A stretch of 64,000 bases of DNA. Origin: a virus. The notes under the pieces were generated by a model. The model was not told where the DNA came from. It saw only the letters and a program-made list of their open reading frames with translations, and ran no database searches. Where the stretch lies: positions 17,969 through 81,968 of IMG/VR virus record IMGVR_UViG_3300042876_000902; one strand, written 5' to 3'. The translations under genes and the position numbers were made by a program. Of the stretch, positions 1 through 64,000 are shown one piece after another; the first letter of the stretch is position 1; every line of letters starts with the position of its first letter.

Positions 1-9600: not shown

Positions 9601-10482
9601 AAGGCGGGCAACGCCGTTCGCAACAGGACGCTCTACGGGGTGGCGGTCAATCGTGTGATGGCCGCCGCGGCGGGCGAATGGGACGGCGTGCCACTCGCGG
9701 CCGGTGACCTCTGGTTCGACAGCGACCAGAATTACGTGCCATGGCGGTGGTCTGGGTCGCAGTGGTTGACGGTGGCCGACGCTTCCCCGGTCATCGCCTC
9801 GCGCCTCGCCGCCGGGATCATCACGGCCGACAAGATCGACGCTGGCGCTGTCACGGCCGACAAGCTCGCCGCCGACGCGATCAAGACCACCGGGTACACG
9901 TTCACCGGGACCGAGGGCGGGACCAACGAGGTGGCGACTTCCGGGGCGAAGATGCAGCGGTCCGGGACGGCGTTGCTCGCGGCGGCCAACAGCTTCAAGG
10001 TCGGGGCGGTCCCGTTCTCGGACATGGCGCTCGCTCGCGCCTTCGCACGCGTCGACGTCGGGGCCAGCTCCTTCTCTCCGATCTACGTCAAGGGGTTCAG
10101 CTCCATCACTCGCGTCGCGGGTCCGCCCGCGTGTCTGTGGTTTCAGGTCGAGACGGAGGTGTTCTCCGGCGTCCAGCCGATCCCGGCGCTCTCCGTCGGG
10201 ACATGCCCGGAGGAGGACGTCGGGACCGACGCGGACCTCATCGCGCAGATCCAGCCGTTCATCGTCGGGTACGACCGAAACTACAACTACGGCAGCGGCA
10301 GCTACTATCCTCCGGGCTCCTACCACGATTACGGTTGGCTCGGCATCTACGTCGCGCTGAGGCGCGCGACTCCTGGTGTCGTTGGTGGAGTTCCGACGGT
10401 AGAATACTCATGGGTGGATCCGGAGGCGTTCGGGACGGGCAACGCTGTGACGCTCTACGTCGCACTGATCACCAACAACTGA
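6631..10482 (+). CDS. Central tail fibre/tail tip protein (gpJ-like, Phage-tail_3)
   Basis: PMLYGRNRIAGNLIW, AIGLCEGP, LEPLDII, LRRG.RGT; ~1280 aa; follows hub and NlpC. Confidence 0.85.
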   Translation: MSGASETARNVGRTLSHAFGGVGNYTTAGELLTGVQIGTSCFDRPVPMLYGRNRIAGNLIWMPQSFWEKVAGESASGGGKGGNSPSSGTPDAYYQGFAIGLCEGPVGDILRVWRDKEQFGGLDKLDGGVFTYFHGTRPQTPWTYFDSTPVAKSTEEFVAENGYRIEDPGLDHITSPTSLIPPASIRIKYGGVWKYLLNSSQVSAGYRTGQLYRPNQDILGYPANPNPYYYTIVKVGSGASAYWEVTFSDASLLGCPVIITYSGTRNYSGYAIGYSGTAYLITPRMSLGSSNSMKNYTFEVSGFLDENTDVGGADPAAVVFDMLTNAIYGCGWDASRIEVDLGPDGTVASGYRRYCDQMGFKVSPALNEQKAALDYVQSILDSTNSAMTWSNGKLRVVPLGDVTVGTFTPALQPVYDIVIDNMSALTGSDGSVASIDDGPVTVMRKRQSDTYNRIPVEYLDQANEYNVAVVSEVDQADVDATGSVREAQAVRLACITNQRHAQIISRLMAQRSCYVRNRFKIRVGFKHAVLEPLDIITITEPRLGLDRKPVRITSVDEDPVAQDITIEAEEMPIGIAQAARFATEVGEGGGQDYGTKPYFSNTPIIFAPPPTATESGGPEVWIGTSGANKDWGGSQVWLSWDGITYVYEGDIGAATYGTTVGAVNAGSPFDSVNNVDVDLSVSAGQLASVTDVERDALASDCWLEGEVIAYRDATLQVDGSYRLSSLRRGCRGTASSSHPAGAPFIRIDDNLMKLQVDPTRYGQTIYVKLVSFNLSKTQYDDISDVPVYQYTLPSFALSGAEQILNLPVKFAFDQLVLEDWDIVGSGVVCLASGGLDGSRVLQVTGQAVMIHKGLIPVDALRPIRIASLWKQETQPTNGTGTFRVGFCGIGADMTTKVSMTGADTLSEQYVTDAFESPNASWYSSESFLSGRGSPGGTAAGTVNAPGKFHEDVRYVRLMLIMNGDVGESPAGDGTVSVDNLAALDATADVAKAGNAVRNRTLYGVAVNRVMAAAAGEWDGVPLAAGDLWFDSDQNYVPWRWSGSQWLTVADASPVIASRLAAGIITADKIDAGAVTADKLAADAIKTTGYTFTGTEGGTNEVATSGAKMQRSGTALLAAANSFKVGAVPFSDMALARAFARVDVGASSFSPIYVKGFSSITRVAGPPACLWFQVETEVFSGVQPIPALSVGTCPEEDVGTDADLIAQIQPFIVGYDRNYNYGSGSYYPPGSYHDYGWLGIYVALRRATPGVVGGVPTVEYSWVDPEAFGTGNAVTLYVALITNN

Positions 10483-10493
10483 AAGGAGGGGGC

Positions 10494-10718
10494 GTGAACG
10501 ACAACAGGAAGCAAGATGTGGATCCGATGACGGTGACGGGGTCGTACGCGGTCGTCAAGGGGAAGTATGGCAAGCGGTCGAAGGACAAGCCGCTCTGGTG
10601 GATCATCGCGTATCACGCGGGGAAGGCCGCCGTGCAGATCGCGATGGCACTCATCCTCCTCGGCATCGCGGCGTGGGCACAGCAGTGCGGGATCACGCTC
10701 CCCAAGGTGCTGCCGTGA
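10494..10718 (+). CDS. Small membrane protein (holin/antiholin candidate)
   Basis: GTG after AAAGGAGG; hydrophobic C-terminal segment; upstream of the endolysin. Confidence 0.55.
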   Translation: MNDNRKQDVDPMTVTGSYAVVKGKYGKRSKDKPLWWIIAYHAGKAAVQIAMALILLGIAAWAQQCGITLPKVLP

Positions 10719-11104
10719 AGAAGCCCGCGAAGAAGACGAAGGTGACTGAGCCGGTGGCCGTGCCGTTCGCGTCTGTGAAGGACTTGTTGGAGGCGTACGC
10801 TTCGCGGACGGAGCGGGTCTTCGTGCAGCGGCTCACGGAACACGAAGAGCGTGAGGACAAGAACCTTCGTGACCTCATCGAGAAGCTGGTGATCACCGGT
10901 CGGAGCTTCGACGCCGTCGAGGCCAGGCGCGCGCAGGAGCGGATCGACATCGAGGCGAAGATCGTGTCAGTGCAGCAGCGGCTCGATGTTCTCGAGAAGT
11001 CGCACACAGCCGGGTCTGAAGACATCCAGCGGCTGCGGAACATCATCGAACCGCTCAAGGACATCATCGAGGTGTTCAAGCGGCAGCACGGCATCGGAGG
11101 TTAG
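10715..11104 (+). CDS. Coiled-coil hypothetical protein
   Basis: GTGA overlap with the previous gene; heptad-like charged sequence. Confidence 0.55.
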   Translation: MKKPAKKTKVTEPVAVPFASVKDLLEAYASRTERVFVQRLTEHEEREDKNLRDLIEKLVITGRSFDAVEARRAQERIDIEAKIVSVQQRLDVLEKSHTAGSEDIQRLRNIIEPLKDIIEVFKRQHGIGG

Positions 11105-11107
11105 GTC

Positions 11108-11599
11108 ATGGCGGAAGCTCTGAAGGCACCCAACGGTCGGGCAGCCATCGAGGAGGTCTTCGGTGAGCTGCCGTGGCATTCGATCCCAGGTAGCACGTTC
11201 GTCCGCGTCGACCCGCTGTGGGAGGAGGAGCACCTCGTCGGGGTCTTCGTCGACAGCTTCTACATCCGAATGCACAAGAAGCTCGCGAGCCTGTTCGTCG
11301 AGGCGCTCATGGCGGCCCGCGCGGCGGCATCCGTCTACACGCTGCGACAGCTCGGCGGCTACTGCCCGCGTCGGATGAAGACGCTCGACCCGGCGAAGCA
11401 GGCAGCCGCGCCGCTCTCGACACACTCGTGGGGGATCGCCTTCGACATCAACTGGAACAGCAACCCGTTCAGCACGAAGCTCATCACGGACATCCCGGCC
11501 GCCTTCGTCGAGGAGTTCAAGAAGCGTGGTTGGAACTGGGGAGGTGACTGGCGCTCGAAGAAGGACCCGATGCACTTCCAGTTCTGCACTGGATACTGA
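11108..11599 (+). CDS. Endolysin, peptidase M15 family
   Basis: STHSWGIAFD (SxHxxGxAxD) and WGGDW..DPMHFQ. Confidence 0.9.
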   Translation: MAEALKAPNGRAAIEEVFGELPWHSIPGSTFVRVDPLWEEEHLVGVFVDSFYIRMHKKLASLFVEALMAARAAASVYTLRQLGGYCPRRMKTLDPAKQAAAPLSTHSWGIAFDINWNSNPFSTKLITDIPAAFVEEFKKRGWNWGGDWRSKKDPMHFQFCTGY

Positions 11600-11612
11600 G
11601 AGGGAGCGGACG

Positions 11613-11822
11613 ATGGAACCCAGCAAGATGAACAGGATCCTGCAGGGGTGGCGCAAGACGGGGTACTGGCTGCTCTCCGTGGCTGCGCTGACCGGCGGGG
11701 CATACTACATGAAGTCGGCGACGTTCGCCGAGTACCGTGATGGCCTCGTGGTGCTGGCGGGCCTCGTTCTCGCGGGCCACGTGTACCAGCAGGCGAAGGT
11801 CACCGCGGGAGACCCCAAGTGA
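11613..11822 (+). CDS. Holin candidate (2 TM)
   Basis: ATG after AGGGAG; two hydrophobic segments; follows the endolysin. Confidence 0.6.
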   Translation: MEPSKMNRILQGWRKTGYWLLSVAALTGGAYYMKSATFAEYRDGLVVLAGLVLAGHVYQQAKVTAGDPK

Positions 11823-12571
11823 TCTGGGCCTTGAAGCACTGGAGGTTGGTCGGGGTCGCTGCGCTCGCCGTCGCGGTCGTCGTCCTCGCGTTCCTGCTCG
11901 CGGCGCAGGTCAAGGCTGCTCGCGGCGCAGACCAGAAGCGCGAGGCCGCGGAGCTGCGGCTGGCTGGGGAGGTCGTCGCCCGCGAGGCCACCGAGCGAGA
12001 GTTGCGAAAGCTCGTGGCCAAGGACGCCGACTTGGAGCGCCAGGTGCGAGAGCTGGAGGCGCGCTCGCCCGGCGTCGTCGTGAGGACAGTCGAGCGGGTG
12101 GTGACCGTCGAGGTCCCGGCCGTCGGCGTCCCGCTCCCGCCCGGCCCGCCGTGCCTCCTCCCGGAAGGTGGGCGCGGTGTCGTCAGATGCACGGTGGTCC
12201 AGCTGCAGACCGGGCTCGGCAACGTGGTGGTGAGGGGCCGCGCCGAGGCCGTCCGCACGCACCCGCTCCCGGAGACGGTCATCCTCAGCGGGCCGTTCGA
12301 CTCGAAGGTGTCCGTGGTCGACGCGGTCCCGCCCGTCCTCGTGAAGCTGCGCGACCCGCTCTGGGAGCTGGAGGTCGGCGCCGAGTGGCAGGTGCTGAGC
12401 CTCAACGGCGGGGCGTCCGCGCGGCTGCAGCGCGACCCGTCGCTCTACCGGGCCGCCCTCGCGCGCCGCGTGCTGCCGTGGGTCTACGTCGGCGCGGTAG
12501 TCTCGACGCCCGACGGGCGCGCGTGGCAGGCCTCCCTCGGCGCCTCCGGACGCTTCGGCTGGGGCCGCTAG
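11819..12571 (+). CDS. Spanin-like protein (N-terminal TM, coiled coil, beta-rich C-terminus)
   Basis: Last gene of the lysis cassette; N-terminal TM anchor followed by coiled coil. Confidence 0.55.
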   Translation: MIWALKHWRLVGVAALAVAVVVLAFLLAAQVKAARGADQKREAAELRLAGEVVAREATERELRKLVAKDADLERQVRELEARSPGVVVRTVERVVTVEVPAVGVPLPPGPPCLLPEGGRGVVRCTVVQLQTGLGNVVVRGRAEAVRTHPLPETVILSGPFDSKVSVVDAVPPVLVKLRDPLWELEVGAEWQVLSLNGGASARLQRDPSLYRAALARRVLPWVYVGAVVSTPDGRAWQASLGASGRFGWGR

Positions 12572-12594
12572 GCCGCTGGCAAGCCCCGAAGCAA

Positions 12595-12632
12595 CGACGC
12601 CCGACCCGGAGAGCCTCCCGGGTCGGGCGTCG
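12595..12632. terminator. Hairpin between convergent late (+) and replication (-) units
   Basis: 15-bp perfect stem cgacgcccgacccgg/ccgggtcgggcgtcg. Confidence 0.7.
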
Positions 12633-12688
12633 CGTTACCAGCGGGTCCCCGTTCGTTTAACGGGGCCTCCCGCGAGGCCTCGGAAGGC

Positions 12689-13219
12689 CTAGTAGTCGAC
12701 CTTCGCGTGGGGGTGATACTCCCACTCCCGCCCGGCCTTCTCAGCCCAGAGGCGGTTGAAGATCTCCATGTGCTCCGGGACGTACTCCTCCATGAACACG
12801 ATGCGGCGGCAGCTGGTGTTCATCAGGAGCTTCGTGCATGTCGAGCACGGGGCGAGCGTCACGTAGCAGGTGCTGATCGCCTGGGCGTCCCGGCACTGGA
12901 GGAGGGCGTTCTGCTCGGCGTGGATCGCCTCGCACCCGACCCCGCCCGACTGCGGCTGCCCGAGGGGCGCGAGGGCCCCGGAGCATGCGTTACCGTGGTA
13001 CACGGTAGTCTGCACTGCCCGGTGGGCCCCTTCGGCGTTGTCGACACTGGTGACCTCGTTGCAGTGAGGCAACCCGCTCGCGACCCCGTTGTACCCGGTC
13101 GCGAGGACGTGCCCGTGCCGGTCGACGAGGACGCACCCGACGTGGCGCCGGAGGCAGGTCGAGCGGGTCGCCACGAGCTTCGCCATCGCGACGAAGTACG
13201 TGTCCTTGTCGGGCCTCAC
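12689..13219 (-). CDS. dCMP deaminase
   Basis: RSTCLRRHVGCVLV..TGYNG..HAEQNA..PCSTC; GTGA overlap. Confidence 0.9.
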   Translation of the reverse strand: MRPDKDTYFVAMAKLVATRSTCLRRHVGCVLVDRHGHVLATGYNGVASGLPHCNEVTSVDNAEGAHRAVQTTVYHGNACSGALAPLGQPQSGGVGCEAIHAEQNALLQCRDAQAISTCYVTLAPCSTCTKLLMNTSCRRIVFMEEYVPEHMEIFNRLWAEKAGREWEYHPHAKVDY

Positions 13220-14067
13220 GGGAGCGGCCTCCACTGACAGGTCTCGTCGGCCGTCCCCTCGCGGAGCGCCATGAGGTCCCGGCGCAGGGTCTCCCAGTCG
13301 CCCTTCCGCACGAGGGCGTCGGGCGTTGGCTCCGGGACCGGCCCGGGGTCCGACTCGAGCACCTCCTTCACCTTGTCGATGTCCTTCAGGTAGAGGTGGC
13401 TCGACGTCGCGTTGATGGTCATGGTCCCGAGGCCGACCGTCAGCTCGCGAGGGAGACCCCAGTTGTGCATGCACGCGACGAAGAGGGCGACCGTCGCGAA
13501 GCTGAACATGTCGTAGGGAAGCCCCATCCATCCGTCGCTCGACCGCATGAAGACGTGTAGGTGGAGCAGGTCCCGCCGGATCGAGAAGCTCATCGCGACC
13601 GTGCAGGGGATGTCCTTGCTCGGCAGCGGGTTCCGCTCCCAGATGGTGAGCACCGCCTGGCGGGTGTCCCGGTCCTTGCTGAGCTGCTGGACAACGTACG
13701 GGGTCTGCGCCCGGACCTTCGGGCCGTAGGCGCCGTTGAGGGTCACCCCGTCGTCGCTGAACCGCCCGTAGCTCGGCGCGAAGCGGGCGAGGGAGGCGAG
13801 GTCATTCTGGCCGTTCACGATCCACAGCGCCTCGGCGGCCATGAACTGCGCCGAGAGCTTCCGGGCCGGGGAGGTCACCACCGCCCGGCTCAGGTCGACG
13901 GACACGAGCTGGCCGTGGAGCATCTCGACGGTGTCGATCCCGCGCGGGGAAACCTTCTGCCCCTCCCGGCAGATGGCCATCATGGCCTCCCGCCAGGCGG
14001 CATCGCCGCACGGGGCCGGGGTCCCGGGCTGCGGAGTGTATGACTGGGCGAGCATAACGTCGGTCAT
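13216..14067 (-). CDS. Thymidylate-synthase-fold enzyme, probably a dCMP hydroxymethylase/methylase
   Basis: DIPCT (catalytic Cys), MRSSDGWMGLPYD (Asp at the canonical Asn), SHLY. Confidence 0.8.
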   Translation of the reverse strand: MTDVMLAQSYTPQPGTPAPCGDAAWREAMMAICREGQKVSPRGIDTVEMLHGQLVSVDLSRAVVTSPARKLSAQFMAAEALWIVNGQNDLASLARFAPSYGRFSDDGVTLNGAYGPKVRAQTPYVVQQLSKDRDTRQAVLTIWERNPLPSKDIPCTVAMSFSIRRDLLHLHVFMRSSDGWMGLPYDMFSFATVALFVACMHNWGLPRELTVGLGTMTINATSSHLYLKDIDKVKEVLESDPGPVPEPTPDALVRKGDWETLRRDLMALREGTADETCQWRPLP

Positions 14068-14591
14068 GAGTCGAACCTCCCTTCGGCGATGTGGATGGCG
14101 AAGGCGGGCGCCCCGCCCTCCCACTGGGTGCGGTCGTACTTGAGGACGGGGAGCGAGGTCTTCATTGCGGCGTACCCGTCCCACACGCGGCGGAGCTGGT
14201 CCGTCCGCTTGAGGTACTCCTCCTGCGGCCTGCCCTCGAACGACTTGGCGCAGACCTCGAACGGCGGGAGGCAGAGGACCACCACGCCGTCGCACGCTGC
14301 TGCGATGCCCTCGAGCCACCCCGCCGTGTTCGGGCTCAGCCGGTTCAGCCCGGCCCGCATCACGGCGCCGTAGATGGGCTCGGAGAGCCACGACCGGTCG
14401 AGCACCGTGTCGACGTACCCGTGGGTTGCGGGCATCATGCTCACCTCGTACACGTCGGCGAGGTCTTGAGGGGAGACCTTGAGGTAGGAGCCATGGTGGA
14501 TGAGCATCCCTTGGACGGCGCGGGTGAGCGCCTGGGCCAGCGTGGTCTTGCCCGAGCCGTCCGGGCCTTCGAGGATGAAGAGGCGGCTCAT
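14064..14591 (-). CDS. P-loop deoxynucleoside monophosphate kinase
   Basis: ILEGPDGSGKTT..DRSWLSEPIYG. Confidence 0.8.
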   Translation of the reverse strand: MSRLFILEGPDGSGKTTLAQALTRAVQGMLIHHGSYLKVSPQDLADVYEVSMMPATHGYVDTVLDRSWLSEPIYGAVMRAGLNRLSPNTAGWLEGIAAACDGVVVLCLPPFEVCAKSFEGRPQEEYLKRTDQLRRVWDGYAAMKTSLPVLKYDRTQWEGGAPAFAIHIAEGRFDS

Positions 14592-15076
14592 GGCGTCGCC
14601 TCCTTCGGCGCTCCGGCGTCGTCGCGCCGGTTGACGTACGTGCTCCGGTCGAGCCCCTCGGCATGGAGGTGAACCAGGTGGCTCGGCGGCGACCACCCCG
14701 GCGGCTTGATGAGGTCGACCGCGTGCCCGCGGTGCCCGACGCCGCGGATCTTGGACATGTTCGCCCGGTCGACCTCGGCCCACGAGCGGCGCCAGACCCG
14801 GCGGAGGCCGAGCATCACGGCCGTGCCTTTGAGGAAGACGCCGATGTCGATGAGCGCGTCCGTCATCCCCGCGATGTCGTCGCTCTCGACCGCGTCCTCC
14901 AGCTCGTCCACCTCCTCGCGGAGGCACTGCAGCCGCTCGCGCATCTTCCGCTTCGTGAGGAAGCCCGGCTCCTCGAACGAGAGGATGCCGAACTTGAGGT
15001 GCATCGCGCGGACGTCTTCCAGCTCCGGGTCGAGCCCGCGCAGGACGCGGATCGCATTCCACAGTCTCTTGAACAT
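14588..15076 (-). CDS. MazG-like (PRA-PH/DR2231-type) dNTP pyrophosphatase
   Basis: EEVDEL..DALID..V..ANMSK..KPPGW.PP. Confidence 0.85.
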   Translation of the reverse strand: MFKRLWNAIRVLRGLDPELEDVRAMHLKFGILSFEEPGFLTKRKMRERLQCLREEVDELEDAVESDDIAGMTDALIDIGVFLKGTAVMLGLRRVWRRSWAEVDRANMSKIRGVGHRGHAVDLIKPPGWSPPSHLVHLHAEGLDRSTYVNRRDDAGAPKEATP

Positions 15077-15099
15077 CGCTGCTCCTTTCGTGCTCTGGA

Positions 15100-15138
15100 A
15101 ACAACAAGGGCCCGCCGCGTGCATCCGCGGCAGGCCCG
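15100..15138 (-). terminator. Intrinsic terminator
   Basis: gggcctgccgcgg..cgcggcgggccc followed by ttgttgttt on the minus strand. Confidence 0.55.
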
Positions 15139-15156
15139 GTCGATGTTGCCGGCTGC

Positions 15157-16107
15157 TTAGGCCGCCTTCTTCTCGGGCGGCTTCAGCCCCTTCTTCTTGA
15201 GGTCGTTGCGGTACCACGCGACGTACGTGCGCTTGAAGCTCGGGAACTCCTTGCTGACCTTGTCGAAGATGACGTCGTCCGAGAACCGCCCGGACATGAT
15301 CAGCTCCTTCGCGACGCTCGCGGCCGACCGGCGCTCGCCCTTCTCCTTCGGCGCCTTGGCGGTGGCGCCCGCGCCCTTCTTCACGGACTTCATCGAGGCG
15401 GCGGCGTTGCCCTTGCCCGTCTTCTTCGCGGTGGTGATGCTCGGCTTCTTGGCCATGGCTCTCTCCTTTGCGCTGCTGTTGACGTTGATGAGCTTCTCCA
15501 GCTCTTCCACTGCGCGCTCGGTGGCTCCCCGGTACTGCATGTACTCGGTGAACAGCGTGGCGCACCTCGCCACCGGGTAACCCTCGATCTCCTTGTACTT
15601 CTTGTCGAACTCCCGCGCCGGGAGGGTCTTGACCGTGAACGGCCCCTCCCCCTCGGCGTCGAGCGTCAGGAACTCTACCACCTTCATGTCGTGCTCGCCA
15701 CCACCACTTTCAGGGAGGCGCCTCCCCAGCTCGATGCAGACCCGGTTGCTGAAGTCCTTGCAGACGACCGCCTGCTCCTGCGCCTTGAGCTGGCTCTTCG
15801 TGAACCGCTCGACCTCCCGGAACGTGGCGTTCACGGTTGGGCACGTGGAGAGGTGGTGCGTGATGGGCTGCTTGCACTCGCCGCACTTGGGCGCCTGGCC
15901 GTTGCCGAAGGCGGGCCCCTGCTTCTTGGCCTCGGGCGCCTTCGTGCTCTTGGTGGGCGGTGCCTTCGCGGGCGCGGCGGGCTTCTTCGTGCTCTTCACC
16001 TTCGCGGGCGGAGCCTTCTTCACCTTCGTGCTCTTGACCTCCTTCTTCGCGGCCTTCGCGGGCTTCTTGCTGCTCTTCGTGTCCTTCCTCGTCCCCTTCT
16101 TCGCCAT
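15157..16107 (-). CDS. Histone-H1-like Lys/Ala-rich protein with a C-terminal WYR HTH-like domain
   Basis: ATG 16107 after GAGGAGG; PAKK-like repeats, a CxxC..H..C knuckle, C-terminal ..YVAWYRNDLKKKG. Confidence 0.7.
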   Translation of the reverse strand: MAKKGTRKDTKSSKKPAKAAKKEVKSTKVKKAPPAKVKSTKKPAAPAKAPPTKSTKAPEAKKQGPAFGNGQAPKCGECKQPITHHLSTCPTVNATFREVERFTKSQLKAQEQAVVCKDFSNRVCIELGRRLPESGGGEHDMKVVEFLTLDAEGEGPFTVKTLPAREFDKKYKEIEGYPVARCATLFTEYMQYRGATERAVEELEKLINVNSSAKERAMAKKPSITTAKKTGKGNAAASMKSVKKGAGATAKAPKEKGERRSAASVAKELIMSGRFSDDVIFDKVSKEFPSFKRTYVAWYRNDLKKKGLKPPEKKAA

Positions 16108-16136
16108 GTGCATCCTCCTCAGCCAGAGGGTTGGAC

Positions 16137-16192
16137 CAATCAACTTCGGCGACCCTAGCAAGACCGGTTTGGGGAGTAAAGGGAGTTGATTG
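16137..16192 (-). promoter_or_regulatory. sigma70-like promoter bracketed by a 9-bp inverted repeat
   Basis: Minus strand TTTACT-17bp-TAGGGT with extended TG; CAATCAACT 16137-16145 / AGTTGATTG 16184-16192. Confidence 0.55.
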
Positions 16193-16248
16193 ACGCAGCC
16201 CCCTTGGTACTGGCCCCAGCCCCGGACTGATGAAGTCGTCTTTGTGAA

Positions 16249-17829
16249 CTACTCGCCACTCCGCCGCGCCGCCCGGTACTCCTTCAGCGCGGCGAACATC
16301 GCATTCTGACCCTTCTCCTTCCGGTGGAGAGCGCGGATGACCGTCTCGTCCACCGTCCGCCGGGCCGCGATGGTATGCTCGAAGACCCGGCTCTCCTTCT
16401 GGCCGGACCGAAGCTCCCGTCGGATGAACTGGTCCTTCATCTCGTAGTCCCATGAGGCCGTGTACCAAGCCGCGTGGTGCCCTCCGCCCTGAAGGTTGAG
16501 CCCGTGGCCCATGGACGCGGGGTGACCGCAGAGGACCGGGATCTCCTTCCGGTTCCAGCGGGCGACGATGTCAGCGGTCTCCTTGGGGGAGGTCCCGGAG
16601 CCCAGCACCTCGGCCTCGGGCACCGCCTCTCGGATGCGCTCGAGGTCGTGGTGGAACTCGTAGCCGACGAGGAGCGACTTTCCTTGCAGCTCGTCGATGA
16701 GGTCCACGAGGGCCTCGGTCTTCTCGTCGTGCAGGTGCTTCGTCACCCGCTCCAGCTTCCCCCGCCGGACCTTCTCGATGTAGATCCCTCCCGACGCCAC
16801 CTGCCGGCACTTGTTCGAGGCGACCGCGGAGTTGGCAGCCGTCACCTCTTCCCGGTCGATGATGGTGAACAGCTCCTCCTCCAGCTCGTCGTACACTTTG
16901 CGGACCTGGGGCGGGAGGTCGACCCACAGGGTGTTCGGGACCAGCTTGGGGAGCCCGGGGAGGTGGTCCTCAGCCTTCATGGCGAGAGCGAGGTTGCGCA
17001 TCCGCTCGTAGATGGCGGCCTCCGTCTCCTTGCTCTTCGGGACCCACGTGTACCCGCCGAAGCCCTTGGGTGTGAAGAACGTGAAGCGGTAGTGGGTGAT
17101 GTACTGGCCGAGCGTCTTGCCGAGGTCGATGGTGTACGCCTGGCCGAAGAGCCCCTCCAGCCCGTTCGCGGCCGGGGACCCGGTCAGCCCGTACCTCCTG
17201 CGGAACTGGGAGAGGAACGGCTTGAGCGCTTTGAACCGCTTGGTCTTCGCATGCTTCATCTTCGACAGCTCGTCGACCACGAGCGTGTCGACGCCCTTCT
17301 TGTGGATGAGGAAGTCGAGCGGGGCCCCGCGCTTCGTCCGACACTTGCACCGGGCCTTGCCGTTCCCGGCGCAGGCAGACAGGTGGGACTGATGCCCGCA
17401 GTCGGAGCAGGCGGTGATCCACTGGAGCCCGTCGAAGTTCACGACATAGAGGTTCCCGTCGTCCTGAAGGCGGCTCATCTTGTGGTCGCCGTGGAGCAGC
17501 ACCTCTTGGAAGTCGTCGCGGAACTCCTCCCACTTCGCCAGCTCACCGTCGCCGTCGTGCGTCCACACGCCGTACGCGACCCGGAGCGGCGCGACGACGA
17601 GGGCGTTCTTCACCGCCTTCGCCTTCCGCATCGCCTTCAGTCCGGCCAGCATGATGGACGTCTTCCGCAGCCCCGGCTCGAGGAGCAGCATGGCCTCGGG
17701 CCTGGTGACCACGAACCGCGCGGCCTCCCGCTGGTACGGCGCGGGGACCCACGGCTGCGCGACGATTGAAGAGGAACCCTGCGACGTAGCCGACTGCTTC
17801 TTCTGCGGTGTCGAACGTCTTGATGACAT
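16249..17829 (-). CDS. SNF2-family DNA helicase (start uncertain)
   Basis: PYQ, EPGLRKT, VVDELSK, LTGSP, HGLNLQ motifs. Confidence 0.9.
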   Translation of the reverse strand: MSSRRSTPQKKQSATSQGSSSIVAQPWVPAPYQREAARFVVTRPEAMLLLEPGLRKTSIMLAGLKAMRKAKAVKNALVVAPLRVAYGVWTHDGDGELAKWEEFRDDFQEVLLHGDHKMSRLQDDGNLYVVNFDGLQWITACSDCGHQSHLSACAGNGKARCKCRTKRGAPLDFLIHKKGVDTLVVDELSKMKHAKTKRFKALKPFLSQFRRRYGLTGSPAANGLEGLFGQAYTIDLGKTLGQYITHYRFTFFTPKGFGGYTWVPKSKETEAAIYERMRNLALAMKAEDHLPGLPKLVPNTLWVDLPPQVRKVYDELEEELFTIIDREEVTAANSAVASNKCRQVASGGIYIEKVRRGKLERVTKHLHDEKTEALVDLIDELQGKSLLVGYEFHHDLERIREAVPEAEVLGSGTSPKETADIVARWNRKEIPVLCGHPASMGHGLNLQGGGHHAAWYTASWDYEMKDQFIRRELRSGQKESRVFEHTIAARRTVDETVIRALHRKEKGQNAMFAALKEYRAARRSGE

Positions 17830-18061
17830 AGCCCAGCCCCTCCAAGAGTCGGTGTATGTACTGCTGAAGCGCCCGCGGCTCCTCGCCGGGGCGCTTGAGT
17901 TCGATGAAGAGCGGGGCCCCGCCGGGGATCAGCAGCATCCGGTCGGGGTACCCACGCCTGCCGCGGAGGTTCAGCTTGACGATCTGCTCAGGCTTGAGGC
18001 CGAGGCCTCGGAGTCCGCGGACGAACGTGCGCTCGACCGCGGACTCCAAGTCCCGGATCAC
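17543..18061 (-). CDS. VRR-NUC nuclease
   Basis: E..VE..GYPDR..FIELKRPG...Q. Confidence 0.8.
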   Translation of the reverse strand: MIRDLESAVERTFVRGLRGLGLKPEQIVKLNLRGRRGYPDRMLLIPGGAPLFIELKRPGEEPRALQQYIHRLLEGLGYVIKTFDTAEEAVGYVAGFLFNRRAAVGPRAVPAGGRAVRGHQARGHAAPRAGAAEDVHHAGRTEGDAEGEGGEERPRRRAAPGRVRRVDARRRR

Positions 18062-18576
18062 GGATACAGCTCCACGGAGAGGCGACGGCTGTTCCCAGCG
18101 CAGGTGACCGGCCGGGCGTCAGCGCAGTCGATGTGAAGTGTCGAGCCGAAGCCGATCTTCACGGTCACGAACCGCGCACCGAGGATGAACGTGACCGCGT
18201 CGGCGCCGGGGAGCGGGGTCTCCACCCCGTTCCTGTCGACCGCCCGGATCGGGATGAGGTCCGGGACTGGGTTGGCCGGGTAGTCCCGAGGCCCGAACGC
18301 ACCTTCCTTCCCACCGTGTCGTTCGCAGAGACCCGTCCTCGTGTCGAACGCCCCGCGGCAGCCCTTCATGTCAGGGCAGAACTTGTCCGCCGGAGCGGCG
18401 TACGTGGCCTTCCGCTTCGTCCGGATCGGATGGGTCACGTCGGTGACGGTGAAGGACGTCCCGATCCGGATCGGTTTCTTCACCCGCGTGTCGCAGAGAA
18501 GATCGCCGACCTCCGCCACTTCGTCCACCTTCAGCCAGCGCCATCCCTTCGGCAGCTTCTCGGTCTTCTTGGCCAT
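18058..18576 (-). CDS. Hypothetical protein
   Basis: ATG after AGGAGG; coupled stop/start. Confidence 0.55.
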   Translation of the reverse strand: MAKKTEKLPKGWRWLKVDEVAEVGDLLCDTRVKKPIRIGTSFTVTDVTHPIRTKRKATYAAPADKFCPDMKGCRGAFDTRTGLCERHGGKEGAFGPRDYPANPVPDLIPIRAVDRNGVETPLPGADAVTFILGARFVTVKIGFGSTLHIDCADARPVTCAGNSRRLSVELYP

Positions 18577-18584
18577 CACCCCTC

Positions 18585-19037
18585 CTACTCGATGTCGACG
18601 AGCTTCAGCGCGTTGACGATCTCGGGCGGACCGATGAGCTTCGTCGTCCCGTCGAGTCGCTTGATCAGCACGGCCCTGGTCGCCGCCACCTGCTCGATCA
18701 TCAGAATCGCCCACGGGTTGTCGAGGGCCCCGGGCCGGACCTCCGTGGCGACCGCGAGAGGCGCCCCGGGGACCTCCTTCCCGCGGTAGAACGTCCGTGC
18801 CCCGTGCATGATGACTCCGCAGCGGTCGGGGCGCTGCTCGGGCAGCAGACCCTGCCCGTCCTCCGTCACGTAGAGGCAGAGGAAGTCACGGCAGCGCCCC
18901 GGCCTCCGCTCGTAGATGGCGCAGCACCCGGAGACGAGGTGGTGGCAGGCGTCCTCCTTGAGCTTCTGCAGCTCGGAGATGGCGAACCCGCCCGCTCCGC
19001 AGCAGGCATGGCACTCGATGCAGGTGTTCTTGTTCAT
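18585..19037 (-). CDS. YkgJ/UPF0153 CxxCxxCC cysteine-cluster protein
   Basis: CIECHACC..C.IYERRPGRCRDF. Confidence 0.8.
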   Translation of the reverse strand: MNKNTCIECHACCGAGGFAISELQKLKEDACHHLVSGCCAIYERRPGRCRDFLCLYVTEDGQGLLPEQRPDRCGVIMHGARTFYRGKEVPGAPLAVATEVRPGALDNPWAILMIEQVAATRAVLIKRLDGTTKLIGPPEIVNALKLVDIE

Positions 19038-19047
19038 GCTCGCCTCC

Positions 19048-19836
19048 CTAGAACTTGCAGAGCCCGGGGCCGTTGCTCGACGCCTTCTTCTTCTGGCCGA
19101 ACCAGCAGAAGGTGCACATGTTCGACGGGGTCGGCCGGAACTGGACGTCAGTGAGCATCTTCTTCGTCTTCTTGTCCCACTCCTCGCGGAGGCGATCGGC
19201 GTCGTCGGCCCGCTTGTACACCAGCGGCTCGAGGTGCCCCTGGTCCAAGTACCACAGCTCCGCCTCCACCGCGTCGATGGTGGAGTCGAGGACGAACCCC
19301 GCGGCGCCGTAGAGGCTCAGCTGCTCCTTGTTCTCCTCGCGGACCTGCCCCGTCTTGTAGTCGATGATCTTCATCGTCCGGCCGTGGTCGCCGTCGTAGA
19401 CGTACCGGCAGTCCATCGTCACGCGGATGACCGGGAGCGGGAGCCCCTTCTCACGGGCGTCGGAGTCGAACCACTCCGTCAGCTCCCACTTCGCGTCGAA
19501 GCCCACCTGCTGCTCCGTCGCGAGGGACCGCTTGATCTTCCGGAGGTGGGCGAACTCCGCCTTGAAGCACTCGAGGCTCTTGGGGATCTTGGTCTTCGAG
19601 ACTTTCACGATGCGCTCGGCCCCGGCCACCTTGACGGTCGCGGAGGTCTTCCCCGTCGACCACAGCTCGGCCTCCTTGTGGATGATGGTGCCGCGCGCCT
19701 GGTGCTCGTTGTCCGGCTCCTTGATCTTGTCGATGTGCTTGTACCGCGCCATGAGCGGGCACTTCCGGTAGTCGCTGAACCGGGAGTAGGACCACGCGGT
19801 GAGCTTCTTCGCAGCTGCCTTCGGCTTGGTCGGCAT
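19048..19836 (-). CDS. PD-(D/E)XK Cas4-like exonuclease
   Basis: WSYS..CP..RGTIIH..IIDYKTG..QL.LY..C.FC. Confidence 0.85.
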   Translation of the reverse strand: MPTKPKAAAKKLTAWSYSRFSDYRKCPLMARYKHIDKIKEPDNEHQARGTIIHKEAELWSTGKTSATVKVAGAERIVKVSKTKIPKSLECFKAEFAHLRKIKRSLATEQQVGFDAKWELTEWFDSDAREKGLPLPVIRVTMDCRYVYDGDHGRTMKIIDYKTGQVREENKEQLSLYGAAGFVLDSTIDAVEAELWYLDQGHLEPLVYKRADDADRLREEWDKKTKKMLTDVQFRPTPSNMCTFCWFGQKKKASSNGPGLCKF

Positions 19837-19847
19837 GTGATTCCCTT

Positions 19848-21851
19848 TCAGGCCGCGAGCTTCGTCGCGACCAGCTGGCCCTTCTTGTCGTATGGCTGCA
19901 GCGCCCCGAAGCTCTCGTCGGACCACGTCCCCTCCGAGAGCATCGCGACGTCGAACTCGATGGACTCCATGCAGCTCCGCAGCAGCTCCATCCCTTCCCG
20001 CGCCTTGGCCCTCGGGACCGAGGCGACCATCTCGTCGTGGATCGACAGCAGCAGCTTCATCCACTTCGGCTTTGCGTTGTGAATCCGGATCATCGCCTCC
20101 TTCGTGCAGTCCGCCGCCGACCCTTGGATGAGGGTATTCACCATCTTGTAGTCGAAGTGGACGATCTTCCCGTCGATGACCTTCGGCTCCTCGCAGAAGA
20201 TCTCCCGCCCTCCCCACGTGACGATGGGCTCCTTGGCCTTCGCCCGCCTCTCCATCTCCCGGTACATCTCCTTCAGACCGGGGTAGATGCCGTAGATGGC
20301 GTTCCGCACCTGCCTGGCCTCGTTCACCTCCAGCCCCGACCGCTCGGCCATCAGGCCGACGCCCATCCCGTACATGATGCCGAGGTTGAAGCCCTTGACG
20401 ACCTTGCGCTTGTAGTGTCGACCCGCCGCCTCCAACTTCGCCTTCGCGTCGTCATGGAAGTCGATCCACGGGTTGGCGAGGTACGCCTCCAGCAGCCTCC
20501 CGCCGCCCTCCACTGCCTGCTCGAAGTGGGCGAGGATCCGCGGCTCCTGCTGCGAGTAGTCGCGGTCGATCAGCACGTCGTCCTCACCCCACGGGAGCAC
20601 GTAGGCCCGGACGTTGGGCGCGGGCGGGAGGAGGAATGGTGCGTCGGGTAGGCTCGCCTTGAGCTTCGCCGCCTCGTCATCCGTCACTTCGTGCTCTCGA
20701 GCCCACTCGGCCGTAACCTCGTGCCTGAAGAGCGGCTCGAACTCCTTGGCCATGTTCTGGAAGTTGGGCGACGACTGCGCGCGGCCGGTCTTCGCGCCGC
20801 CGGTGCCCTTGCCCTTGTCCCGCCTGGTCGTGTACCAATCGGTGTAGATGAACCCGCCCGATGCGGACGCCGTCTCCAGCCACGGGCGGATGAACGTCTT
20901 CAGGACCGTCGAGAGCTGGGCCCGCCGCTTGAGGACGTGGAGGATCTGCCGGTCCTTGATGCCCGCCGCGAGGGCGTCCTTGTTCACCTCCCACTTGCCC
21001 TTCGATGTCTTGTTCAGCTCCGCGACCCCGGCCCGGACGAGCGCGGCCCCGAGCTGGTCCGGGCTGTTCCAGTTGATCTCGCCGCGGACCCGGAGGCGCT
21101 TCGCCAGCCACTGGTCGATCTTCGAGAGCACCATGGAGACGCCGTGCTCGTCGCGGGCCAGTGCCTCGACGTCGACCCGCACTCCCTGGTTCTCCATCTC
21201 CCAGATGACCGGGAGCAGGCGCCGCTCGCGATCGTAGGCGCCGGTCATCCCGCGCCGCTCCAGCTCGGGCAGCACTTTGGCCCCGAGCCCGTGGGTGCGG
21301 TCGGTGTCGCCCTCCGCGTACTCCGCCACCAGCTCGGCCGGGGCGAAGGCGATGTACGCACCCACGTAGAAGTCGCTGTCCTTCGAGGTCGACAGCTTGA
21401 TGCCGCGCGAGGCGAGGGGCTGGTTCTTCATCAGCCAGTCCTCGACGGCGTCGCGCTCCTCCTGCTTCCACCCGAGGAGGCGGTCGGCCGACGGCTTGAG
21501 GGCGTAGGTGGATGCGTACGGGTCCTTGAGGAAGAGCGCGGGCATCGTGTCATGGTACCGGTCCCACGGGAGGAACGGGAGGTCGAGGTGCACCGCGGCG
21601 ACCTCAGCGTCGAACTTGACGTGATGCATGAGGATGGGGCGCCCGGAGTCGTACGCCTCCCCGACCGCACGCCGCGCCTCCTCCCACGTGGAGTTGTTCT
21701 TGCCGACCTCGTGGCCCCAGCTGTAGTACCGGCTCTTGCCCGTCCCGAGCTTCACGGACACGCCGACCGGAGAGGGCGGGTGGTGCGGACGGCCGATGAT
21801 CGGCAGCGACTCGAAGTCGATGGTCGCCGCTTCCCGCGGGTTGAAGATCAT
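19848..21851 (-). CDS. polA: Family A DNA polymerase with 3'-5' exonuclease
   Basis: IDFES, DYSQQEPR (motif A), KGFNLGIMYG (motif B), IQGSAAD, IHDE (motif C). Confidence 0.95.
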   Translation of the reverse strand: MIFNPREAATIDFESLPIIGRPHHPPSPVGVSVKLGTGKSRYYSWGHEVGKNNSTWEEARRAVGEAYDSGRPILMHHVKFDAEVAAVHLDLPFLPWDRYHDTMPALFLKDPYASTYALKPSADRLLGWKQEERDAVEDWLMKNQPLASRGIKLSTSKDSDFYVGAYIAFAPAELVAEYAEGDTDRTHGLGAKVLPELERRGMTGAYDRERRLLPVIWEMENQGVRVDVEALARDEHGVSMVLSKIDQWLAKRLRVRGEINWNSPDQLGAALVRAGVAELNKTSKGKWEVNKDALAAGIKDRQILHVLKRRAQLSTVLKTFIRPWLETASASGGFIYTDWYTTRRDKGKGTGGAKTGRAQSSPNFQNMAKEFEPLFRHEVTAEWAREHEVTDDEAAKLKASLPDAPFLLPPAPNVRAYVLPWGEDDVLIDRDYSQQEPRILAHFEQAVEGGGRLLEAYLANPWIDFHDDAKAKLEAAGRHYKRKVVKGFNLGIMYGMGVGLMAERSGLEVNEARQVRNAIYGIYPGLKEMYREMERRAKAKEPIVTWGGREIFCEEPKVIDGKIVHFDYKMVNTLIQGSAADCTKEAMIRIHNAKPKWMKLLLSIHDEMVASVPRAKAREGMELLRSCMESIEFDVAMLSEGTWSDESFGALQPYDKKGQLVATKLAA

Positions 21852-21866
21852 GTGCTGACCTCGGGT

Positions 21867-21904
21867 GAAAGAAAGGCGGGCCCGCCCCGAAGGGCGAGCC
21901 CGCC
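21867..21904 (-). terminator. UUCG-loop intrinsic terminator between SSB and polA
   Basis: ggcgggctcgccc-ttcg-gggcgggcccgcc-tttcttt on the minus strand. Confidence 0.8.
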
Positions 21905-21916
21905 GCGTGGCGACTG

Positions 21917-22693
21917 CTAGAACTTCTTGCCCTTCGCCTTGCCGGGCTTGCCCTTGCCGGCCTTGACCTTCGAGTCGTCCGGCTTGGGGAACGGGAACTC
22001 GATGAGCTTCCGGACCTCCGCGTTCCGCTTCATCAGCACCGGGATGATGGCGGCCGGGGCCTTGGCGATCGGCTCGAAGTAGATGACCTTCTCCTTGAGC
22101 TGCATCTTCGTGAAGACCGCGTGCGGCGGGACGTTGAGGGACCCGCTGACCTGCTTCACGTAGTTGCCGAAGCCCTTGAGCGAGGTGGGCGGGACGGTGA
22201 AGTAGCCCGCCTGCTTCTCGAACTCCTCCGGGTCCTTGAACGGCGTGAACTTCGTCTCGCTCTCGTACGTGCCGGCCGGGATGAGCGCCAGGCGGATGCC
22301 GTTCTTGCACGCCTTCGCGTTGCCCTCGCCGGAGCCGAAGACGTTGTACTCGCAGGAGGCGCAGTCGGCGCACTTCTTGTCGGGCGAGTCGGCGTGCGGG
22401 AAGATGTCCTTCTCGTTCGACTTGCGGCCGAACGCGTAGCACACCGGCTGCTGCGACTTCCCCTTCGTGAACTTCTCGGGGTAGAAGGCGTTGCTGTACA
22501 CGAAGTCGACGACGATGGCGCCGACCTGGTTGTACGGGAGGGCGACGCCGCCGAACGTCAGCTTGTCGTCCTTGATGCTGAAGAACTCGCCCCCGCCGAT
22601 CCCGGCGACGGCGTCGGCCGCCTCCTTCGCCTGCTTGGCCAGCTCCTCGTCGTACCGCATGATGCTCTGGTTGTCGCCGCTCTTCTTGGCCAT
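21917..22693 (-). CDS. ssDNA-binding/annealing protein (putative)
   Basis: ATG after AGGAG; PVCYAF..CASCEYN.FGS..KACKN..VPPTSLKGF; adjacent to polA. Confidence 0.65.
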   Translation of the reverse strand: MAKKSGDNQSIMRYDEELAKQAKEAADAVAGIGGGEFFSIKDDKLTFGGVALPYNQVGAIVVDFVYSNAFYPEKFTKGKSQQPVCYAFGRKSNEKDIFPHADSPDKKCADCASCEYNVFGSGEGNAKACKNGIRLALIPAGTYESETKFTPFKDPEEFEKQAGYFTVPPTSLKGFGNYVKQVSGSLNVPPHAVFTKMQLKEKVIYFEPIAKAPAAIIPVLMKRNAEVRKLIEFPFPKPDDSKVKAGKGKPGKAKGKKF

Positions 22694-22788
22694 TTGTTCT
22701 TTCTCCTGTGCTTCGCGTCGCTTCTTCATCTCGTCGATGGTGACGAGACGTCCGTTGACGATGATACCCTCTCTGCAGAACTGCACGA

Positions 22789-23196
22789 CTACGCCTTCAC
22801 GATGCTGATCTTCTTCTTGATGAACTTCGTGATGCCCGGGACCTTCTTCCCGGCTGCCCACATCTCCGCGATGGCCGTGGACGACAGCCGCTTCTGGATG
22901 AGGTGGAACGCGCCGGTCTTCCTCACGTACTTGTAGAAGGCCTCGTCGCCGCCGTCCTTCGCGAACACCGGGATGTCCTTCTTCACCAGCTTGGCCTTCC
23001 CCTTCTTCCCGGCGACGATCTCCGCCTCCATCCCCTCGAGCACTGAGATGAGGTGAAGCTCGAGTGCGTTCTCCTCCGCCTCGTACTTCGCCACCTCCTT
23101 CTGCAGCTTGGCCTTCTTCTCGCCCAGCTCCTTGAACCGGTCGACGCAGGCGCCGGGCGTCTTCGGGAACGTGAACTGCTTGACCTCGTCGCTCAC
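22789..23196 (-). CDS. Hypothetical replication-module protein
   Basis: GTGA overlap; FPKTPGACVD..GKKVPGI. Confidence 0.6.
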   Translation of the reverse strand: MSDEVKQFTFPKTPGACVDRFKELGEKKAKLQKEVAKYEAEENALELHLISVLEGMEAEIVAGKKGKAKLVKKDIPVFAKDGGDEAFYKYVRKTGAFHLIQKRLSSTAIAEMWAAGKKVPGITKFIKKKISIVKA

Positions 23197-23849
23197 GCGT
23201 TCACCTCGCGGTCGAAGACCTCCGGGCAGAGGTCGATCAGCTCCCGCCGCACCATCCCGGCGACCTCCCGCATCTGCGGGTGGGCTGCGGGCGCCGTCCG
23301 GAGCTTCAGGAAGTGGAGCCACTCCCGGAAGTTCATCTTGACGCAGATCTCCGTCTTGAGGCACGTCGGGAGAACCGACCGCGCGATCTGCGGCGCCGCC
23401 CCGTGGTCGACGAGGTTCAGGTACGCCGCCTCAGCGCGGAGCATCGCGTCCTCCCATTCCCGGCGCTGCCATTCGTCGAGCCCCGGAGGCATGATCACCG
23501 CGATCTCCCCGCCGCGCTTCTCACTCGCGTAGTTGCAGTAGCGAGTGCTCTCCTGGGCGTAGGAGGCGATCCGGTGGCGGACGATCTCGTGGGAGACGCC
23601 GCGGTCGCAGACGATGCGGAACGTCGCGTCACCGAACTCGAGCATCGCGTCGTGGTGCATGCCCGCGAGCTTCGTGATGAGCTTCGCCGCGGAGCCGGGG
23701 GAGATGAGCCCCTCCGACTTGTAGCAGGTCCGCGCCGCCGCCTCGATGGCGAGGGCGCCCTCGGAGGCCGACCGCATCAGCTCCTCGGGCGGTGTCTGGG
23801 CGAGGACCGACGCCGCGATGAGCGTCGCGCTCTGGCTGACGATCTTCAC
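23193..23849 (-). CDS. thyX: Flavin-dependent thymidylate synthase
   Basis: RGVSHEIVRHRIASYAQESTRY; ARSVLP; NFREW.HF..LR. Confidence 0.95.
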   Translation of the reverse strand: MKIVSQSATLIAASVLAQTPPEELMRSASEGALAIEAAARTCYKSEGLISPGSAAKLITKLAGMHHDAMLEFGDATFRIVCDRGVSHEIVRHRIASYAQESTRYCNYASEKRGGEIAVIMPPGLDEWQRREWEDAMLRAEAAYLNLVDHGAAPQIARSVLPTCLKTEICVKMNFREWLHFLKLRTAPAAHPQMREVAGMVRRELIDLCPEVFDREVNA

Positions 23850-24163
23850 TTGGGCCTCACCAGCTTCTGGAGCGCGTGGGCGAGGACGAAGCTCATCAGC
23901 TCCTGCGCGCCGTCGAGGTCCAGCTTGCGGTAGATGTGCTTCCGCCGGGTGCGGACGGTGTCGGGCCTGGCGTTCTCAGCGTTCGCCACGTCCTTCGCCC
24001 GCATGCCCTTCACGATGTTCAGCACCTCGTGGCGCTGGATGCCGCTCAGCGAGTCGGCGCCGGGCTGGGTCAGCAGCCACTCCTTCACGAGGGCTTCGCG
24101 CTCGACGTCCACGGGGTCGCGCTCCGGCGGCGGCGGGATGTTCGGCAGGTTCTGCTGGGTCAT
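23846..24163 (-). CDS. LuxR-type HTH regulator
   Basis: LS..EVL..G...KDVA....TVRT..KHIYRKL. Confidence 0.8.
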   Translation of the reverse strand: MTQQNLPNIPPPPERDPVDVEREALVKEWLLTQPGADSLSGIQRHEVLNIVKGMRAKDVANAENARPDTVRTRRKHIYRKLDLDGAQELMSFVLAHALQKLVRPK

Positions 24164-24167
24164 GACG

Positions 24168-24839
24168 TCACTCCCCTCTCGTCTGCTTGTGATGGTTGTA
24201 CCTCTCCATGATCGCTTCGTGCACCGCCTCGACCGGGCGGGTTCCGTCCACGACGATCCACGACTCGTCGCTCATCGCCTCGTCATGCCACAGCTGGTCG
24301 TACCCGTCGACCACTTGCTCGATGAAGCCGGGCTTCCCCTCGTAGCGGTCGGGGTTCCCGCGGGCCGCGAGGCGCTCGACGCACACGCTCGCCGGGACGT
24401 GGACGAGCACGTTGAGGTCGGCCTGCGGGAGCAGCTCATGCATCTGCTTCAGGTGCTCGAGGTTGAGCCCGTCGGCGCTGCCGTACACGAGGCCCGACTG
24501 GTAGTACCGGTCGCAGACCATCCCCGCGACGCGACCGAGCCCGAGGTGGGCCCGGCGGAGCTTCCGCCCGACCTCCATCCGGTTCGCGAGCATCATCGCT
24601 TGGAACATCAGGGCGTCGTCGAGCACATCCGCTTCGATGAACTCGACCGAAGCGGCGTGGTCGCCGACGTCGGCGTAGGCCCCCAGCTTCAGCTGGCCCT
24701 TCAGGTGCCGGTCGATGAGCTTCCCGATCGGAGTGCTCCGGTCCGGGAACCGCTGGAGGTCGAAGCCCAGCCGGTCCGCGAGCATCTTCGCCTGGGTGGA
24801 CTTGCCCGAGCCGTCCGGGCCTTCGATGGTGATGATCAT
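24168..24839 (-). CDS. tmk: Thymidylate kinase
   Basis: IEGPDGSGKSTQ, RFPDRSTPIG, ANRME, DRYYQSG. Confidence 0.9.
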   Translation of the reverse strand: MIITIEGPDGSGKSTQAKMLADRLGFDLQRFPDRSTPIGKLIDRHLKGQLKLGAYADVGDHAASVEFIEADVLDDALMFQAMMLANRMEVGRKLRRAHLGLGRVAGMVCDRYYQSGLVYGSADGLNLEHLKQMHELLPQADLNVLVHVPASVCVERLAARGNPDRYEGKPGFIEQVVDGYDQLWHDEAMSDESWIVVDGTRPVEAVHEAIMERYNHHKQTRGE

Positions 24840-25264
24840 GAGACCTCCGGGACGTACTTCTTCACGGCGAAGGCGTTGTCGAGCCACGTGACGTAGCGGA
24901 CCGCGCCCGCGTTCGTCTCGAAGTGCTTCACCCGCGGGTCGAAGTAGAAGATCGGCCACTGCCTCGCGGGCAGCCCGCCGATCACGATCGGCAACTTCCC
25001 GAGCACGAGCCCGGCGGTCAGCTCCCCGAACCCGGCGCGGCAGTTGTCGTCGTGGATGAGCATGACGCACTCGGAGTCCTCGACGCCCCGGAGGTCGAAC
25101 TCCGCCGCACCCTGCAGGTAGTTCTGCAGCGCGAGCCCACCCTTCCCGGCGGCGGAGTGTCTGGTCCAGTCCGCCGTGATCGTATGACCCGCTTCGCGGA
25201 GCATCTGCTGGAGGACCCGGACCTCCTCGGCGCGCTCGAACTTCCCTGCTGCGTACACGTTCAC
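24836..25264 (-). CDS. Nucleoside 2'-deoxyribosyltransferase/DNPH1-MilB-like N-glycosidase
   Basis: VYAAG..DLRGVEDSE..GELTAG pattern. Confidence 0.65.
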   Translation of the reverse strand: MNVYAAGKFERAEEVRVLQQMLREAGHTITADWTRHSAAGKGGLALQNYLQGAAEFDLRGVEDSECVMLIHDDNCRAGFGELTAGLVLGKLPIVIGGLPARQWPIFYFDPRVKHFETNAGAVRYVTWLDNAFAVKKYVPEVS

Positions 25265-25644
25265 GGCTTCCTCTCCTTCTCGGCACTCCGGCCGAGGTTG
25301 ATCAAGTCCTTCATCCGGCGGCCACCTTTCTCGCCGAGCGTCCGGTAATGCCCGCTCCCGCGGTTCCTCATCACCTTGTCGCCGCCCAGCTTCCCGATCT
25401 TCTCGTAGAACCCATCGCCCTGCGTGTCCCGCGTCGTCGTCCCTCCCGCTCGACCGATCTCCCTGAAGAACTCGGCACCCCGCTCGGTCTTCACGGTGGT
25501 GCCGCCCTTCGACCCGATCTTCTTGAAGTAGTCGGGGTCGACAGCCAGGCGCGCATCGCGGTTGGCCCGACCTCCCTTGCTCCCCGACATGTGGACGCAG
25601 ACCGCCGGGCTCTCATCCGGGATCTGGCACCGTTCGCACTTCAT
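25261..25644 (-). CDS. KGG-repeat (GsiB/YciG/Em-like) stress protein (alternative start 25710)
   Basis: Repeats of (F/Y)..IG.KGG; strong RBS before 25644. Confidence 0.8.
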   Translation of the reverse strand: MKCERCQIPDESPAVCVHMSGSKGGRANRDARLAVDPDYFKKIGSKGGTTVKTERGAEFFREIGRAGGTTTRDTQGDGFYEKIGKLGGDKVMRNRGSGHYRTLGEKGGRRMKDLINLGRSAEKERKP

Positions 25645-25713
25645 GCTCTCCTCCTTCTTCCACGCCCCAGCGGCAGCCTCGACCGCTGCTGAGATGGGGT
25701 ACTTCGGCATGAT

Positions 25714-26319
25714 TCAGCCCGCCTTCCGCATCAGCTTCTCCGTCACCTCCGACGTCGTGAGCGCCTTCGCCACCACCCCGCGGAGGACGCTCCCCCTCCC
25801 GAGCGCGGCGCGGAGGTCGCGCACGTTGCGCTTGCCGTACGCGGCGACCATGCTCGGGCCCCACGCGCCACCCGACGGCTCGCCGGTGGGCAGGCAGAAC
25901 TCGAAGCGCCCCCGCTGGAACAGCACCTCGTCCGCGGTTTCCATCAGCAGCTGGGCCCAGGCGGTGTCCATCGACTTCGCGGGGACTAGCATGAACCCGT
26001 CGCCGTGCTCGGCCAGGAGCTGCACCCACGGGAGGACCCGCGAGTAGGGCGGGTTCACCCACTTCCGCCCGCGCTTCCACAGGCTCGGGTCGAGCCCGTC
26101 GCCCAGCGTCACGCCGCCCGCCACCTTGAGCTTGCGCGGCTCGCCGTCGACGACCGTCACGCCGTTCGAGATCATCCGCTTCGCGGTACGCCACGGCATG
26201 CGCGGGTAGCAGCACGGGTCGAGGTCGAACGGCCCGAGGTCGTCGACCACGGGCTTGGGTGTGAGCCAGTCGTCGGTGGCCGACTTCGAGTCGGGCCGGT
26301 TCCGGTTGTCCTTGTTCAC
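25714..26319 (-). CDS. Phage DNA N6-adenine methyltransferase
   Basis: DDWLTP..PFDLDPC..WVNPPYS. Confidence 0.85.
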   Translation of the reverse strand: MNKDNRNRPDSKSATDDWLTPKPVVDDLGPFDLDPCCYPRMPWRTAKRMISNGVTVVDGEPRKLKVAGGVTLGDGLDPSLWKRGRKWVNPPYSRVLPWVQLLAEHGDGFMLVPAKSMDTAWAQLLMETADEVLFQRGRFEFCLPTGEPSGGAWGPSMVAAYGKRNVRDLRAALGRGSVLRGVVAKALTTSEVTEKLMRKAG

Positions 26320-26495
26320 TTGGCCTCCTTGGCCATGCGCTCTGCGAACCGCGCTCGCGCGGTCGCTGCCTGCACACGTTCGGGGGAATCCTGCCACTTC
26401 TGCTCGCAGCCGTGGCAGAACTGGATCGCGCGGGCCTTCTCGACGACCATCATCGGCTTCCCGCACGCAGAGCAGTCCTGAGCCTTCGCGCTCAT
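26316..26495 (-). CDS. Small zinc-ribbon protein
   Basis: CSACG..CHGC; coupled overlaps. Confidence 0.55.
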   Translation of the reverse strand: MSAKAQDCSACGKPMMVVEKARAIQFCHGCEQKWQDSPERVQAATARARFAERMAKEAK

Positions 26496-26689
26496 CGCCG
26501 CCCCGCCTTCATCATCGTCTCGGCGATGCGTTGCCGGACGAGGTTCCGCTCCATCGGGTCGAGCGGCGCCAGCTCCGCCCACCACGTCGTCGGGACCTCG
26601 AGTGCGATGCCCGCCTCGAAGGCCCGCTTCATCATCTCCGCTCGCTTCTGCACCGCCGCCTTCCGCTTCTCATCGAGTTCTTTGGTCAT
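26492..26689 (-). CDS. Hypothetical protein
   Basis: ORF with RBS; first gene after the intergenic region. Confidence 0.55.
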   Translation of the reverse strand: MTKELDEKRKAAVQKRAEMMKRAFEAGIALEVPTTWWAELAPLDPMERNLVRQRIAETMMKAGRR

Positions 26690-26813
26690 CAGCTTCTCCG
26701 GTCGGCAATCAGGGACCCGACCTTTCTAGCAAACGAGGGCTCGCTTGGGAATCACGAACAACCGACCGCCGTCATCAATGCGGAACCTGGCTGATCGCAC
26801 AACCATGGACACA

Positions 26814-26846
26814 AAAAGAGCCCCGCGGGCCGGGGCCCCGGGGCTC
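26814..26846 (-). terminator. Intrinsic terminator
   Basis: gagccccgg..gcggggctc-ttttt on the minus strand. Confidence 0.65.
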
Positions 26847-26847
26847 G

Positions 26848-27064
26848 CCTGATCGGGTTCCCTCCTTCGGGGGAGGTCTGGGAGGACCCGGGGGGAACGG
26901 GCGGATCCGGGGGACGAGCCCCGCCCGGCGGACCCGCGGGAAGGGCCCTAGGCGCCCCGCCCGCGGGCGATCGGCCGGAGGGGCGGGGTACCCTACCGCC
27001 CCGCCCCTCCGGCGCTCCGGAGCGGCTCCGGTAGCGTCCCGATCAGGCTCCCCCGAAGGAGGGG
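26848..27064. repeat. Very GC-rich intergenic element with two interleaved inverted repeats and a 36-bp copy shared with 63271-63306
   Basis: cctgatcggg 26848/27038rc; ctccttcgggggag 26862/27048rc; 26939-26974 matches 63271-63306 at 34/36. Confidence 0.75.
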
Positions 27065-27103
27065 GAGGCGCCCGGGAGCCCGGAATCGCACAACGGCGGA
27101 CGT

Positions 27104-27135
27104 GAAAAAGGCCCCGGGGCCGGAGCCCCGGGGCC
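27104..27135 (-). terminator. Intrinsic terminator ending the early-gene block
   Basis: ggccccgggg..ccccggggcc-ttttt on the minus strand. Confidence 0.7.
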
Positions 27136-27140
27136 GGTGT

Positions 27141-29058
27141 TCACTTCTCCGCCGCGACGAACTCGTTCACCGACTGCCAGGTCCGCATCGTCAGCCGGGT
27201 CTCCGTCGTCGTCCGCAGCACGAACGGGTCGCCGAGCCCGCACGGAGGCGGGTAGCTCACGACGGTCTCGACGGTCGTCCCGGCCACCCGCTCGTACGTG
27301 ATGTCCCGGAGCGTCGTGCCGCGCTTCACGACCGCGAACCCGCGGACCCGGAGTGCCAGCCCCGCGTCGGTCTTCGCGAGGGCGTCGGTGAGGGACTTCG
27401 CCGCGACATCCTTAAAAGTATCCATCTCGCTCTCTTTCACCCGACCCACTTGACCTTGATGTTCGGCCCGTAGATCATCTTGAGGTACCGGCACGTGTAG
27501 CAGCTTCCCCAGGTCAGCCCGGTCCGCCACGACCGCCGGACCGTCCGGCCGCAGCAGCTGCACTTCTTCCGCTCCGCAGGCGACGGCCTCGTCCTCGCGA
27601 GGTAGTGCCGGTGGTTCCGCTCGCCCTCCCACCGCCTCGGGTACTCCCTCTCTTCCGCAGCTTCAGCCATGACGTTCGCTCCGTCACTCCAAGTTGATGG
27701 TGACCTTCCCGTACATCCTCCGCCGCCTCGCCGCGACCGCCCGCCGGGTCCTGACCCAACCGCGCAACAGCCAGAGCAGGATCGCGGCGACGACCCCCGC
27801 CGACACCCAGCACGCGGGGCTCACCTGAGCCTCACGAACTTGACGAGGTACTCGCCGTGCGAGCTGGTCTCGCGGGTCTCGAGCATCACCCGCTCGTCCA
27901 AGCCGAACCGGGTGGCGGCGTAGTGCGCCGCCTGGTCCAGCGATGGCGCATGGACCCGCTCGGTGAGCGGTCGAACGGAGTCGACAACCCACTGCTGGAT
28001 GGCTCGCTCGCCCCGGCCGTCGACCTCTGGGAACATCGCGGCGATCTCCCGGGCCACGAGCCACCGCTCCCCGAGCGGCTTCAAGTTGAGCCGCTCGCGC
28101 CGGGCGACGGTCGCGATGAGCAGCAGCCGCTCCTCCGGAGTCACGCCGTGCCACGGCTTGTCAGGCCGGTCGAGGTTCAGCGGGAAGCGCGCGAGGCAGA
28201 CCTCGCACCACTCCTCCTTCGAGTCGGGCATCGCCTTGATGCACGTCGAGCTGAACCGCCGCACACTCAGGCAGAGCACGTGGTCGTTCGGGGGGTACCC
28301 CTCGTCAGCCTTCCGGCCGGAGTCCCACACCTCCTCCGTGAGGTCGCGGGGCCGGTCCGGGTTCCACAGAGCCGCGCGGGTCGCACCGGCGTAGGCACAC
28401 CCGAGCATCTCGACGGCCACCTTGGTCTCCGGCGCGAACCGGGTCCGCCCCTCGGGCCGGAGCTTCTCGCCCTCCGGGCCCGTCACGAACACCCCCGCCC
28501 CGTCCTCCTTCACGACGCGCTTCATCACGCCCTCGCCTTCGGGTTCGCCATCTCGCGGGCGAGCGCGGCGTCCACCTGCTCCGCTCTGGCAGCACGGCGG
28601 ACGAGGTTGCCGACGAGGATCGCGACCTTCATCTGCTTCCGCTCGTGGTAGCGGACGTGCTCCCGGATGAGCGCCTCCTCGAACGCACGCTCGCGCTTCG
28701 TCATGTCCGACCACCGGGCGAACCCCGCCCGTTCCAGCTCGGCCGCGAGCCGGGCCCACGTCGGGACCTCCGTCCACCCGCAGCGGACCGACTGCAGGTC
28801 TGCGAGGTTCTTCGCGAGGGCGAGGGCGTCGTCGGACGAGAGCCTCATCTGGACCATGGCCGTCACCGCCAGGTCGTGCATTTCCTGCCGGTGGCGATCT
28901 GTCATCCCCGGCCGCTTCCCCACCGTCCGCGCTCTCTCCGCCGCCTGCCGCCGGGCGAACTCCGCCAGCACCCGCCGCAGTGCCCTGAGCTTCGCCAAGG
29001 TCGAGAGCCCGTTGAGCGGCCCGACCGTCCTCGTCTCGATGTTGCACCAGTCCGTCAT
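27141..29058 (-). other. Run of translationally coupled small hypothetical CDSs (27141-27440, 27437-27670 Zn finger, 27684-27824 TM, 27821-28525, 28525-29058)
   Basis: Abutting or overlapping start/stop codons; G/C-ending codons. Confidence 0.6.
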
Positions 29059-29073
29059 GACGTGTCCCTCCTG

Positions 29074-29526
29074 TCACGTGGTATGTTTCTTGAGCAGCGT
29101 CTTCCACTTCGTCTTCCACGCCAACACCTCGGCCCGGCCCGCCTCGACGTTCCGCGGGTCGTTCCACCACGTCGAGACGCCCGACGGGTGGGGGACGACG
29201 ATCGCCGGTCGGCCGCGGACCTCGCACCGCTGGAAGTGCCGCGGATGCTCGACCCCGAAGGCCTCGGCGACCCGGAGGCCGACGAGGACCACGGGCGCCG
29301 TGGCGAGGTCGATGACCCTCGCTGCCCGCCGGGCCCGGTGGAGCGGGAAGAGGTCGCCCTTCCCGGCGGCCGGGCCCGGGTACTTGCTCAGCAGGTTGAC
29401 GACGTGGCATTCGTCGAGCGACACGCTCAGCAGGTGCTCGAGCCGCTCACGGCTGTTCCTGGCCTCCAGCGGTCGGTCCGGGTCCGACGTCCGGCCCGGC
29501 GCCTGACCCACGATGTTGAGCATCAC
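29074..29526 (-). CDS. Uracil-DNA-glycosylase-superfamily protein
   Basis: IVGQAP (motif A), VVNL, VVLVG, VPHPSG (motif B). Confidence 0.7.
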   Translation of the reverse strand: MMLNIVGQAPGRTSDPDRPLEARNSRERLEHLLSVSLDECHVVNLLSKYPGPAAGKGDLFPLHRARRAARVIDLATAPVVLVGLRVAEAFGVEHPRHFQRCEVRGRPAIVVPHPSGVSTWWNDPRNVEAGRAEVLAWKTKWKTLLKKHTT

Positions 29527-29623
29527 TCACCTCCCGAGGAGAGTGCCGAAGATGACCAGGTCGACGGCCACGATGACCCCGACGACTACTCCGGCCCAGA
29601 AGCTACCCCAGTTCCACACAGTC

Positions 29624-30985
29624 CTAACCTCCCTTCCGTCGTTCATCGTTCAGCTTGTCGATGAGCCTCCGGACCCGGATGCCCTCCCGCTGCTGGTCCG
29701 GGTTGTCCGAGATGACGTCCTCGCCCGGCCGCCTCGGGTCGAAGACCTCCCCGCTGTTCCTGTACTTCGGGTCGCTGAGCTGCCAGTAGAGGTGGGAGTC
29801 GAGCGCCGCGAGGATGATCGACGCTTCGCTGATCGTCAGGTCGACCTTCATGTTCACTCCTCCTCCCATCCGTCGAACCACGGGCCCCACTGATCGGTGC
29901 GATGGCGGTTCTCGCTGAGCTTGCAGGTACGCGAGCTGGTCTCGGGGTCTCGGCAGTGTTCTTGGGCCTCCGCCCGAGACAGCCCGCGCTTCACCACCTT
30001 GCGATGACTCGGGGCCTCCGGGTTCTGGAAGAACCGGACGACGCGGTAGGTGGTCACCGGAGCCTCCTCCTGTTCAGGCAGAACTGGCACAGGCGCTTCC
30101 CGTCGCTCGCGGCCTCGACGGTCCACACCCCGCGCTGCTTGCACCCGTCCTCCTCGCAGTCGCCTGCCCGCTGCGACCCCGACTTGACATCGGCCGCCTT
30201 CTTGAACTCCGCATTGAAGTCGTCTTCCCAGTTCATGGCAACCTCAGCTTGGCTCCGGCGGGGAGCCCGCCGTTGAAGACCAGCAGCCCGTCCGCTGGCA
30301 TGACGTGAACGAAGCAGTCGCCGGTGGGGAACCCTCCGCCGACCCAGACACCGTCCCACTCCCACCGCTGCAGCGCGATGCGCGCTGCGGCGGCGTGGTT
30401 CTCGTCGGCCCCGAGGGCGTCGTCCCAACTGACGATGACCCTCCGTGGTGGGTGGCCGTCGTGAGCATAGCCAGGATCGGTGACCGAGACTCTGGCACCG
30501 CTGCGGTTCGTCGGCGGCAGGTACTTCGTGAAGATGGCGCGCATCACGACCTCGCCTTCCGGACGCCGACCGCCGCGTTGGCGATCTCGAACGCCCGCTG
30601 TGCGATGTCCCTCGCGGTCTGAGCAGGGAACGCCGCCGACATGTGGGCGCAGCACCGGATCATGATGCTGTCCCTGATGCCCTCCTCTTCGCGCACCGCC
30701 TCGCGGCACTCGTAGCAGAACCTGTACTTCGTCGAGACCTCGCGTTTCTTGCACCGCTCGCAGGGATGAGTCTCCCCGCCTGCCTTCCTCTCGGACATGG
30801 CTTCACTCCTCTTGCGTTCGCGAGCCCACGCCCAAGGGTCGGGCTCACCGTAGTAGAAATCACCCATGACGCGCCGCCTCCGGCCGTCGTCGCTCGGGCT
30901 TCGGCGGCCCCTCGTTGCACATCCCAACGAGCAGCAGGACGGTCACGCAGAGCAGCACGTAGATCCCCACGGTCGGCTCTCTCAT
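29624..30985 (-). other. Small hypothetical early CDSs (29624-29851, 29854-30057, 30054-30236, 30233-30544, 30544-30867, 30860-30985)
   Basis: Coupled ORFs with RBSs. Confidence 0.55.
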
Positions 30986-31674
30986 TCAAGCGGTCTCCTC
31001 ACCTGGACATCCTTGCCGTCCTTGAGCCCGTCGCCCATCGCGGTCCAGTCGCGGGGCTTCGCCTTCCGCTCGGGCGCCTTCCGGCCCGCCGTCACCTCGA
31101 GCACATACTCCTCCACCCGCTTCTTCACCGTCGGCCGGACGAGCGGCTCCACCTTCCGTGTCACCTCGGAGGCCCACCCGACGCAGTAGGAGTCGCCCTT
31201 GACGGCGAGCCCCTTCCGGCTGATCAGCGGGTACTCCTCCTTCACCTTGTCGAGGTACTGCTCGCGGGCCTTGCGCATCGCCCGCGAGAGGTTCGTCGCC
31301 GCGTACGTCGCCACCTTCACGTCGACCTCCGGGCCGACGATGATGTAGTGGGCGTAGTAGCGAGCCGCACCTACCTGGCTCAGCTTGTACTTGCCGCCGA
31401 GCCCGGCTTGGAACAGCAACTCGCACCCGAAGGCCTGCGCAATGCCGCCGAAGAGGATGGTCTCGTAGTCCTTCGACTTCGACGCCGAGGCCCACGAGCG
31501 GAGCGGATGCTCCTTGATCGGTCCGACCTCCGCGTCGGAGGTCGAGACTCCGTGCTCCTTCATCAGCGCTTGGGCACGCTCCATCGCCAGCGCCGCCTCG
31601 TGCGGGTTCGGGTTGTTCCCGGCGAGGGCGAGCAGCTTGGCGATGCGTTCGATGATCTTCGGGTCAGCGCTCAT
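30982..31674 (-). CDS. DUF2786-domain protein
   Basis: IIERIAKLLALA..NPHEAALAMERAQALM. Confidence 0.85.
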   Translation of the reverse strand: MSADPKIIERIAKLLALAGNNPNPHEAALAMERAQALMKEHGVSTSDAEVGPIKEHPLRSWASASKSKDYETILFGGIAQAFGCELLFQAGLGGKYKLSQVGAARYYAHYIIVGPEVDVKVATYAATNLSRAMRKAREQYLDKVKEEYPLISRKGLAVKGDSYCVGWASEVTRKVEPLVRPTVKKRVEEYVLEVTAGRKAPERKAKPRDWTAMGDGLKDGKDVQVRRPLE

Positions 31675-32086
31675 CGGCAGCCTCCAGCAATGGCGCGTGC
31701 CACGTGATCGTGTGCTCCCCGTCCCACCCGAAGAGGGCACCGGGGCCGTTCCCCTCCTCGTCGCGCGAGGCGTAGATGATGGCGCCGGACGACAGCTCGA
31801 CGGCCATCGACGGCTCATTCCATCCCTCGCGCTCCAGCTCCTCCTTCGTCATCTTGCGGATCCGGACGACGGCCGTCCCGATGATCAGGTCGCCGCCCGG
31901 CCCCGCCGCGTGGAGCTTCAGGCACTGCGGGCAGTTCACCTCCGGCGTCTGCGTGTCGCGGTCCCGCGGCTCGAGTGCCCACGAGTGGCCAGGTGGCCAG
32001 TCGCGCGGCATCTTCGAGTCGAACCGGCACAGCGGCAACCCTGCGTCCAGGTAGTGTATCACCCTCTTGGCTCTGTTGGACGTCAT
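31664..32086 (-). CDS. Hypothetical protein
   Basis: ATG after AGGAGG; ..SRDEEGNGPGALF motif. Confidence 0.6.
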   Translation of the reverse strand: MTSNRAKRVIHYLDAGLPLCRFDSKMPRDWPPGHSWALEPRDRDTQTPEVNCPQCLKLHAAGPGGDLIIGTAVVRIRKMTKEELEREGWNEPSMAVELSSGAIIYASRDEEGNGPGALFGWDGEHTITWHAPLLEAADER

Positions 32087-32189
32087 GCTCCGTCCTCCTG
32101 TGTGAGTTGATTCGTTCCCGGAACCGAAGGCCCGGGGCCGACCCGTTTGCTCCGTGCGGTGTCGGGCCAGCCCCGAGCCTCCCCCATCC

Positions 32190-32450
32190 CTACTCCGCTG
32201 CGTGAGCGTGCTGCTCGGCGAACCGCTTGCCGATGACCCCGCGAAGGACCATCTGCCTGCGGTACCACTGCGGCCAGTGCCGCTTCGACTCGTCCAGCAA
32301 CCCGCGCTTCTTCATCGCGAGGAAGATCTCCTCGTTCGTCTTGCCCTTCCCGATGAGTGTGCGGATCATGAACGCTGCGCTCTCGGCACGAGACGACGTG
32401 GACGACGACTTCGACTGCCGCTTCGCCTGCTTCTTGACGGTTGTTGCCAT
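32190..32450 (-). CDS. WYR-domain HTH-like protein
   Basis: SAAFMIRTLI..TNEEI..HWPQWYR. Confidence 0.65.
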   Translation of the reverse strand: MATTVKKQAKRQSKSSSTSSRAESAAFMIRTLIGKGKTNEEIFLAMKKRGLLDESKRHWPQWYRRQMVLRGVIGKRFAEQHAHAAE

Positions 32451-32588
32451 GACTGCTCTCCTGTTGCGGATGGGTGCTGCTCTGTGAGACGCTCGAGCAC
32501 CGCTGCTCGACTGCCGCGGGACCGTTCCCGCTGACCTTCGGCGTCTCATCGAGGGGAGGACCCCGGAGGGTCCTCCCGGCCCGGTCCG

Positions 32589-32999
32589 CTACGGTGCCTT
32601 CACCTTGGCCTCGGGGAACCCCTTGCGCAGCATGTCGGCGCGGTACCACTGCGGCCAGCTGTCCAGGATCCCGGCCTTCGGGAACTGCTTGCGTGCCGCC
32701 TTGAGGATGTCCTCGTTGGACTTCCTGGCGATGATGAGCGAGCGCATCAGGTGGGAGATCGACCCCTCCCGCCCGAGGCTCGGGCCCTTCGCCTTCTCGG
32801 GCTTCGCGGCGGGCTTCGCCTTGGCCAGCTTCTCCGCCTTGGTACCGCCCGCCGACTTCCCGGGCGGAAGCGTCGGCATCTGCTTCCGCATCGACTCCTT
32901 CGCCACCTCGACGTTCTTGGGCAGCTTCTTGAACCCCTTCGCAGCCTTCGTGGCCTTCACGGTCTTCGTGGTCTCGGGCTTCTCGACGTTGCTCTCCAT
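32589..32999 (-). CDS. Lys-rich WYR-domain HTH-like protein (possible upstream GTG 33137)
   Basis: SISHLMRSLI..SNEDI..FPKAGI..WPQWYR. Confidence 0.65.
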   Translation of the reverse strand: MESNVEKPETTKTVKATKAAKGFKKLPKNVEVAKESMRKQMPTLPPGKSAGGTKAEKLAKAKPAAKPEKAKGPSLGREGSISHLMRSLIIARKSNEDILKAARKQFPKAGILDSWPQWYRADMLRKGFPEAKVKAP

Positions 33000-33133
33000 C
33001 GCTCCTCTGCCTTCCCGGCCGCGCTCGGCGGCCTGTCTGATGATGCGGTCCAACTTCCTCTTCAGCTGCCTCAGCACCTTCTCGCGTCTCCCCCACGCCG
33101 GGCCGCTGACTTTCCCGACGCCGAGGTCCGGAC

Positions 33134-33535
33134 TCACGTCTCGTCCTCCTCCGTGACCTTCAGCTCGTCGAACTTCATCAGCAGCCGGTTCGCCTCCCGC
33201 TCCCGCTCGACGGCCGCGAGGACGGCCGAGTGAGCGTCCTCCATCACCTGCTTCAGGTGATGGATCGCCTGCTGCTTCATGTCCTTCAGGAACAGCTCCT
33301 TCAGCTCCTTCCGATTCTTGCACGAGATCCCGCCGACGCACTCAAACCCCTCGAACGGCCCGCAGGTTGCGGTGACCTTCGCCCAGCACCAAGCGAAGGG
33401 GTCACCGCGGTTCACCCGCTCGATGATCTCCTGCTCCATGTCGGCGTCGGCCGCGTCGTCGCCCGACGCGAAGGCCCCCTTCACCGGCATGTCCTCCTGC
33501 CCGACCCGGTACTTCACCACGATGGCTTCGCTCAC
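33134..33535 (-). CDS. Hypothetical protein
   Basis: GTGA-coupled ORF. Confidence 0.55.
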   Translation of the reverse strand: MSEAIVVKYRVGQEDMPVKGAFASGDDAADADMEQEIIERVNRGDPFAWCWAKVTATCGPFEGFECVGGISCKNRKELKELFLKDMKQQAIHHLKQVMEDAHSAVLAAVEREREANRLLMKFDELKVTEEDET

Positions 33536-33798
33536 GGTCCCCTCCCCACCACCGAGATGACGTCGGGCGGGACGACGGCCTGAAGCGTCCGGCCGCTGTC
33601 CCACTTGATGCCAACCTGGGTGTAGTGCTGCCGGCCGAGGTGAACCGACGACGCGTCGATGACGGTCCCGAGCGACCCGGCCGGGATGGGGTCGGGATCG
33701 TCCTTCATCGACACCAGCTTGACCCGGTCCCCGGGCCGGTAGGGCGGGCAGTCCTCAGAATACCCGTGCCAGTTGTTGCACTTCGCACACTTCGCCAT
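33532..33798 (-). CDS. DUF4314-domain protein
   Basis: GDRVKLVSM.DDP.PIP.G..GTV..WDSG..L. Confidence 0.7.
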   Translation of the reverse strand: MAKCAKCNNWHGYSEDCPPYRPGDRVKLVSMKDDPDPIPAGSLGTVIDASSVHLGRQHYTQVGIKWDSGRTLQAVVPPDVISVVGRGP

Positions 33799-33812
33799 GG
33801 CCCATCCTCCCT

Positions 33813-34332
33813 TCACAGCGTGTCCCTCAGGTGGTCATGCACTCGGTCGGGCGGGCTCCCGCGACGGGCGGCGAAGATCGACTCTCCCCGCTCCCGGCAC
33901 AGCTCGACCCGCTCCCGCTTCGACATCTGAGCCCAGCACCTCTCGACCTCCTCGCACTCGCGCCGCGAGAAGTCGTCCTCGTCGAGCACGGGGTAGGCGT
34001 CCAGCTCCGCCCCGATGTCACACCAGGTGCGGAACGCCCTAGTCACCTTCCCGTCCGGTCGGTAGACGAGGATCGCGAACCCGGCGACCCACCCGACGGC
34101 CCAGTGGGTGTGGTCCTGCTCTGTCGCCCACCCCCCGCCGGACGTACGGTGCCATCCGCTTCGCGATGGCCGCCGCGTTCGACTGCTCCAGCACGTCGGA
34201 GTCCCGGTTGTGGGTGTAGACGATCGTCCACTGGTCGGAGTCGGGTGGCCGTGCGAACCAGGCGAAGCACTCGAAGCGCCGATGGTTCCCCGCCGCCTTC
34301 GCGGCGAGGGCGGCGCAGTCTGATGCCCTCAC
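33813..34332 (-). pseudogene. Hypothetical gene split by a frameshift at a G6 run (34131-34136)
   Basis: Removing one G joins ..NRDSDVLEQSN.. to ..HWAVGW..YPVLDEDD in one frame. Confidence 0.6.
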
Positions 34333-35390
34333 GTCTCGTCCCTCCTCCAGATGCAGTCCTTCGGCGACTTGTCCGGCCGCGGGCGGTTCCACCTCGGGTG
34401 GCGGAACCGGCCCGTGGGCTCCCGGCCGTTGTGCTCGACCTCGATGACGGTGCCGATGAACCGCTCCGGGTGCAGCGACATCTCCTTGCGGAGGGCGTCG
34501 GAGAACCCCGAGACGCCCCGCTTCGGGTTCGAGACTGGCACGAGCTTGCCGTTCCGGTACTGCCCGATGGCGAGCCCGCCGATCCACCCCAGCTTGGCGT
34601 ACTTGGTCATCGTCTCCTGGTCATCACCCTTCTTCACGCTCATCTCGCGGGCCGGGACCGTCCCGGTGACAACGACGTCGGCCGTCCACACCTCCTTGAG
34701 CTTCACCCAGCGGGAGGCCTTCCCGTCGTACGGGGAGTCGAGCGGCTTCAGCACGATGCCCTCCTCGCCCTCGGCCACGACCCGCTCATGGAACACCCGC
34801 TTCTTGGCCACCTCGCCCTTCGACATCGAGACGAACGGGTTGCCCCAAGCGTTGAGGACTTCGCCAGCCGCCCCGCGCCGGTGGATGAGCGTCGCGTCCC
34901 GGATGTCCCTCCCCTTGTGCCAGAGGCAGTCGAACACCACGAGCCGGAGCGGGCCGCGCTCCAGCTGCTTCATCACCGCGAGCTTCGGATCGGACGTGAT
35001 GATGGACCCGACTGCCTTCGAGACGGCCCCGCCCTCCGCCCGGATCGCCGCGATGGCCTTCCGACTCGGGATGACCTCGCAGTCGATGACGGTGCCATCG
35101 AGGGAGCGAGCCCGCTTGACCCGGGCCGGGACGGGCTCCATCTGCCGCGAGCCCTCCCACCACTCGGCCCCCATCGAGAGGTGTGGGACCTGGTTGGTGC
35201 GCTCCTGGAACAGCCCGGTGACCTCGGAGATGCGGCGCGTCGTGAACCGGACCAGGTCACCGCAGAACTGCCCGATGAGCCGGAACCCATCGTACTTCAC
35301 CTCGGCGATGTAGTTCGGGTCGTCGAGCAGCTCGTCGCGGAACTTGCCGTGGGCCGACATCGGCTCCACCTGGATGAACTTCCAGCTCAT
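34329..35390 (-). CDS. ATP-dependent DNA ligase
   Basis: EVKYDG, DCE, VFDCL, EGIVLK, WVKLK, RHPR..R.DK. Confidence 0.9.
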   Translation of the reverse strand: MSWKFIQVEPMSAHGKFRDELLDDPNYIAEVKYDGFRLIGQFCGDLVRFTTRRISEVTGLFQERTNQVPHLSMGAEWWEGSRQMEPVPARVKRARSLDGTVIDCEVIPSRKAIAAIRAEGGAVSKAVGSIITSDPKLAVMKQLERGPLRLVVFDCLWHKGRDIRDATLIHRRGAAGEVLNAWGNPFVSMSKGEVAKKRVFHERVVAEGEEGIVLKPLDSPYDGKASRWVKLKEVWTADVVVTGTVPAREMSVKKGDDQETMTKYAKLGWIGGLAIGQYRNGKLVPVSNPKRGVSGFSDALRKEMSLHPERFIGTVIEVEHNGREPTGRFRHPRWNRPRPDKSPKDCIWRRDET

Positions 35391-37006
35391 CGCAGCACCC
35401 CTTCCTTGATGGCCTCGAGGACCACCATGATCTCGAAGATGATGAGGACGAACGCGAAGTACATTCCGGCGGCCTTCATTCCTCCCTCCCTTCCATCGCG
35501 CTCAGGATGATGTTCGCCTCGTCGACGAGCGCGGCCTCGTCGTCGACGAAGTGGCTGCCCTTCGCCTCCGCAGCGTAGGAGACGCTGTAGCAGTCGGCGC
35601 CATCCTTGGTCATCGGCTTCGAGACCAGCTCCTTCCACCCGAGGGTCGTCAGCATCTCGACCCGGAGGTGGGACTGCGCGTCGTACGCGTCGCGCAGGAT
35701 GTCGACCCGGACCACCCACGGCCCGACCTTCCACACCGACTGGTAGTGCCAGGCTTGGCTGCTCTTCCACAACCTGACGTCCACGAGCCTCTTCGTCTTC
35801 ATCGTCGTCCTCCCTTCAGTGCAAGACTTCGCATTCACCGTTGTCGACGTACTCCCTCGGGTCGGGGACCGCCTTCCCACCCGCGAGGGCGGAGAGGGCG
35901 TCGAGAGACCAGAGGCACAGCGCGTCGTACCTTCCGATGAGGCAAGGCGGGCAGACCGTCGTCCCGTCGTTCCACTCCTTCAGGTCATCCAACGAGAGTG
36001 GCGGGTGAGCGATCCTGCTCATCTCATGCCTCCTTCCCGACCTCGGTCGAGGTCGGCGTTGGCAGCCGGAGCCGCTTCGCGCCGAGCGCCTTGAGCATGA
36101 ACCGAACGTTCCGGTACGTGTGCTCGAACAGCCCGTTCTCCCACAGCGGCTCGCCGTCGTCCGCGAGTGGGACGATGACGACCATGAACGGGTCGGTGAG
36201 CTTCTCCGATGCGGAGAGGTTCCCGTCCGTCGACCACGCCTCGACCCGCCGCCCGTCGAGCATGCCGCGGAGCACCCAGGCCGTGCAGCCGCCGCCGGTG
36301 TGGTAGAACTCGAACCCGAGCGGCTTCACGAGGTCCGCCACCTCCTTGGCGCTCTTCTCCTGCTCCTCCATCCACCGCTGGAACCTGCCCGGCGGCTCCT
36401 CGACACCCATCTCGCGGACGGCGGGCGCCGCGTCGACGCCCGCCTCGAAGTGGGCGTGCTCGGCGTGCTCGAGCCCGAGCGTCGCCTGCTCATCCTTCGT
36501 GAACTGCCGGCCGGGGAAGAACCCGCCCGGGTTCCCCTCGCCGCGGAGCCGCCCGTCCGGGCCGACGCTCGTGTCGGCGAGCACCTTACCGCACCCGACG
36601 CACTCGTACCGGTATCCGATGAACATGGCTAGACCTCCACCTCGACCTGGTCGCAGTCGTTCGGACACCGGAACTGCAGCTTGTCGTCCTCGAGCCCAGT
36701 GAACTCCATCAGCACGTAGGCCCCGAACTTCCCGCAGTTGGGGCACGGCACCCGCAGCTTCCTGTCGTGGGCCTCGGGGCGGCCGTCGCCCGCGCCCTCC
36801 GGCTCGCCGAGCGACCGGGCGACGTTGTCCCGCCACTCGATGAGCATGTGGAGCTGGTCGCTGAACTCAACGAACCCGTCCGGAGACTGCTCGTCGAGCA
36901 CGCTGAACGCCCCGAGCACCTCGAACATGTCGTTCACCTCGACTGCGGCGTTGACGAAGGCCCGCAGCTTCGCGAGCGCCTTCAGCTCTTCCTTGGTGGC
37001 AGCCAT
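35387..37006 (-). other. Small hypothetical CDSs (35387-35479, 35476-35802, 35816-36022, 36024-36626, 36629-37006)
   Basis: Coupled ORFs with GGAGG-type RBSs. Confidence 0.55.
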
Positions 37007-37019
37007 GACATCCCCCTTC

Positions 37020-37445
37020 CTACGTGTGAACTGACCAATCCCCTGCGGTCTGGTGGTAGATGATCCCACCGTTCATCAAGAACTGCCCGCGGCGGTCCCT
37101 CGCCGCGACCCGCCGCGGGTAGACCTCGAAGTACAGCGAGTGCTGGGCGAAGTCCCTCGAGAGCACCGTGACCGCTGGCTCGCCGAAGAACGTGGGGAAG
37201 CACGCCCGGTCGAGCGTCGTCACAAGCTGCTCCAGCTTCCCCTCCCGCTGCGCGAACTCGAAGATGATCGCGATGAGCATCTTCGTCTCCGGCGGCGCCT
37301 CCACGTCGTCCTTGTGGCTCTCGAACCACTCGTCCGCGGTCGTCGGCATCGCGACCTTCCCCTCACCGTCGCAGGCCGGACACCTGGGCAGCTCGGTCGT
37401 GTACCCGTCACCGCCGCAGTTCCGGCAATCCCTCTTCGTCGTCAT
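37020..37445 (-). CDS. DUF4120-like protein with an N-terminal CxxCxGxG finger
   Basis: DFAQHSLYF..NGGIIYH..WSVHT. Confidence 0.65.
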   Translation of the reverse strand: MTTKRDCRNCGGDGYTTELPRCPACDGEGKVAMPTTADEWFESHKDDVEAPPETKMLIAIIFEFAQREGKLEQLVTTLDRACFPTFFGEPAVTVLSRDFAQHSLYFEVYPRRVAARDRRGQFLMNGGIIYHQTAGDWSVHT

Positions 37446-37471
37446 CGTCGTCTCCCCTCTCGGTTGTGCTG

Positions 37472-37744
37472 CTACTCCGCCTCATCGACCACGGCGGCGC
37501 CCTTGCGGATCTTCCGGTCGAGCTTGCGGCGGCGGCGCTCCACGAGCCCGAGCTGGTACGCAGCCTCCACCTGCTCCGGGGTGAGGGTCTTCTTCCCGAA
37601 GGCCGCCGCGAGCGCCGCGCCCTTCTCCGCCGACAGCACCTTGAGCTGCTCCGGGGTCTCCCCGAGCCCGCTCACGAAGCCCGCGGTCTCCACCTTGCCG
37701 TTCGCCTTGCCGTTCACCTTCGTCGTCTTCGTCGTCTTGGCCAT
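37472..37744 (-). CDS. Small basic hypothetical protein
   Basis: ATG after AAGGAG; structured 5' leader. Confidence 0.6.
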   Translation of the reverse strand: MAKTTKTTKVNGKANGKVETAGFVSGLGETPEQLKVLSAEKGAALAAAFGKKTLTPEQVEAAYQLGLVERRRRKLDRKIRKGAAVVDEAE

Positions 37745-37914
37745 CTCGTTCTCCTTGCTGGTTGAGTGCTGCCTGGGGCGATGCGCCCCGTCGACCGGTG
37801 GTGCAAGCCGCGCCCGAGCTTTCGCTCGGGCCCCACGCATGTTGGCACCCTCCTCTCAGCGGGCACCACCGGTCGACGGAGCGGGCGAGCCCGTCGAGGC
37901 TCGCCGCGCCGTCC

Positions 37915-38328
37915 CTAGTCCTCCATCCTGAGCACTCGGACCCTGGCACCTTTGTCGACCGTCACCTGCCACGCCTCCGTGGGCTTCGACCCGAACACCA
38001 CCATCTTGTTCGGAGGGAAGTGGCTGATGAGCGTGACTTCACCGCCGCCCACGGCCAGGTCGTTCACCTCCAGCCACCCGACCGACGTCAGCACGTGGTC
38101 TCCGATGCGGACGAGGTTCACCGAGGCGTGTTGGATGAACGACAGCCCGGCGACGCTGTAGTTCTCGCACTCGGCGAGCAGCTCGTCCTCCGTGAGGTTC
38201 TCGACGCCGCGGTACGTCCGGCCGCTCCGGATGATCTCTTCGAGCACACCCTCCTCGTTCGCCTCGTCCTTCATCGCGTCGATGAGCAAGTCCTCGAGCA
38301 CCTTCCTCACCTTCTTGTTGATCGCCAT
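37915..38328 (-). CDS. Hypothetical protein
   Basis: ORF with RBS. Confidence 0.55.
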   Translation of the reverse strand: MAINKKVRKVLEDLLIDAMKDEANEEGVLEEIIRSGRTYRGVENLTEDELLAECENYSVAGLSFIQHASVNLVRIGDHVLTSVGWLEVNDLAVGGGEVTLISHFPPNKMVVFGSKPTEAWQVTVDKGARVRVLRMED

Positions 38329-38339
38329 CGTCGTCGTCC

Positions 38340-38570
38340 TCAGCTTGCCTTGAACAGCGTCCACTCACCGTCGGTGCACCGCCAGTACCACGTCTCCAAG
38401 CTGTAGCCTCCGCGACCGCCGATGCGAACGAGGTCACCCTCATTCGTGGTCGTGCACTCGACCGTCGGCATCGACCCGACCGGCTCCGGCTTCGGCGCCG
38501 ACGTCGACGCGGCGGGCGTCGACCCGCCGCACGCGCTCAGTAGCACCGCGAACATCGTCATCCTGACCAT
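38340..38570 (-). CDS. Small lipoprotein
   Basis: Signal peptide with lipobox LSA-C (MVRMTMFAVLLSACGG). Confidence 0.6.
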   Translation of the reverse strand: MVRMTMFAVLLSACGGSTPAASTSAPKPEPVGSMPTVECTTTNEGDLVRIGGRGGYSLETWYWRCTDGEWTLFKAS

Positions 38571-38571
38571 G

Positions 38572-41500
38572 CTACCTCCCCTCCTTGCGAGACCGCTTCG
38601 CGGCCGTGAGCTTCACCCCGGCGCCGTCCTCGCACCGGAAGATCTTGCGCCGGTCGTCCTTCTCGTTGAGGTCCCAGAGCGTGTACTTGTAGAAGTACCG
38701 GCGCTTCGCCCGCGGGTCGTTCGGTGCCGCATCCCAGACCTTCAGCTGGAAATCGACGACCTCGCAGAGGTGCCCGTCATGGCGGCGGAGCCGCTTCGTC
38801 ATCAGGTCGCCGGTCACCTTCACCCGGACGACCGTCCCCATCGAGTGGGTCTCCTTCTGCGGCCCGCGCCTCCGCGCCTCCTTCACCGCCCTCGGCTGCT
38901 TCATCCGACACCTCCAGTCAACCTCTTGCCGCCGCCGATAGGCGGCGAGCGAGACCACCGGGCACGGCGTCTCGTAGTGGATGAACTTCGTGAACGTCGG
39001 CTCCGCCTTCGGCATCTCGATGATCTGGGCCGTCATGCTCAGACCCTCCTCTGTCGGGTTCACCTGCAGCTCTCCTTCGTCCGCTCCGAGTGGATGGCTG
39101 CGCCGCCAGGTCCACACCGACACCCGGGGAGCGGCTTCCACTCGGCCACCCGAGCGTCGCGGGCGGCGGCCTCGATGTCCTCGGGCAGCGCGTTGTGCGG
39201 AAGGGCCTCGCTCTTCGACCCGAGGAACATCTCGGGGTCCCCGAGCGTCGCGCGCATCCTCGTCACCGGGTCGGCGACCTTGCACTTACCGCGGTGCCCG
39301 TCCTCGAGCACGCAGAGGATCGAGCACCGGTCCCCCTTCGCGAGCCGGGCCGAGGCGCGGTCGGCGTTCGTCAGCTTGGCCACCTTCCGGGCCTTCGCCT
39401 CCCGGGTCGGCTTCACGGACGCGAGCCCGCAGTCACACCGGCCACCGATCTTCGACAGGCACCAAGCGTGGTGCCGGAGCTTAGCAGCCATAGCGCCGCT
39501 CCGACTCGCAGCGGGAGGCGAACTCCGCATCGGCACGCGCCGCGCGGTCGATCCGCTTGAGCAGCCTGGCCCGGCTCTTCCCGGCGACGCTCCGCCCGAG
39601 GCGGCGCCGCGGGCGGTCCTTCATCTCCTCCCGGTCGAGCACGGCGACGACCCGGTCGCCCTCGCACTCCGGGCACCGGACGTCGTACATCCCGCCGCGC
39701 TTGAAGTAGTGCTCGCGCTCCTCCGAGCCCGGCTCGAAGGCCTCGTCGAACTCCTCAGCGCTGTAGGCGTGCTCGCCGATGCTCGGGTTGAGGATCGTCC
39801 CCTCTCCCTCGCAGCGGTGGCAGACCTCGCGCTTCGCGGGGAGCTTCAGCGTCCGGAGGACTCCGGCATCGTTCTCGATGTTGACGGCGACTTGGATGGT
39901 CATGTCACTCCTCCTTGATATACCGTACCTTCGCCAGGTTCCACGCTTCGTTCCACAGCTCCGCGTCCGCCTCCTCCACCGGGCGGGCGTGCCTGCGGAG
40001 GACGATGGTGAACGCCTCGTCCATCGCCATGTTGGCGTCGCAGAAGTCGTGCGAGTGGCAGACGTTGGGGTCGGGCTCCGCTGCGTTCCGCCTCGCGACC
40101 GCCTTCCACTCGGCGTCGGTCAGCCACTCCTTGAGCACTCCGGCGAACGCAGCAGCGAGCCGCTCGACGGTGGTCATGCCCCTAACCACCATTCCGCATC
40201 GAGCCTTCGGCGAAGTCGATGAGCAGCCTGGCGAGGCTGAGCGCGCCCTTCGGGTCGAGCGGGACCGTCCCGAGGTGACGCTCGTCGAACCGCTTGTCGG
40301 TCCCGAGGTCGTGGATACGCCCGGCCGGGTCCTCGATCCGCTGCGCGAGGACCAGCTCGACCACGTTGCGCTTGCCGGACGGGTAGTGGAGCTGCCAGAT
40401 CGTGTTCGTCTTCGTCGTCTTCATCGTCGTTCTCCTTGTGACTACGTCGTCCAATACCACGACCGCTCGCCCCGCGCCCTGCGCAGCTGCCCCTCCGCCC
40501 GCCGCGACGAGATGCGGTCACGGACCGTCCCCGCGTCCGCCTTCCCCGACTGCCGGAGGTCGATGAACTTCTGGAGCATCTTCGCCCGGCGCTTCGTCAC
40601 GTACACCCGGACCGTCCGGAGGACGTGGGGCCCGGCGCCGACGCGGCAGAGGTGCCCGTCGAGCGTGACCGCGTACGTCCTCGCGGCGTACCCGTGCCTG
40701 CGGCTCGCCGCGATGAGGAGCGTCGGGATCACCCACCCGAGCCGGTCGCAGTACCACAGGTCGAACTGCGCGGTGCACGGGTACTTCATCTTGAGGTCGC
40801 TCTCGAGCACGCCATCCGGCAGCGCGGGCTTCGTCGTCGTCTTCGTTGTCATCTTCGTCTCCTCAGCGCGGCCTACGACGCCGCGCGCTCCGCCTTCGGG
40901 TTGTCGATGTACTGGAACGTCACGTCGGTCGGCTTGAGGCAGCAGTTCACCCCGACGAAGATCACCTTCGAGTAGTTCCACATCCTGGCGTGCCGCTCGA
41001 AGACCGCCACCGTCTTGAAGTAGCCCCACTTCCCGCAGCGTTCGCATTTGCTCGGCATGACATCCTCCTACGGGTTCGGGTCCCAGCCTGCGGCGCGCTC
41101 CGAGGCTCGCACGTCCTCGTCGAGCCTCGGCGCCGGGTCGACGGCGCAGGCGCCGACGATGCCCGGGATCTCGTGATGATTGTGCCCGCAGCCGCAGTGG
41201 TCCAGCTCGCAGTCGTTCGGCCGACGGCAGCGGAGCTTCCTCGCGTCGTGTTTGTTCATCATGACATCCTCCTAGTGAGTCTTCCGGAGCATCTGGCGGA
41301 CCGGCTCCGCGACGACCTCGTAGTTGCGGCCGGGCCTGAGCTCACCGACCACCGACCCGTCGACGATGCCCGCCGTGACCATCCCGGCCAGGAGCTTCAT
41401 CCCGTCGATGCCCTTCTCCTCCACCGCGAGGTAGATGGAAGACGCGACGCAGGGGATCCCGTGCGCGATGCACTCGTCCATCGTGGCGACGACTGCGAGG

Positions 41501-42372
41501 ACGACCGTGCGGAAGTGGTCGCTCTCGGGCCCGCGCTCGACGACAGGCGGGGTCGTCTCACGATAGGTGTCGACCGCGTCCCAGAACAGCCTGCCGTGAC
41601 TGCGGATCAGCTGGGCACCGACCTCGTTGTACGGGACCGTCTGCGGGAACTTCCCGCCGACGATGGTCTGGTGGGCGTACCGGATCTCGGCGAGCGACAC
41701 CTGCTCGGAGCGGTGCTTCCACTCGTGGTCGGCCCGGCGCTCCTCGGCCGTGCGGCCGTCGCCGTCCTTGAAGGTGATGTCGCAGCCCTTCCGGCAGTGG
41801 ACGACGTTCTCGACCACGTGCCACAGCTCGTCGCGCCACTCGATGAGCCCGGCACGCTCCATCTCGCGGAGGCTCGCCCGCGTCCCGGCCTTCGCCTCCT
41901 CGGCGGTCTTCGGCCCGTCGATGAGGCGGCCGTAGACCTTGAACTCTCCGGCCGTCGGCTTCCGGCCCAGCTTCTCGGTGAGCAGCTTCATCATCGCATC
42001 CGTCTTCGTCGTCTTGGCCATCGTCGTCTCCCTCACCTACTTCGTGGTCTCCGCTCCGATCCGCAGCCGGTCGCACGTCGACCGGGTCTCGCGGGCCTTC
42101 GACTCCTCCGCCGTGCGCGCCGGACCCTCCGGGCAGACGCAGTAGGCGTCGGCCCCGCAGTACAAGCACCCGCCGTCGCGCGGGTCCTCGGGCATCGTGA
42201 AGTTCTTGAAGAGCAGCGTCTTGCTGTTGTGAACCAGCTCCGCCGCAGCCTTGAGGCAGGTGGCGCAGACGTTCACGACCTTCGTCGACTCCGTCGCGAA
42301 CTTCACGTCGTGTCTCTTGCAGAGTGCCATGCCGTTGGCCTGGAGGTGCCTCTTCGTCGTCCTCGTCGTCAT
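38572..42372 (-). other. Early block of small hypothetical CDSs (38572-39036, 39060-39491, 39481-39903, 39905-40177, 40182-40424, 40442-40852, 40873-41058, 41068-41262, 41272-42021, 42037-42372)
   Basis: Dense ORFs with strong RBSs; many are Cys-rich. Confidence 0.6.
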
Positions 42373-42399
42373 ATGCAGTCTCTCCGCACGCCGCGCTCG

Positions 42400-43230
42400 C
42401 GCCCGCGACGTATTAGAAGGATCGCGCGATCTATGGATCGCGCGCGCGCGAGACGTCGTCGGACACCCCGAGCCACAACCGCCCGTGGTCGCATCCAGGC
42501 ACCGTCATCGGTGTGGGTCGGGGTGTCCGACGGCGGGGCGAGTCGTTGTCACTCGCCCTTCACCGTCACCGCTTCCAAGGTCACCTTTCGGTTTCCACGC
42601 TCGGCCTCACGTTGACGAGGACTGGGGTCGCACCCGGTGAAGTTCCCGGATCCCAGTGTCGTTAGGGAGGAGTCTCACTCTCCTCCACCGCAACGCTCAG
42701 CTACCGCGCTCCTTGGCCATCGACTTCAGGGACGTCCTCTCACGTTCCGCCGGGACCGACCCGGCCGCCCTCGCGCGTTCCTTTCTTCTCCCGCCCGCCC
42801 GACCGTGTACGTAAGGGCATCGCCGCTGTGGGCTTGACGCTCGGTCGCTCGTGAGTGGGGTGAAGAGGGGCGTGCCTGGTGGGCACGCCGCGCTCGTCGA
42901 AGGACACGTTCTCGCTCGTGCCCGCGCCCCGTGTCGTGGGGAGACGCCGCAGTCCGCGGTATGGCGCCGTACGCTCCGGCGTTCGCCACCCGGCCCCACA
43001 AGCTGGGGTCCACCGGTGGCTATCTCGGGGTTAGTGGCTCGGCGGACGGGAGGGCACTCCATTTCGCGCTCTCTCCCGGGTCCGCAGCGGATGTCTTTCG
43101 CCTCGCACTCGGACCGTACTAGCCACACAGGCTTAAGGTCCCTTCGCATTCCGCACTAGGTGCGGTGAGGTTACTCGGCCGCTTCGCGGTCGCCCCGACC
43201 GGCCCCCCGACCTATCCCGGGACCGGCGAT
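42400..43230 (-). ncRNA. Candidate large structured ncRNA or early leader
   Basis: No convincing ORF; at least 8 hairpins including a 14-bp perfect stem; GNRA loops on the minus strand; promoter-like element upstream. Confidence 0.5.
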
Positions 43231-43233
43231 CCG

Positions 43234-43333
43234 ACTCTAGCGGGATCGTGAGTACACCGGTCAAGTCTTTTTCAGGTTCCCTCGAAGGTACTGCCTCCTT
43301 CGGGGGAGGCGGGCGAGCGCTCCCCCGAAGGAG
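43234..43333 (-). promoter_or_regulatory. Early promoter-like region with paired CTCCTTCGGGGGAG inverted sites
   Basis: A-tract then TTGACC..TAGAGT (19-bp spacer, atypical); 14-bp inverted repeat 43295-43308/43320-43333. Confidence 0.45.
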
Positions 43334-43356
43334 TCATGCGCATCACGCGCGGGCGC

Positions 43357-44160
43357 CTACGCGCGGCGGAGCACCCACGCGCAGTTGCTCGATGCCTGCG
43401 GGTACTTCGGCGCGAGGAAGTTGGCGAGCACCTCCCACGGATACCAGGTCAGCAGCTCCTCCACGAGCTTGCGCTCGTCGGGCGTCATCACCTTCTTCAT
43501 CGCGTTCGCGGTCATGAAGGTGCCGTGGACGCGCTCGACCCGGAGCCCGACCGACTCGATGTAGTATCGCAGCTCGTCGAAGCGGTACTCGTGGATGTGG
43601 TTCGCCGCCATGTGCTTCTCGTTGTAGACGGGCGTCGAGAGGAGCGCCGTGCCGTCCGGCTTCAGCACGCCGCGGATCCCCTGAAGCAGCTTGATGCCGT
43701 CGGTGACCCCCATGTGCTCGATCGCCTCGAAGCAGGTGACGAGGTCGAACGGTCCCGGCGCCCGCGCTGCGCGCTCGGTCCCGTCAGAGAGGAGCGGTTT
43801 CATCAGCTCCTTCCACCGGCTCGTGAAGTCGAACTCGTCAAACACTCGAGTCCACGCGATGCCCGGCTTCTTCGGGATGCGGTCGACGTCGACCCCGACG
43901 TACAGCTCGGGGACCGTCGTCAGCGTGTGGAGCAGCACCTTCGGCATCATGACGTCCGGGCCACAGCCGACGTCGAGGACCCGCATCCCCTGCCGGACGA
44001 AGCGGACCGCGTAACTCCACCGGAACCAGTGGGCGGCGTAGTCCCGGTGGACGTACTTCCCGTGCACCCCGCCCTCGCGGAGCGAGGTGGAGTCGAAGCG
44101 CCGCGCCTCACGCTTCGTCGACGGGTGAGGCTTCGGCGCTGGCCAGCTCTTCTTGCTCAT
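43357..44160 (-). CDS. Class I SAM-dependent methyltransferase
   Basis: H..RW..A..VLDVGCG..FDLVTCFEAIEH..LKPDG..LSTP. Confidence 0.85.
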   Translation of the reverse strand: MSKKSWPAPKPHPSTKREARRFDSTSLREGGVHGKYVHRDYAAHWFRWSYAVRFVRQGMRVLDVGCGPDVMMPKVLLHTLTTVPELYVGVDVDRIPKKPGIAWTRVFDEFDFTSRWKELMKPLLSDGTERAARAPGPFDLVTCFEAIEHMGVTDGIKLLQGIRGVLKPDGTALLSTPVYNEKHMAANHIHEYRFDELRYYIESVGLRVERVHGTFMTANAMKKVMTPDERKLVEELLTWYPWEVLANFLAPKYPQASSNCAWVLRRA

Positions 44161-44750
44161 CGGATCTCTCCCCACTGCTTGGCCATCGCCTTGGCGATGC
44201 CAGGGTACGTGCGGCTCCTCTGCTTCCACCGGTCCGGCGAGGGCGACGCCCACGACCCCGGGCAGGTGGACACCCCTGCGTAGTACGGCCTCTGGAAGCT
44301 CACCTCGACCACCCGGCTCGGCTTCAGGTGCGGGAGGTTCACGAGCCAGAGGCACGTCTTCTTCGTCTCGCCGTGCCCGTGCTGCCACGGCTGGATGACC
44401 TGGTCGGGTGGCCTCACCGCCTTGGAGAGGATGCCGACCGGGTTCTCGAGTGCGATGCGCGGCACCGGGGCGGCGAGCAGCTCCTCCACGAAGGCGATGG
44501 CCTCCTGCTGCTCGCCGCTCCGGCGCTTCGCCGCCCACCACCGCGCCCCGGACGCGGCGAGGTGGGTGCACGGAGGGAACGCGACCATCAGGTCCCACCG
44601 CCCGCGCTTCAGCTGCCGCCGGACGTCCCCGATGATGTGAGGCCCCGGCGCCTCGCTCGGGAGGAGGTCGCAGGAGACGGCCTCGTGCCCGCGGGCGATG
44701 AACGCGTCGCGGACGCGACCGGAGAATTCGCAGGCCACGAGGACGCGCAT
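44157..44750 (-). CDS. Compact phage C5-cytosine methyltransferase-like protein
   Basis: VLVACEFSG, FPPCT, ENPVG, RSRTYPGIA.AMA.QWG. Confidence 0.75.
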   Translation of the reverse strand: MRVLVACEFSGRVRDAFIARGHEAVSCDLLPSEAPGPHIIGDVRRQLKRGRWDLMVAFPPCTHLAASGARWWAAKRRSGEQQEAIAFVEELLAAPVPRIALENPVGILSKAVRPPDQVIQPWQHGHGETKKTCLWLVNLPHLKPSRVVEVSFQRPYYAGVSTCPGSWASPSPDRWKQRSRTYPGIAKAMAKQWGEIR

Positions 44751-45950
44751 CTAGGCCGCCGCGCCCACGTCGACGAGCATCGAGCGCGACGTCGGGCAGA
44801 GGTTGAGGACGTCCCCGTGGCTCACCTTGTGGGTGGCCTTGCGGACCTGGCCGGTGACGTTGCTCGAGAGCGTCTCGCAGACCCAGCGGGCGACCGCGGG
44901 GACCACGCCCTTCGAGAGGTACATCCGGAACTGCCCGTGGGTCGAGCCCGGCCACGCGTAGTCGTCGGGGAAGCCCATGATGCGGTTGTACTCCTCGCGG
45001 ACGAGCGGCCGGTCCGTCCCGCCGATGCTCCACCAGGCCCCGGCGAGGACCGTCGGTGCCATCCCCTCGGGGTCCATGATGCGCAGGACGTTGGTCACGT
45101 ACGGCGCCCGCTCGCAGAGGGCGCGGACGACGGCCGCGGGCGTGCCCTTCTCGAGCTTGATGCCGGTCTTCGACACCCCGCCGCCGATGCTGTCGAGCTT
45201 GCCGGTCCGCTTCAGCTCCTTGTTGATGATGGCGAGCATCGTCCCGTAGCCCTGCTCCCCGAGCATCGCGGCGTCGGCGAACTTCTTGCCGAACTGCGCC
45301 TTGAGCTTCGCCCGCTGACGCTCGAACGCCTCGACGTCGCGCTCGATCGGCGTGCCGCCCTTCTTCATCAGGATGCTGCCGACCGTCGCGAGCTGCGGAC
45401 GGTGGACGACGTGCAGCTCGCGGTTCGGGAGGACGCCCTTGCGGACGAACAGCGCCCAGAAGCGCTGGCGCCACTGCGGGTTGCCGAAGGTGACCGCGTT
45501 CTGCTGGATGCGGAAGAGGTCGTACCCGCGCGCCGCGAACTTGTCGTGGACCGAGCGTGCGCCCTCCAACGCCCCGGGGACCGACTCGACCGCGATGGCG
45601 AGTGCCTTGTTCCCCATCGCGTAGTTGAGCACGTTGATGGTGCAGGCGAAGGCGTCGGAGTCGAGGCCGACCTTGGTCTTGCCGTCGGCCGACTTCTGCC
45701 ACCGCGGCGTCATCAGCGAGAACGCTGAGCACGGCGGATGCGCCATGACGATGCTGTCGCTGAGGTCCAGCTTCTTCGGCCACTGGTCCCTGGTGTCGTG
45801 GTACGTGAGCTTCGGGAAGTTGGCCTTCTGGATGTTGATCCCGAAGGCACTGTCTTCCATCGAGGCGACGATCTCGTGCTTCGCCTGGGTGACGCCCTGC
45901 ACGATGCTGCCCGCGTAACTGTTGATGATGAGAACGCTCGGCTTGCCCAT
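44751..45950 (-). CDS. C5-cytosine DNA methyltransferase with divergent motifs
   Basis: SYAGS (I), HPPCSAFS (IV), ESV (VI), QWRQR (VIII), RE..R.MGFPDDY (IX), KGVVP (X). Confidence 0.8.
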   Translation of the reverse strand: MGKPSVLIINSYAGSIVQGVTQAKHEIVASMEDSAFGINIQKANFPKLTYHDTRDQWPKKLDLSDSIVMAHPPCSAFSLMTPRWQKSADGKTKVGLDSDAFACTINVLNYAMGNKALAIAVESVPGALEGARSVHDKFAARGYDLFRIQQNAVTFGNPQWRQRFWALFVRKGVLPNRELHVVHRPQLATVGSILMKKGGTPIERDVEAFERQRAKLKAQFGKKFADAAMLGEQGYGTMLAIINKELKRTGKLDSIGGGVSKTGIKLEKGTPAAVVRALCERAPYVTNVLRIMDPEGMAPTVLAGAWWSIGGTDRPLVREEYNRIMGFPDDYAWPGSTHGQFRMYLSKGVVPAVARWVCETLSSNVTGQVRKATHKVSHGDVLNLCPTSRSMLVDVGAAA

Positions 45951-45953
45951 GTG

Positions 45954-46563
45954 TCAGACTCCCTCTTGGTCGGGGACCGGCTGGCCGTAGACCTCGCCGG
46001 TCCGTTCGTCACGGAACACCGCGCAGACCATCTCCCGGTCTGCGAACGACTCTCCCTCCCCCGCCTCCATGAACTGCAGGCGGAGGAACTTCGCCCGCCG
46101 GGCCACCTCGGCCCGGACCTTCACCTCCTCCGGCGTGCCCGACTCATCGTGCCGCCGGATCCGGAGCGCGCCGCCGGGGTTCATCGCGTATTCGTCAACC
46201 ATTCGTCCTCCGTCAGATGCTGTGGTCGTAGATGACCTTCACACCGCTGAGGCCCCTGCCGCGGTCGCTCAGCCACCTCTCGGAGACGACCTCGACCGAC
46301 CCGCCGTTGGGCAGCACGACCCGGTGTCGCGTCCGGTCGAACTGGACCGGGCCCCGCGGGGCCGGGCCTTCGGCCACCGGCACGGCCAAGCGGCACAGAT
46401 ACCCGAAGGTCCACTCGCCCAGCTTGTCGGTCTGGACGACCACGAACACCCGGCTGCCGTGCTCGCTCGCCTCCAGCAGCGCCCGCCACAGCGTCCGCGT
46501 CGTCCGGCCGCGGGCTCGGTCATGCGGGAGCTGCGGGTACAGCTTGCTCACGTCAGCCATCAC
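45954..46563 (-). other. Two small hypothetical CDSs (45954-46202, 46213-46563)
   Basis: ORFs with RBSs. Confidence 0.5.
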
Positions 46564-46849
46564 ACACCTCCCCCGTCCCGCCGCATCGCTCGCACGGCAT
46601 CTTCACCGTGCAGAAGCCCTTGGCGACGCGCGTCGTCTTCTCGCCCTTGCACACCGGGCACTCGAGCGGGCCGACCGTCGGCGTCTGGAGCCTGCTCAGC
46701 AGGCGGTCGCGCGCCGCCAGCAGCTCCCGGAAGGCGGCGGGGTCTCCGCCGCGGTCCGGGTGGACGAGGAGGGCGCGCTTGCGGAACGCCCGCTCGATCT
46801 CCCACCGCTCCGCGTCCGTCCGCACGCCGACGATCTGCTCGTCTGTCAC
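46553..46849 (-). CDS. Mini DnaJ: J-domain plus zinc finger
   Basis: AFRKRALLVHPDRGG..F (HPD motif); CPVCKG..CERCGGTG. Confidence 0.8.
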   Translation of the reverse strand: MTDEQIVGVRTDAERWEIERAFRKRALLVHPDRGGDPAAFRELLAARDRLLSRLQTPTVGPLECPVCKGEKTTRVAKGFCTVKMPCERCGGTGEVCDG

Positions 46850-47148
46850 GGCCGCTCTCCCCTCCGGTCGATGTCCTCGATCCATGCGACGGCGACGGCC
46901 GCCACCTGCACCAGCTCCTCGCGCAGGCGACGCCGGTCCGACTCCGAGAAGGCCTCCTTCACCTCCTCGTCGAGGATGTCACGCCACGTCACCTTGCCGC
47001 GCCGGGCCTGCACCTCGGTCCACGACTTCGCCTCGGCGCACTGCCGGTCGGCCAGCTCGCCGCCGGTGCCGTCCGGGTGGGCTTGAACGCCCCACTTCTC
47101 GTCCTGCTGCGCCCGCTCGTCGACCACGTCCTCGAGCACCTTCTTCAC
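46846..47148 (-). CDS. MazG-like nucleotide pyrophosphohydrolase
   Basis: ER.QQDEKWG..EEVKEA..EELVQVAAVAVAWIE. Confidence 0.7.
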   Translation of the reverse strand: MKKVLEDVVDERAQQDEKWGVQAHPDGTGGELADRQCAEAKSWTEVQARRGKVTWRDILDEEVKEAFSESDRRRLREELVQVAAVAVAWIEDIDRRGERP

Positions 47149-50100
47149 CGTCGCCTCCTCTTGAGTCGCCGTGCCTTCTTGAGCCACCGCCGGTTCGCCG
47201 CCATCTCGTCCTTGGCAGCGACCATCCTATCTCGGTCGACGTACTGATGTCTGCCGGCCACCGACCACATCCAGCGAGGCCAGGCGAGGTGGAGCAGCCG
47301 GTGGAGGAGCCCGGGGCTCTCCTCCACCTGGTGGACGTCGTGGTCCTCGGGCTTCTTGCAGTGAGCGCAGCGCCCCGGCTTGAAAACCCGGCTGCTCACA
47401 CGAGCCTCGGCTTCGGCGGCATCCCGCTCGCGAGAACGAGCCGCGAGGCGGGCGACTTGATGGTGATGAACCCCTCCTCGTCGGGTGGCTCGATGACGAC
47501 CCGGAACTTGTGGGTCGCCGACCGCTCCATCTCCTCCTTCACGTTGAAGCGGACCTGCCCGCCCGAGGCGTTGACGACGCACGCGAGCTGCTGTGCCAGC
47601 TCGGCCCGCTCCCGCTGGATGGAGCCCATGAAGTGCTGAGCGAAGAGCTGCCACCAGCGGCGGTCGATCTCCGTCGTCAGGCAGGCGTCGGTGAAGTGCA
47701 TCACCATCTCCACCTTCTGCCCGTCGACCTCCTCGCCCACCGGCTTCCCGCTGAGGATCCCCGGGTTCGCCTTGCCGCAGTTGCAGGGCGGGCCCTCCGG
47801 CCGCTCGGGCGCCCTGTCCTTGATGAAGCTCATGTCGTTCACCTCACGTCGTAGTGGTCGTTCTTGCTGCAGTTGCAGTGCGGGTTGTCGCAGAAGCTGA
47901 CGTTCCTCCGCTCGACCTTCTCGATGGGCGGCGAGAAGAGGGTGTGGATGGCGAAGAACACGAGCACGGCGACGGAGATGACCATCGACACCACGGCCAT
48001 CGTCGCGGCGATGTGGGTCAGGATCGTCACGACCGCCTCCCGAGAGCGCGCTCCAGCCGCTCGACCCACTCGTCCTCGCCCATCGTCTTGCACCCGGCAC
48101 AGTCACGAGCGTGCGTGGTGACCTTCTCGCCGCCCTTGAGCGTGAGCTGCTCGGTCCGGTGCGTCAGGTGGGCGAGGTCGGCCAGGAGCTTGCGCATCTC
48201 GTCCAGCCTCGCGCGAGCCCCTCTCCACCCCTCCTCGGCCGCGTCCCGGTTCATCCGGGCGACGCGGAGGAGCCCGAGCACCTCGTCGGCCTCGTCGTGC
48301 CCGCCGCTCGGCTCCACCTTCTCCGCCGCGAGGGCTTCCCGGAGCTTCGTCACCTGCGCCTCGCCCTTCTTGAGCAACTGGAGCGAGACGGTCTCGTCCA
48401 TGACGAGCACGCGAACGTTCGGGAACCGCGGGTTGAGCACCGCGAGCACCTTGGCCTGAACCCGCTCGACGACCTCCGGCGGAACCGGCCTCGTGGTCTT
48501 GACGACCACCACGTCGCCGTCCTCGACCTCCAACTTCACCACGACCGCCCCGTCATCGACGACCGGGAACTCCAGCTTGCTCGCCATCACGCACCTCCCT
48601 TGAGGATCTTCAGCTCCTCTTTCATCCTGCGCCACTTCGAGAGCAGCTCCATCATGTCCAGCAAGCACAGCTCCTTCGGATCCCGGTCCGCGAGGACCGA
48701 CAGCACCCCGAGCATCGTCCCGTACTGGTTGCGGAACTCGACCATCTGCTCCTTCGTGAGATTGACCGTCTGAGCCGCCGGGAACGCCGAGGGGTCGGGG
48801 AGGTCGCTCCGCGAGAACCGGCTCGACCGCTCCGGCTTGGAGAGGAGCAGCTTCATCACCGTGCTGAACTGTTCATCGGTCATCATTCCCTCCCGCGCAC
48901 CGCGATGAGCAGCTGATGTTCGAGCCGCTGGATCTCCGACCGGGTCTCGTTCACCTGGGTGTCGAGGGCGTCGGCCTGCTGCCTGAGTTGGTTGCGCCGC
49001 GCGTTCAGCTCCTTCAGCCTCGCCTCCGCGCCGCGGATGGCCAGCGCCAGCTCCCCGACGCCTTCCTCGACCTCGACCGGCTCCTTCACCTTCTTGCTAT
49101 CCGCCATCGGCCACCTCCTTCTCGTCCGCGTTCATGCACCGCTCGCACGGCATCGACTCCCGGCCTCCGCACGATTCGCACTTCTGCTGGAGGACATCCA
49201 TCGGCTCGCCGCAGGTGACGCAGAGCATCCCAGCCCCGTGGCACTCGTCGCAATCTTCGAGGCTCACGGCCTGCTCCGTCTGGCCCAGAGCTGCTCCGCC
49301 TGGACCCGCCGCACGAAGTCGCCGACCGCGGTGTAGAAGACCGCGTCCAGCTCGTGCCCATGCCGACCGCAGGCGCGGGTCCGCGCCGACTCCGGGGAGG
49401 CGAGCCAGAGGTCGTAGCAGGTCCCGCAGAGGTGGACGGGCCGCGCCCCCTGCCCCATGGTCTTCGACCCGTCCGACTGCTTCATGCAGACCTCGCACAT
49501 CGGCAGCTTCTTCGCCCGTGCGATGTCCTCGTCGACCTTCTCCGACTCGTTGATCATGTCAGGATCCTCATCTGCTTGCCCTTCGGCCGGAGGGTCACCC
49601 CGCGCCGGAGGAGGGTCTTCTTGATAACGGTGGAGCCGACCCCGAAGCGCTCCTCCAGCGACGACAGCGGGAGGTTCTCCTCGGTGTACGCCCGCTCCAG
49701 CCGCCGCTCCTCGTCCTCGCTGAGCGTCTTCTTCATCACGGCGCGACGACCTCGACGGTGACCTCCGACCCCACCTCGAAGGTCCCGGGCTCGGCGGTGA
49801 AGTGAAGCTCCATCAGCGAGCCGAAACCGTCGACCGCGACCCGGACGTGGGTGACGGTCCGGGTCGCCTTGAAGCAGCCACAGCCGAGGTCGTGCGTGTC
49901 CTCGACGACCGAGACGACGCGGGCCGGGATCCGGGCGAGCACCTTGACGCGCTTCGCCTTCACCAGCTCGTCCTCCAGCCGGTCGATCTCGTCGGCGTAC
50001 TCGCGCAGCTTGTCCTTCACCCGCTGCGCCGCCATGAGCAGCGTCTCGCCCGTCCTCGCTCCGAGCACCGCGCTGATGTCCTCGGAGTGCTTGATGAGCC

Positions 50101-51555
50101 CATCCTCCAGCTCGCGCTTCTGCGTCTCGAGCTGCTCCACCTCGCCCACGACCAACCGCAGCTTCTCGCTCGTCGCCATGTTCTTCTCCCCGCCGTCGAG
50201 GATGACCGGCTTGCCCACGTACCCACCACAGCTTCCCTTGAACATCTCCTTGACCTTCGCCCTGAAGCTCTTCGGGATGATGAATCCTCGCCCGTCGGCT
50301 GGCGTCACGGTGACGTTGACTACCACCTGCTTGTCGCCGAGCGGGCCGTACTCCCTCACCAGCTCCTCGAACTTCTCCACGATCCACTTCGGGAGGATGA
50401 CCATTTCAGTTCGCCCCCTCCGGCGCGGGCTCGCTGAACCCGAAGATCAAGCCCCACGGGAAGAGGTGCGCGGCGTGGCAGTTGCCGCAGCACGCCACGA
50501 TGAACGGGAACGTCCGGAGGGGGTCGATCCCCATCGTGTTCGTCTCCGTCTTCGGCTGCCAGACCGGCGGGCCGACCGGGTCGTCCTGCACGATGAGATG
50601 CCCGCTGCAGTTGCACAGCGCGCACGGCGGGCTCCCGACCTTCTCCCCGAGGAACTTCTCCACCTGCTCCTTCTGCTTCAACGACATCGCCATGACCTTC
50701 TCCCTTCAGACCGCGCCGACCACCGACGCGTAGGTGATGAGCCGCTCCTTCCACGAGAGCGGGAGGACCCGCTCCCTGACCTTGACCCCGGGCGCCACCG
50801 TCACGAAGACGGCGAACGTGTCGCTGCGGTCCGCCCTCGCCTTCAGGCAGATCTGGCAGGTCGGCTCGCCCTTCGTCACTCGCATCTCAGGGTAATCCCT
50901 GACGCGGAGGCCGCAGGCCGTATGCCCACCCGGCGTCACGTCGTAGCTGTAGCCCCGGACGTGGGTCCTCCTGCTGGTCACGCGAGCCCCTCCCGCCGGG
51001 CGAACGACCGGGCGACGAACAGCGTGCCGGTGCTGCCCTCCTCCGGCTCCGCCTCGGAGGCATCCCAGTCGATGCAGGCCTGGGGGATCCACTGCTCGTC
51101 CACGTCGGCGTCCTCGCAGCGGACCATCACGGCTCGCGGGGTGACCTTCCGGATCTCCACCTCCAGCTCGACCAGCTCGCCCAGCTCGCTCGTCATGGCC
51201 GCCTCCGCGCTTCGAGGTCCCTCGTCACCTCGCCCTCGAGCACCTTGGCGGTGCGCCGCGCCTCGTCGGCCCGGTCGAGCATCCCGCGGGCGAGAAGCTG
51301 CAGCTGGTGTGCCTGCCGCTCCAGATCCGCCACCGCCGCCTCCACGAACTGCCCGCCGAAGGGGAACGGCTCCTCCCCGAGCCGGAAGGTCGCGATGCCC
51401 TTGTCGATGTGCTCGAGTTTCAGCACGAGCACCTTCTCTCCGGTGAACTGGACCCCGGCGAGGTCCGTCCTGACCGCCGTCCGCAGCTTCAGCTCGTCCC
51501 CGATGGCGAGGACCACGGTCTCGGGCGGGACGCCCCTGATCTCGATCGCGCTCAT
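47145..51555 (-). other. Block of ~14 small coupled hypothetical CDSs (Zn-ribbon, coiled-coil, HTH 49554-49736)
   Basis: Overlapping stop/start codons across the block. Confidence 0.55.
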
Positions 51556-51761
51556 CTCGTCATCTCCTTCTCGTTGTCGATCCGGGCGGCGTCGATCTTC
51601 TTGGCCGCCACCTTCGGGTCCTCGCTCACCGCCCACTCGTCGCCGTTCCGCATCGTGACGACTGCGCCGGTCGCGTCGTGGTTCGCGGTGATGGTCGCCA
51701 CCAGCTCCGGGTTGAAGAAGACCTCGCCGCCGGTCCGGCGGGTCAACATCGCGAGCCTCAC
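51552..51761 (-). CDS. FlbD-like small protein
   Basis: LTR.TG.EVFFNP.LV.TI..V.M.NG..W.V.E. Confidence 0.55.
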   Translation of the reverse strand: MRLAMLTRRTGGEVFFNPELVATITANHDATGAVVTMRNGDEWAVSEDPKVAAKKIDAARIDNEKEMTR

Positions 51762-52033
51762 AGCGTCCGCCTCGGCATCTCCGACGGCCCGCCCACCGGC
51801 TTCGGTGCCTTCTCGACGTCCACGTACTTCCCGCGCTCCGGCTCCGAGAGCACCTCGCAGGCCTGCTCGTCGAACCACTGCGACTTGTGCGGGAGCCCGT
51901 CCTTGTCGAGGCCGAGTGGGGTGATGTCGATCTTGTCGCACCCCGTCAGGTACTCGTGCCGCGCGCTGACGACGCCGGTGAATCCCGAGATGCGGTCCTT
52001 CGCGATGCTGCCCAGCTTCACGTTCTTGGCCAT
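51758..52033 (-). CDS. Hypothetical phage protein
   Basis: LG..AKD.ISGF.GVV....YLTGC..WFDE. Confidence 0.6.
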   Translation of the reverse strand: MAKNVKLGSIAKDRISGFTGVVSARHEYLTGCDKIDITPLGLDKDGLPHKSQWFDEQACEVLSEPERGKYVDVEKAPKPVGGPSEMPRRTL

Positions 52034-52128
52034 GGCTCTCTCCGTTCGCGGCTCCTTGCCGCTCCTCCCTCTTACCCTGCTTGGCTGATGATTCGGAGGG
52101 TCATCGAATCATCGGCAGTACCTTCGGG

Positions 52129-54330
52129 TCAGAACTTCTTGGCACGCTTCTTCGGCGGCTCCTCCGGGGCGAACCCCTCCTTCCGCAGCTCATCCTCCAC
52201 GTGCTTCTGCACCCCGTCCCGCCCGGCGGCGTTCCACTTCTGGGCGTTCTTCACCCGGATGACGTAGCCCTTCCACGTCCGGCCGAAGACCTTGAGCGGC
52301 ACGGCGCTCGCCCGCGGGAACCTCATCTGCTGGAGGAGGACGCCCATCGCGTTCACCGTCACCGGCTCCTTCTTGCGAACGCGGTCGAAGAACGTGACGA
52401 CCTCCGACGAGGTGTAGATGTCCCTGGTCAGCGCGCCGTTCGCGCCCCAGAGCACGGAGTCGGGGTCCTCGCGGAGCGCGGCGAGGAACTGCGCGGCCTC
52501 GCTGCGGGTCGCGCCGATCATCTCCTCCTTGCTCTCGGTCATCGGGGCCCAGCCCGTCGGCTCGAAGGCGTCCAGGTTCACCTCGTGCCGGAAGTGCCAG
52601 AGCAGGTGGCTCGGCCCGCCGCCCGCGAGCCACTCGTAGTACCTCCGCCAGAACGGTCCGCACTCCCGGCAGCGGTCGACCTCTGCCTGCGTCATGTGGA
52701 AGTCGCGGCCGCAGATGGCCTTGAGGATCTGGTGGATGGCGAAGCGGCGGTCGCCCTCGTCGACGCGGAGGACGTTGGGGCGGTTGGACGTCTCGTAGAA
52801 GTTGGCGTGGTCAGGGAGCGGATACTGCGGGACGTGCTTGACGTTGCACTGCAGGAACTCCTCCGTGATGAGCTTCTTCAGGATGTCGACCTTCCGCTGG
52901 GCATCGGACCCGGTCATGTCATCGATCATCACGAACTGCTTGCCGATGGCCCACCAGTTGAAGTCCGATTCGAGGTCGTTCTGGTTGATCTCGCTGTAGT
53001 TGTTCCCGTAGATGAGCCCGAGGGTCTTCCCGATCACCGACTTCCCGACGCCCTGCCCGTGCGACCAGATGCAGAGCGAGGTGTTCAGCTTCCCGGCCTC
53101 CGGGTGGGCGATGGGCCAGGCAAACCACTTCTCTCCCCACCTCCGCATCTCGGGCGACCCGTCGAAGACCCGGTCGAGGAGGTCCGTCCACGGGCCCACG
53201 TCGCCCTTCTCCTCCTCGACGCCCCAGCCGCCCCACGTGTTGTAGCAGTCGCCGACGATCCTCGGCTGCCCCGGCGCGTAGGTCGCGAAGGAGTGCTCGC
53301 GGCGCATCGGCCAGTCCGCCCACTCGAACGCCACCTTGACGTCCTGCAGCTTCGGCCGCCCGTCCTCCTCCACGCTGACGATCTTCTTCGCCCACACGTT
53401 CGAGTAGTGGACGTTCTTGAAGTCGGAGAGGGCCATCTGCGGCGTGTTCCTCCACCGCTTCTGGGTCGGGTCGTGCAGCTCCTCGACCGCCCGCTCGTCG
53501 ATGACGAAGCCGGGGTGCTTGATCATCACGAAGCGCGAGTTGAACTCCCACAGCTTCCGGGCGAGGTCGTCGGGCACGGCGTCGTCGAGCAGCCGCTGGA
53601 ACTCCTCGTCACCCTCGGCCACGAGGAAGTCGTCGAGCCCCGTCTTCTCCACGTCGGGGAGGTCGGGGAGGTTCACGACGGCGGTGGTCGCGCCCTCCTG
53701 CGTGATGGTGTTCGTGAAGCGTACCATCGCCCGCATGACGGCGGGCTTCCGGGCGGCGTCGGCGTCGAAGACCAGGTACACCTGACGCCCGAGCCACTTC
53801 ATCTCCTTCAGCTCGGGGAGGAGCGCCCAGCCCCGCTTGCTGCTCGAGAAGCTGTCCACTCCGGGGAGGGCGAAGCAAGCGTGCCCGCGCTTGGCGGCGC
53901 AGGCACTCTTCAGCTCACCCTCTGTCACGACGATGGGGACGCTCGTGTCCTTCGCCACCTTCTCCCAGTTCACGAGGCGCGGGAAGTAGGCCGCGGGCGG
54001 GCACCCGACCGGCCGGATGTACCGCTTCTGCCCGTCCTTGCTCAGGTCGGCGAACCCCTCCACCGGGTACTCGCCCAGGAGCCGCACGCAGCAGACCCCG
54101 CGGCGCGGCTCGCCCGCGAGGTTGTGGTACTGGATCTTCAGGCCCGGCATGTCGGGCACGCCCTTGTTCTTCGCGAGGACCAGCTTCACCTCCTTGATCG
54201 TCAGCACCTCGATGCCGAGGAGCTTCGCGTCCTTCGTGTCGAGGCCCGAGCTTGCCAGCTTCGCAGCCGCGAGCGCGCCGGGCGTTCCCTTCCCCTCCCG
54301 CTGCTTCGCCACCTTGCCCTCCTCGCTCAT
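52129..54330 (-). CDS. Primase (TOPRIM, DUF3854-like)-SF3 helicase (DUF5906-like)
   Basis: VTEGELK, FDAD, KTGLDDFL; GQGVGKS; TSN..DRRF. Confidence 0.9.
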   Translation of the reverse strand: MSEEGKVAKQREGKGTPGALAAAKLASSGLDTKDAKLLGIEVLTIKEVKLVLAKNKGVPDMPGLKIQYHNLAGEPRRGVCCVRLLGEYPVEGFADLSKDGQKRYIRPVGCPPAAYFPRLVNWEKVAKDTSVPIVVTEGELKSACAAKRGHACFALPGVDSFSSSKRGWALLPELKEMKWLGRQVYLVFDADAARKPAVMRAMVRFTNTITQEGATTAVVNLPDLPDVEKTGLDDFLVAEGDEEFQRLLDDAVPDDLARKLWEFNSRFVMIKHPGFVIDERAVEELHDPTQKRWRNTPQMALSDFKNVHYSNVWAKKIVSVEEDGRPKLQDVKVAFEWADWPMRREHSFATYAPGQPRIVGDCYNTWGGWGVEEEKGDVGPWTDLLDRVFDGSPEMRRWGEKWFAWPIAHPEAGKLNTSLCIWSHGQGVGKSVIGKTLGLIYGNNYSEINQNDLESDFNWWAIGKQFVMIDDMTGSDAQRKVDILKKLITEEFLQCNVKHVPQYPLPDHANFYETSNRPNVLRVDEGDRRFAIHQILKAICGRDFHMTQAEVDRCRECGPFWRRYYEWLAGGGPSHLLWHFRHEVNLDAFEPTGWAPMTESKEEMIGATRSEAAQFLAALREDPDSVLWGANGALTRDIYTSSEVVTFFDRVRKKEPVTVNAMGVLLQQMRFPRASAVPLKVFGRTWKGYVIRVKNAQKWNAAGRDGVQKHVEDELRKEGFAPEEPPKKRAKKF

Positions 54331-55040
54331 CTCCGCTCCCCGACCTGCCGCCCGTCCACGATGACCCGCTCGATGCGCTCCTTCAGCCTCTTCTCGACCT
54401 GTCTCACCCGCTCGCGGGACACGCCGTGATCCTTCCCGATCTCCGCCAGCGACAGTGGCGCGTCGCTCAGGAGCCGCCGCGCCACGATGTCAAGCTCGAG
54501 CGCGCTGTGCGCCGAGATGTTCGACGCCCACACCACCTCGCCGCGCCGCTCCAGCGCCTCGGCCGCCTCCAGCGGCGACGGGCCGCCGTCCTCGATGATC
54601 TCGAAGCGCGACAGCTCGACCCCGTCCTCGGTCACCGTGTTCGGGACCAGCGACAGGTTGGCCAGCTTCATCCGGTCGACCGACCCGCCGAAGGGGAGCC
54701 GGTGCCGCGTCACCGCCATCGCGACGTAGGCCCGGATCCAGTTCTGCGCGTACGACGCGAACCGCACACCGCGCCCCGCGTCGAAGCGGTCCGCCGCGAC
54801 GCACAGACCAAGCACGCCCTCGTGGGCGAGGTCCGCCACCCGGATGCCCGGCGTCCTCGCGTACGGCTTGAGGACGAAGATGACGAGGCGCAGGTTGTGC
54901 TCGATGAGGAGCTTCCGCGCCCATCGGTCCCCGGCCGCCACCCGGCGGGCCAGCTCGACCTCCTCCTCTTTGCTCAGCACGTGCCTCGACGCCGCCATCT
55001 TGGCGAAGCGCTTGAAGCTCGGGTCGTCCCAGACGTTCAT
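54327..55040 (-). CDS. sigma70-family (RpoH/RpoD-like) sigma factor
   Basis: LSKEEE..L, HNLRLV, DL.HEG..GL..A..RFD..RG.RF.SYA..WIR, GVSRERVRQVE. Confidence 0.9.
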   Translation of the reverse strand: MNVWDDPSFKRFAKMAASRHVLSKEEEVELARRVAAGDRWARKLLIEHNLRLVIFVLKPYARTPGIRVADLAHEGVLGLCVAADRFDAGRGVRFASYAQNWIRAYVAMAVTRHRLPFGGSVDRMKLANLSLVPNTVTEDGVELSRFEIIEDGGPSPLEAAEALERRGEVVWASNISAHSALELDIVARRLLSDAPLSLAEIGKDHGVSRERVRQVEKRLKERIERVIVDGRQVGERR

Positions 55041-55264
55041 CCCGCCCTCCCCTTCGTCCACAGCGGCGGGTCCAACGGCCGCCTCGGCTCCGCCCTCTTC
55101 GCTCCCATGTCGATGAAGACCCGGAGGTCGCAACTGCACCGGGGGCAGCGGGCGTGCCCCGCGACCCCCGGCTTGGGCCGGACCGTCATCACCTCGCCCT
55201 TGCAGCGGAAGCAGAGGACGACGCACGGCTCGCCCTCCACCTCCCTGACCCGCCCCCTCGCCAC
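55037..55264 (-). CDS. Small zinc-ribbon protein
   Basis: CFRC..CPRC. Confidence 0.5.
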   Translation of the reverse strand: MARGRVREVEGEPCVVLCFRCKGEVMTVRPKPGVAGHARCPRCSCDLRVFIDMGAKRAEPRRPLDPPLWTKGRAG

Positions 55265-55267
55265 GCT

Positions 55268-55870
55268 CTATCCCACCGAGACGGCGCGGCTGAGCCCGAG
55301 GCGCTTGTACGCCGCGCAGACGGCACGGGCTTGGCGCCGGGCGTCGTGGAGCGCATCGTGTATCACCTCGCCCTCCTGCACCGGCCCGGCCAGCTCGTCG
55401 ATCACCTTGGCGGCGTCGACCTCCGGGCAGGCGAGGGCGAAGAGGGTCCGGGTGTCTCGCGGCGCCCGGTAGTGCCACGGCACGGAGAGCTTCGTCTGGC
55501 GGAAGGCGTCCTCCAGGATCGCCACGTCGAAGAGGATGCCGTGAGCCCAGACGCCCTCGACCCTCCGCTCGCCGAAGACGTCCTGCATCCAGACGCGGAG
55601 GTCGACGAGTGCGTCCATGAGGTCGCTCGTCGAGAGGCCCCACGGCCCCGCCCGCGGCGACCACGCGGAGAGCCGCGCCTCCTCCTTCTGCGTCATCCCC
55701 CACATCACCGTGTCGCCGTCGACCTCCCGGTTCTGCTGCGGCTTCACCCGCTCCTTGAACTCCCGGCCGAGCTTCCCCTCGACCGGGCAGAACTCCACCG
55801 CCCCGATCTGCAGGATGCCCGCTCGCGCCGTCTTGCCCGTCGTCTCCAGGTCCACCATCACGTGGTTCAC
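55268..55870 (-). CDS. DEDDh 3'-5' exonuclease (Rv2179c/DUF5051-like)
   Basis: MVDLET..IGAV..FD..IL..RDTRT..HDALHDA. Confidence 0.85.
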   Translation of the reverse strand: MNHVMVDLETTGKTARAGILQIGAVEFCPVEGKLGREFKERVKPQQNREVDGDTVMWGMTQKEEARLSAWSPRAGPWGLSTSDLMDALVDLRVWMQDVFGERRVEGVWAHGILFDVAILEDAFRQTKLSVPWHYRAPRDTRTLFALACPEVDAAKVIDELAGPVQEGEVIHDALHDARRQARAVCAAYKRLGLSRAVSVG

Positions 55871-56076
55871 TTCGCCGCCTTCCTTTCTTTGACCAGCTGC
55901 TGAACCTCTCCCCTCACCTTCTCGACCACCGCCTCGACGCAGGTCTGACAAGTGTCCCCGAGCGGGAGCCACAGCTCATCCTGCCCGGAGTCGTCGCAGT
56001 AGACTCTGACGGTGTACTGCTCCATGTGCTCCTTCTCCGCGCCGCAGACGTCGCAGACCGTGATCGTCTTCTTCAT
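55867..56076 (-). CDS. Small Cys-rich hypothetical protein
   Basis: CDVCG..CQTC; coupled overlaps. Confidence 0.5.
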   Translation of the reverse strand: MKKTITVCDVCGAEKEHMEQYTVRVYCDDSGQDELWLPLGDTCQTCVEAVVEKVRGEVQQLVKERKAAK

Positions 56077-57074
56077 GACTTCAACCATTCTGGGTGATCG
56101 AGGGACCACTTCACCACACGCTCGAGGCTCTGCTCGAAGGAGACGGGCGGCGCCCACCCCAGTGCCGCGAGCTTCGAGCCGTCGAGCGCGTACCGCAGGT
56201 CATGGCCGGGGCGCTGCGAGTGGAAGTCTGTCATCACGTGGCGCAGCGGCTTGCCCACGAACCCGGCGATGAGCTGGGCGAGCCGCAGGTTGTCGCACTC
56301 CTCCTCCCCGACGATGTTGAACTTGTCCCCGACCCTTCCGTGCTGGAGGATGAACATGACGGCGTGAGCGACGTTCCGGGCGTGGATGTAGAAGCGGCTC
56401 CCCGCCTTGGTCAGGTCCGCGTTCGCGTGGACGACGACGAGCTGCCCGTCGCGGACCCGGCGGATGGTCCCGGGGACGAACTTCTCCGGGTGCTGCCGCT
56501 CGCCGATGACGTTCATGCAGTGGGTGATGAGCACCGGCAGCCCGTACGTGTTGTGGTACGCGAGGCACAGCTCCTCGGCCCCCGCCTTCGTGGCGCTGTA
56601 CGGGTTGCCCGAGCGGTAGCGGTCCCACTCCTTGTAGGCGACGCCCTCGGGCGCCGGGCCGAACACCTCGTCCGTGGAGAAGTAGACGAAGCGCACCGGA
56701 TCGTGCCACCGTGCGTACTCGAGCAGGTTGGCCGTCGCGACTACGTTGTCGTACACGAACGAGAGCGGGTCGCTGATGGAGCGGTCGACGTGGGTCGCCG
56801 CCGCCAGGTGGAAGACGTAGTCCACCGGCCCGATCTGCTGAGCGAGCTGGGGCGAGACCGGTGCCTTGAGGTCGTGCCACACCCAGCGGCAGCGGTGACG
56901 GTGTCCGTCCCAGCCTGCGATCTCGGCGATGCGGTTGAGGTTCCCCGAGAGGTCGAGCCGGTCGAGGAAGACGATGCTCCAGTCCGTGTTGCGGAGCACG
57001 TGCTCCGCGACGTGATGCCCGATGAACCCCGCCCCGCCCGTGAGCAGGACGACCTTGCTGCCTCTCTTCTTCAT
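56073..57074 (-). CDS. rmlB: dTDP-glucose 4,6-dehydratase-like NDP-sugar dehydratase
   Basis: TGGAGFIG, HLAA.THVDRSI, STDEVFG, YSATK, RPGHDLRYA. Confidence 0.9.
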   Translation of the reverse strand: MKKRGSKVVLLTGGAGFIGHHVAEHVLRNTDWSIVFLDRLDLSGNLNRIAEIAGWDGHRHRCRWVWHDLKAPVSPQLAQQIGPVDYVFHLAAATHVDRSISDPLSFVYDNVVATANLLEYARWHDPVRFVYFSTDEVFGPAPEGVAYKEWDRYRSGNPYSATKAGAEELCLAYHNTYGLPVLITHCMNVIGERQHPEKFVPGTIRRVRDGQLVVVHANADLTKAGSRFYIHARNVAHAVMFILQHGRVGDKFNIVGEEECDNLRLAQLIAGFVGKPLRHVMTDFHSQRPGHDLRYALDGSKLAALGWAPPVSFEQSLERVVKWSLDHPEWLKS

Positions 57075-60000
57075 CTCCCCTCCCTCGCGATCCGCCTGAT
57101 CGCCACGTAGGAGCGGCCGAGCCGCCTCGCCGCGTCGGCCGCGGTCGCCCCGAACTTGATCATCGTCTTCACCCGCTCACGCTCCTCGGGTGTGATCCTG
57201 GTCCACCGGCGCCACGACGCCGGATCCCCGGTCCGCTCCATCGCCCGCTTGGCCTCCCGGCTCCGGTAGGGCATCGCCGCTCCTCAGCAGGAGGTCGAAC
57301 GCCGCGCGCCCGGCCTCGGTCAGGGGGATCCTGTTCCTGCGGCACCACTCCCGCACCCGGTCCTTCTGCGCCGCCGACAGGAAGACCTCGATCTTCTCCG
57401 GCCACTGCTTCATGGCTTCACCTCCGGCAGCTTGACGTATCGGGCGCAGCGGCAGTCCTTCGCCCAGCAGGTCCCGGTCGGCGTGTGCTCGTTCCACCGA
57501 TGCCGGCAGGCACAGCGCGGGCTGACCCGGTCCGCCGCCACCTCGAACGCCGCCGCAGCCTCCCTCCGCTTGCGCCACTCCTCCAACCACTTGAACATGC
57601 TCATGGCTCCCACCTCCTGATCCCCTCGAGCATCCCGTGCTGCGAGACGAGCACCGCCGCCGCCCAGGCGCCCCTGAGCAGGATGAACGGCAAGCAGACC
57701 GCCCCTCCCACCACGATGAAGACGAACACCGCCATCGACTCGACGCCGCGGAACACAGCGCTCACGGTGACACCTCCTCGCGCGTCGCCCCGCGGGCCAC
57801 GATAGTCTGCTCGGTGTGGTTGCACTTCGGGCAGACGAACGTCAAGGCGCGGCTCCACGTCCGCGCCTCATGCTCGGCGACGTCGACGATGCACCCGCAG
57901 GAGAGGCGGAGGTACTCGACGATCTTCAGGGGCTTCATCGGAACCTCCTCACGTGCTCGATCATCTCGAGCGTCACCTTGATGCGCAGCTTGACGTCTTC
58001 GAGGCTGCTCTTCGACCCCTCGTAGGAGATGGCCTGGAGGAGCTGCTCGTCGGTCGCCGAGCCCAGCACCTCGATGTCCGTCTCCTCCTTGATGAGGTTG
58101 ACCATCGCCTCGACGGCCTCGCGAACCACCTGCTCGCGGGTCACGGCTCGACCTCCTTGTCGGTGAACAGAGCGCCGATTGTGAACGGTCCGATGCCGAA
58201 CCCGACCCCGGGTGCATGGACGTGCCGACCTTCCGGCAAGTTGAGGATGAACCCGAGGCCGAGCTGCCTCGAGTGCCAGCTCACGAAGAACCTGCGCCAC
58301 CGCCAGATGCATCGCGTTCTCACATCACCGCTCCCTGGCCCTTGGCCACGGGCCTACCCTCTCGGTCCACGAGCAGCCACGCACCCCTCGCCATCTCGGG
58401 TGCCTCGACCACTTCGACTCCGGCCCACCACGAGCGGCTCGGGCGACCCGGCAGCTCGCGCTCCATCCAACCCCACACGTCAGGCGCGCAGATGAGCTTG
58501 GCAGGGATCCGCGAGGACTCGTCAATGACCATCTTCAGCACTTCGATGGCGCTCACGGCTTCACCTTCTCTCCGCACCACGGGCAGAAGTTCATGAGAAG
58601 CACGGAGTTCCCATCAACCTTCTTCGGGAGGCGGTAGGCGAGCCGCGATGTGCAGTCACCGCTGTCCATGTTCATGAGCGTCGTGTGGTGAATGCCAATC
58701 TGACGAGCCCCGCCGCCAGCGAGAGCGATGATCATGCCGGGGCACAGCGTCTTCTCGGTGCAGCGGTTGACTGCCTTCTCCGTGGTCATAGCTTCACCTC
58801 CGCAGGAACGCACTCCCATGCGATGCGCTTCGCCGGAGGCCTCGACGAGAGGTTGAGGTCTTCGAGCTTCGACACCCGGTACCCGGCGAGCCAGCAGGCC
58901 TCATAGGAGGTGAACGGGATCGCCACCGGGATCAACGCCTCCAGCCGATCGAGCGGTGCGTAGAGTGCCAAGATCAGGACCCACGTGCTCATGGCTTCAC
59001 CTTCTGCACCGCGACGGGGAACGGACCCTTGGCGTAGTCGTAGGCGTACGCAACCCCGTCGACGACCCTGACGGCGTAGCGGCTCGCCACCGGCCCGGTC
59101 TCGGCGAGCGCGCGGGCCACGAGGGCGACGCCGCCCGGGTGGTTGTGCTCGATCCAGGTAAGCGCGTCTTCGATGTGTCTCTGGGAGTAGCTCATCGCAG
59201 CGCCTCCAGCACCTGGTCCTCGAGCGCCACCCCGCGCCGCTTCGGCGTCGGCGAGGGCGTGATGGTGTCCATCCTCGTGCAGCTGCAGACGACCGGCGAG
59301 GCGTCGCGGCACTCGCGGAGGTCGTCGAGCAGGTAGACCACGCGCTCCTTCGCCACGAAGCGCTGAGGGTCGGTCGGGGGCGGGAGGCGGAGGCGCAGGC
59401 CGAGGGCACCGCCGAGGAGGAACGTGCCGATCAGCAGGATCACCGAGACGAGTGCGTTCCTCATCACAGCACCTCCGGTGAGAAGGGGCTCCTAGCACCA
59501 CTGAGGTTGAAGCGGGCGCCCCTGACCGCGGCGAGGCAGGACCCGCAGGGCTGGCCGTAGGCCCGGAACCCCGAGCACGTGTCGCAGGCGTAGCAGCCCG
59601 CCGCCTCGCCCTTCTCCACGTAGGTGGCGTACTGATCGCCCCGGCTCCTCGACCCGGCCACGCCCGTCTTAGCCCACTCGATCCCGATCAGGATGCCCAT
59701 GACCAGGCCGCAGGCGACCCCCAGCAGGATGGCAATGGTCATGACTCGCTCCTGCGGAAGAGCTGGGTGACGGCGACGAGGCCGAAGAGGAACGCTGCCG
59801 CGCCCACTCGGGCGATGATCCCGAGCAGCAGGAGGAGGGCGTACAGCGGCGAGAAGAGCACGAAGAACCCCAGCTCGATCGCATCCATGTGGTTGACCGT
59901 CGCCACGAAGTCGCTGGCCCCGGATGCCACGATGTCCCGGACGACCGCGACGAACCCGTCGTTGTCGCTCATGGCTAGAGCCCTCCGCGCTGACGGTTCA

Positions 60001-60424
60001 GCTCGGCCACCGCCTCGGTCATCTGCTCGAGGGTCACCTTGCATCCGGTGAGGCGCTCGTAGGCAGCGAGGCCTTCCTCCACCTCGCGACGGGCCGCGAG
60101 CTTGGACGCCACCGCCCGCTCCAGCTCGGTCGTGGCGCGCTCGACGTCGCCCTCGCAGGAGCGGAGCATGCTGACCCGACCGTTGAGGCGTCGCAGGACG
60201 TCGAGGTCCGCCGCCAGGTTGTGCTCGGGAGCGGGCTTCGGGTTGATGCACTCGCTCGAGATGGCGTGGATCCCCGAGTGATTCAGGTTGCCACACCGGC
60301 CACCGGCCACGGGCCCGTACGGCGAAGTGATGTGATGCGGGTTCATGCAGTCCGGCGAGTGCGGGTGCGGCATGCACCCATGAACCGCGTTGCTACAAAC
60401 GACCATCGGTGTTCCGTTCGACAT
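57071..60424 (-). other. Block of ~15 small hypothetical CDSs (HTH, RHH-like, TM, Zn-ribbon)
   Basis: Coupled short ORFs with RBSs. Confidence 0.5.
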
Positions 60425-60951
60425 ACACGCTCCCTCGGTTCAGCCATGACAAGGCCACGCCGCGAGGAAGCGGTGCCGTTGGACTGCGCCGTCGCCCCTC
60501 AGCCAGAGTTGCTCCCCGCGGCGCCCCACGTTCACACCCGTCAGCCACGGATGCGTTATGTAGACGTCGGTCGGGCCGGGTCACGCTTGGCTGAGGAGCG
60601 AGCACCGAGAAAGAGGAGCTGCCCGACCCGACCGACGAAGCTGGACCGTAGCCGGTCCGCCGCCAAGAAGTAAACCATCAAGATCGGATCGCTGGAACGA
60701 CTCGGAAGATGATTGTCCAGAAGAATGAGCCAGACGGGAGGGGGTGCGGTATGAGGCGGAGCCGACCCTGGTTTGGAGTGAGCACGTACGGAGCGTCGAG
60801 CGGCGGGAGAGGAGTGGCGCGGCGCGCCCATCAACGGTGAGTGTGCCAGTACGGTGCGTCCGATCAGGACTGGTAGTTGAATGCGGCGTTTTGCAGGGCT
60901 TTTCGATGTCCGCTTCAGCGGACGATCTCGAAATGTCCAACCAGTTAGGAC

Positions 60952-61256
60952 GGTTACGACGGGTTTCGACCTTGTACGTGGGGTCGTAACCGGCGATCTG
61001 ACCGCTGGGAGAGAGGGGAAACGATGTCGTGAGGTTACGACGTTTCGACTTTTCGCCAAGGTATTCCTATAGGAGGAGGGTATGTAGAGAGAGTTCTTCT
61101 CGCATATAAGTTGGAAGAAAGTCGAAACGTCGTAACCGTGCGATGCTATTTTCGTTGGCAGAGAGGGCGCTCCGCGCCGGTTACGACCTCCCGCCGCAGT
61201 CGAAACCGTCGAAACCATATCGTGAGGAAACCGCTGGGAGAGAAGCGGTTACGACT
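60952..61256. repeat. Iteron-like GGTT(A/T)CGAC array; origin-of-replication candidate
   Basis: About 10 full or partial copies in both orientations; 20-bp perfect inverted repeat 61033-61052/61118-61137 around an AT-richer spacer. Confidence 0.65.
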
Positions 61257-61435
61257 AGATTGCGGACCCACAGTCGATCCCTAGAGGGTACAAGGAGTCC
61301 CTTGTGGGTAGGGGTAGGGGTGAAATGTTTTCATCTCAGAAAACACGACGCCTTCAAACGGTGCCGTTCGGACGTTGGTGATCGTGATGACAGCCACTCC
61401 GCAGCAGCACGCTAGGATCCTCCCGAGGAGGAGAG

Positions 61436-61825
61436 ATGCCTTTCCAAGCGAAGAGGCCGTGTGCCACGCCAGGTTGTCCTGAGCGTGTGAGCAAGGGACA
61501 TTGCGAATTGCACGCGAAGAAGCGCAGGGATGAGGCTGAGGCCAGGAGGCCGAGCGCGAGCGCCAGACTGTACGGGTCTGAGTGGCGGAAGGCTGCGCGT
61601 GAGTTCCTCGAGATCAACAGGTGGTGCGTAGGGGAGGGGATCGTCGTTGATGGTGTGAAGACAGCTCGCTGCGGTGCTCGAGCGACAGTCGTCGATCACA
61701 TCCAGCCGCACAAGGGAGATCTCACGCTGTTCTGGGACAGGAGCAACTGGCAGCCGCTGTGCAAGAGATGCCATGACAGGAAGACGGCTCGCGAGGATGG
61801 GCGCTGGGAGCCGAAGGTGTACTGA
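61436..61825 (+). CDS. HNH endonuclease (terminase-associated type)
   Basis: MP..AKRPC..PGC..YG.EW..VDHIQPHKGD..FWD..NWQPLCKRCHDRKT. Confidence 0.9.
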   Translation: MPFQAKRPCATPGCPERVSKGHCELHAKKRRDEAEARRPSASARLYGSEWRKAAREFLEINRWCVGEGIVVDGVKTARCGARATVVDHIQPHKGDLTLFWDRSNWQPLCKRCHDRKTAREDGRWEPKVY

Positions 61826-62368
61826 GGCCAGGCGGTGATCGGGTGATGATCGGAGCTGGGCTTGCGAAGGCCCGGCTCTTTCATTTTGTGAAATCACAAA
61901 TTTTAAAAATTTTTTGACGTGGTTGAAGTGCATTTCCTGAATTGGATTTCATTTCAAAACGAGAGCCTCATAGGCGACTGTGCAAAAAATGGAGGCTTGT
62001 GTTTTCGATGTGTACTTGTGTTGACGCGGTGCGTCGATGCGATCGGGTAGGTCAGCCTGGACCCACCCCATTGACACTGCCCTGTGCAGGACACCCCGAA
62101 TGAGGTGCAGTGCTTGTGGGGTGCGCGACGGTGTCGCACCGCCAAAGAGGTGCGCAGCTTGTGAGTGACCCGAAGGCACTGGGTCGCCTGGACCCCACTG
62201 CACAAGCATAACACCTCACAAGAGGTGCCCACAACATCTAGTGCGCACCGGTGCGCACCTCCTGGCGGGGCACCTCCAAGGTAGTGCTGCGTGCACCTCC
62301 GAAGGGGCAAAGCGGCTCGACACCCCACAAGCACTAGTCCGTTCAACGCATTTCGCGGGGTTAGCGGC

Positions 62369-62384
62369 TGGCACGGCAATCGCA
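62369..62384 (+). promoter_or_regulatory. sigma54-type -24/-12 promoter
   Basis: TGGCACG-gcaa-TCGCA versus consensus TGGCACG-N4-TTGC. Confidence 0.55.
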
Positions 62385-62441
62385 AAGAGTTTCGCTCGTT
62401 CCCCGCCGGATAGGCCGGAGGGGACGAAACCGGAGCGTACG

Positions 62442-62543
62442 ATGTCCCCGACCGAAGGTATCGCGATGATCTCTAGCCTCCTCGGAATCCTCCCGATCGT
62501 CATCGGTCTCGGCCTCGCCGCTCTTCTCGCTACGACCCGGTAA
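62442..62543 (+). CDS. Tiny membrane peptide (start 62442 or 62466)
   Basis: MISSLLGILPIVIGLGLAALLATTR. Confidence 0.45.
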   Translation: MSPTEGIAMISSLLGILPIVIGLGLAALLATTR

Positions 62544-62564
62544 CGGGCTAGCCCCGGAGGTAGT

Positions 62565-62834
62565 ATGTCGAAGTCCTCGAAGTCGTCGAAGTCCTCGAAG
62601 CGCCCCGCCGCGAAGTCCGCCCCGAAGTCGGACGGCCTCGGCCGCCCCGGGACCGTCGCCCGGTTCTTCCGCGAGACGATTCTCGCGAAGCCCGGCCGGG
62701 AGAACGCGGAGATCGTCGCCCTCGCGAAGCGGAAGTTCCCGAAGGCCGGGATCGCCTCGCACTGGGCGTCGTGGTACCGCGCGGAGATCGTCCGGAAGGG
62801 CGCGGCGTCGCACCGCGCGGCCTACGGGGCCTAG
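62565..62834 (+). CDS. WYR-domain HTH-like protein
   Basis: GGAGG RBS; TVARFFRETI..NAEI..FPKAGI..WASWYR. Confidence 0.7.
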   Translation: MSKSSKSSKSSKRPAAKSAPKSDGLGRPGTVARFFRETILAKPGRENAEIVALAKRKFPKAGIASHWASWYRAEIVRKGAASHRAAYGA

Positions 62835-62857
62835 CGCACCTCGAAGGTAGTACACCG

Positions 62858-62891
62858 GGCCGGGGCGCGGTACGGCCCCGGCCTTTCTCTT
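62858..62891 (+). terminator. Intrinsic terminator
   Basis: ggccggggc..gccccggcc-tttctctt. Confidence 0.65.
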
Positions 62892-62912
62892 ACCCCGAAG
62901 GGAGTGCGGAAG

Positions 62913-63086
62913 ATGACCACCTCGAAGGTAGTGCGGAAAGAGACGAAGAGAGAATGGGCCCGGCGGATCGCCGCTCTCCGGGAGGCTTACCGGGCGATCG
63001 ACGCGGCGCGGGAGGCCCTAGACGCCGCGGAAGAGGCGATCGAGCGGATCGACGACGCGGACGCGGGTCTTCCGCCCCGCCGGTAG
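62913..63086 (+). CDS. Small helical hypothetical protein
   Basis: ATG after GGGAG; followed by a terminator. Confidence 0.5.
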   Translation: MTTSKVVRKETKREWARRIAALREAYRAIDAAREALDAAEEAIERIDDADAGLPPRR

Positions 63087-63112
63087 ATCACCCCCAACGC
63101 GGCACTACACGG

Positions 63113-63198
63113 AAGGGCCCCGGACGACCGGGGCCCTTTTTCGTTGACCCGAAGGTATTGTGCGAACCCCCTCGAATGCTACGTTCGAGGGGGTTTTC
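63113..63198 (+). terminator. Two tandem intrinsic terminators
   Basis: gggccccgg-acga-ccggggccc-ttttt and aaccccctcgaa..ttcgagggggtt-tt. Confidence 0.7.
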
Positions 63199-63400
63199 GC
63201 GTTCTAGGGCCCTAGCGCGAGCGCCGCGCGATCGGGAGGAGCGGGGCGCTAGGGGTCTAGCGGCTCGGTCCCGATCGCCCGCGGGCGGGGCCGCTAGGGC
63301 CCTTCCGCGCGACGTTCGCGGGAGGGATCGGGCGCCCCTTCCGCCGATCGCGAGCGCTCGCGAGCGCTAGAAGGTAGCGAGTGTGCGGGTTCCCTCGATC

Positions 63401-63515
63401 GTAGTGTCCTACACTACCTAGTGGGTGTGCCGCCAGGGCTCACCCCGTCGGTAGTGTCCTACACTACGTTCGCGGTGCTCACCCCGTTGGTAGTGTCCTA
63501 CACTACGTTCGCGGT
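63401..63515. repeat. 39-bp tandem repeat x2 plus a partial copy, containing the palindrome GTAGTGT-cct-ACACTAC (x3)
   Basis: 63438-63476 and 63477-63515 differ at one base; palindrome also at 63401. Confidence 0.85.
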
Positions 63516-64000
63516 ACGCGACGTTGCGCACCCCGTTGGCGGTGCCGCCCCGTCGGACACTACGAACGGGGCGGGTCATCGTGCGGACCCCGGGTCGTGC
63601 TAACCCGGTCATTTTATTGAAGTGTCCCGATCGGGTCGTGTAGGTCGTGCGCGACCCCGGGTCGATGCGCCCGACCCACCTCGTGCGAGGTGCCGTGCAC
63701 TACCTTCGAGGTGGGCACGCCTCCACCCCGTCGGAGGTGCGCAAGAGTGCGCAGACCTGCTCAGGTCCGCAGTACACAAAGGGTGGGTCCGCCAGGCCTC
63801 ACCTGGTCTGTGCAGTACACAAGTGCGACACCTCCAAAGAGGTGTGAACACAAACCGCACAACATTGGCACAGCACCTCTTTCGCGGCAGCCAGGTCGCG
63901 GCACCTCACAAGAGGTGTAGAACAACTCCACACCCCAGGTGTACCGCCCTGTGCAGGGTGGGTGGGGTACACCTCACTTTGTGAACACTTCACGTGAGAC

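Follow-up and report, generated by a model that had tools for sequence, protein, structure and literature searches.

Bacteriophage T4 hides its own DNA from bacterial restriction enzymes by the use of 5-hydroxymethyl-dCTP. The corresponding pathway comprises the dCTPase gp56, the dCMP hydroxymethylase gp42, the dNMP kinase gp1 and the dCMP deaminase Cd together with Td/Frd. The strategy itself is already known and the core finding reported here is not new, and MetaGPA studies already link such gene sets to cytosine-modified viral contigs. [quoted passage not shown] The present window, i.e. the whole stretch of 64,000 nucleotides that was analyzed, belongs to an uncultured soil phage, a siphovirus with a high-GC genome of 82 kb that comes from rhizosphere metagenomes and has Stenotrophomonas phage AXL3 as a distant relative. 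It contains a cassette of four minus-strand genes at positions 12689-15076, which are joined by ATGA/GTGA overlaps and preceded by a hairpin:

14588..15076, minus strand: MazG-like (PRA-PH) all-alpha NTP pyrophosphatase, proposed to convert dCTP to dCMP (PF01503, phrog_671)
14064..14591, minus strand: short (175 aa) thymidylate-kinase-fold dNMP kinase, proposed 5hm-dCMP kinase (phrog_761, P-loop, fold)
13216..14067, minus strand: ThyA-fold enzyme, predicted dCMP hydroxymethylase, i.e. 5hm-dCMP synthase (PF00303, active-site signature)
12689..13219, minus strand: zinc-dependent dCMP deaminase (PF00383, phrog_174, HAEQNA and PCSTC motifs)
15108..15137, minus strand: terminator-like hairpin directly upstream of the MazG ribosome-binding site (12-pair stem with 11 G-C pairs, then TTGTTGTTTC)

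The overlapping reading frames and the family matches bear out the four coupled genes that a preliminary description of this DNA had proposed. The genes are translationally coupled and each has a Shine-Dalgarno sequence. The MazG-like ORF starts with ATG behind AAAGGAG, the kinase ATG shares an ATGA with the MazG stop, and the start of the ThyA-fold ORF overlaps the kinase stop in the same way. The deaminase begins with GTG in a GTGA overlap with the ThyA-fold stop and has GGAGG upstream; in an alignment, the N-terminus annotated for AXL3 gp27 coincides with this start. The hairpin delimits the four-gene unit on its 5' side. A sigma-70-like promoter was not found near the cassette, which carries little weight because the phage encodes its own sigma factor.

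The ThyA-fold enzyme is the key to the function of the cassette. It matched PF00303 with 4.2e-21 and 75.7 bits (cut-off 24.3 bits), its best solved relative is the CMP 5-hydroxymethylase MilA (8e-21), whereas true TS gave 3e-12 or weaker, and its best score against the NCBIfam TS models, the cut-offs of which span 108-427 bits, was 54.4 bits versus a cut-off of 327 bits. In E. coli numbering, used for all ThyA-fold enzymes here, it shows the signature D143/C146/T147/S167/D169/D177/R126. The residues D143/C146/T147/D169/D177 are identical in the alignment with T4 gp42 and MilA and invariant in 120/120 nearest metagenomic homologues, the closest of which are P0003 and P0004 with 68-74% identity. 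The motifs GLPYD and DIPCT, to which attention had been drawn before, are real: in the enzyme, GLPYD takes the place of GLPFN in E. coli, and KDIPCT that of SDFMCT in T4 gp42. The catalytic Cys146, the dNMP-phosphate arginines R21/R126/R166, Y94 and E58 are all present and invariant or nearly so among the 120 homologues.

Comparison with characterized enzymes permits a prediction of substrate and product. The exchange N177D is associated with dCMP as substrate, an acidic residue at position 143 with a hydroxymethyl instead of a methyl product, and D169N with 5-hydroxylation (PMC13326640). Asp177 instead of Asn177 occurs in the ThyA-fold enzyme, in 120/120 homologues, in T4 gp42 and in MilA, confirming the dCMP-type Asp claimed earlier. 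Likewise, Asp143 instead of Leu143 is common to the enzyme, all 120 homologues, T4 gp42, SPO1 gp29 and MilA, while this position is occupied by Asn in 5mC enzymes and by Leu in ThyA; the position-143 rule is, however, a correlation from few characterized enzymes. The sugar preference is indicated by Ser167 and Arg126, the dCMP-preferring state, the Ala/Lys in MilA favouring CMP (PMC5175136); the ThyA-fold enzyme reads RSSD. Finally, Asp169 is retained in the enzyme and in 120/120 homologues, whereas RB69 gp48 and the characterized 5ho-dCMP synthases have Asn there (PMC13326640), and a 5-hydroxy-dCMP synthase of the RB69 gp48 / DLP3 gp80 type is disfavoured for this reason. Hence, among the 5hm-, 5m- and 5-hydroxy-dCMP products initially considered, 5hm-dCMP is the best reading; the retained D169 speaks against the 5-hydroxy product, and D143/T147 together with the missing C-terminal tail and DHFR against the 5-methyl product.

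In the phylogenetic tree, the Xp12 enzyme groups with E. coli ThyA (99/92), and the family of the ThyA-fold enzyme forms a separate clade including the SPO1 dUMP hydroxymethylase. T4 gp42 and RB69 gp48 form a clade of their own apart from it, with very long reference branches. The tree had been suggested as a check in the preliminary description, and the positions of the Xp12 and SPO1 enzymes agree with the proposal while a grouping with T4 gp42 was not seen. Because of the separate clade and only ~20% identity, the enzyme is predicted to be a functional analogue from a different ThyA subfamily and not an orthologue of gp42.

The MazG-like protein matched the PRA-PH family PF01503 (1.3e-7, 32.4 bits, cut-off 21.3 bits) and phrog_671 'nucleotide pyrophosphohydrolase' (6e-20), and its translation contains the acidic motif EEVDELED...D..IDI (EExxE...D type). 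It shares 32% identity with the pyrophosphatase encoded in the Xp12 5mC module, and no significant similarity to T4 gp56 was found by BLASTP (E 0.096); its substrate would be dCTP. The deaminase matched PF00383 (5.4e-19) and phrog_174 (7.7e-39) and carries the zinc motifs HAEQNA and PCSTC; its best PDB matches are the dCMP deaminases of S. mutans, cyanophage S-TIM5 and T4 (2HVV, 4P9C, 1VQ2).

The kinase matched phrog_761 'thymidylate kinase' with 3.6e-14, while its score against Pfam Thymidylate_kin (PF02223) was 19.5 bits, i.e. under the 27-bit cut-off. The P-loop EGPDGSGKTT and the motif DRSWLSEPIYG are invariant in its family. An AlphaFold model of the relative L064, which is 45% identical to the cassette protein, had a pLDDT of 91.5 and gave TMP kinases as top Foldseek matches and, in a VIA comparison, Z scores of 13-14.6 with TMP kinases, and the modelled relative thereby assigns a thymidylate-kinase fold to the family. 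Given its place within the cassette and the fact that the genome also encodes a second, canonical Tmk, the kinase probably phosphorylates 5hm-dCMP. Thymidine-hypermodifying phages possess a 5-hmdU DNA kinase, and by analogy the short kinase might act on DNA; this is less likely given its TMPK-type motifs, the lack of a DNA-binding domain and the need of 5hm-dCMP for some kinase. The UDG-fused kinase forms of relatives might have a DNA-kinase role.

The separate thymidylate route named in the preliminary description exists, 8-10 kb from the cassette:

23193..23849, minus strand: ThyX flavin-dependent thymidylate synthase (PF02511 5.7e-49; RHR motif in the translation)
24168..24839, minus strand: canonical dTMP kinase, the second TMPK paralogue (PF02223 1.8e-12, TIGR00041 2.2e-12; ATG start)

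ThyX makes dTMP without dihydrofolate as product. A search of the genome for DHFR (PF00186) gave no match.

Collectively, these predicted functions make it likely that the four-gene cassette encodes a T4-like, pre-replicative 5hm-dCTP pathway replacing cytosine. In the first step, the MazG-like pyrophosphatase would hydrolyze dCTP to dCMP, draining the canonical pool and feeding the next step. Then, as predicted from the active-site residues and the relatives, the ThyA-fold enzyme would transfer the methylene group of 5,10-CH2-THF via Cys146 onto C5 of dCMP, with Asp177 selecting cytosine and Ser167 plus Arg126 deoxyribose, and the exocyclic methylene would be hydrated instead of reduced, yielding 5-hydroxymethyl-dCMP and THF. 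The TMPK-fold kinase would phosphorylate this product, and the host NDP kinase would complete 5hm-dCTP for the phage PolA. Part of the dCMP would be diverted by the deaminase to dUMP for ThyX and Tmk, so that no dihydrofolate would arise on the way to dTTP, in keeping with the lack of a DHFR gene. Every testable point agrees with the earlier idea that one synthase and one kinase are dedicated to dCMP modification while dTMP is supplied separately by ThyX/Tmk, and this idea is supported.

The module is widespread among relatives. In 80 related IMG/VR loci, the ThyA-fold gene is accompanied by genes for the deaminase (74/80), MazG (69/80) and the kinase (54/80), and phage AXL3 carries the same module plus ThyX. 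AXL3 DNA resisted 35 of 37 restriction enzymes and was cut only by those with A/T-only sites (PMC7504290).

The cytosine substitution may be partial in the source phage. Several C5 methyltransferases had been cited initially in favour of this inference, but PF00145 has one match only in the whole 82-kb genome; the inference now finds its support in strong palindrome avoidance. Three DNA methyltransferase candidates are present and listed together with a neighbouring, virus-specific methyltransferase:

44751..45950, minus strand: divergent C5-cytosine DNA methyltransferase (PF00145 3.5e-17; HPPCSAFS catalytic motif)
44157..44750, minus strand: phrog_757 'DNA methyltransferase' family protein (phrog_757 5.6e-66; no Pfam match)
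25714..26319, minus strand: Dam-like N6-adenine DNA methyltransferase (PF05869 4.4e-10)
43357..44175, minus strand: virus-specific class I SAM methyltransferase, putative extra pathway step (PF13489 5.9e-14)

Several palindromes are strongly avoided, with observed versus expected numbers of 1 vs 58 for GAGCTC, 13 vs 74 for GCCGGC and 0 vs 11 for AGTACT, and 8/41 six-mers reach z <= -3 in this genome compared with at most one each in AXL3, Xp12, T4 and RB69. The 5hmC-containing T4gt DNA resists NaeI (GCCGGC) and ScaI (AGTACT). The avoidance of such sites and the three DNA methyltransferase candidates hence argue against complete protection by 5hmC in the source phage and allow for partial substitution.

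The pathway might not end with 5hm-dCMP but lead on to a cytosine that is further derivatized by the virus-specific SAM methyltransferase, e.g. to an O-methylated hydroxymethyl group, or by another unrecognized enzyme. We regard this as unlikely, although several observations point in this direction. A 271-aa class I methyltransferase is encoded directly upstream of MazG in 51/80 related loci, and so are the orthologues in AXL3 (gp31), PW916 and MW202621 ('capping protein'), to which the retained protein 43357-44175 is 38% identical. Its protein-atlas neighbours are almost all viral, and its model (pLDDT 88.6) suggests a small-molecule/nucleotide type of fold and not a DNA methyltransferase. 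Moreover, a PLP-dependent enzyme joins the module in some relatives, and AXL3 DNA resists all 35 G/C-site enzymes (PMC7504290) versus 82% resistance for T4gt DNA with plain 5hmC. However, the fold search gave generic class I matches only, of the cap guanine-N7 and small-molecule kinds and with a TM near 0.5, and in the source genome the gene lies 29 kb from the cassette adjoining two DNA methyltransferase candidates, so that it may be another nucleic-acid methyltransferase; our literature search found no mention of 5-methoxymethyl bases.

Other decorating enzymes were sought in the genome. In agreement with the earlier statement, there was no Tet_JBP match; no carbamoyltransferase gene was found and no T4-type glucosyltransferase was recognized. 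The distant GT fusions and RmlB mentioned before do exist: GT2/GT17 fusions at 1160-4551 lie in the tail module, where virion glycosylation is more likely than DNA decoration, and an RmlB-like gene is located at 56073-57074. In the replication arm, many ORFs of medium length have no matches in Pfam, PHROGs and NCBIfam, therefore a further, unrecognized DNA-decorating enzyme is possible. A broader version of the derivatized-base reading is equally doubtful: the clade that unites AXL3 and PW916 with several dozen siphoviruses from metagenomes, the source phage among them, would make an undescribed cytosine derivative, with 5hm-dC nucleotides or 5hmC DNA processed by the SAM methyltransferase of the module, perhaps with the kinase-UDG (family-4/5 UDG-fold) fusion of most relatives and possibly on DNA. 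In the source phage, the methyltransferase gene would then have left the module and the UDG domain would have disappeared; the phage would have turned to site avoidance and DNA methyltransferases instead, its substitution being maybe partial or in the course of being abandoned. A tblastn search of the source genome for the UDG-like C-terminal domain of the relatives' kinases found nothing.

Still less probable than these readings is reductive methylation of dCMP to 5-methyl-dCMP as in Xp12, with 5mC replacing cytosine and the deaminase possibly acting on 5m-dC nucleotides. The Xp12 enzyme shares Asp177, the enzymes of Xp12 and PaMx74 have a pyrophosphatase of the same family and a deaminase as neighbours, and 5/7 deaminase-linked N177D enzymes tested made 5m-dCMP (bioRxiv 2024.12.05.627091). 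A 5-methyl-dCMP synthase is nevertheless disfavoured, as the enzyme has Asp143/Thr147 instead of the Asn/Pro of Xp12, PaMx74 and Donnerlittchen, lacks the TS-like YNPKPEV tail, falls outside the Xp12-ThyA group, and resides in a genome without PF00186, while 3/3 Xp12-type modules examined have a DHFR. A 5mC-deamination route to dTTP is also unnecessary given ThyX and Tmk, and the deaminase is far closer to classical dCMP deaminases (1.5e-16) than to PBCV-1 7FH4 (9e-5), the closest solved structural match of the 5mC-selective deaminase described in the preprint (bioRxiv 2024.12.05.627091). Ordinary thymidylate supply, i.e. dTTP from dCMP via deaminase, thymidylate synthase and thymidylate kinase, corresponds to the GenBank annotations of AXL3 and PW916 ('thymidylate synthase', 'thymidylate kinase') and to the interpretation in the AXL3 paper, but is very improbable, as is a canonical ThyA, because the enzyme has none of the residues Asn177, Leu143 and His147 that characterize true TS, the NCBIfam score of 54 bits is below every TS cut-off (108-427 bits), a complete ThyX and Tmk route is already present, and AXL3 DNA is restriction-resistant (PMC7504290).

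The residue rule set (143, 147, 167, 169 and 177 plus DHFR context) separates 5hm-, 5m- and 5ho-dCMP synthases and places a large siphovirus clade in the 5hm class. It thereby offers an explanation for the restriction resistance of AXL3, a therapeutic-candidate phage with a 'thymidylate synthesis' annotation, and the analysis highlights two unstudied module partners, the viral SAM methyltransferase and the kinase-UDG fusion. The source genome combines a modification cassette with strong restriction-site avoidance, and therefore lends itself well to testing the completeness and protective value of such substitutions.

Compared with known systems, the predicted 5hm-dCTP pathway resembles T4 in its NTP pyrophosphatase, the D143/C146/T147/D169/D177 ThyA-fold enzyme, the dedicated kinase, the dCMP deaminase and the separate thymidylate synthase. 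However, the genes are scattered in T4 and form one coupled cassette here, the pyrophosphatase is of the PRA-PH/MazG type without significant similarity to gp56, the synthase is ~20% identical to gp42 and belongs to another clade, the kinase is TMPK-like, dTMP is made via ThyX such that DHFR is not needed, and no T4-type glucosyltransferase was recognized. MilA of Streptomyces rimofaciens (PDB 5B6D, 5JNH; 8e-21) shares Asp143, Thr147, Asp169 and Asp177, but its Ala176 and Lys133' favour CMP, whereas Ser and Arg of the phage enzyme represent the dCMP state (PMC5175136), and it serves antibiotic synthesis, not DNA. The dUMP hydroxymethylase gp29 of Bacillus phage SPO1 lies within the query clade with about 30% identity, Asp143 and the Arg126-Gln127 pair, but has Asn177 (uracil) and Asn147 and produces 5hm-dUMP.

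The modules of Xanthomonas phage Xp12 and Pseudomonas phage PaMx74 (pyrophosphatase, TS homologue, deaminase, DHFR) have a similar gene order with a homologous pyrophosphatase (32% identity), an Asp177 synthase and a deaminase. They differ, like Donnerlittchen, in a synthase with N143/P147 and a TS-like YNP(K/R)PEV C-terminal tail and in the DHFR within the module; neither a kinase nor thyX was seen in the module regions of these three phages. In AXL3 and Pseudoxanthomonas phage PW916, the kinase extends at its C-terminus into a UDG-fold domain and the SAM methyltransferase gene lies inside the module, both features being altered in the source phage, and AXL3 shows little palindrome avoidance and no C5 methyltransferase match. 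Nevertheless, AXL3, PW916 and the 'pyrimidine hmase' Manatee Spring contigs carry the same module with orthologues 40-51% identical, and AXL3 also has ThyX, PolA, the SNF2 helicase and the primase in common with the source phage.

The cassette lies in a phage genome of about 67% GC, whose source record spans 81,968 bp with a CheckV completeness of 100%. Its plus strand carries structural, tail and lysis genes, and replication and nucleotide metabolism occupy a minus-strand arm from position 12689 onward, with the lysis module converging on the 3' end of the cassette. ORF reading and family matches confirmed the coupled four-gene set at 12689-15076 that had been proposed in the preliminary description, and the separate thyX and tmk genes postulated there were both located. 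In minus-strand reading all four ORFs are linked by 4-bp overlaps, and each is preceded by a Shine-Dalgarno sequence. We regard this cassette as probably encoding a T4-like 5hm-dCTP pathway.

Features of the cassette and its surroundings (window positions)
15137-15108, hairpin of 12 G+C-rich bp with a T-rich tail, just upstream of the first cassette gene
14588-15076, minus strand, MazG-like protein (PF01503 PRA-PH, above cut-off)
14064-14591, minus strand, kinase (phrog_761 'thymidylate kinase', 3.6e-14), overlapping the MazG-like ORF by ATGA
13216-14067, minus strand, ThyA-fold enzyme (PF00303, above cut-off), overlapping the kinase ORF by ATGA
12689-13219, minus strand, dCMP deaminase (PF00383, above cut-off), overlapping the ThyA-fold ORF by GTGA
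23193-23849, minus strand, ThyX
24168-24839, minus strand, canonical Tmk

The vicinity of the cassette revealed no sigma-70-like promoter. The phage itself encodes a sigma-70-family factor and a DUF3854/DUF5906 primase-helicase (54327-55061 and 52129-54330, both minus strand). The cassette sequence was found again in four rhizosphere metagenome runs.

The likely product of the ThyA-fold enzyme is indicated by its diagnostic positions (E. coli numbering), as named in PMC13326640 and PMC5175136. They were aligned with those of enzymes with literature-known products, the sequences being taken from annotated phage records, and the motifs quoted for this protein in the preliminary description reappeared in the alignments.

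Diagnostic residues of ThyA-fold enzymes
E. coli ThyA, dTMP: 143 L, 147 H, 169 D, 177 N
SPO1 gp29, 5hm-dUMP: 143 D, 147 N, 169 D, 177 N
T4 gp42, 5hm-dCMP: 143 D, 147 T, 169 D, 177 D
MilA, 5hm-CMP: 143 D, 147 T, 169 D, 177 D
RB69 gp48, 5ho-dCMP: 143 E, 147 T, 169 N, 177 D
Xp12 (5m-dCMP), PaMx74 (5mC DNA) and Donnerlittchen (homologue, product putative), 5m-dCMP type: 143 N, 147 P, 169 D, 177 D
Window protein, predicted 5hm-dCMP: 143 D, 147 T, 169 D, 177 D

The closest solved relative is the CMP 5-hydroxymethylase MilA (8e-21). Ser167 and Arg126 of the window enzyme agree with the dCMP state rather than with the CMP state seen in MilA. Among the 120 nearest homologues, drawn from a search of 5.8 billion proteins, D143, C146, D169 and D177 are present in all and T147 in 118. 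The phylogeny proposed in the preliminary description was built by maximum likelihood. Xp12 falls together with E. coli ThyA (99/92) and T4 gp42 with RB69 gp48, and the window enzyme belongs to a separate clade including SPO1 gp29, apart from both ThyA/Xp12 and T4 gp42. Since the reference branches are long, the tree serves as supporting evidence only.

It is unlikely, though worth considering, that 5hmC is an intermediate on the way to a further-modified base. The following genes bear on such decoration.

Methyltransferase and sugar-related genes
43357-44175, minus strand, virus-specific class I SAM methyltransferase; AXL3-like phages have its orthologue inside the module
within 1160-4551, plus strand, GT2 + unknown-domain fusion of 452 aa, tail module
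within 1160-4551, plus strand, GT17-like + Methyltransf_24 + GT2 fusion of 673 aa, tail module
56073-57074, minus strand, RmlB-like dTDP-glucose 4,6-dehydratase (TIGR01181 1.2e-76, under the equivalog cut-off)

The SAM methyltransferase belongs to an almost wholly viral family with a generic fold; it adjoins MazG in relatives, whereas in the window genome it is found beside a phrog_757 candidate and a C5 methyltransferase. Both glycosyltransferase fusions directly precede distal-tail (DUF2460) genes, and the RmlB-like gene is distant from them; virion glycosylation is the likelier role of the fusions, rather than DNA decoration, and also the likelier role of the dehydratase. The genome contains no carbamoyltransferase gene and no recognizable T4-type glucosyltransferase, and the noted absence of a TET/JBP gene was borne out genome-wide. 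The methyltransferase island (43357-45950, minus strand) comprises the SAM methyltransferase, a phrog_757 'DNA methyltransferase' without Pfam match and a divergent C5 methyltransferase, whose motifs include HPPCSAFS and ESV and whose SAM motif I is degenerate.

Still less probable is a synthase making 5m-dCMP. The Xp12-type enzymes share 169 D and 177 D with the window protein, but they possess the ThyA-like C-terminal tail YNP(K/R)PEV, which is absent from it. In ThyA the active site is closed for hydride transfer by the C-terminus, and loss of this segment would fit a non-reductive chemistry. Moreover, DHFR adjoins the synthase in all three Xp12-type modules examined (Xp12, PaMx74, Donnerlittchen), which fits a reaction oxidizing THF to DHF, and according to the AXL1 paper DHFR occurs in all eight phages of the genus Pamexvirus. 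The window phage genome uses ThyX and gave no DHFR match anywhere, a setting that a THF-releasing hydroxymethylase would fit. Ordinary dTMP synthesis by the cassette is highly improbable, the enzyme scoring far under all NCBIfam thymidylate-synthase cut-offs and matching true thymidylate synthases at 3e-12 or weaker.

The remaining cassette proteins can be accommodated in a 5hm-dCTP pathway. The kinase has TMPK-type motifs invariant across 30 relatives, and an AlphaFold model of a 45% identical relative (L064, pLDDT 91.5) gave TMP kinases as top Foldseek matches (VIA-align Z 13-14.6). Given the canonical Tmk elsewhere, it would most naturally be dedicated to modified dCMP; T4, RB69 and DLP3 each pair modified-dCMP synthesis with a dedicated kinase (PMC13326640). 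Most relatives carry this kinase as a fusion of about 315 aa, with some 150 extra C-terminal residues (L064:6964-7911 and about 45 other loci, e.g. L079, L021 and L030), modelled as an N-terminal TMP-kinase fold and a C-terminal family-4/5 uracil-DNA-glycosylase fold. The latter matches T. maritima UDG 1L9G (Z 10.5, 23% identity), UdgX 6AIL (Z 10.1) and 2D3Y (Z 9.8) and has conserved GE...PF...G and HPQ motifs. In contrast, the window kinase is a short form lacking this domain, of which no copy was found elsewhere in the genome. The MazG-like protein, inferred to convert dCTP to dCMP, belongs to the PRA-PH family, which co-occurred with thymidylate synthase homologues in MetaGPA (PMC8670742); it is 32% identical to the Xp12-module pyrophosphatase but not significantly similar to T4 gp56. 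The deaminase, with HAE and PCxxC motifs, is far closer to classical dCMP deaminases, T4 Cd included, than to the PBCV-1 enzyme, the closest solved structural match to a 5mC-selective deaminase (bioRxiv 2024.12.05.627091). Its simplest role would be the supply of dUMP to ThyX.

The module is shared by the Stenotrophomonas phage AXL3, the Pseudoxanthomonas phage PW916 and one Manatee Spring contig, with 40-52% identity across the four proteins and further shared replication genes (PolA 49%, SNF2 helicase 48%, primase 34% identity). AXL3 DNA was not cut by 35 of 37 restriction enzymes, the cutters having A/T-only sites, and its authors put no identity on the modification (PMC7504290). When the ORFs of 80 related IMG/VR loci were clustered, the synthase was accompanied by dCMP deaminase in 74, MazG in 69, kinase in 54, a class I SAM methyltransferase of about 271 aa in 51 and, upstream of the module, a homologue of the Lys-rich ORF 15157-16161 in 48 loci, which indicates a widespread, conserved module. 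This minus-strand ORF encodes 334 aa without family match, and the homologues upstream of the module, in these 48 loci and in AXL3 (gp32), correspond to its C-terminal ~200 residues. A C5-cytosine methyltransferase lies within the module in 13 of the loci and a PLP-dependent (PALP) enzyme in 10, the latter hinting at lineage-specific further chemistry; L080:5434-6543 and L024:6072-6998 are examples of such module additions.

Palindrome avoidance, which bears on how completely cytosine is substituted, was assessed in the whole genome (window plus the preceding 17968 bases), with expectations from a maximal-order Markov model.

Palindrome counts, seen versus expected
GAGCTC: 1 versus 58
GCCGGC: 13 versus 74
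CAGCTG: 28 versus 66
CCCGGG: 53 versus 89
AAGCTT: 2 versus 20
TTCGAA: 1 versus 17
AGTACT: 0 versus 11
CATG: 240 versus 381
GATC: 401 versus 528

Eight of the 41 testable six-mers reached z of -3 or lower, whereas AXL3, RB69 and the portions of Xp12 and T4 that were sampled had at most one each. The avoidance is strong and selective, and AGCT, TCGA and ACGT are enriched. Given that 5hmC-containing T4gt DNA resists NaeI and ScaI, the avoidance suggests present or recent exposure of this phage's DNA to restriction. It may reflect partial substitution, recent acquisition of the cassette or a host-derived oligonucleotide bias. The partial substitution argued for in the preliminary description thus gains independent, indirect support from the avoidance and from the C5, phrog_757 and Dam-like methyltransferases, but its premise of several C5 methyltransferases fell, with just one PF00145 match in the whole genome. 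Collectively, the cassette raises a real question of how complete cytosine substitution is and provides useful side leads, within a kind of system that is already known.

What the first reader, a model, noticed from the sequence alone, without database searches (positions are those of the whole stretch)
62400..63400. CA/TG-free islands: possible footprint of a context-specific DNA modification
Seen: by-eye count gives ~25 CA+TG in this 1 kb versus ~100 expected at this composition. Runs with none occur at about 62568-62759, 62957-63087 and 63179-63381. The genes use CTC/CTA/GTC and G-ending codons before AAG instead of CTG/GTG, and the usually rare CTAG is abundant. Most remaining CA/TG fall in ATG, Trp/His codons or the palindromic operator. 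The flanks (62050-62340, 63650-64000) are CA/TG-enriched. Smaller depleted islands lie at module junctions: 26881-27043, 43169-43248 and ~12595-12690. Both strands are affected, so the selection acts on DNA rather than RNA. Inference: virion DNA carries a bulky modification at CpA (or TpG), and the segments host RNA polymerase must read first are kept modification-free by sequence design. An alternative is selection on DNA stiffness, since CA/TG steps are flexible.
Basis: partly seen in the sequence, partly recalled or inferred. Interest (0 to 1): 0.88.

Follow-up and report, generated by a model that had tools for sequence, protein, structure and literature searches.

The report
CA/TG-free gene cassette at phage end
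A 1-kb cassette of three tiny genes and a folded non-coding element, 0.6 kb from one end of an 82-kb soil-phage genome, has been cleared of the DNA step CA/TG by natural selection. The cause is unknown; my best guess is that this is the step at which the phage's chemically altered DNA is marked or recognised.

Summary
Window 62383-63382 holds 24 CA+TG, against 106±8 in composition-preserving shuffles. Three runs of 133-204 bp have none. No other dinucleotide class shows this.

In the three genes the purge is synonymous as well as at protein level. Resampling codons gives 37.7 expected against 12 seen. C|A codon junctions are 2 of 39, against 45% genome-wide. CTG is used for 0 of 13 Leu. There is no Gln or Cys.

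The flanks are the CA/TG-richest windows of the genome. Of the "smaller islands" only 26880-27043 exceeds chance. It is a paralogue of the non-coding part of the main island.

- Selection on the CA:TG step is shown. Its agent is not.
- The TS-like gene is a cytosine-type hydroxymethylase in a cluster shared with phage AXL3, whose DNA appears altered at G/C sites throughout. That predicts a global mark, not a CpA-specific one.
- Three relatives with the cluster have no island.
- The glycosyltransferases lie in the tail module.
- No thymine dioxygenase or ParB was found.

TG-specific thymine marks are published for other phages. This scan has already found the same kind of island in at least six other phage genomes. 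I re-checked it in E. coli phage ECML-117.

Verdict: a genuine, unexplained, recurring anomaly.

The parts
62383..63382 (.). CA/TG-depleted island: 24 CA+TG in 1000 bp. Odds are CA 0.20, TG 0.25, TA 1.27 and CG 1.38.
62369..62384 (+). Sigma-54-like -24/-12 element (one mismatch to TGGCACG-N4-TTGCW), pointing into the island. The last CA of the left flank lies in its -12 part. A lead only.
   Evidence: 0.48 such matches expected per window by chance. No phage-encoded activator.
62442..62543 (+). Gene for a 33-aa hydrophobic (membrane-type) peptide. 3 CA/TG against 9.5 expected from its codons.
   Evidence: no Pfam or PHROG hit
62565..62834 (+). Gene for an 89-aa protein with a disordered Lys/Ser-rich tail and a three-helix domain carrying the WYR motif. 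It holds only the five obligatory CA/TG.
62857..62884 (+). Terminator-like hairpin with a T-rich tail behind the 89-aa gene
62913..63086 (+). Gene for a 57-aa acidic, Ala/Arg/Glu-rich protein. An in-frame GTG lies at 62904 and another at 62931. Its 5' end overlaps a palindrome copy.
   Evidence: no family hit
63113..63138 (+). GC-rich hairpin followed by TTTTT, terminator-like, behind the 57-aa gene
   Evidence: self-complementary 26-mer
63160..63400 (+). Structured non-coding element behind the motif TTGTGCGA. It contains the 204-bp CA/TG-free run.
   Evidence: MFE -153.9 kcal/mol, z -5.3; paralogue of the element at 27 kb.
26815..27095 (-). Internal paralogue of the non-coding element, between two minus-strand terminators and behind TTGTGCGA. 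It has 3 CA/TG in about 270 nt, with none in 26880-27043.
   Evidence: (36-nt core, 94%)
62050..62340 (.). Left flank: array of CACCTC-N4-GAGGTG-type palindromes, 196 CA/TG per kb
63401..63506 (.). Three copies of a 17-bp inverted repeat (7-bp arms, 3-bp spacer), operator-like, just right of the island
63650..64000 (.). Right flank: a second palindrome array running to the genome end, 182 CA/TG per kb
   Evidence: Contigs from two runs end at 64000.
61436..61825 (+). HNH endonuclease gene left of the arrays, of the kind that accompanies terminases of cos phages. Not CA/TG-depleted.

Best explanation
Shown: the island is a self-contained cassette of a 33-aa membrane peptide, an 89-aa Lys-tailed three-helix protein, a 57-aa acidic protein and a folded non-coding element. 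It has its own terminators and is bracketed by arrays of a 16-bp palindrome. It lies 0.6-1.6 kb from the right genome end. Purifying selection keeps its transcribed stretches free of the duplex step CA:TG.

Inferred: this is the step at which the phage's altered DNA is either marked or read. Two forms are possible. (a) A post-replicative, context-specific mark is placed on T of TG or on C of CA, as published for Pbunavirus and for the dioxygenase 5mYOX176. (b) All cytosines are replaced, as the gene content predicts, and a modification-dependent reader such as a host nuclease recognises the altered C only in front of A.

It can be transcribed, or survive, while it is alone in the cell, before its products act. 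The internal paralogous element would be kept unmarked for the same reason, for example because it must fold or be bound.

For: Selection on the step itself:
- Depletion is four- to five-fold against shuffles.
- Synonymous and junction choices avoid CA/TG, and one gene is at its obligatory minimum.
- The usual replacements CTG>CTC and NNC|A>NNG|A are transversions. A deaminase-type mutation bias would not produce them.
- In-genome paralogues read HWPQWYRADM where the island copy and its two outside homologues read HWASWYRAEI. Gln and Met have been removed.
- Once the ban is modelled, no further k-mer is clearly avoided.

Investment in DNA alteration:
- A cytosine-type hydroxymethylase sits with a dCMP deaminase, a P-loop kinase and a MazG-like enzyme.
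- There are a C5-methylase, a PHROG-757 DNA methylase, a further SAM methylase and a Dam-like enzyme.
- The DNA of the related phage AXL3 resists 35 of 37 restriction enzymes (PMC7504290).

Precedent for dinucleotide-context marks:
- Hypermodified T in a TG motif in Pbunavirus F8 and 14-1 (PMC12191111).
- 5mYOX176 prefers NTG (PMC13229309).

Position:
- The terminase genes are at the left end. By the lambda/HK97 rule the right end is then packaged last and ejected first (established knowledge, applied here by analogy).
- An independent assembly also ends at window base 64000.

Contrast and recurrence:
- The flanks and operators are the CA/TG-richest DNA of the genome.
- The same signature (CA/TG about 0.4, TA and CG raised) is in E. 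coli phage ECML-117. Its head genes are homologous to those of TG-marked Pbunavirus 14-1.
Against: - No gene for a known TG- or CA-specific marking enzyme was found: no Tet/JBP, no ParB_N. The hydroxymethylase is not of the dUMP type.
- The predicted mark is global on C. Form (b) therefore needs an unknown reader.
- AXL3, PW916 and MW202621 share the cluster but have no island.
- Pbunavirus 14-1, with a published TG mark, has no island.
- The neighbouring leftward early genes are not depleted.
- The internal island is not near an end, so 'first to enter' cannot be the whole story.
- A C5-methylase is hard to reconcile with complete cytosine replacement.
- No close relative's DNA could be fetched, so conservation of the purge is shown only at protein level.
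Confidence: 0.33

Rival explanations
1. Avoidance of a nuclease that cuts ordinary DNA at sites as short as the CA:TG step. One candidate is a phage pre-early enzyme that destroys host DNA while only this end of the phage genome is in the cell, in the style of T5 first-step transfer. Another is a host defence nuclease.
For: - The position near the putative first-entering end, with palindrome arrays that recall the T5 injection-stop region.
- The early-injected region decides sensitivity to restriction in T7-like phages (PMC12455610, abstract only).
- The purge is complete wherever coding allows.
Against: - A host enzyme of such low specificity would need about a tenth of all host positions protected.
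- The cassette encodes no nuclease.
- The phage's predicted global C replacement would already protect all its DNA.
- The T5 first-step region is itself not depleted.
- The internal island is not explained.
- Common palindromic sites (GATC, CTAG, TCGA, CGCG, CCGG, GGCC) are abundant in the island.
Confidence: 0.17
2. Selection acts on the RNA. The cassette's mRNAs and the two non-coding RNAs must lack CA and UG, for instance to resist an endoribonuclease, or to carry no NUG start codon in any frame.
For: - The purged stretches coincide with putative transcripts. They start behind promoter-like elements (62369-62384; TTGTGCGA at 63158 and 27093) and stop at terminators. The short spacers between a terminator and the next TTGTGCGA have normal or high CA/TG density.
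- All canonical start codons contain TG (established knowledge).
Against: - Two unrelated dinucleotides would have to be banned independently in RNA, whereas in duplex DNA they are one step.
- CA on the sense strand is depleted at least as strongly as TG. Start-codon avoidance does not explain that.
- No RNase is known to me that cuts CA and UG but spares UA and CG, which are both enriched here.
- The transcripts are not mapped.
Confidence: 0.15
3. Selection on DNA mechanics or protein occupancy. CA:TG is a flexible, kinkable step, so DNA without it would be stiffer and would exclude proteins that need it. These could be nucleoid proteins or the palindrome-binding protein, whose sites all contain CA/TG.
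For:
- The palindromes and operators are rich in CA/TG and the island between them has none. This would confine a CACC/GGTG-reading protein to the flanks.
Against: - TA, the most flexible step, rises three-fold in the island, and CG also rises.
- A ban on one 6-bp half-site does not need every CA/TG removed, down to the codon junctions.
Confidence: 0.07
4. No selection at all: a local mutational process or a recent transfer from a donor with this composition.
For: TA and CG, the transition products of CA/TG, are enriched.
Against: - The enrichment follows arithmetically from the ban.
- The main synonymous replacements are transversions.
- The CA/TG that remain are exactly those that function requires.
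- The 89-aa gene has three paralogues in the same genome, and codon usage is otherwise that of the genome.
- The edges are sharp and the flanks are enriched.
Confidence: 0.04

Closest known systems
CA/TG-depleted gene block of Wifcevirus (E. coli phage ECML-117, JX128258, about 6.7-8.3 kb). Known from earlier reports of this scan; I found no paper on it.
   Same: - Both CA and TG are depleted on one strand.
- TA and CG are raised (0.41/0.40/1.21/2.05 there; 0.20/0.25/1.27/1.38 here).
- The block holds a few small genes and has sharp edges.
   Different: - The phages are unrelated. Only an SNF2 helicase and ThyX are shared.
- The host is low-GC.
- The purge is weaker there.
- Here there is also a purged non-coding element with an internal paralogue, and the flanks are CA/TG-enriched palindrome arrays.
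Context-specific thymidine hypermodification: the TG motif in Pbunavirus F8 and 14-1 (PMC12191111), and the ParB-dependent T-dioxygenase 5mYOX176 with NTG preference (PMC13229309)
   Same: It is a published agent that reads exactly this dinucleotide on phage DNA, on both strands of each CA:TG step.
   Different: - No dioxygenase, no ParB and no dUMP-type hydroxymethylase here.
- 14-1 itself has no CA/TG-free island.
- No chemistry is known for this phage.
First-step-transfer (pre-early) region of phage T5, with its injection stop signal
   Same: Small genes sit at the end that enters first, next to a region of repeats and palindromes. In T5 this DNA is exposed alone before the rest of the genome enters.
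   Different: - T5's region is a 10-kb terminal repeat and is not CA/TG-depleted (odds 0.96/0.90).
- There is no terminal repeat here.
- Two-step entry is not shown for this phage.
T4-type complete cytosine replacement, and the restriction-resistant DNA of Stenotrophomonas phage AXL3
   Same: - An Asp-type ThyA-fold hydroxymethylase with dCMP deaminase, a kinase and a MazG-like enzyme.
- The replication module is syntenic with AXL3, at 42-49% identity.
   Different: This explains a global mark, not a dinucleotide purge. AXL3 and two other relatives lack the island.

Membership tests
CA/TG-depleted early-gene island of phages (a kind defined by this scan) | CA and TG both strongly depleted on the same strand over about 1-2 kb, beyond codon and composition expectation | tested here: met
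CA/TG-depleted early-gene island of phages (a kind defined by this scan) | Compensating rise of TA and CG, and loss of Gln/Cys/His/Met/Trp from the proteins | tested here: met
   no Gln and no Cys in 179 residues. His, Met and Trp occur only where conserved or at starts.
CA/TG-depleted early-gene island of phages (a kind defined by this scan) | Lies close to a physical genome end or in a terminal repeat | tested here: inconclusive
   The island is 0.6 kb from the record's end, and contigs from two runs end at the same base. There is no terminal repeat. The physical ends have not been determined experimentally.
CA/TG-depleted early-gene island of phages (a kind defined by this scan) | Early expression from its own strong promoters | not testable with these tools
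   No RNA run is listed. There is no sigma-70 consensus promoter. Only promoter-like motifs were found.
TG-context thymidine hypermodification system | Thymine dioxygenase (Tet/JBP fold) or dUMP hydroxymethylase (Asn type) as the source of 5-hmU | tested here: not met
   No PF12851 match. The ThyA-fold enzyme has Asp where SPO1 gp29 and SP10 have Asn.
TG-context thymidine hypermodification system | ParB-like activator (for the 5mYOX176 subclass) | tested here: not met
   No PF02195 match.
TG-context thymidine hypermodification system | Modified thymidine found in a TG context in virion DNA | not testable with these tools
   Only assembled contigs of four metagenomes are available.
Complete cytosine replacement (T4 gp42-type pathway) | ThyA-fold enzyme with Asp at the base-specifying position | tested here: met
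Complete cytosine replacement (T4 gp42-type pathway) | Accompanying dNTP pyrophosphatase and dNMP kinase | tested here: met
   PRA-PH/MazG-like at 14588-15076 and a P-loop kinase at 14064-14591. Their substrates are untested.
Complete cytosine replacement (T4 gp42-type pathway) | Modified cytosine in virion DNA | not testable with these tools
   Indirect only: AXL3 DNA resists 35 of 37 enzymes (PMC7504290).
T5-type first-step-transfer region | Located in a long direct terminal repeat | tested here: not met
T5-type first-step-transfer region | Two-step DNA entry with an injection stop signal | not testable with these tools
   Palindrome arrays flank the cassette. This is a resemblance only.
Ordinary restriction-site avoidance | Loss of specific 4-6-bp, mostly palindromic, sites | tested here: not met
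   GATC, CTAG, TCGA, CGCG, CCGG and GGCC are at or above the genome density in the island. Nothing beyond the dinucleotide is avoided.

The most novel reading that the evidence does not exclude
Phages of unrelated lineages keep particular transcription units free of the single duplex step CA:TG. They do so because a still unidentified factor reads that step on DNA during infection. The factor could be a family of dinucleotide-context base marks, or a defence that recognises them. The purged cassettes would then be a cis-encoded blind spot: a new, sequence-level form of self-protection. It could be used to predict from sequence alone which phages carry such marks.
Probability: 0.3. Interest if true: 0.9.

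Novelty: new variant of a known kind. Interest (0 to 1): 0.74.

Why it matters
Removing one dinucleotide from 1 kb, at the cost of amino acids and of preferred codons, requires a strong agent that reads a two-base step. No published agent accounts for it in this phage.

If the agent is a context-specific DNA mark or its reader, such islands would flag modified phage genomes from sequence alone. They would also point to the genes a phage needs before anything else, which are candidate anti-defence factors. Two long-standing questions would become testable: how first-entering phage DNA survives, and how hosts recognise hypermodified DNA.

This instance adds several things to the earlier ones:
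- a high-GC soil phage with predicted global cytosine replacement;
- a purged non-coding element with an internal paralogue;
- in-genome protein paralogues that serve as a built-in control.

Tried and rejected
Searches for relatives that found nothing usable:
- Island DNA against the phage collection, near and distant modes.
- The 89-aa protein by tblastn.
- IMG/VR, JGI metagenomes and GTDB genomes. These gave one spurious low-complexity hit, L031.
- The 15-mer palindrome in IMG/VR gave 19 chance matches. The CA/TG-poor stretch in L007 is a tandem peptide repeat.

Conservation of the purge in relatives therefore remains untested at DNA level.

Public runs. Four rhizosphere metagenomes hold the phage with identical sequence, so there is no polymorphism to test. 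All are contigs, so neither depth nor miscalls could be read for marks. No RNA holder is listed.

Other negative results:
- Rfam: nothing at gathering score, and only terminator-like sub-threshold hits at E<=1. No tRNA.
- Fold search of the 89-aa model: no match at E<=0.001. Weak rows are three-helix DNA-binding domains.
- No sigma-70 consensus promoter in 61800-64000.
- No strand-specific CA or TG loss in the other 132 predicted genes.
- The apparent TG-poor and CA-poor windows of Pbunavirus 14-1 are base skew in a non-coding region, not a purge.

Ideas considered and rejected:
- PAM avoidance, Chi sites, primase sites, pause sites and phosphorothioate motifs. Each explains only a subset of CA/TG-containing words, or predicts loss of CG too.
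Full report
SETTING. The window is bases 17969-81968 of a single 81,968-bp virus record. CheckV rates it 100% complete, and it is linear without end repeats. GC is 67%.

My frame-plot gene call gives 135 genes:
- terminase, head and tail genes on the + strand up to window 12571;
- a long minus-strand arm of replication and nucleotide-metabolism genes, 12689-60346;
- a 2-kb gap with an HNH gene at 61436-61825;
- the cassette in question and then the genome end.

The same phage, without a single difference in the laid pieces, occurs in four rhizosphere metagenomes. In the second run a contig also stops exactly at window base 64000. There is no terminal repeat. The terminase genes lie at the other end. 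I therefore read 64000 as a cos-type physical end. By the lambda/HK97 rule it would be packaged last and ejected first. That is established knowledge applied by analogy, not shown here.

CA+TG is 25 in 62400-63400. It is 24 in 62383-63382, against 106.4±8.0 in composition-preserving shuffles.

The four longest CA/TG-free runs of the genome are 205, 194, 165 and 134 bp. The next is 83 bp, and about 82 bp is expected as the longest by chance. Three of the four lie in the island. No other dinucleotide class behaves like this.

Resampling synonymous codons from the genome's own usage gives 9.5, 18.0 and 10.2 CA/TG for the three genes, against 3, 5 and 4 seen. The 89-aa gene has exactly its obligatory five.

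Codon junctions show the same. C|A occurs in 2 of 39 cases, against 45% genome-wide. T|G occurs in 0 of 70. CTG encodes none of 13 Leu. The proteins contain no Gln and no Cys in 179 residues.

The CA/TG that remain are start codons, Met, Trp and His codons, copies of the palindrome, and the short spacers behind terminators.

TA is three-fold and CG 1.2-fold above the genome's odds, and 10 of the 41 genomic CTAG lie here. This follows arithmetically from the ban: T may no longer be followed by G, nor C by A. Once the island's own dinucleotide frequencies are modelled, no other word is clearly avoided. CTAG, GGTA and CTTC/GAAG remain somewhat over-represented.

The flanks at 62050-62340 and 63650-64000 have 196 and 182 CA/TG per kb. 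They contain the richest 300-bp windows of the genome.

- The small "islands" at 43167-43248 and 12640-12707 are no longer than chance allows genome-wide.
- Depletion "on both strands" is automatic for a pair of reverse complements. What matters is that CA and TG are both missing from the sense strand.

ANATOMY. From left to right:
- An array of CACCTC-N4-GAGGTG-type palindromes.
- A sigma-54-like -24/-12 element at 62369-62384, whose -12 part holds the last CA before the island. It has one mismatch, and 0.48 such matches are expected per window. It is a lead, not a finding, and the phage encodes no activator.
- The 33-aa hydrophobic peptide gene.
- The 89-aa gene, a palindrome copy and a terminator.
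- The 57-aa acidic protein gene, whose 5' end overlaps another palindrome copy, and a terminator-like hairpin.
- The motif TTGTGCGA and a short hairpin.
- A 204-bp CA/TG-free, very stably folding non-coding stretch (z -5.3).
- Three copies of a 17-bp inverted repeat, another terminator, the second palindrome array, and the end.

The non-coding stretch has a paralogue inside the minus-strand arm at 27095-26815. The two share a core of about 75 nt, including 36 nt at 94% identity. The core has the same orientation relative to TTGTGCGA, at 113 and 119 nt from it. The internal copy is framed by two minus-strand terminators. This is the only other significant CA/TG-free run, 26880-27043. Neither copy matches an Rfam family.

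In both places the purged stretch begins behind the promoter-like element and ends near a terminator. The spacers between a terminator and the next TTGTGCGA have normal or high CA/TG density.

The 89-aa protein is modelled as a disordered Lys/Ser tail plus a three-helix domain (pLDDT about 90 in the core). It has no significant fold match and no family hit. It has three paralogues in this genome. These are not CA/TG-depleted, and they read HWPQWYRADM where the island copy and its two only outside homologues (64-68% identity) read HWASWYRAEI. Gln and Met have been replaced. This internal control shows that the purge belongs to the place, not to the protein family. It also argues against a foreign origin.

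WHAT THE PHAGE DOES TO ITS DNA. The TS-like protein (13216-14067) is closest to the CMP hydroxymethylase MilA among solved structures. It has Asp at the position where thymidylate synthases and the dUMP hydroxymethylases of SPO1 and SP10 have Asn. By established enzymology this residue sets cytosine against uracil specificity.

The enzyme sits with a dCMP deaminase, a P-loop kinase and a MazG-like pyrophosphatase. The phage makes dTMP separately with ThyX and a thymidylate kinase.

The same cluster, and a syntenic replication module at 34-49% protein identity, occur in Stenotrophomonas phage AXL3, Pseudoxanthomonas phage PW916 and the uncultured phage MW202621. AXL3 DNA was cut by only two of 37 restriction enzymes, the two whose sites contain only A and T (PMC7504290). 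The likely mark is therefore a replacement of all cytosines, not a CpA-specific one.

The phage also encodes a C5-methylase, a PHROG-757 DNA methylase, another SAM methylase and a Dam-like enzyme. Their specificities are unknown. A C5-methylase fits poorly with full cytosine replacement.

I take them to act on virion proteins (inference). There is no Tet/JBP dioxygenase and no ParB.

TESTS OF THE INTERPRETATION.
AXL3, PW916 and MW202621 have no CA/TG-free island. Their longest runs are 107, 88 and 59 bp, and the first lies in a Glu-rich gene.
- Dinucleotide-context marks do exist. Pbunavirus F8 and 14-1 carry hypermodified thymine in a TG motif (PMC12191111), and the phage dioxygenase 5mYOX176 prefers NTG (PMC13229309).
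- 14-1 itself shows no comparable island. Its TG-poor and CA-poor windows are base skew in a non-coding region.
- E. coli phage ECML-117 was named in earlier reports of this scan. Its terminase and head genes are 50-73% identical to those of 14-1. It does have a block with the same signature at about 6.7-8.3 kb: CA 0.41, TG 0.40, TA 1.21, CG 2.05. It shares only an SNF2 helicase and ThyX with the present phage.
- The T5 first-step-transfer region, the usual analogue for first-entering DNA, is not depleted.

READING. Purifying selection on the CA:TG step in defined transcription units is as good as shown. A mutational origin is unlikely. The dominant synonymous replacements are transversions, and the surviving CA/TG are exactly the functionally required ones.

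The agent is not identified.

Lower odds go to the rivals:
- avoidance of a low-specificity nuclease, 0.17;
- an RNA-level cause, 0.15. The match between purged stretches and putative transcripts favours it. The need for two independent bans, and the equal loss of CA, argue against it;
- DNA mechanics or exclusion of the palindrome-binding protein, 0.07;
- no selection, 0.04.

The remainder is for something not yet thought of. The internal paralogue shows that "first DNA in" cannot be the whole explanation.

STANDING. This scan has reported the same kind of island in at least six other phage genomes. A later check there priced the "dodges its own mark" reading at about a quarter, which is close to my own estimate. 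I found no paper describing the phenomenon. I file it as a new variant of motif avoidance in early-exposed phage DNA, with an unknown agent.

Noticed in passing
window 63160-63400 (+) and 27095-26815 (-): Two paralogous, very GC-rich, strongly folding non-coding elements. Each lies behind the motif TTGTGCGA, which itself follows a terminator. They share a 36-nt core at 94% identity and match no Rfam family. They may be small RNAs or cis-acting RNA/DNA elements. Two copies downstream of promoter-like sites recall the put antitermination RNAs of HK022, but that is only a resemblance recalled from memory.
   Followed up: partly
window 62092-62290 and 63441-63926, with copies at 62837 and 62918: About 15 copies of a 16-bp palindrome (CACCTC-N4-GAGGTG and the variant ...GGTAGTG) bracket the cassette. 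Two copies lie inside it. They may be operator, enhancer or packaging sites. The binding protein is unknown.
   Followed up: partly
window 62369-62384: A near-consensus sigma-54 -24/-12 element sits exactly at the left edge of the island and points into it. If real, the host has sigma-54, so it is not an actinobacterium, and the upstream palindromes could be activator sites. A single match, with 0.48 expected by chance per window.
   Followed up: partly
window 43357-45950 (-): Three adjacent methyltransferase genes: a SAM-MTase, a PHROG-757 DNA MTase and a C5-cytosine MTase. There is also a Dam-like gene at 25714-26319. A C5-MTase is odd in a phage that appears to replace cytosine altogether.
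   Followed up: no
window 54327-55040 (-): A phage-encoded sigma-70-family factor with regions 1.2, 2 and 4. Its promoters were not identified. GAAGGTA-type motifs at 43284 and 52125 may be related.
   Followed up: no
window 1160-4551 (+), 56073-57074 (-): GT2+methyltransferase and GT17+methyltransferase+GT2 fusion proteins in the tail module, and an RmlB/GDP-mannose-dehydratase-like gene far away. This looks like a virion glycosylation system rather than a DNA glycosylation system.
   Followed up: partly
locus L028/L029 (Pseudomonas phage 14-1) 58934-59896: An unannotated 1-kb gap. Its first half is G/T-rich and its second half C/A-rich on the same strand, a sharp switch of strand composition. 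It lies next to the genes whose ECML-117 homologues adjoin that phage's CA/TG-poor block.
   Followed up: no
whole genome, + strand: A genome-wide asymmetry: CA odds are 1.00 and TG odds 0.88 on the + strand, whatever the direction of the genes. Late + strand genes are therefore CA-rich on their coding strand, and minus-strand genes are CA-poor.
   Followed up: no
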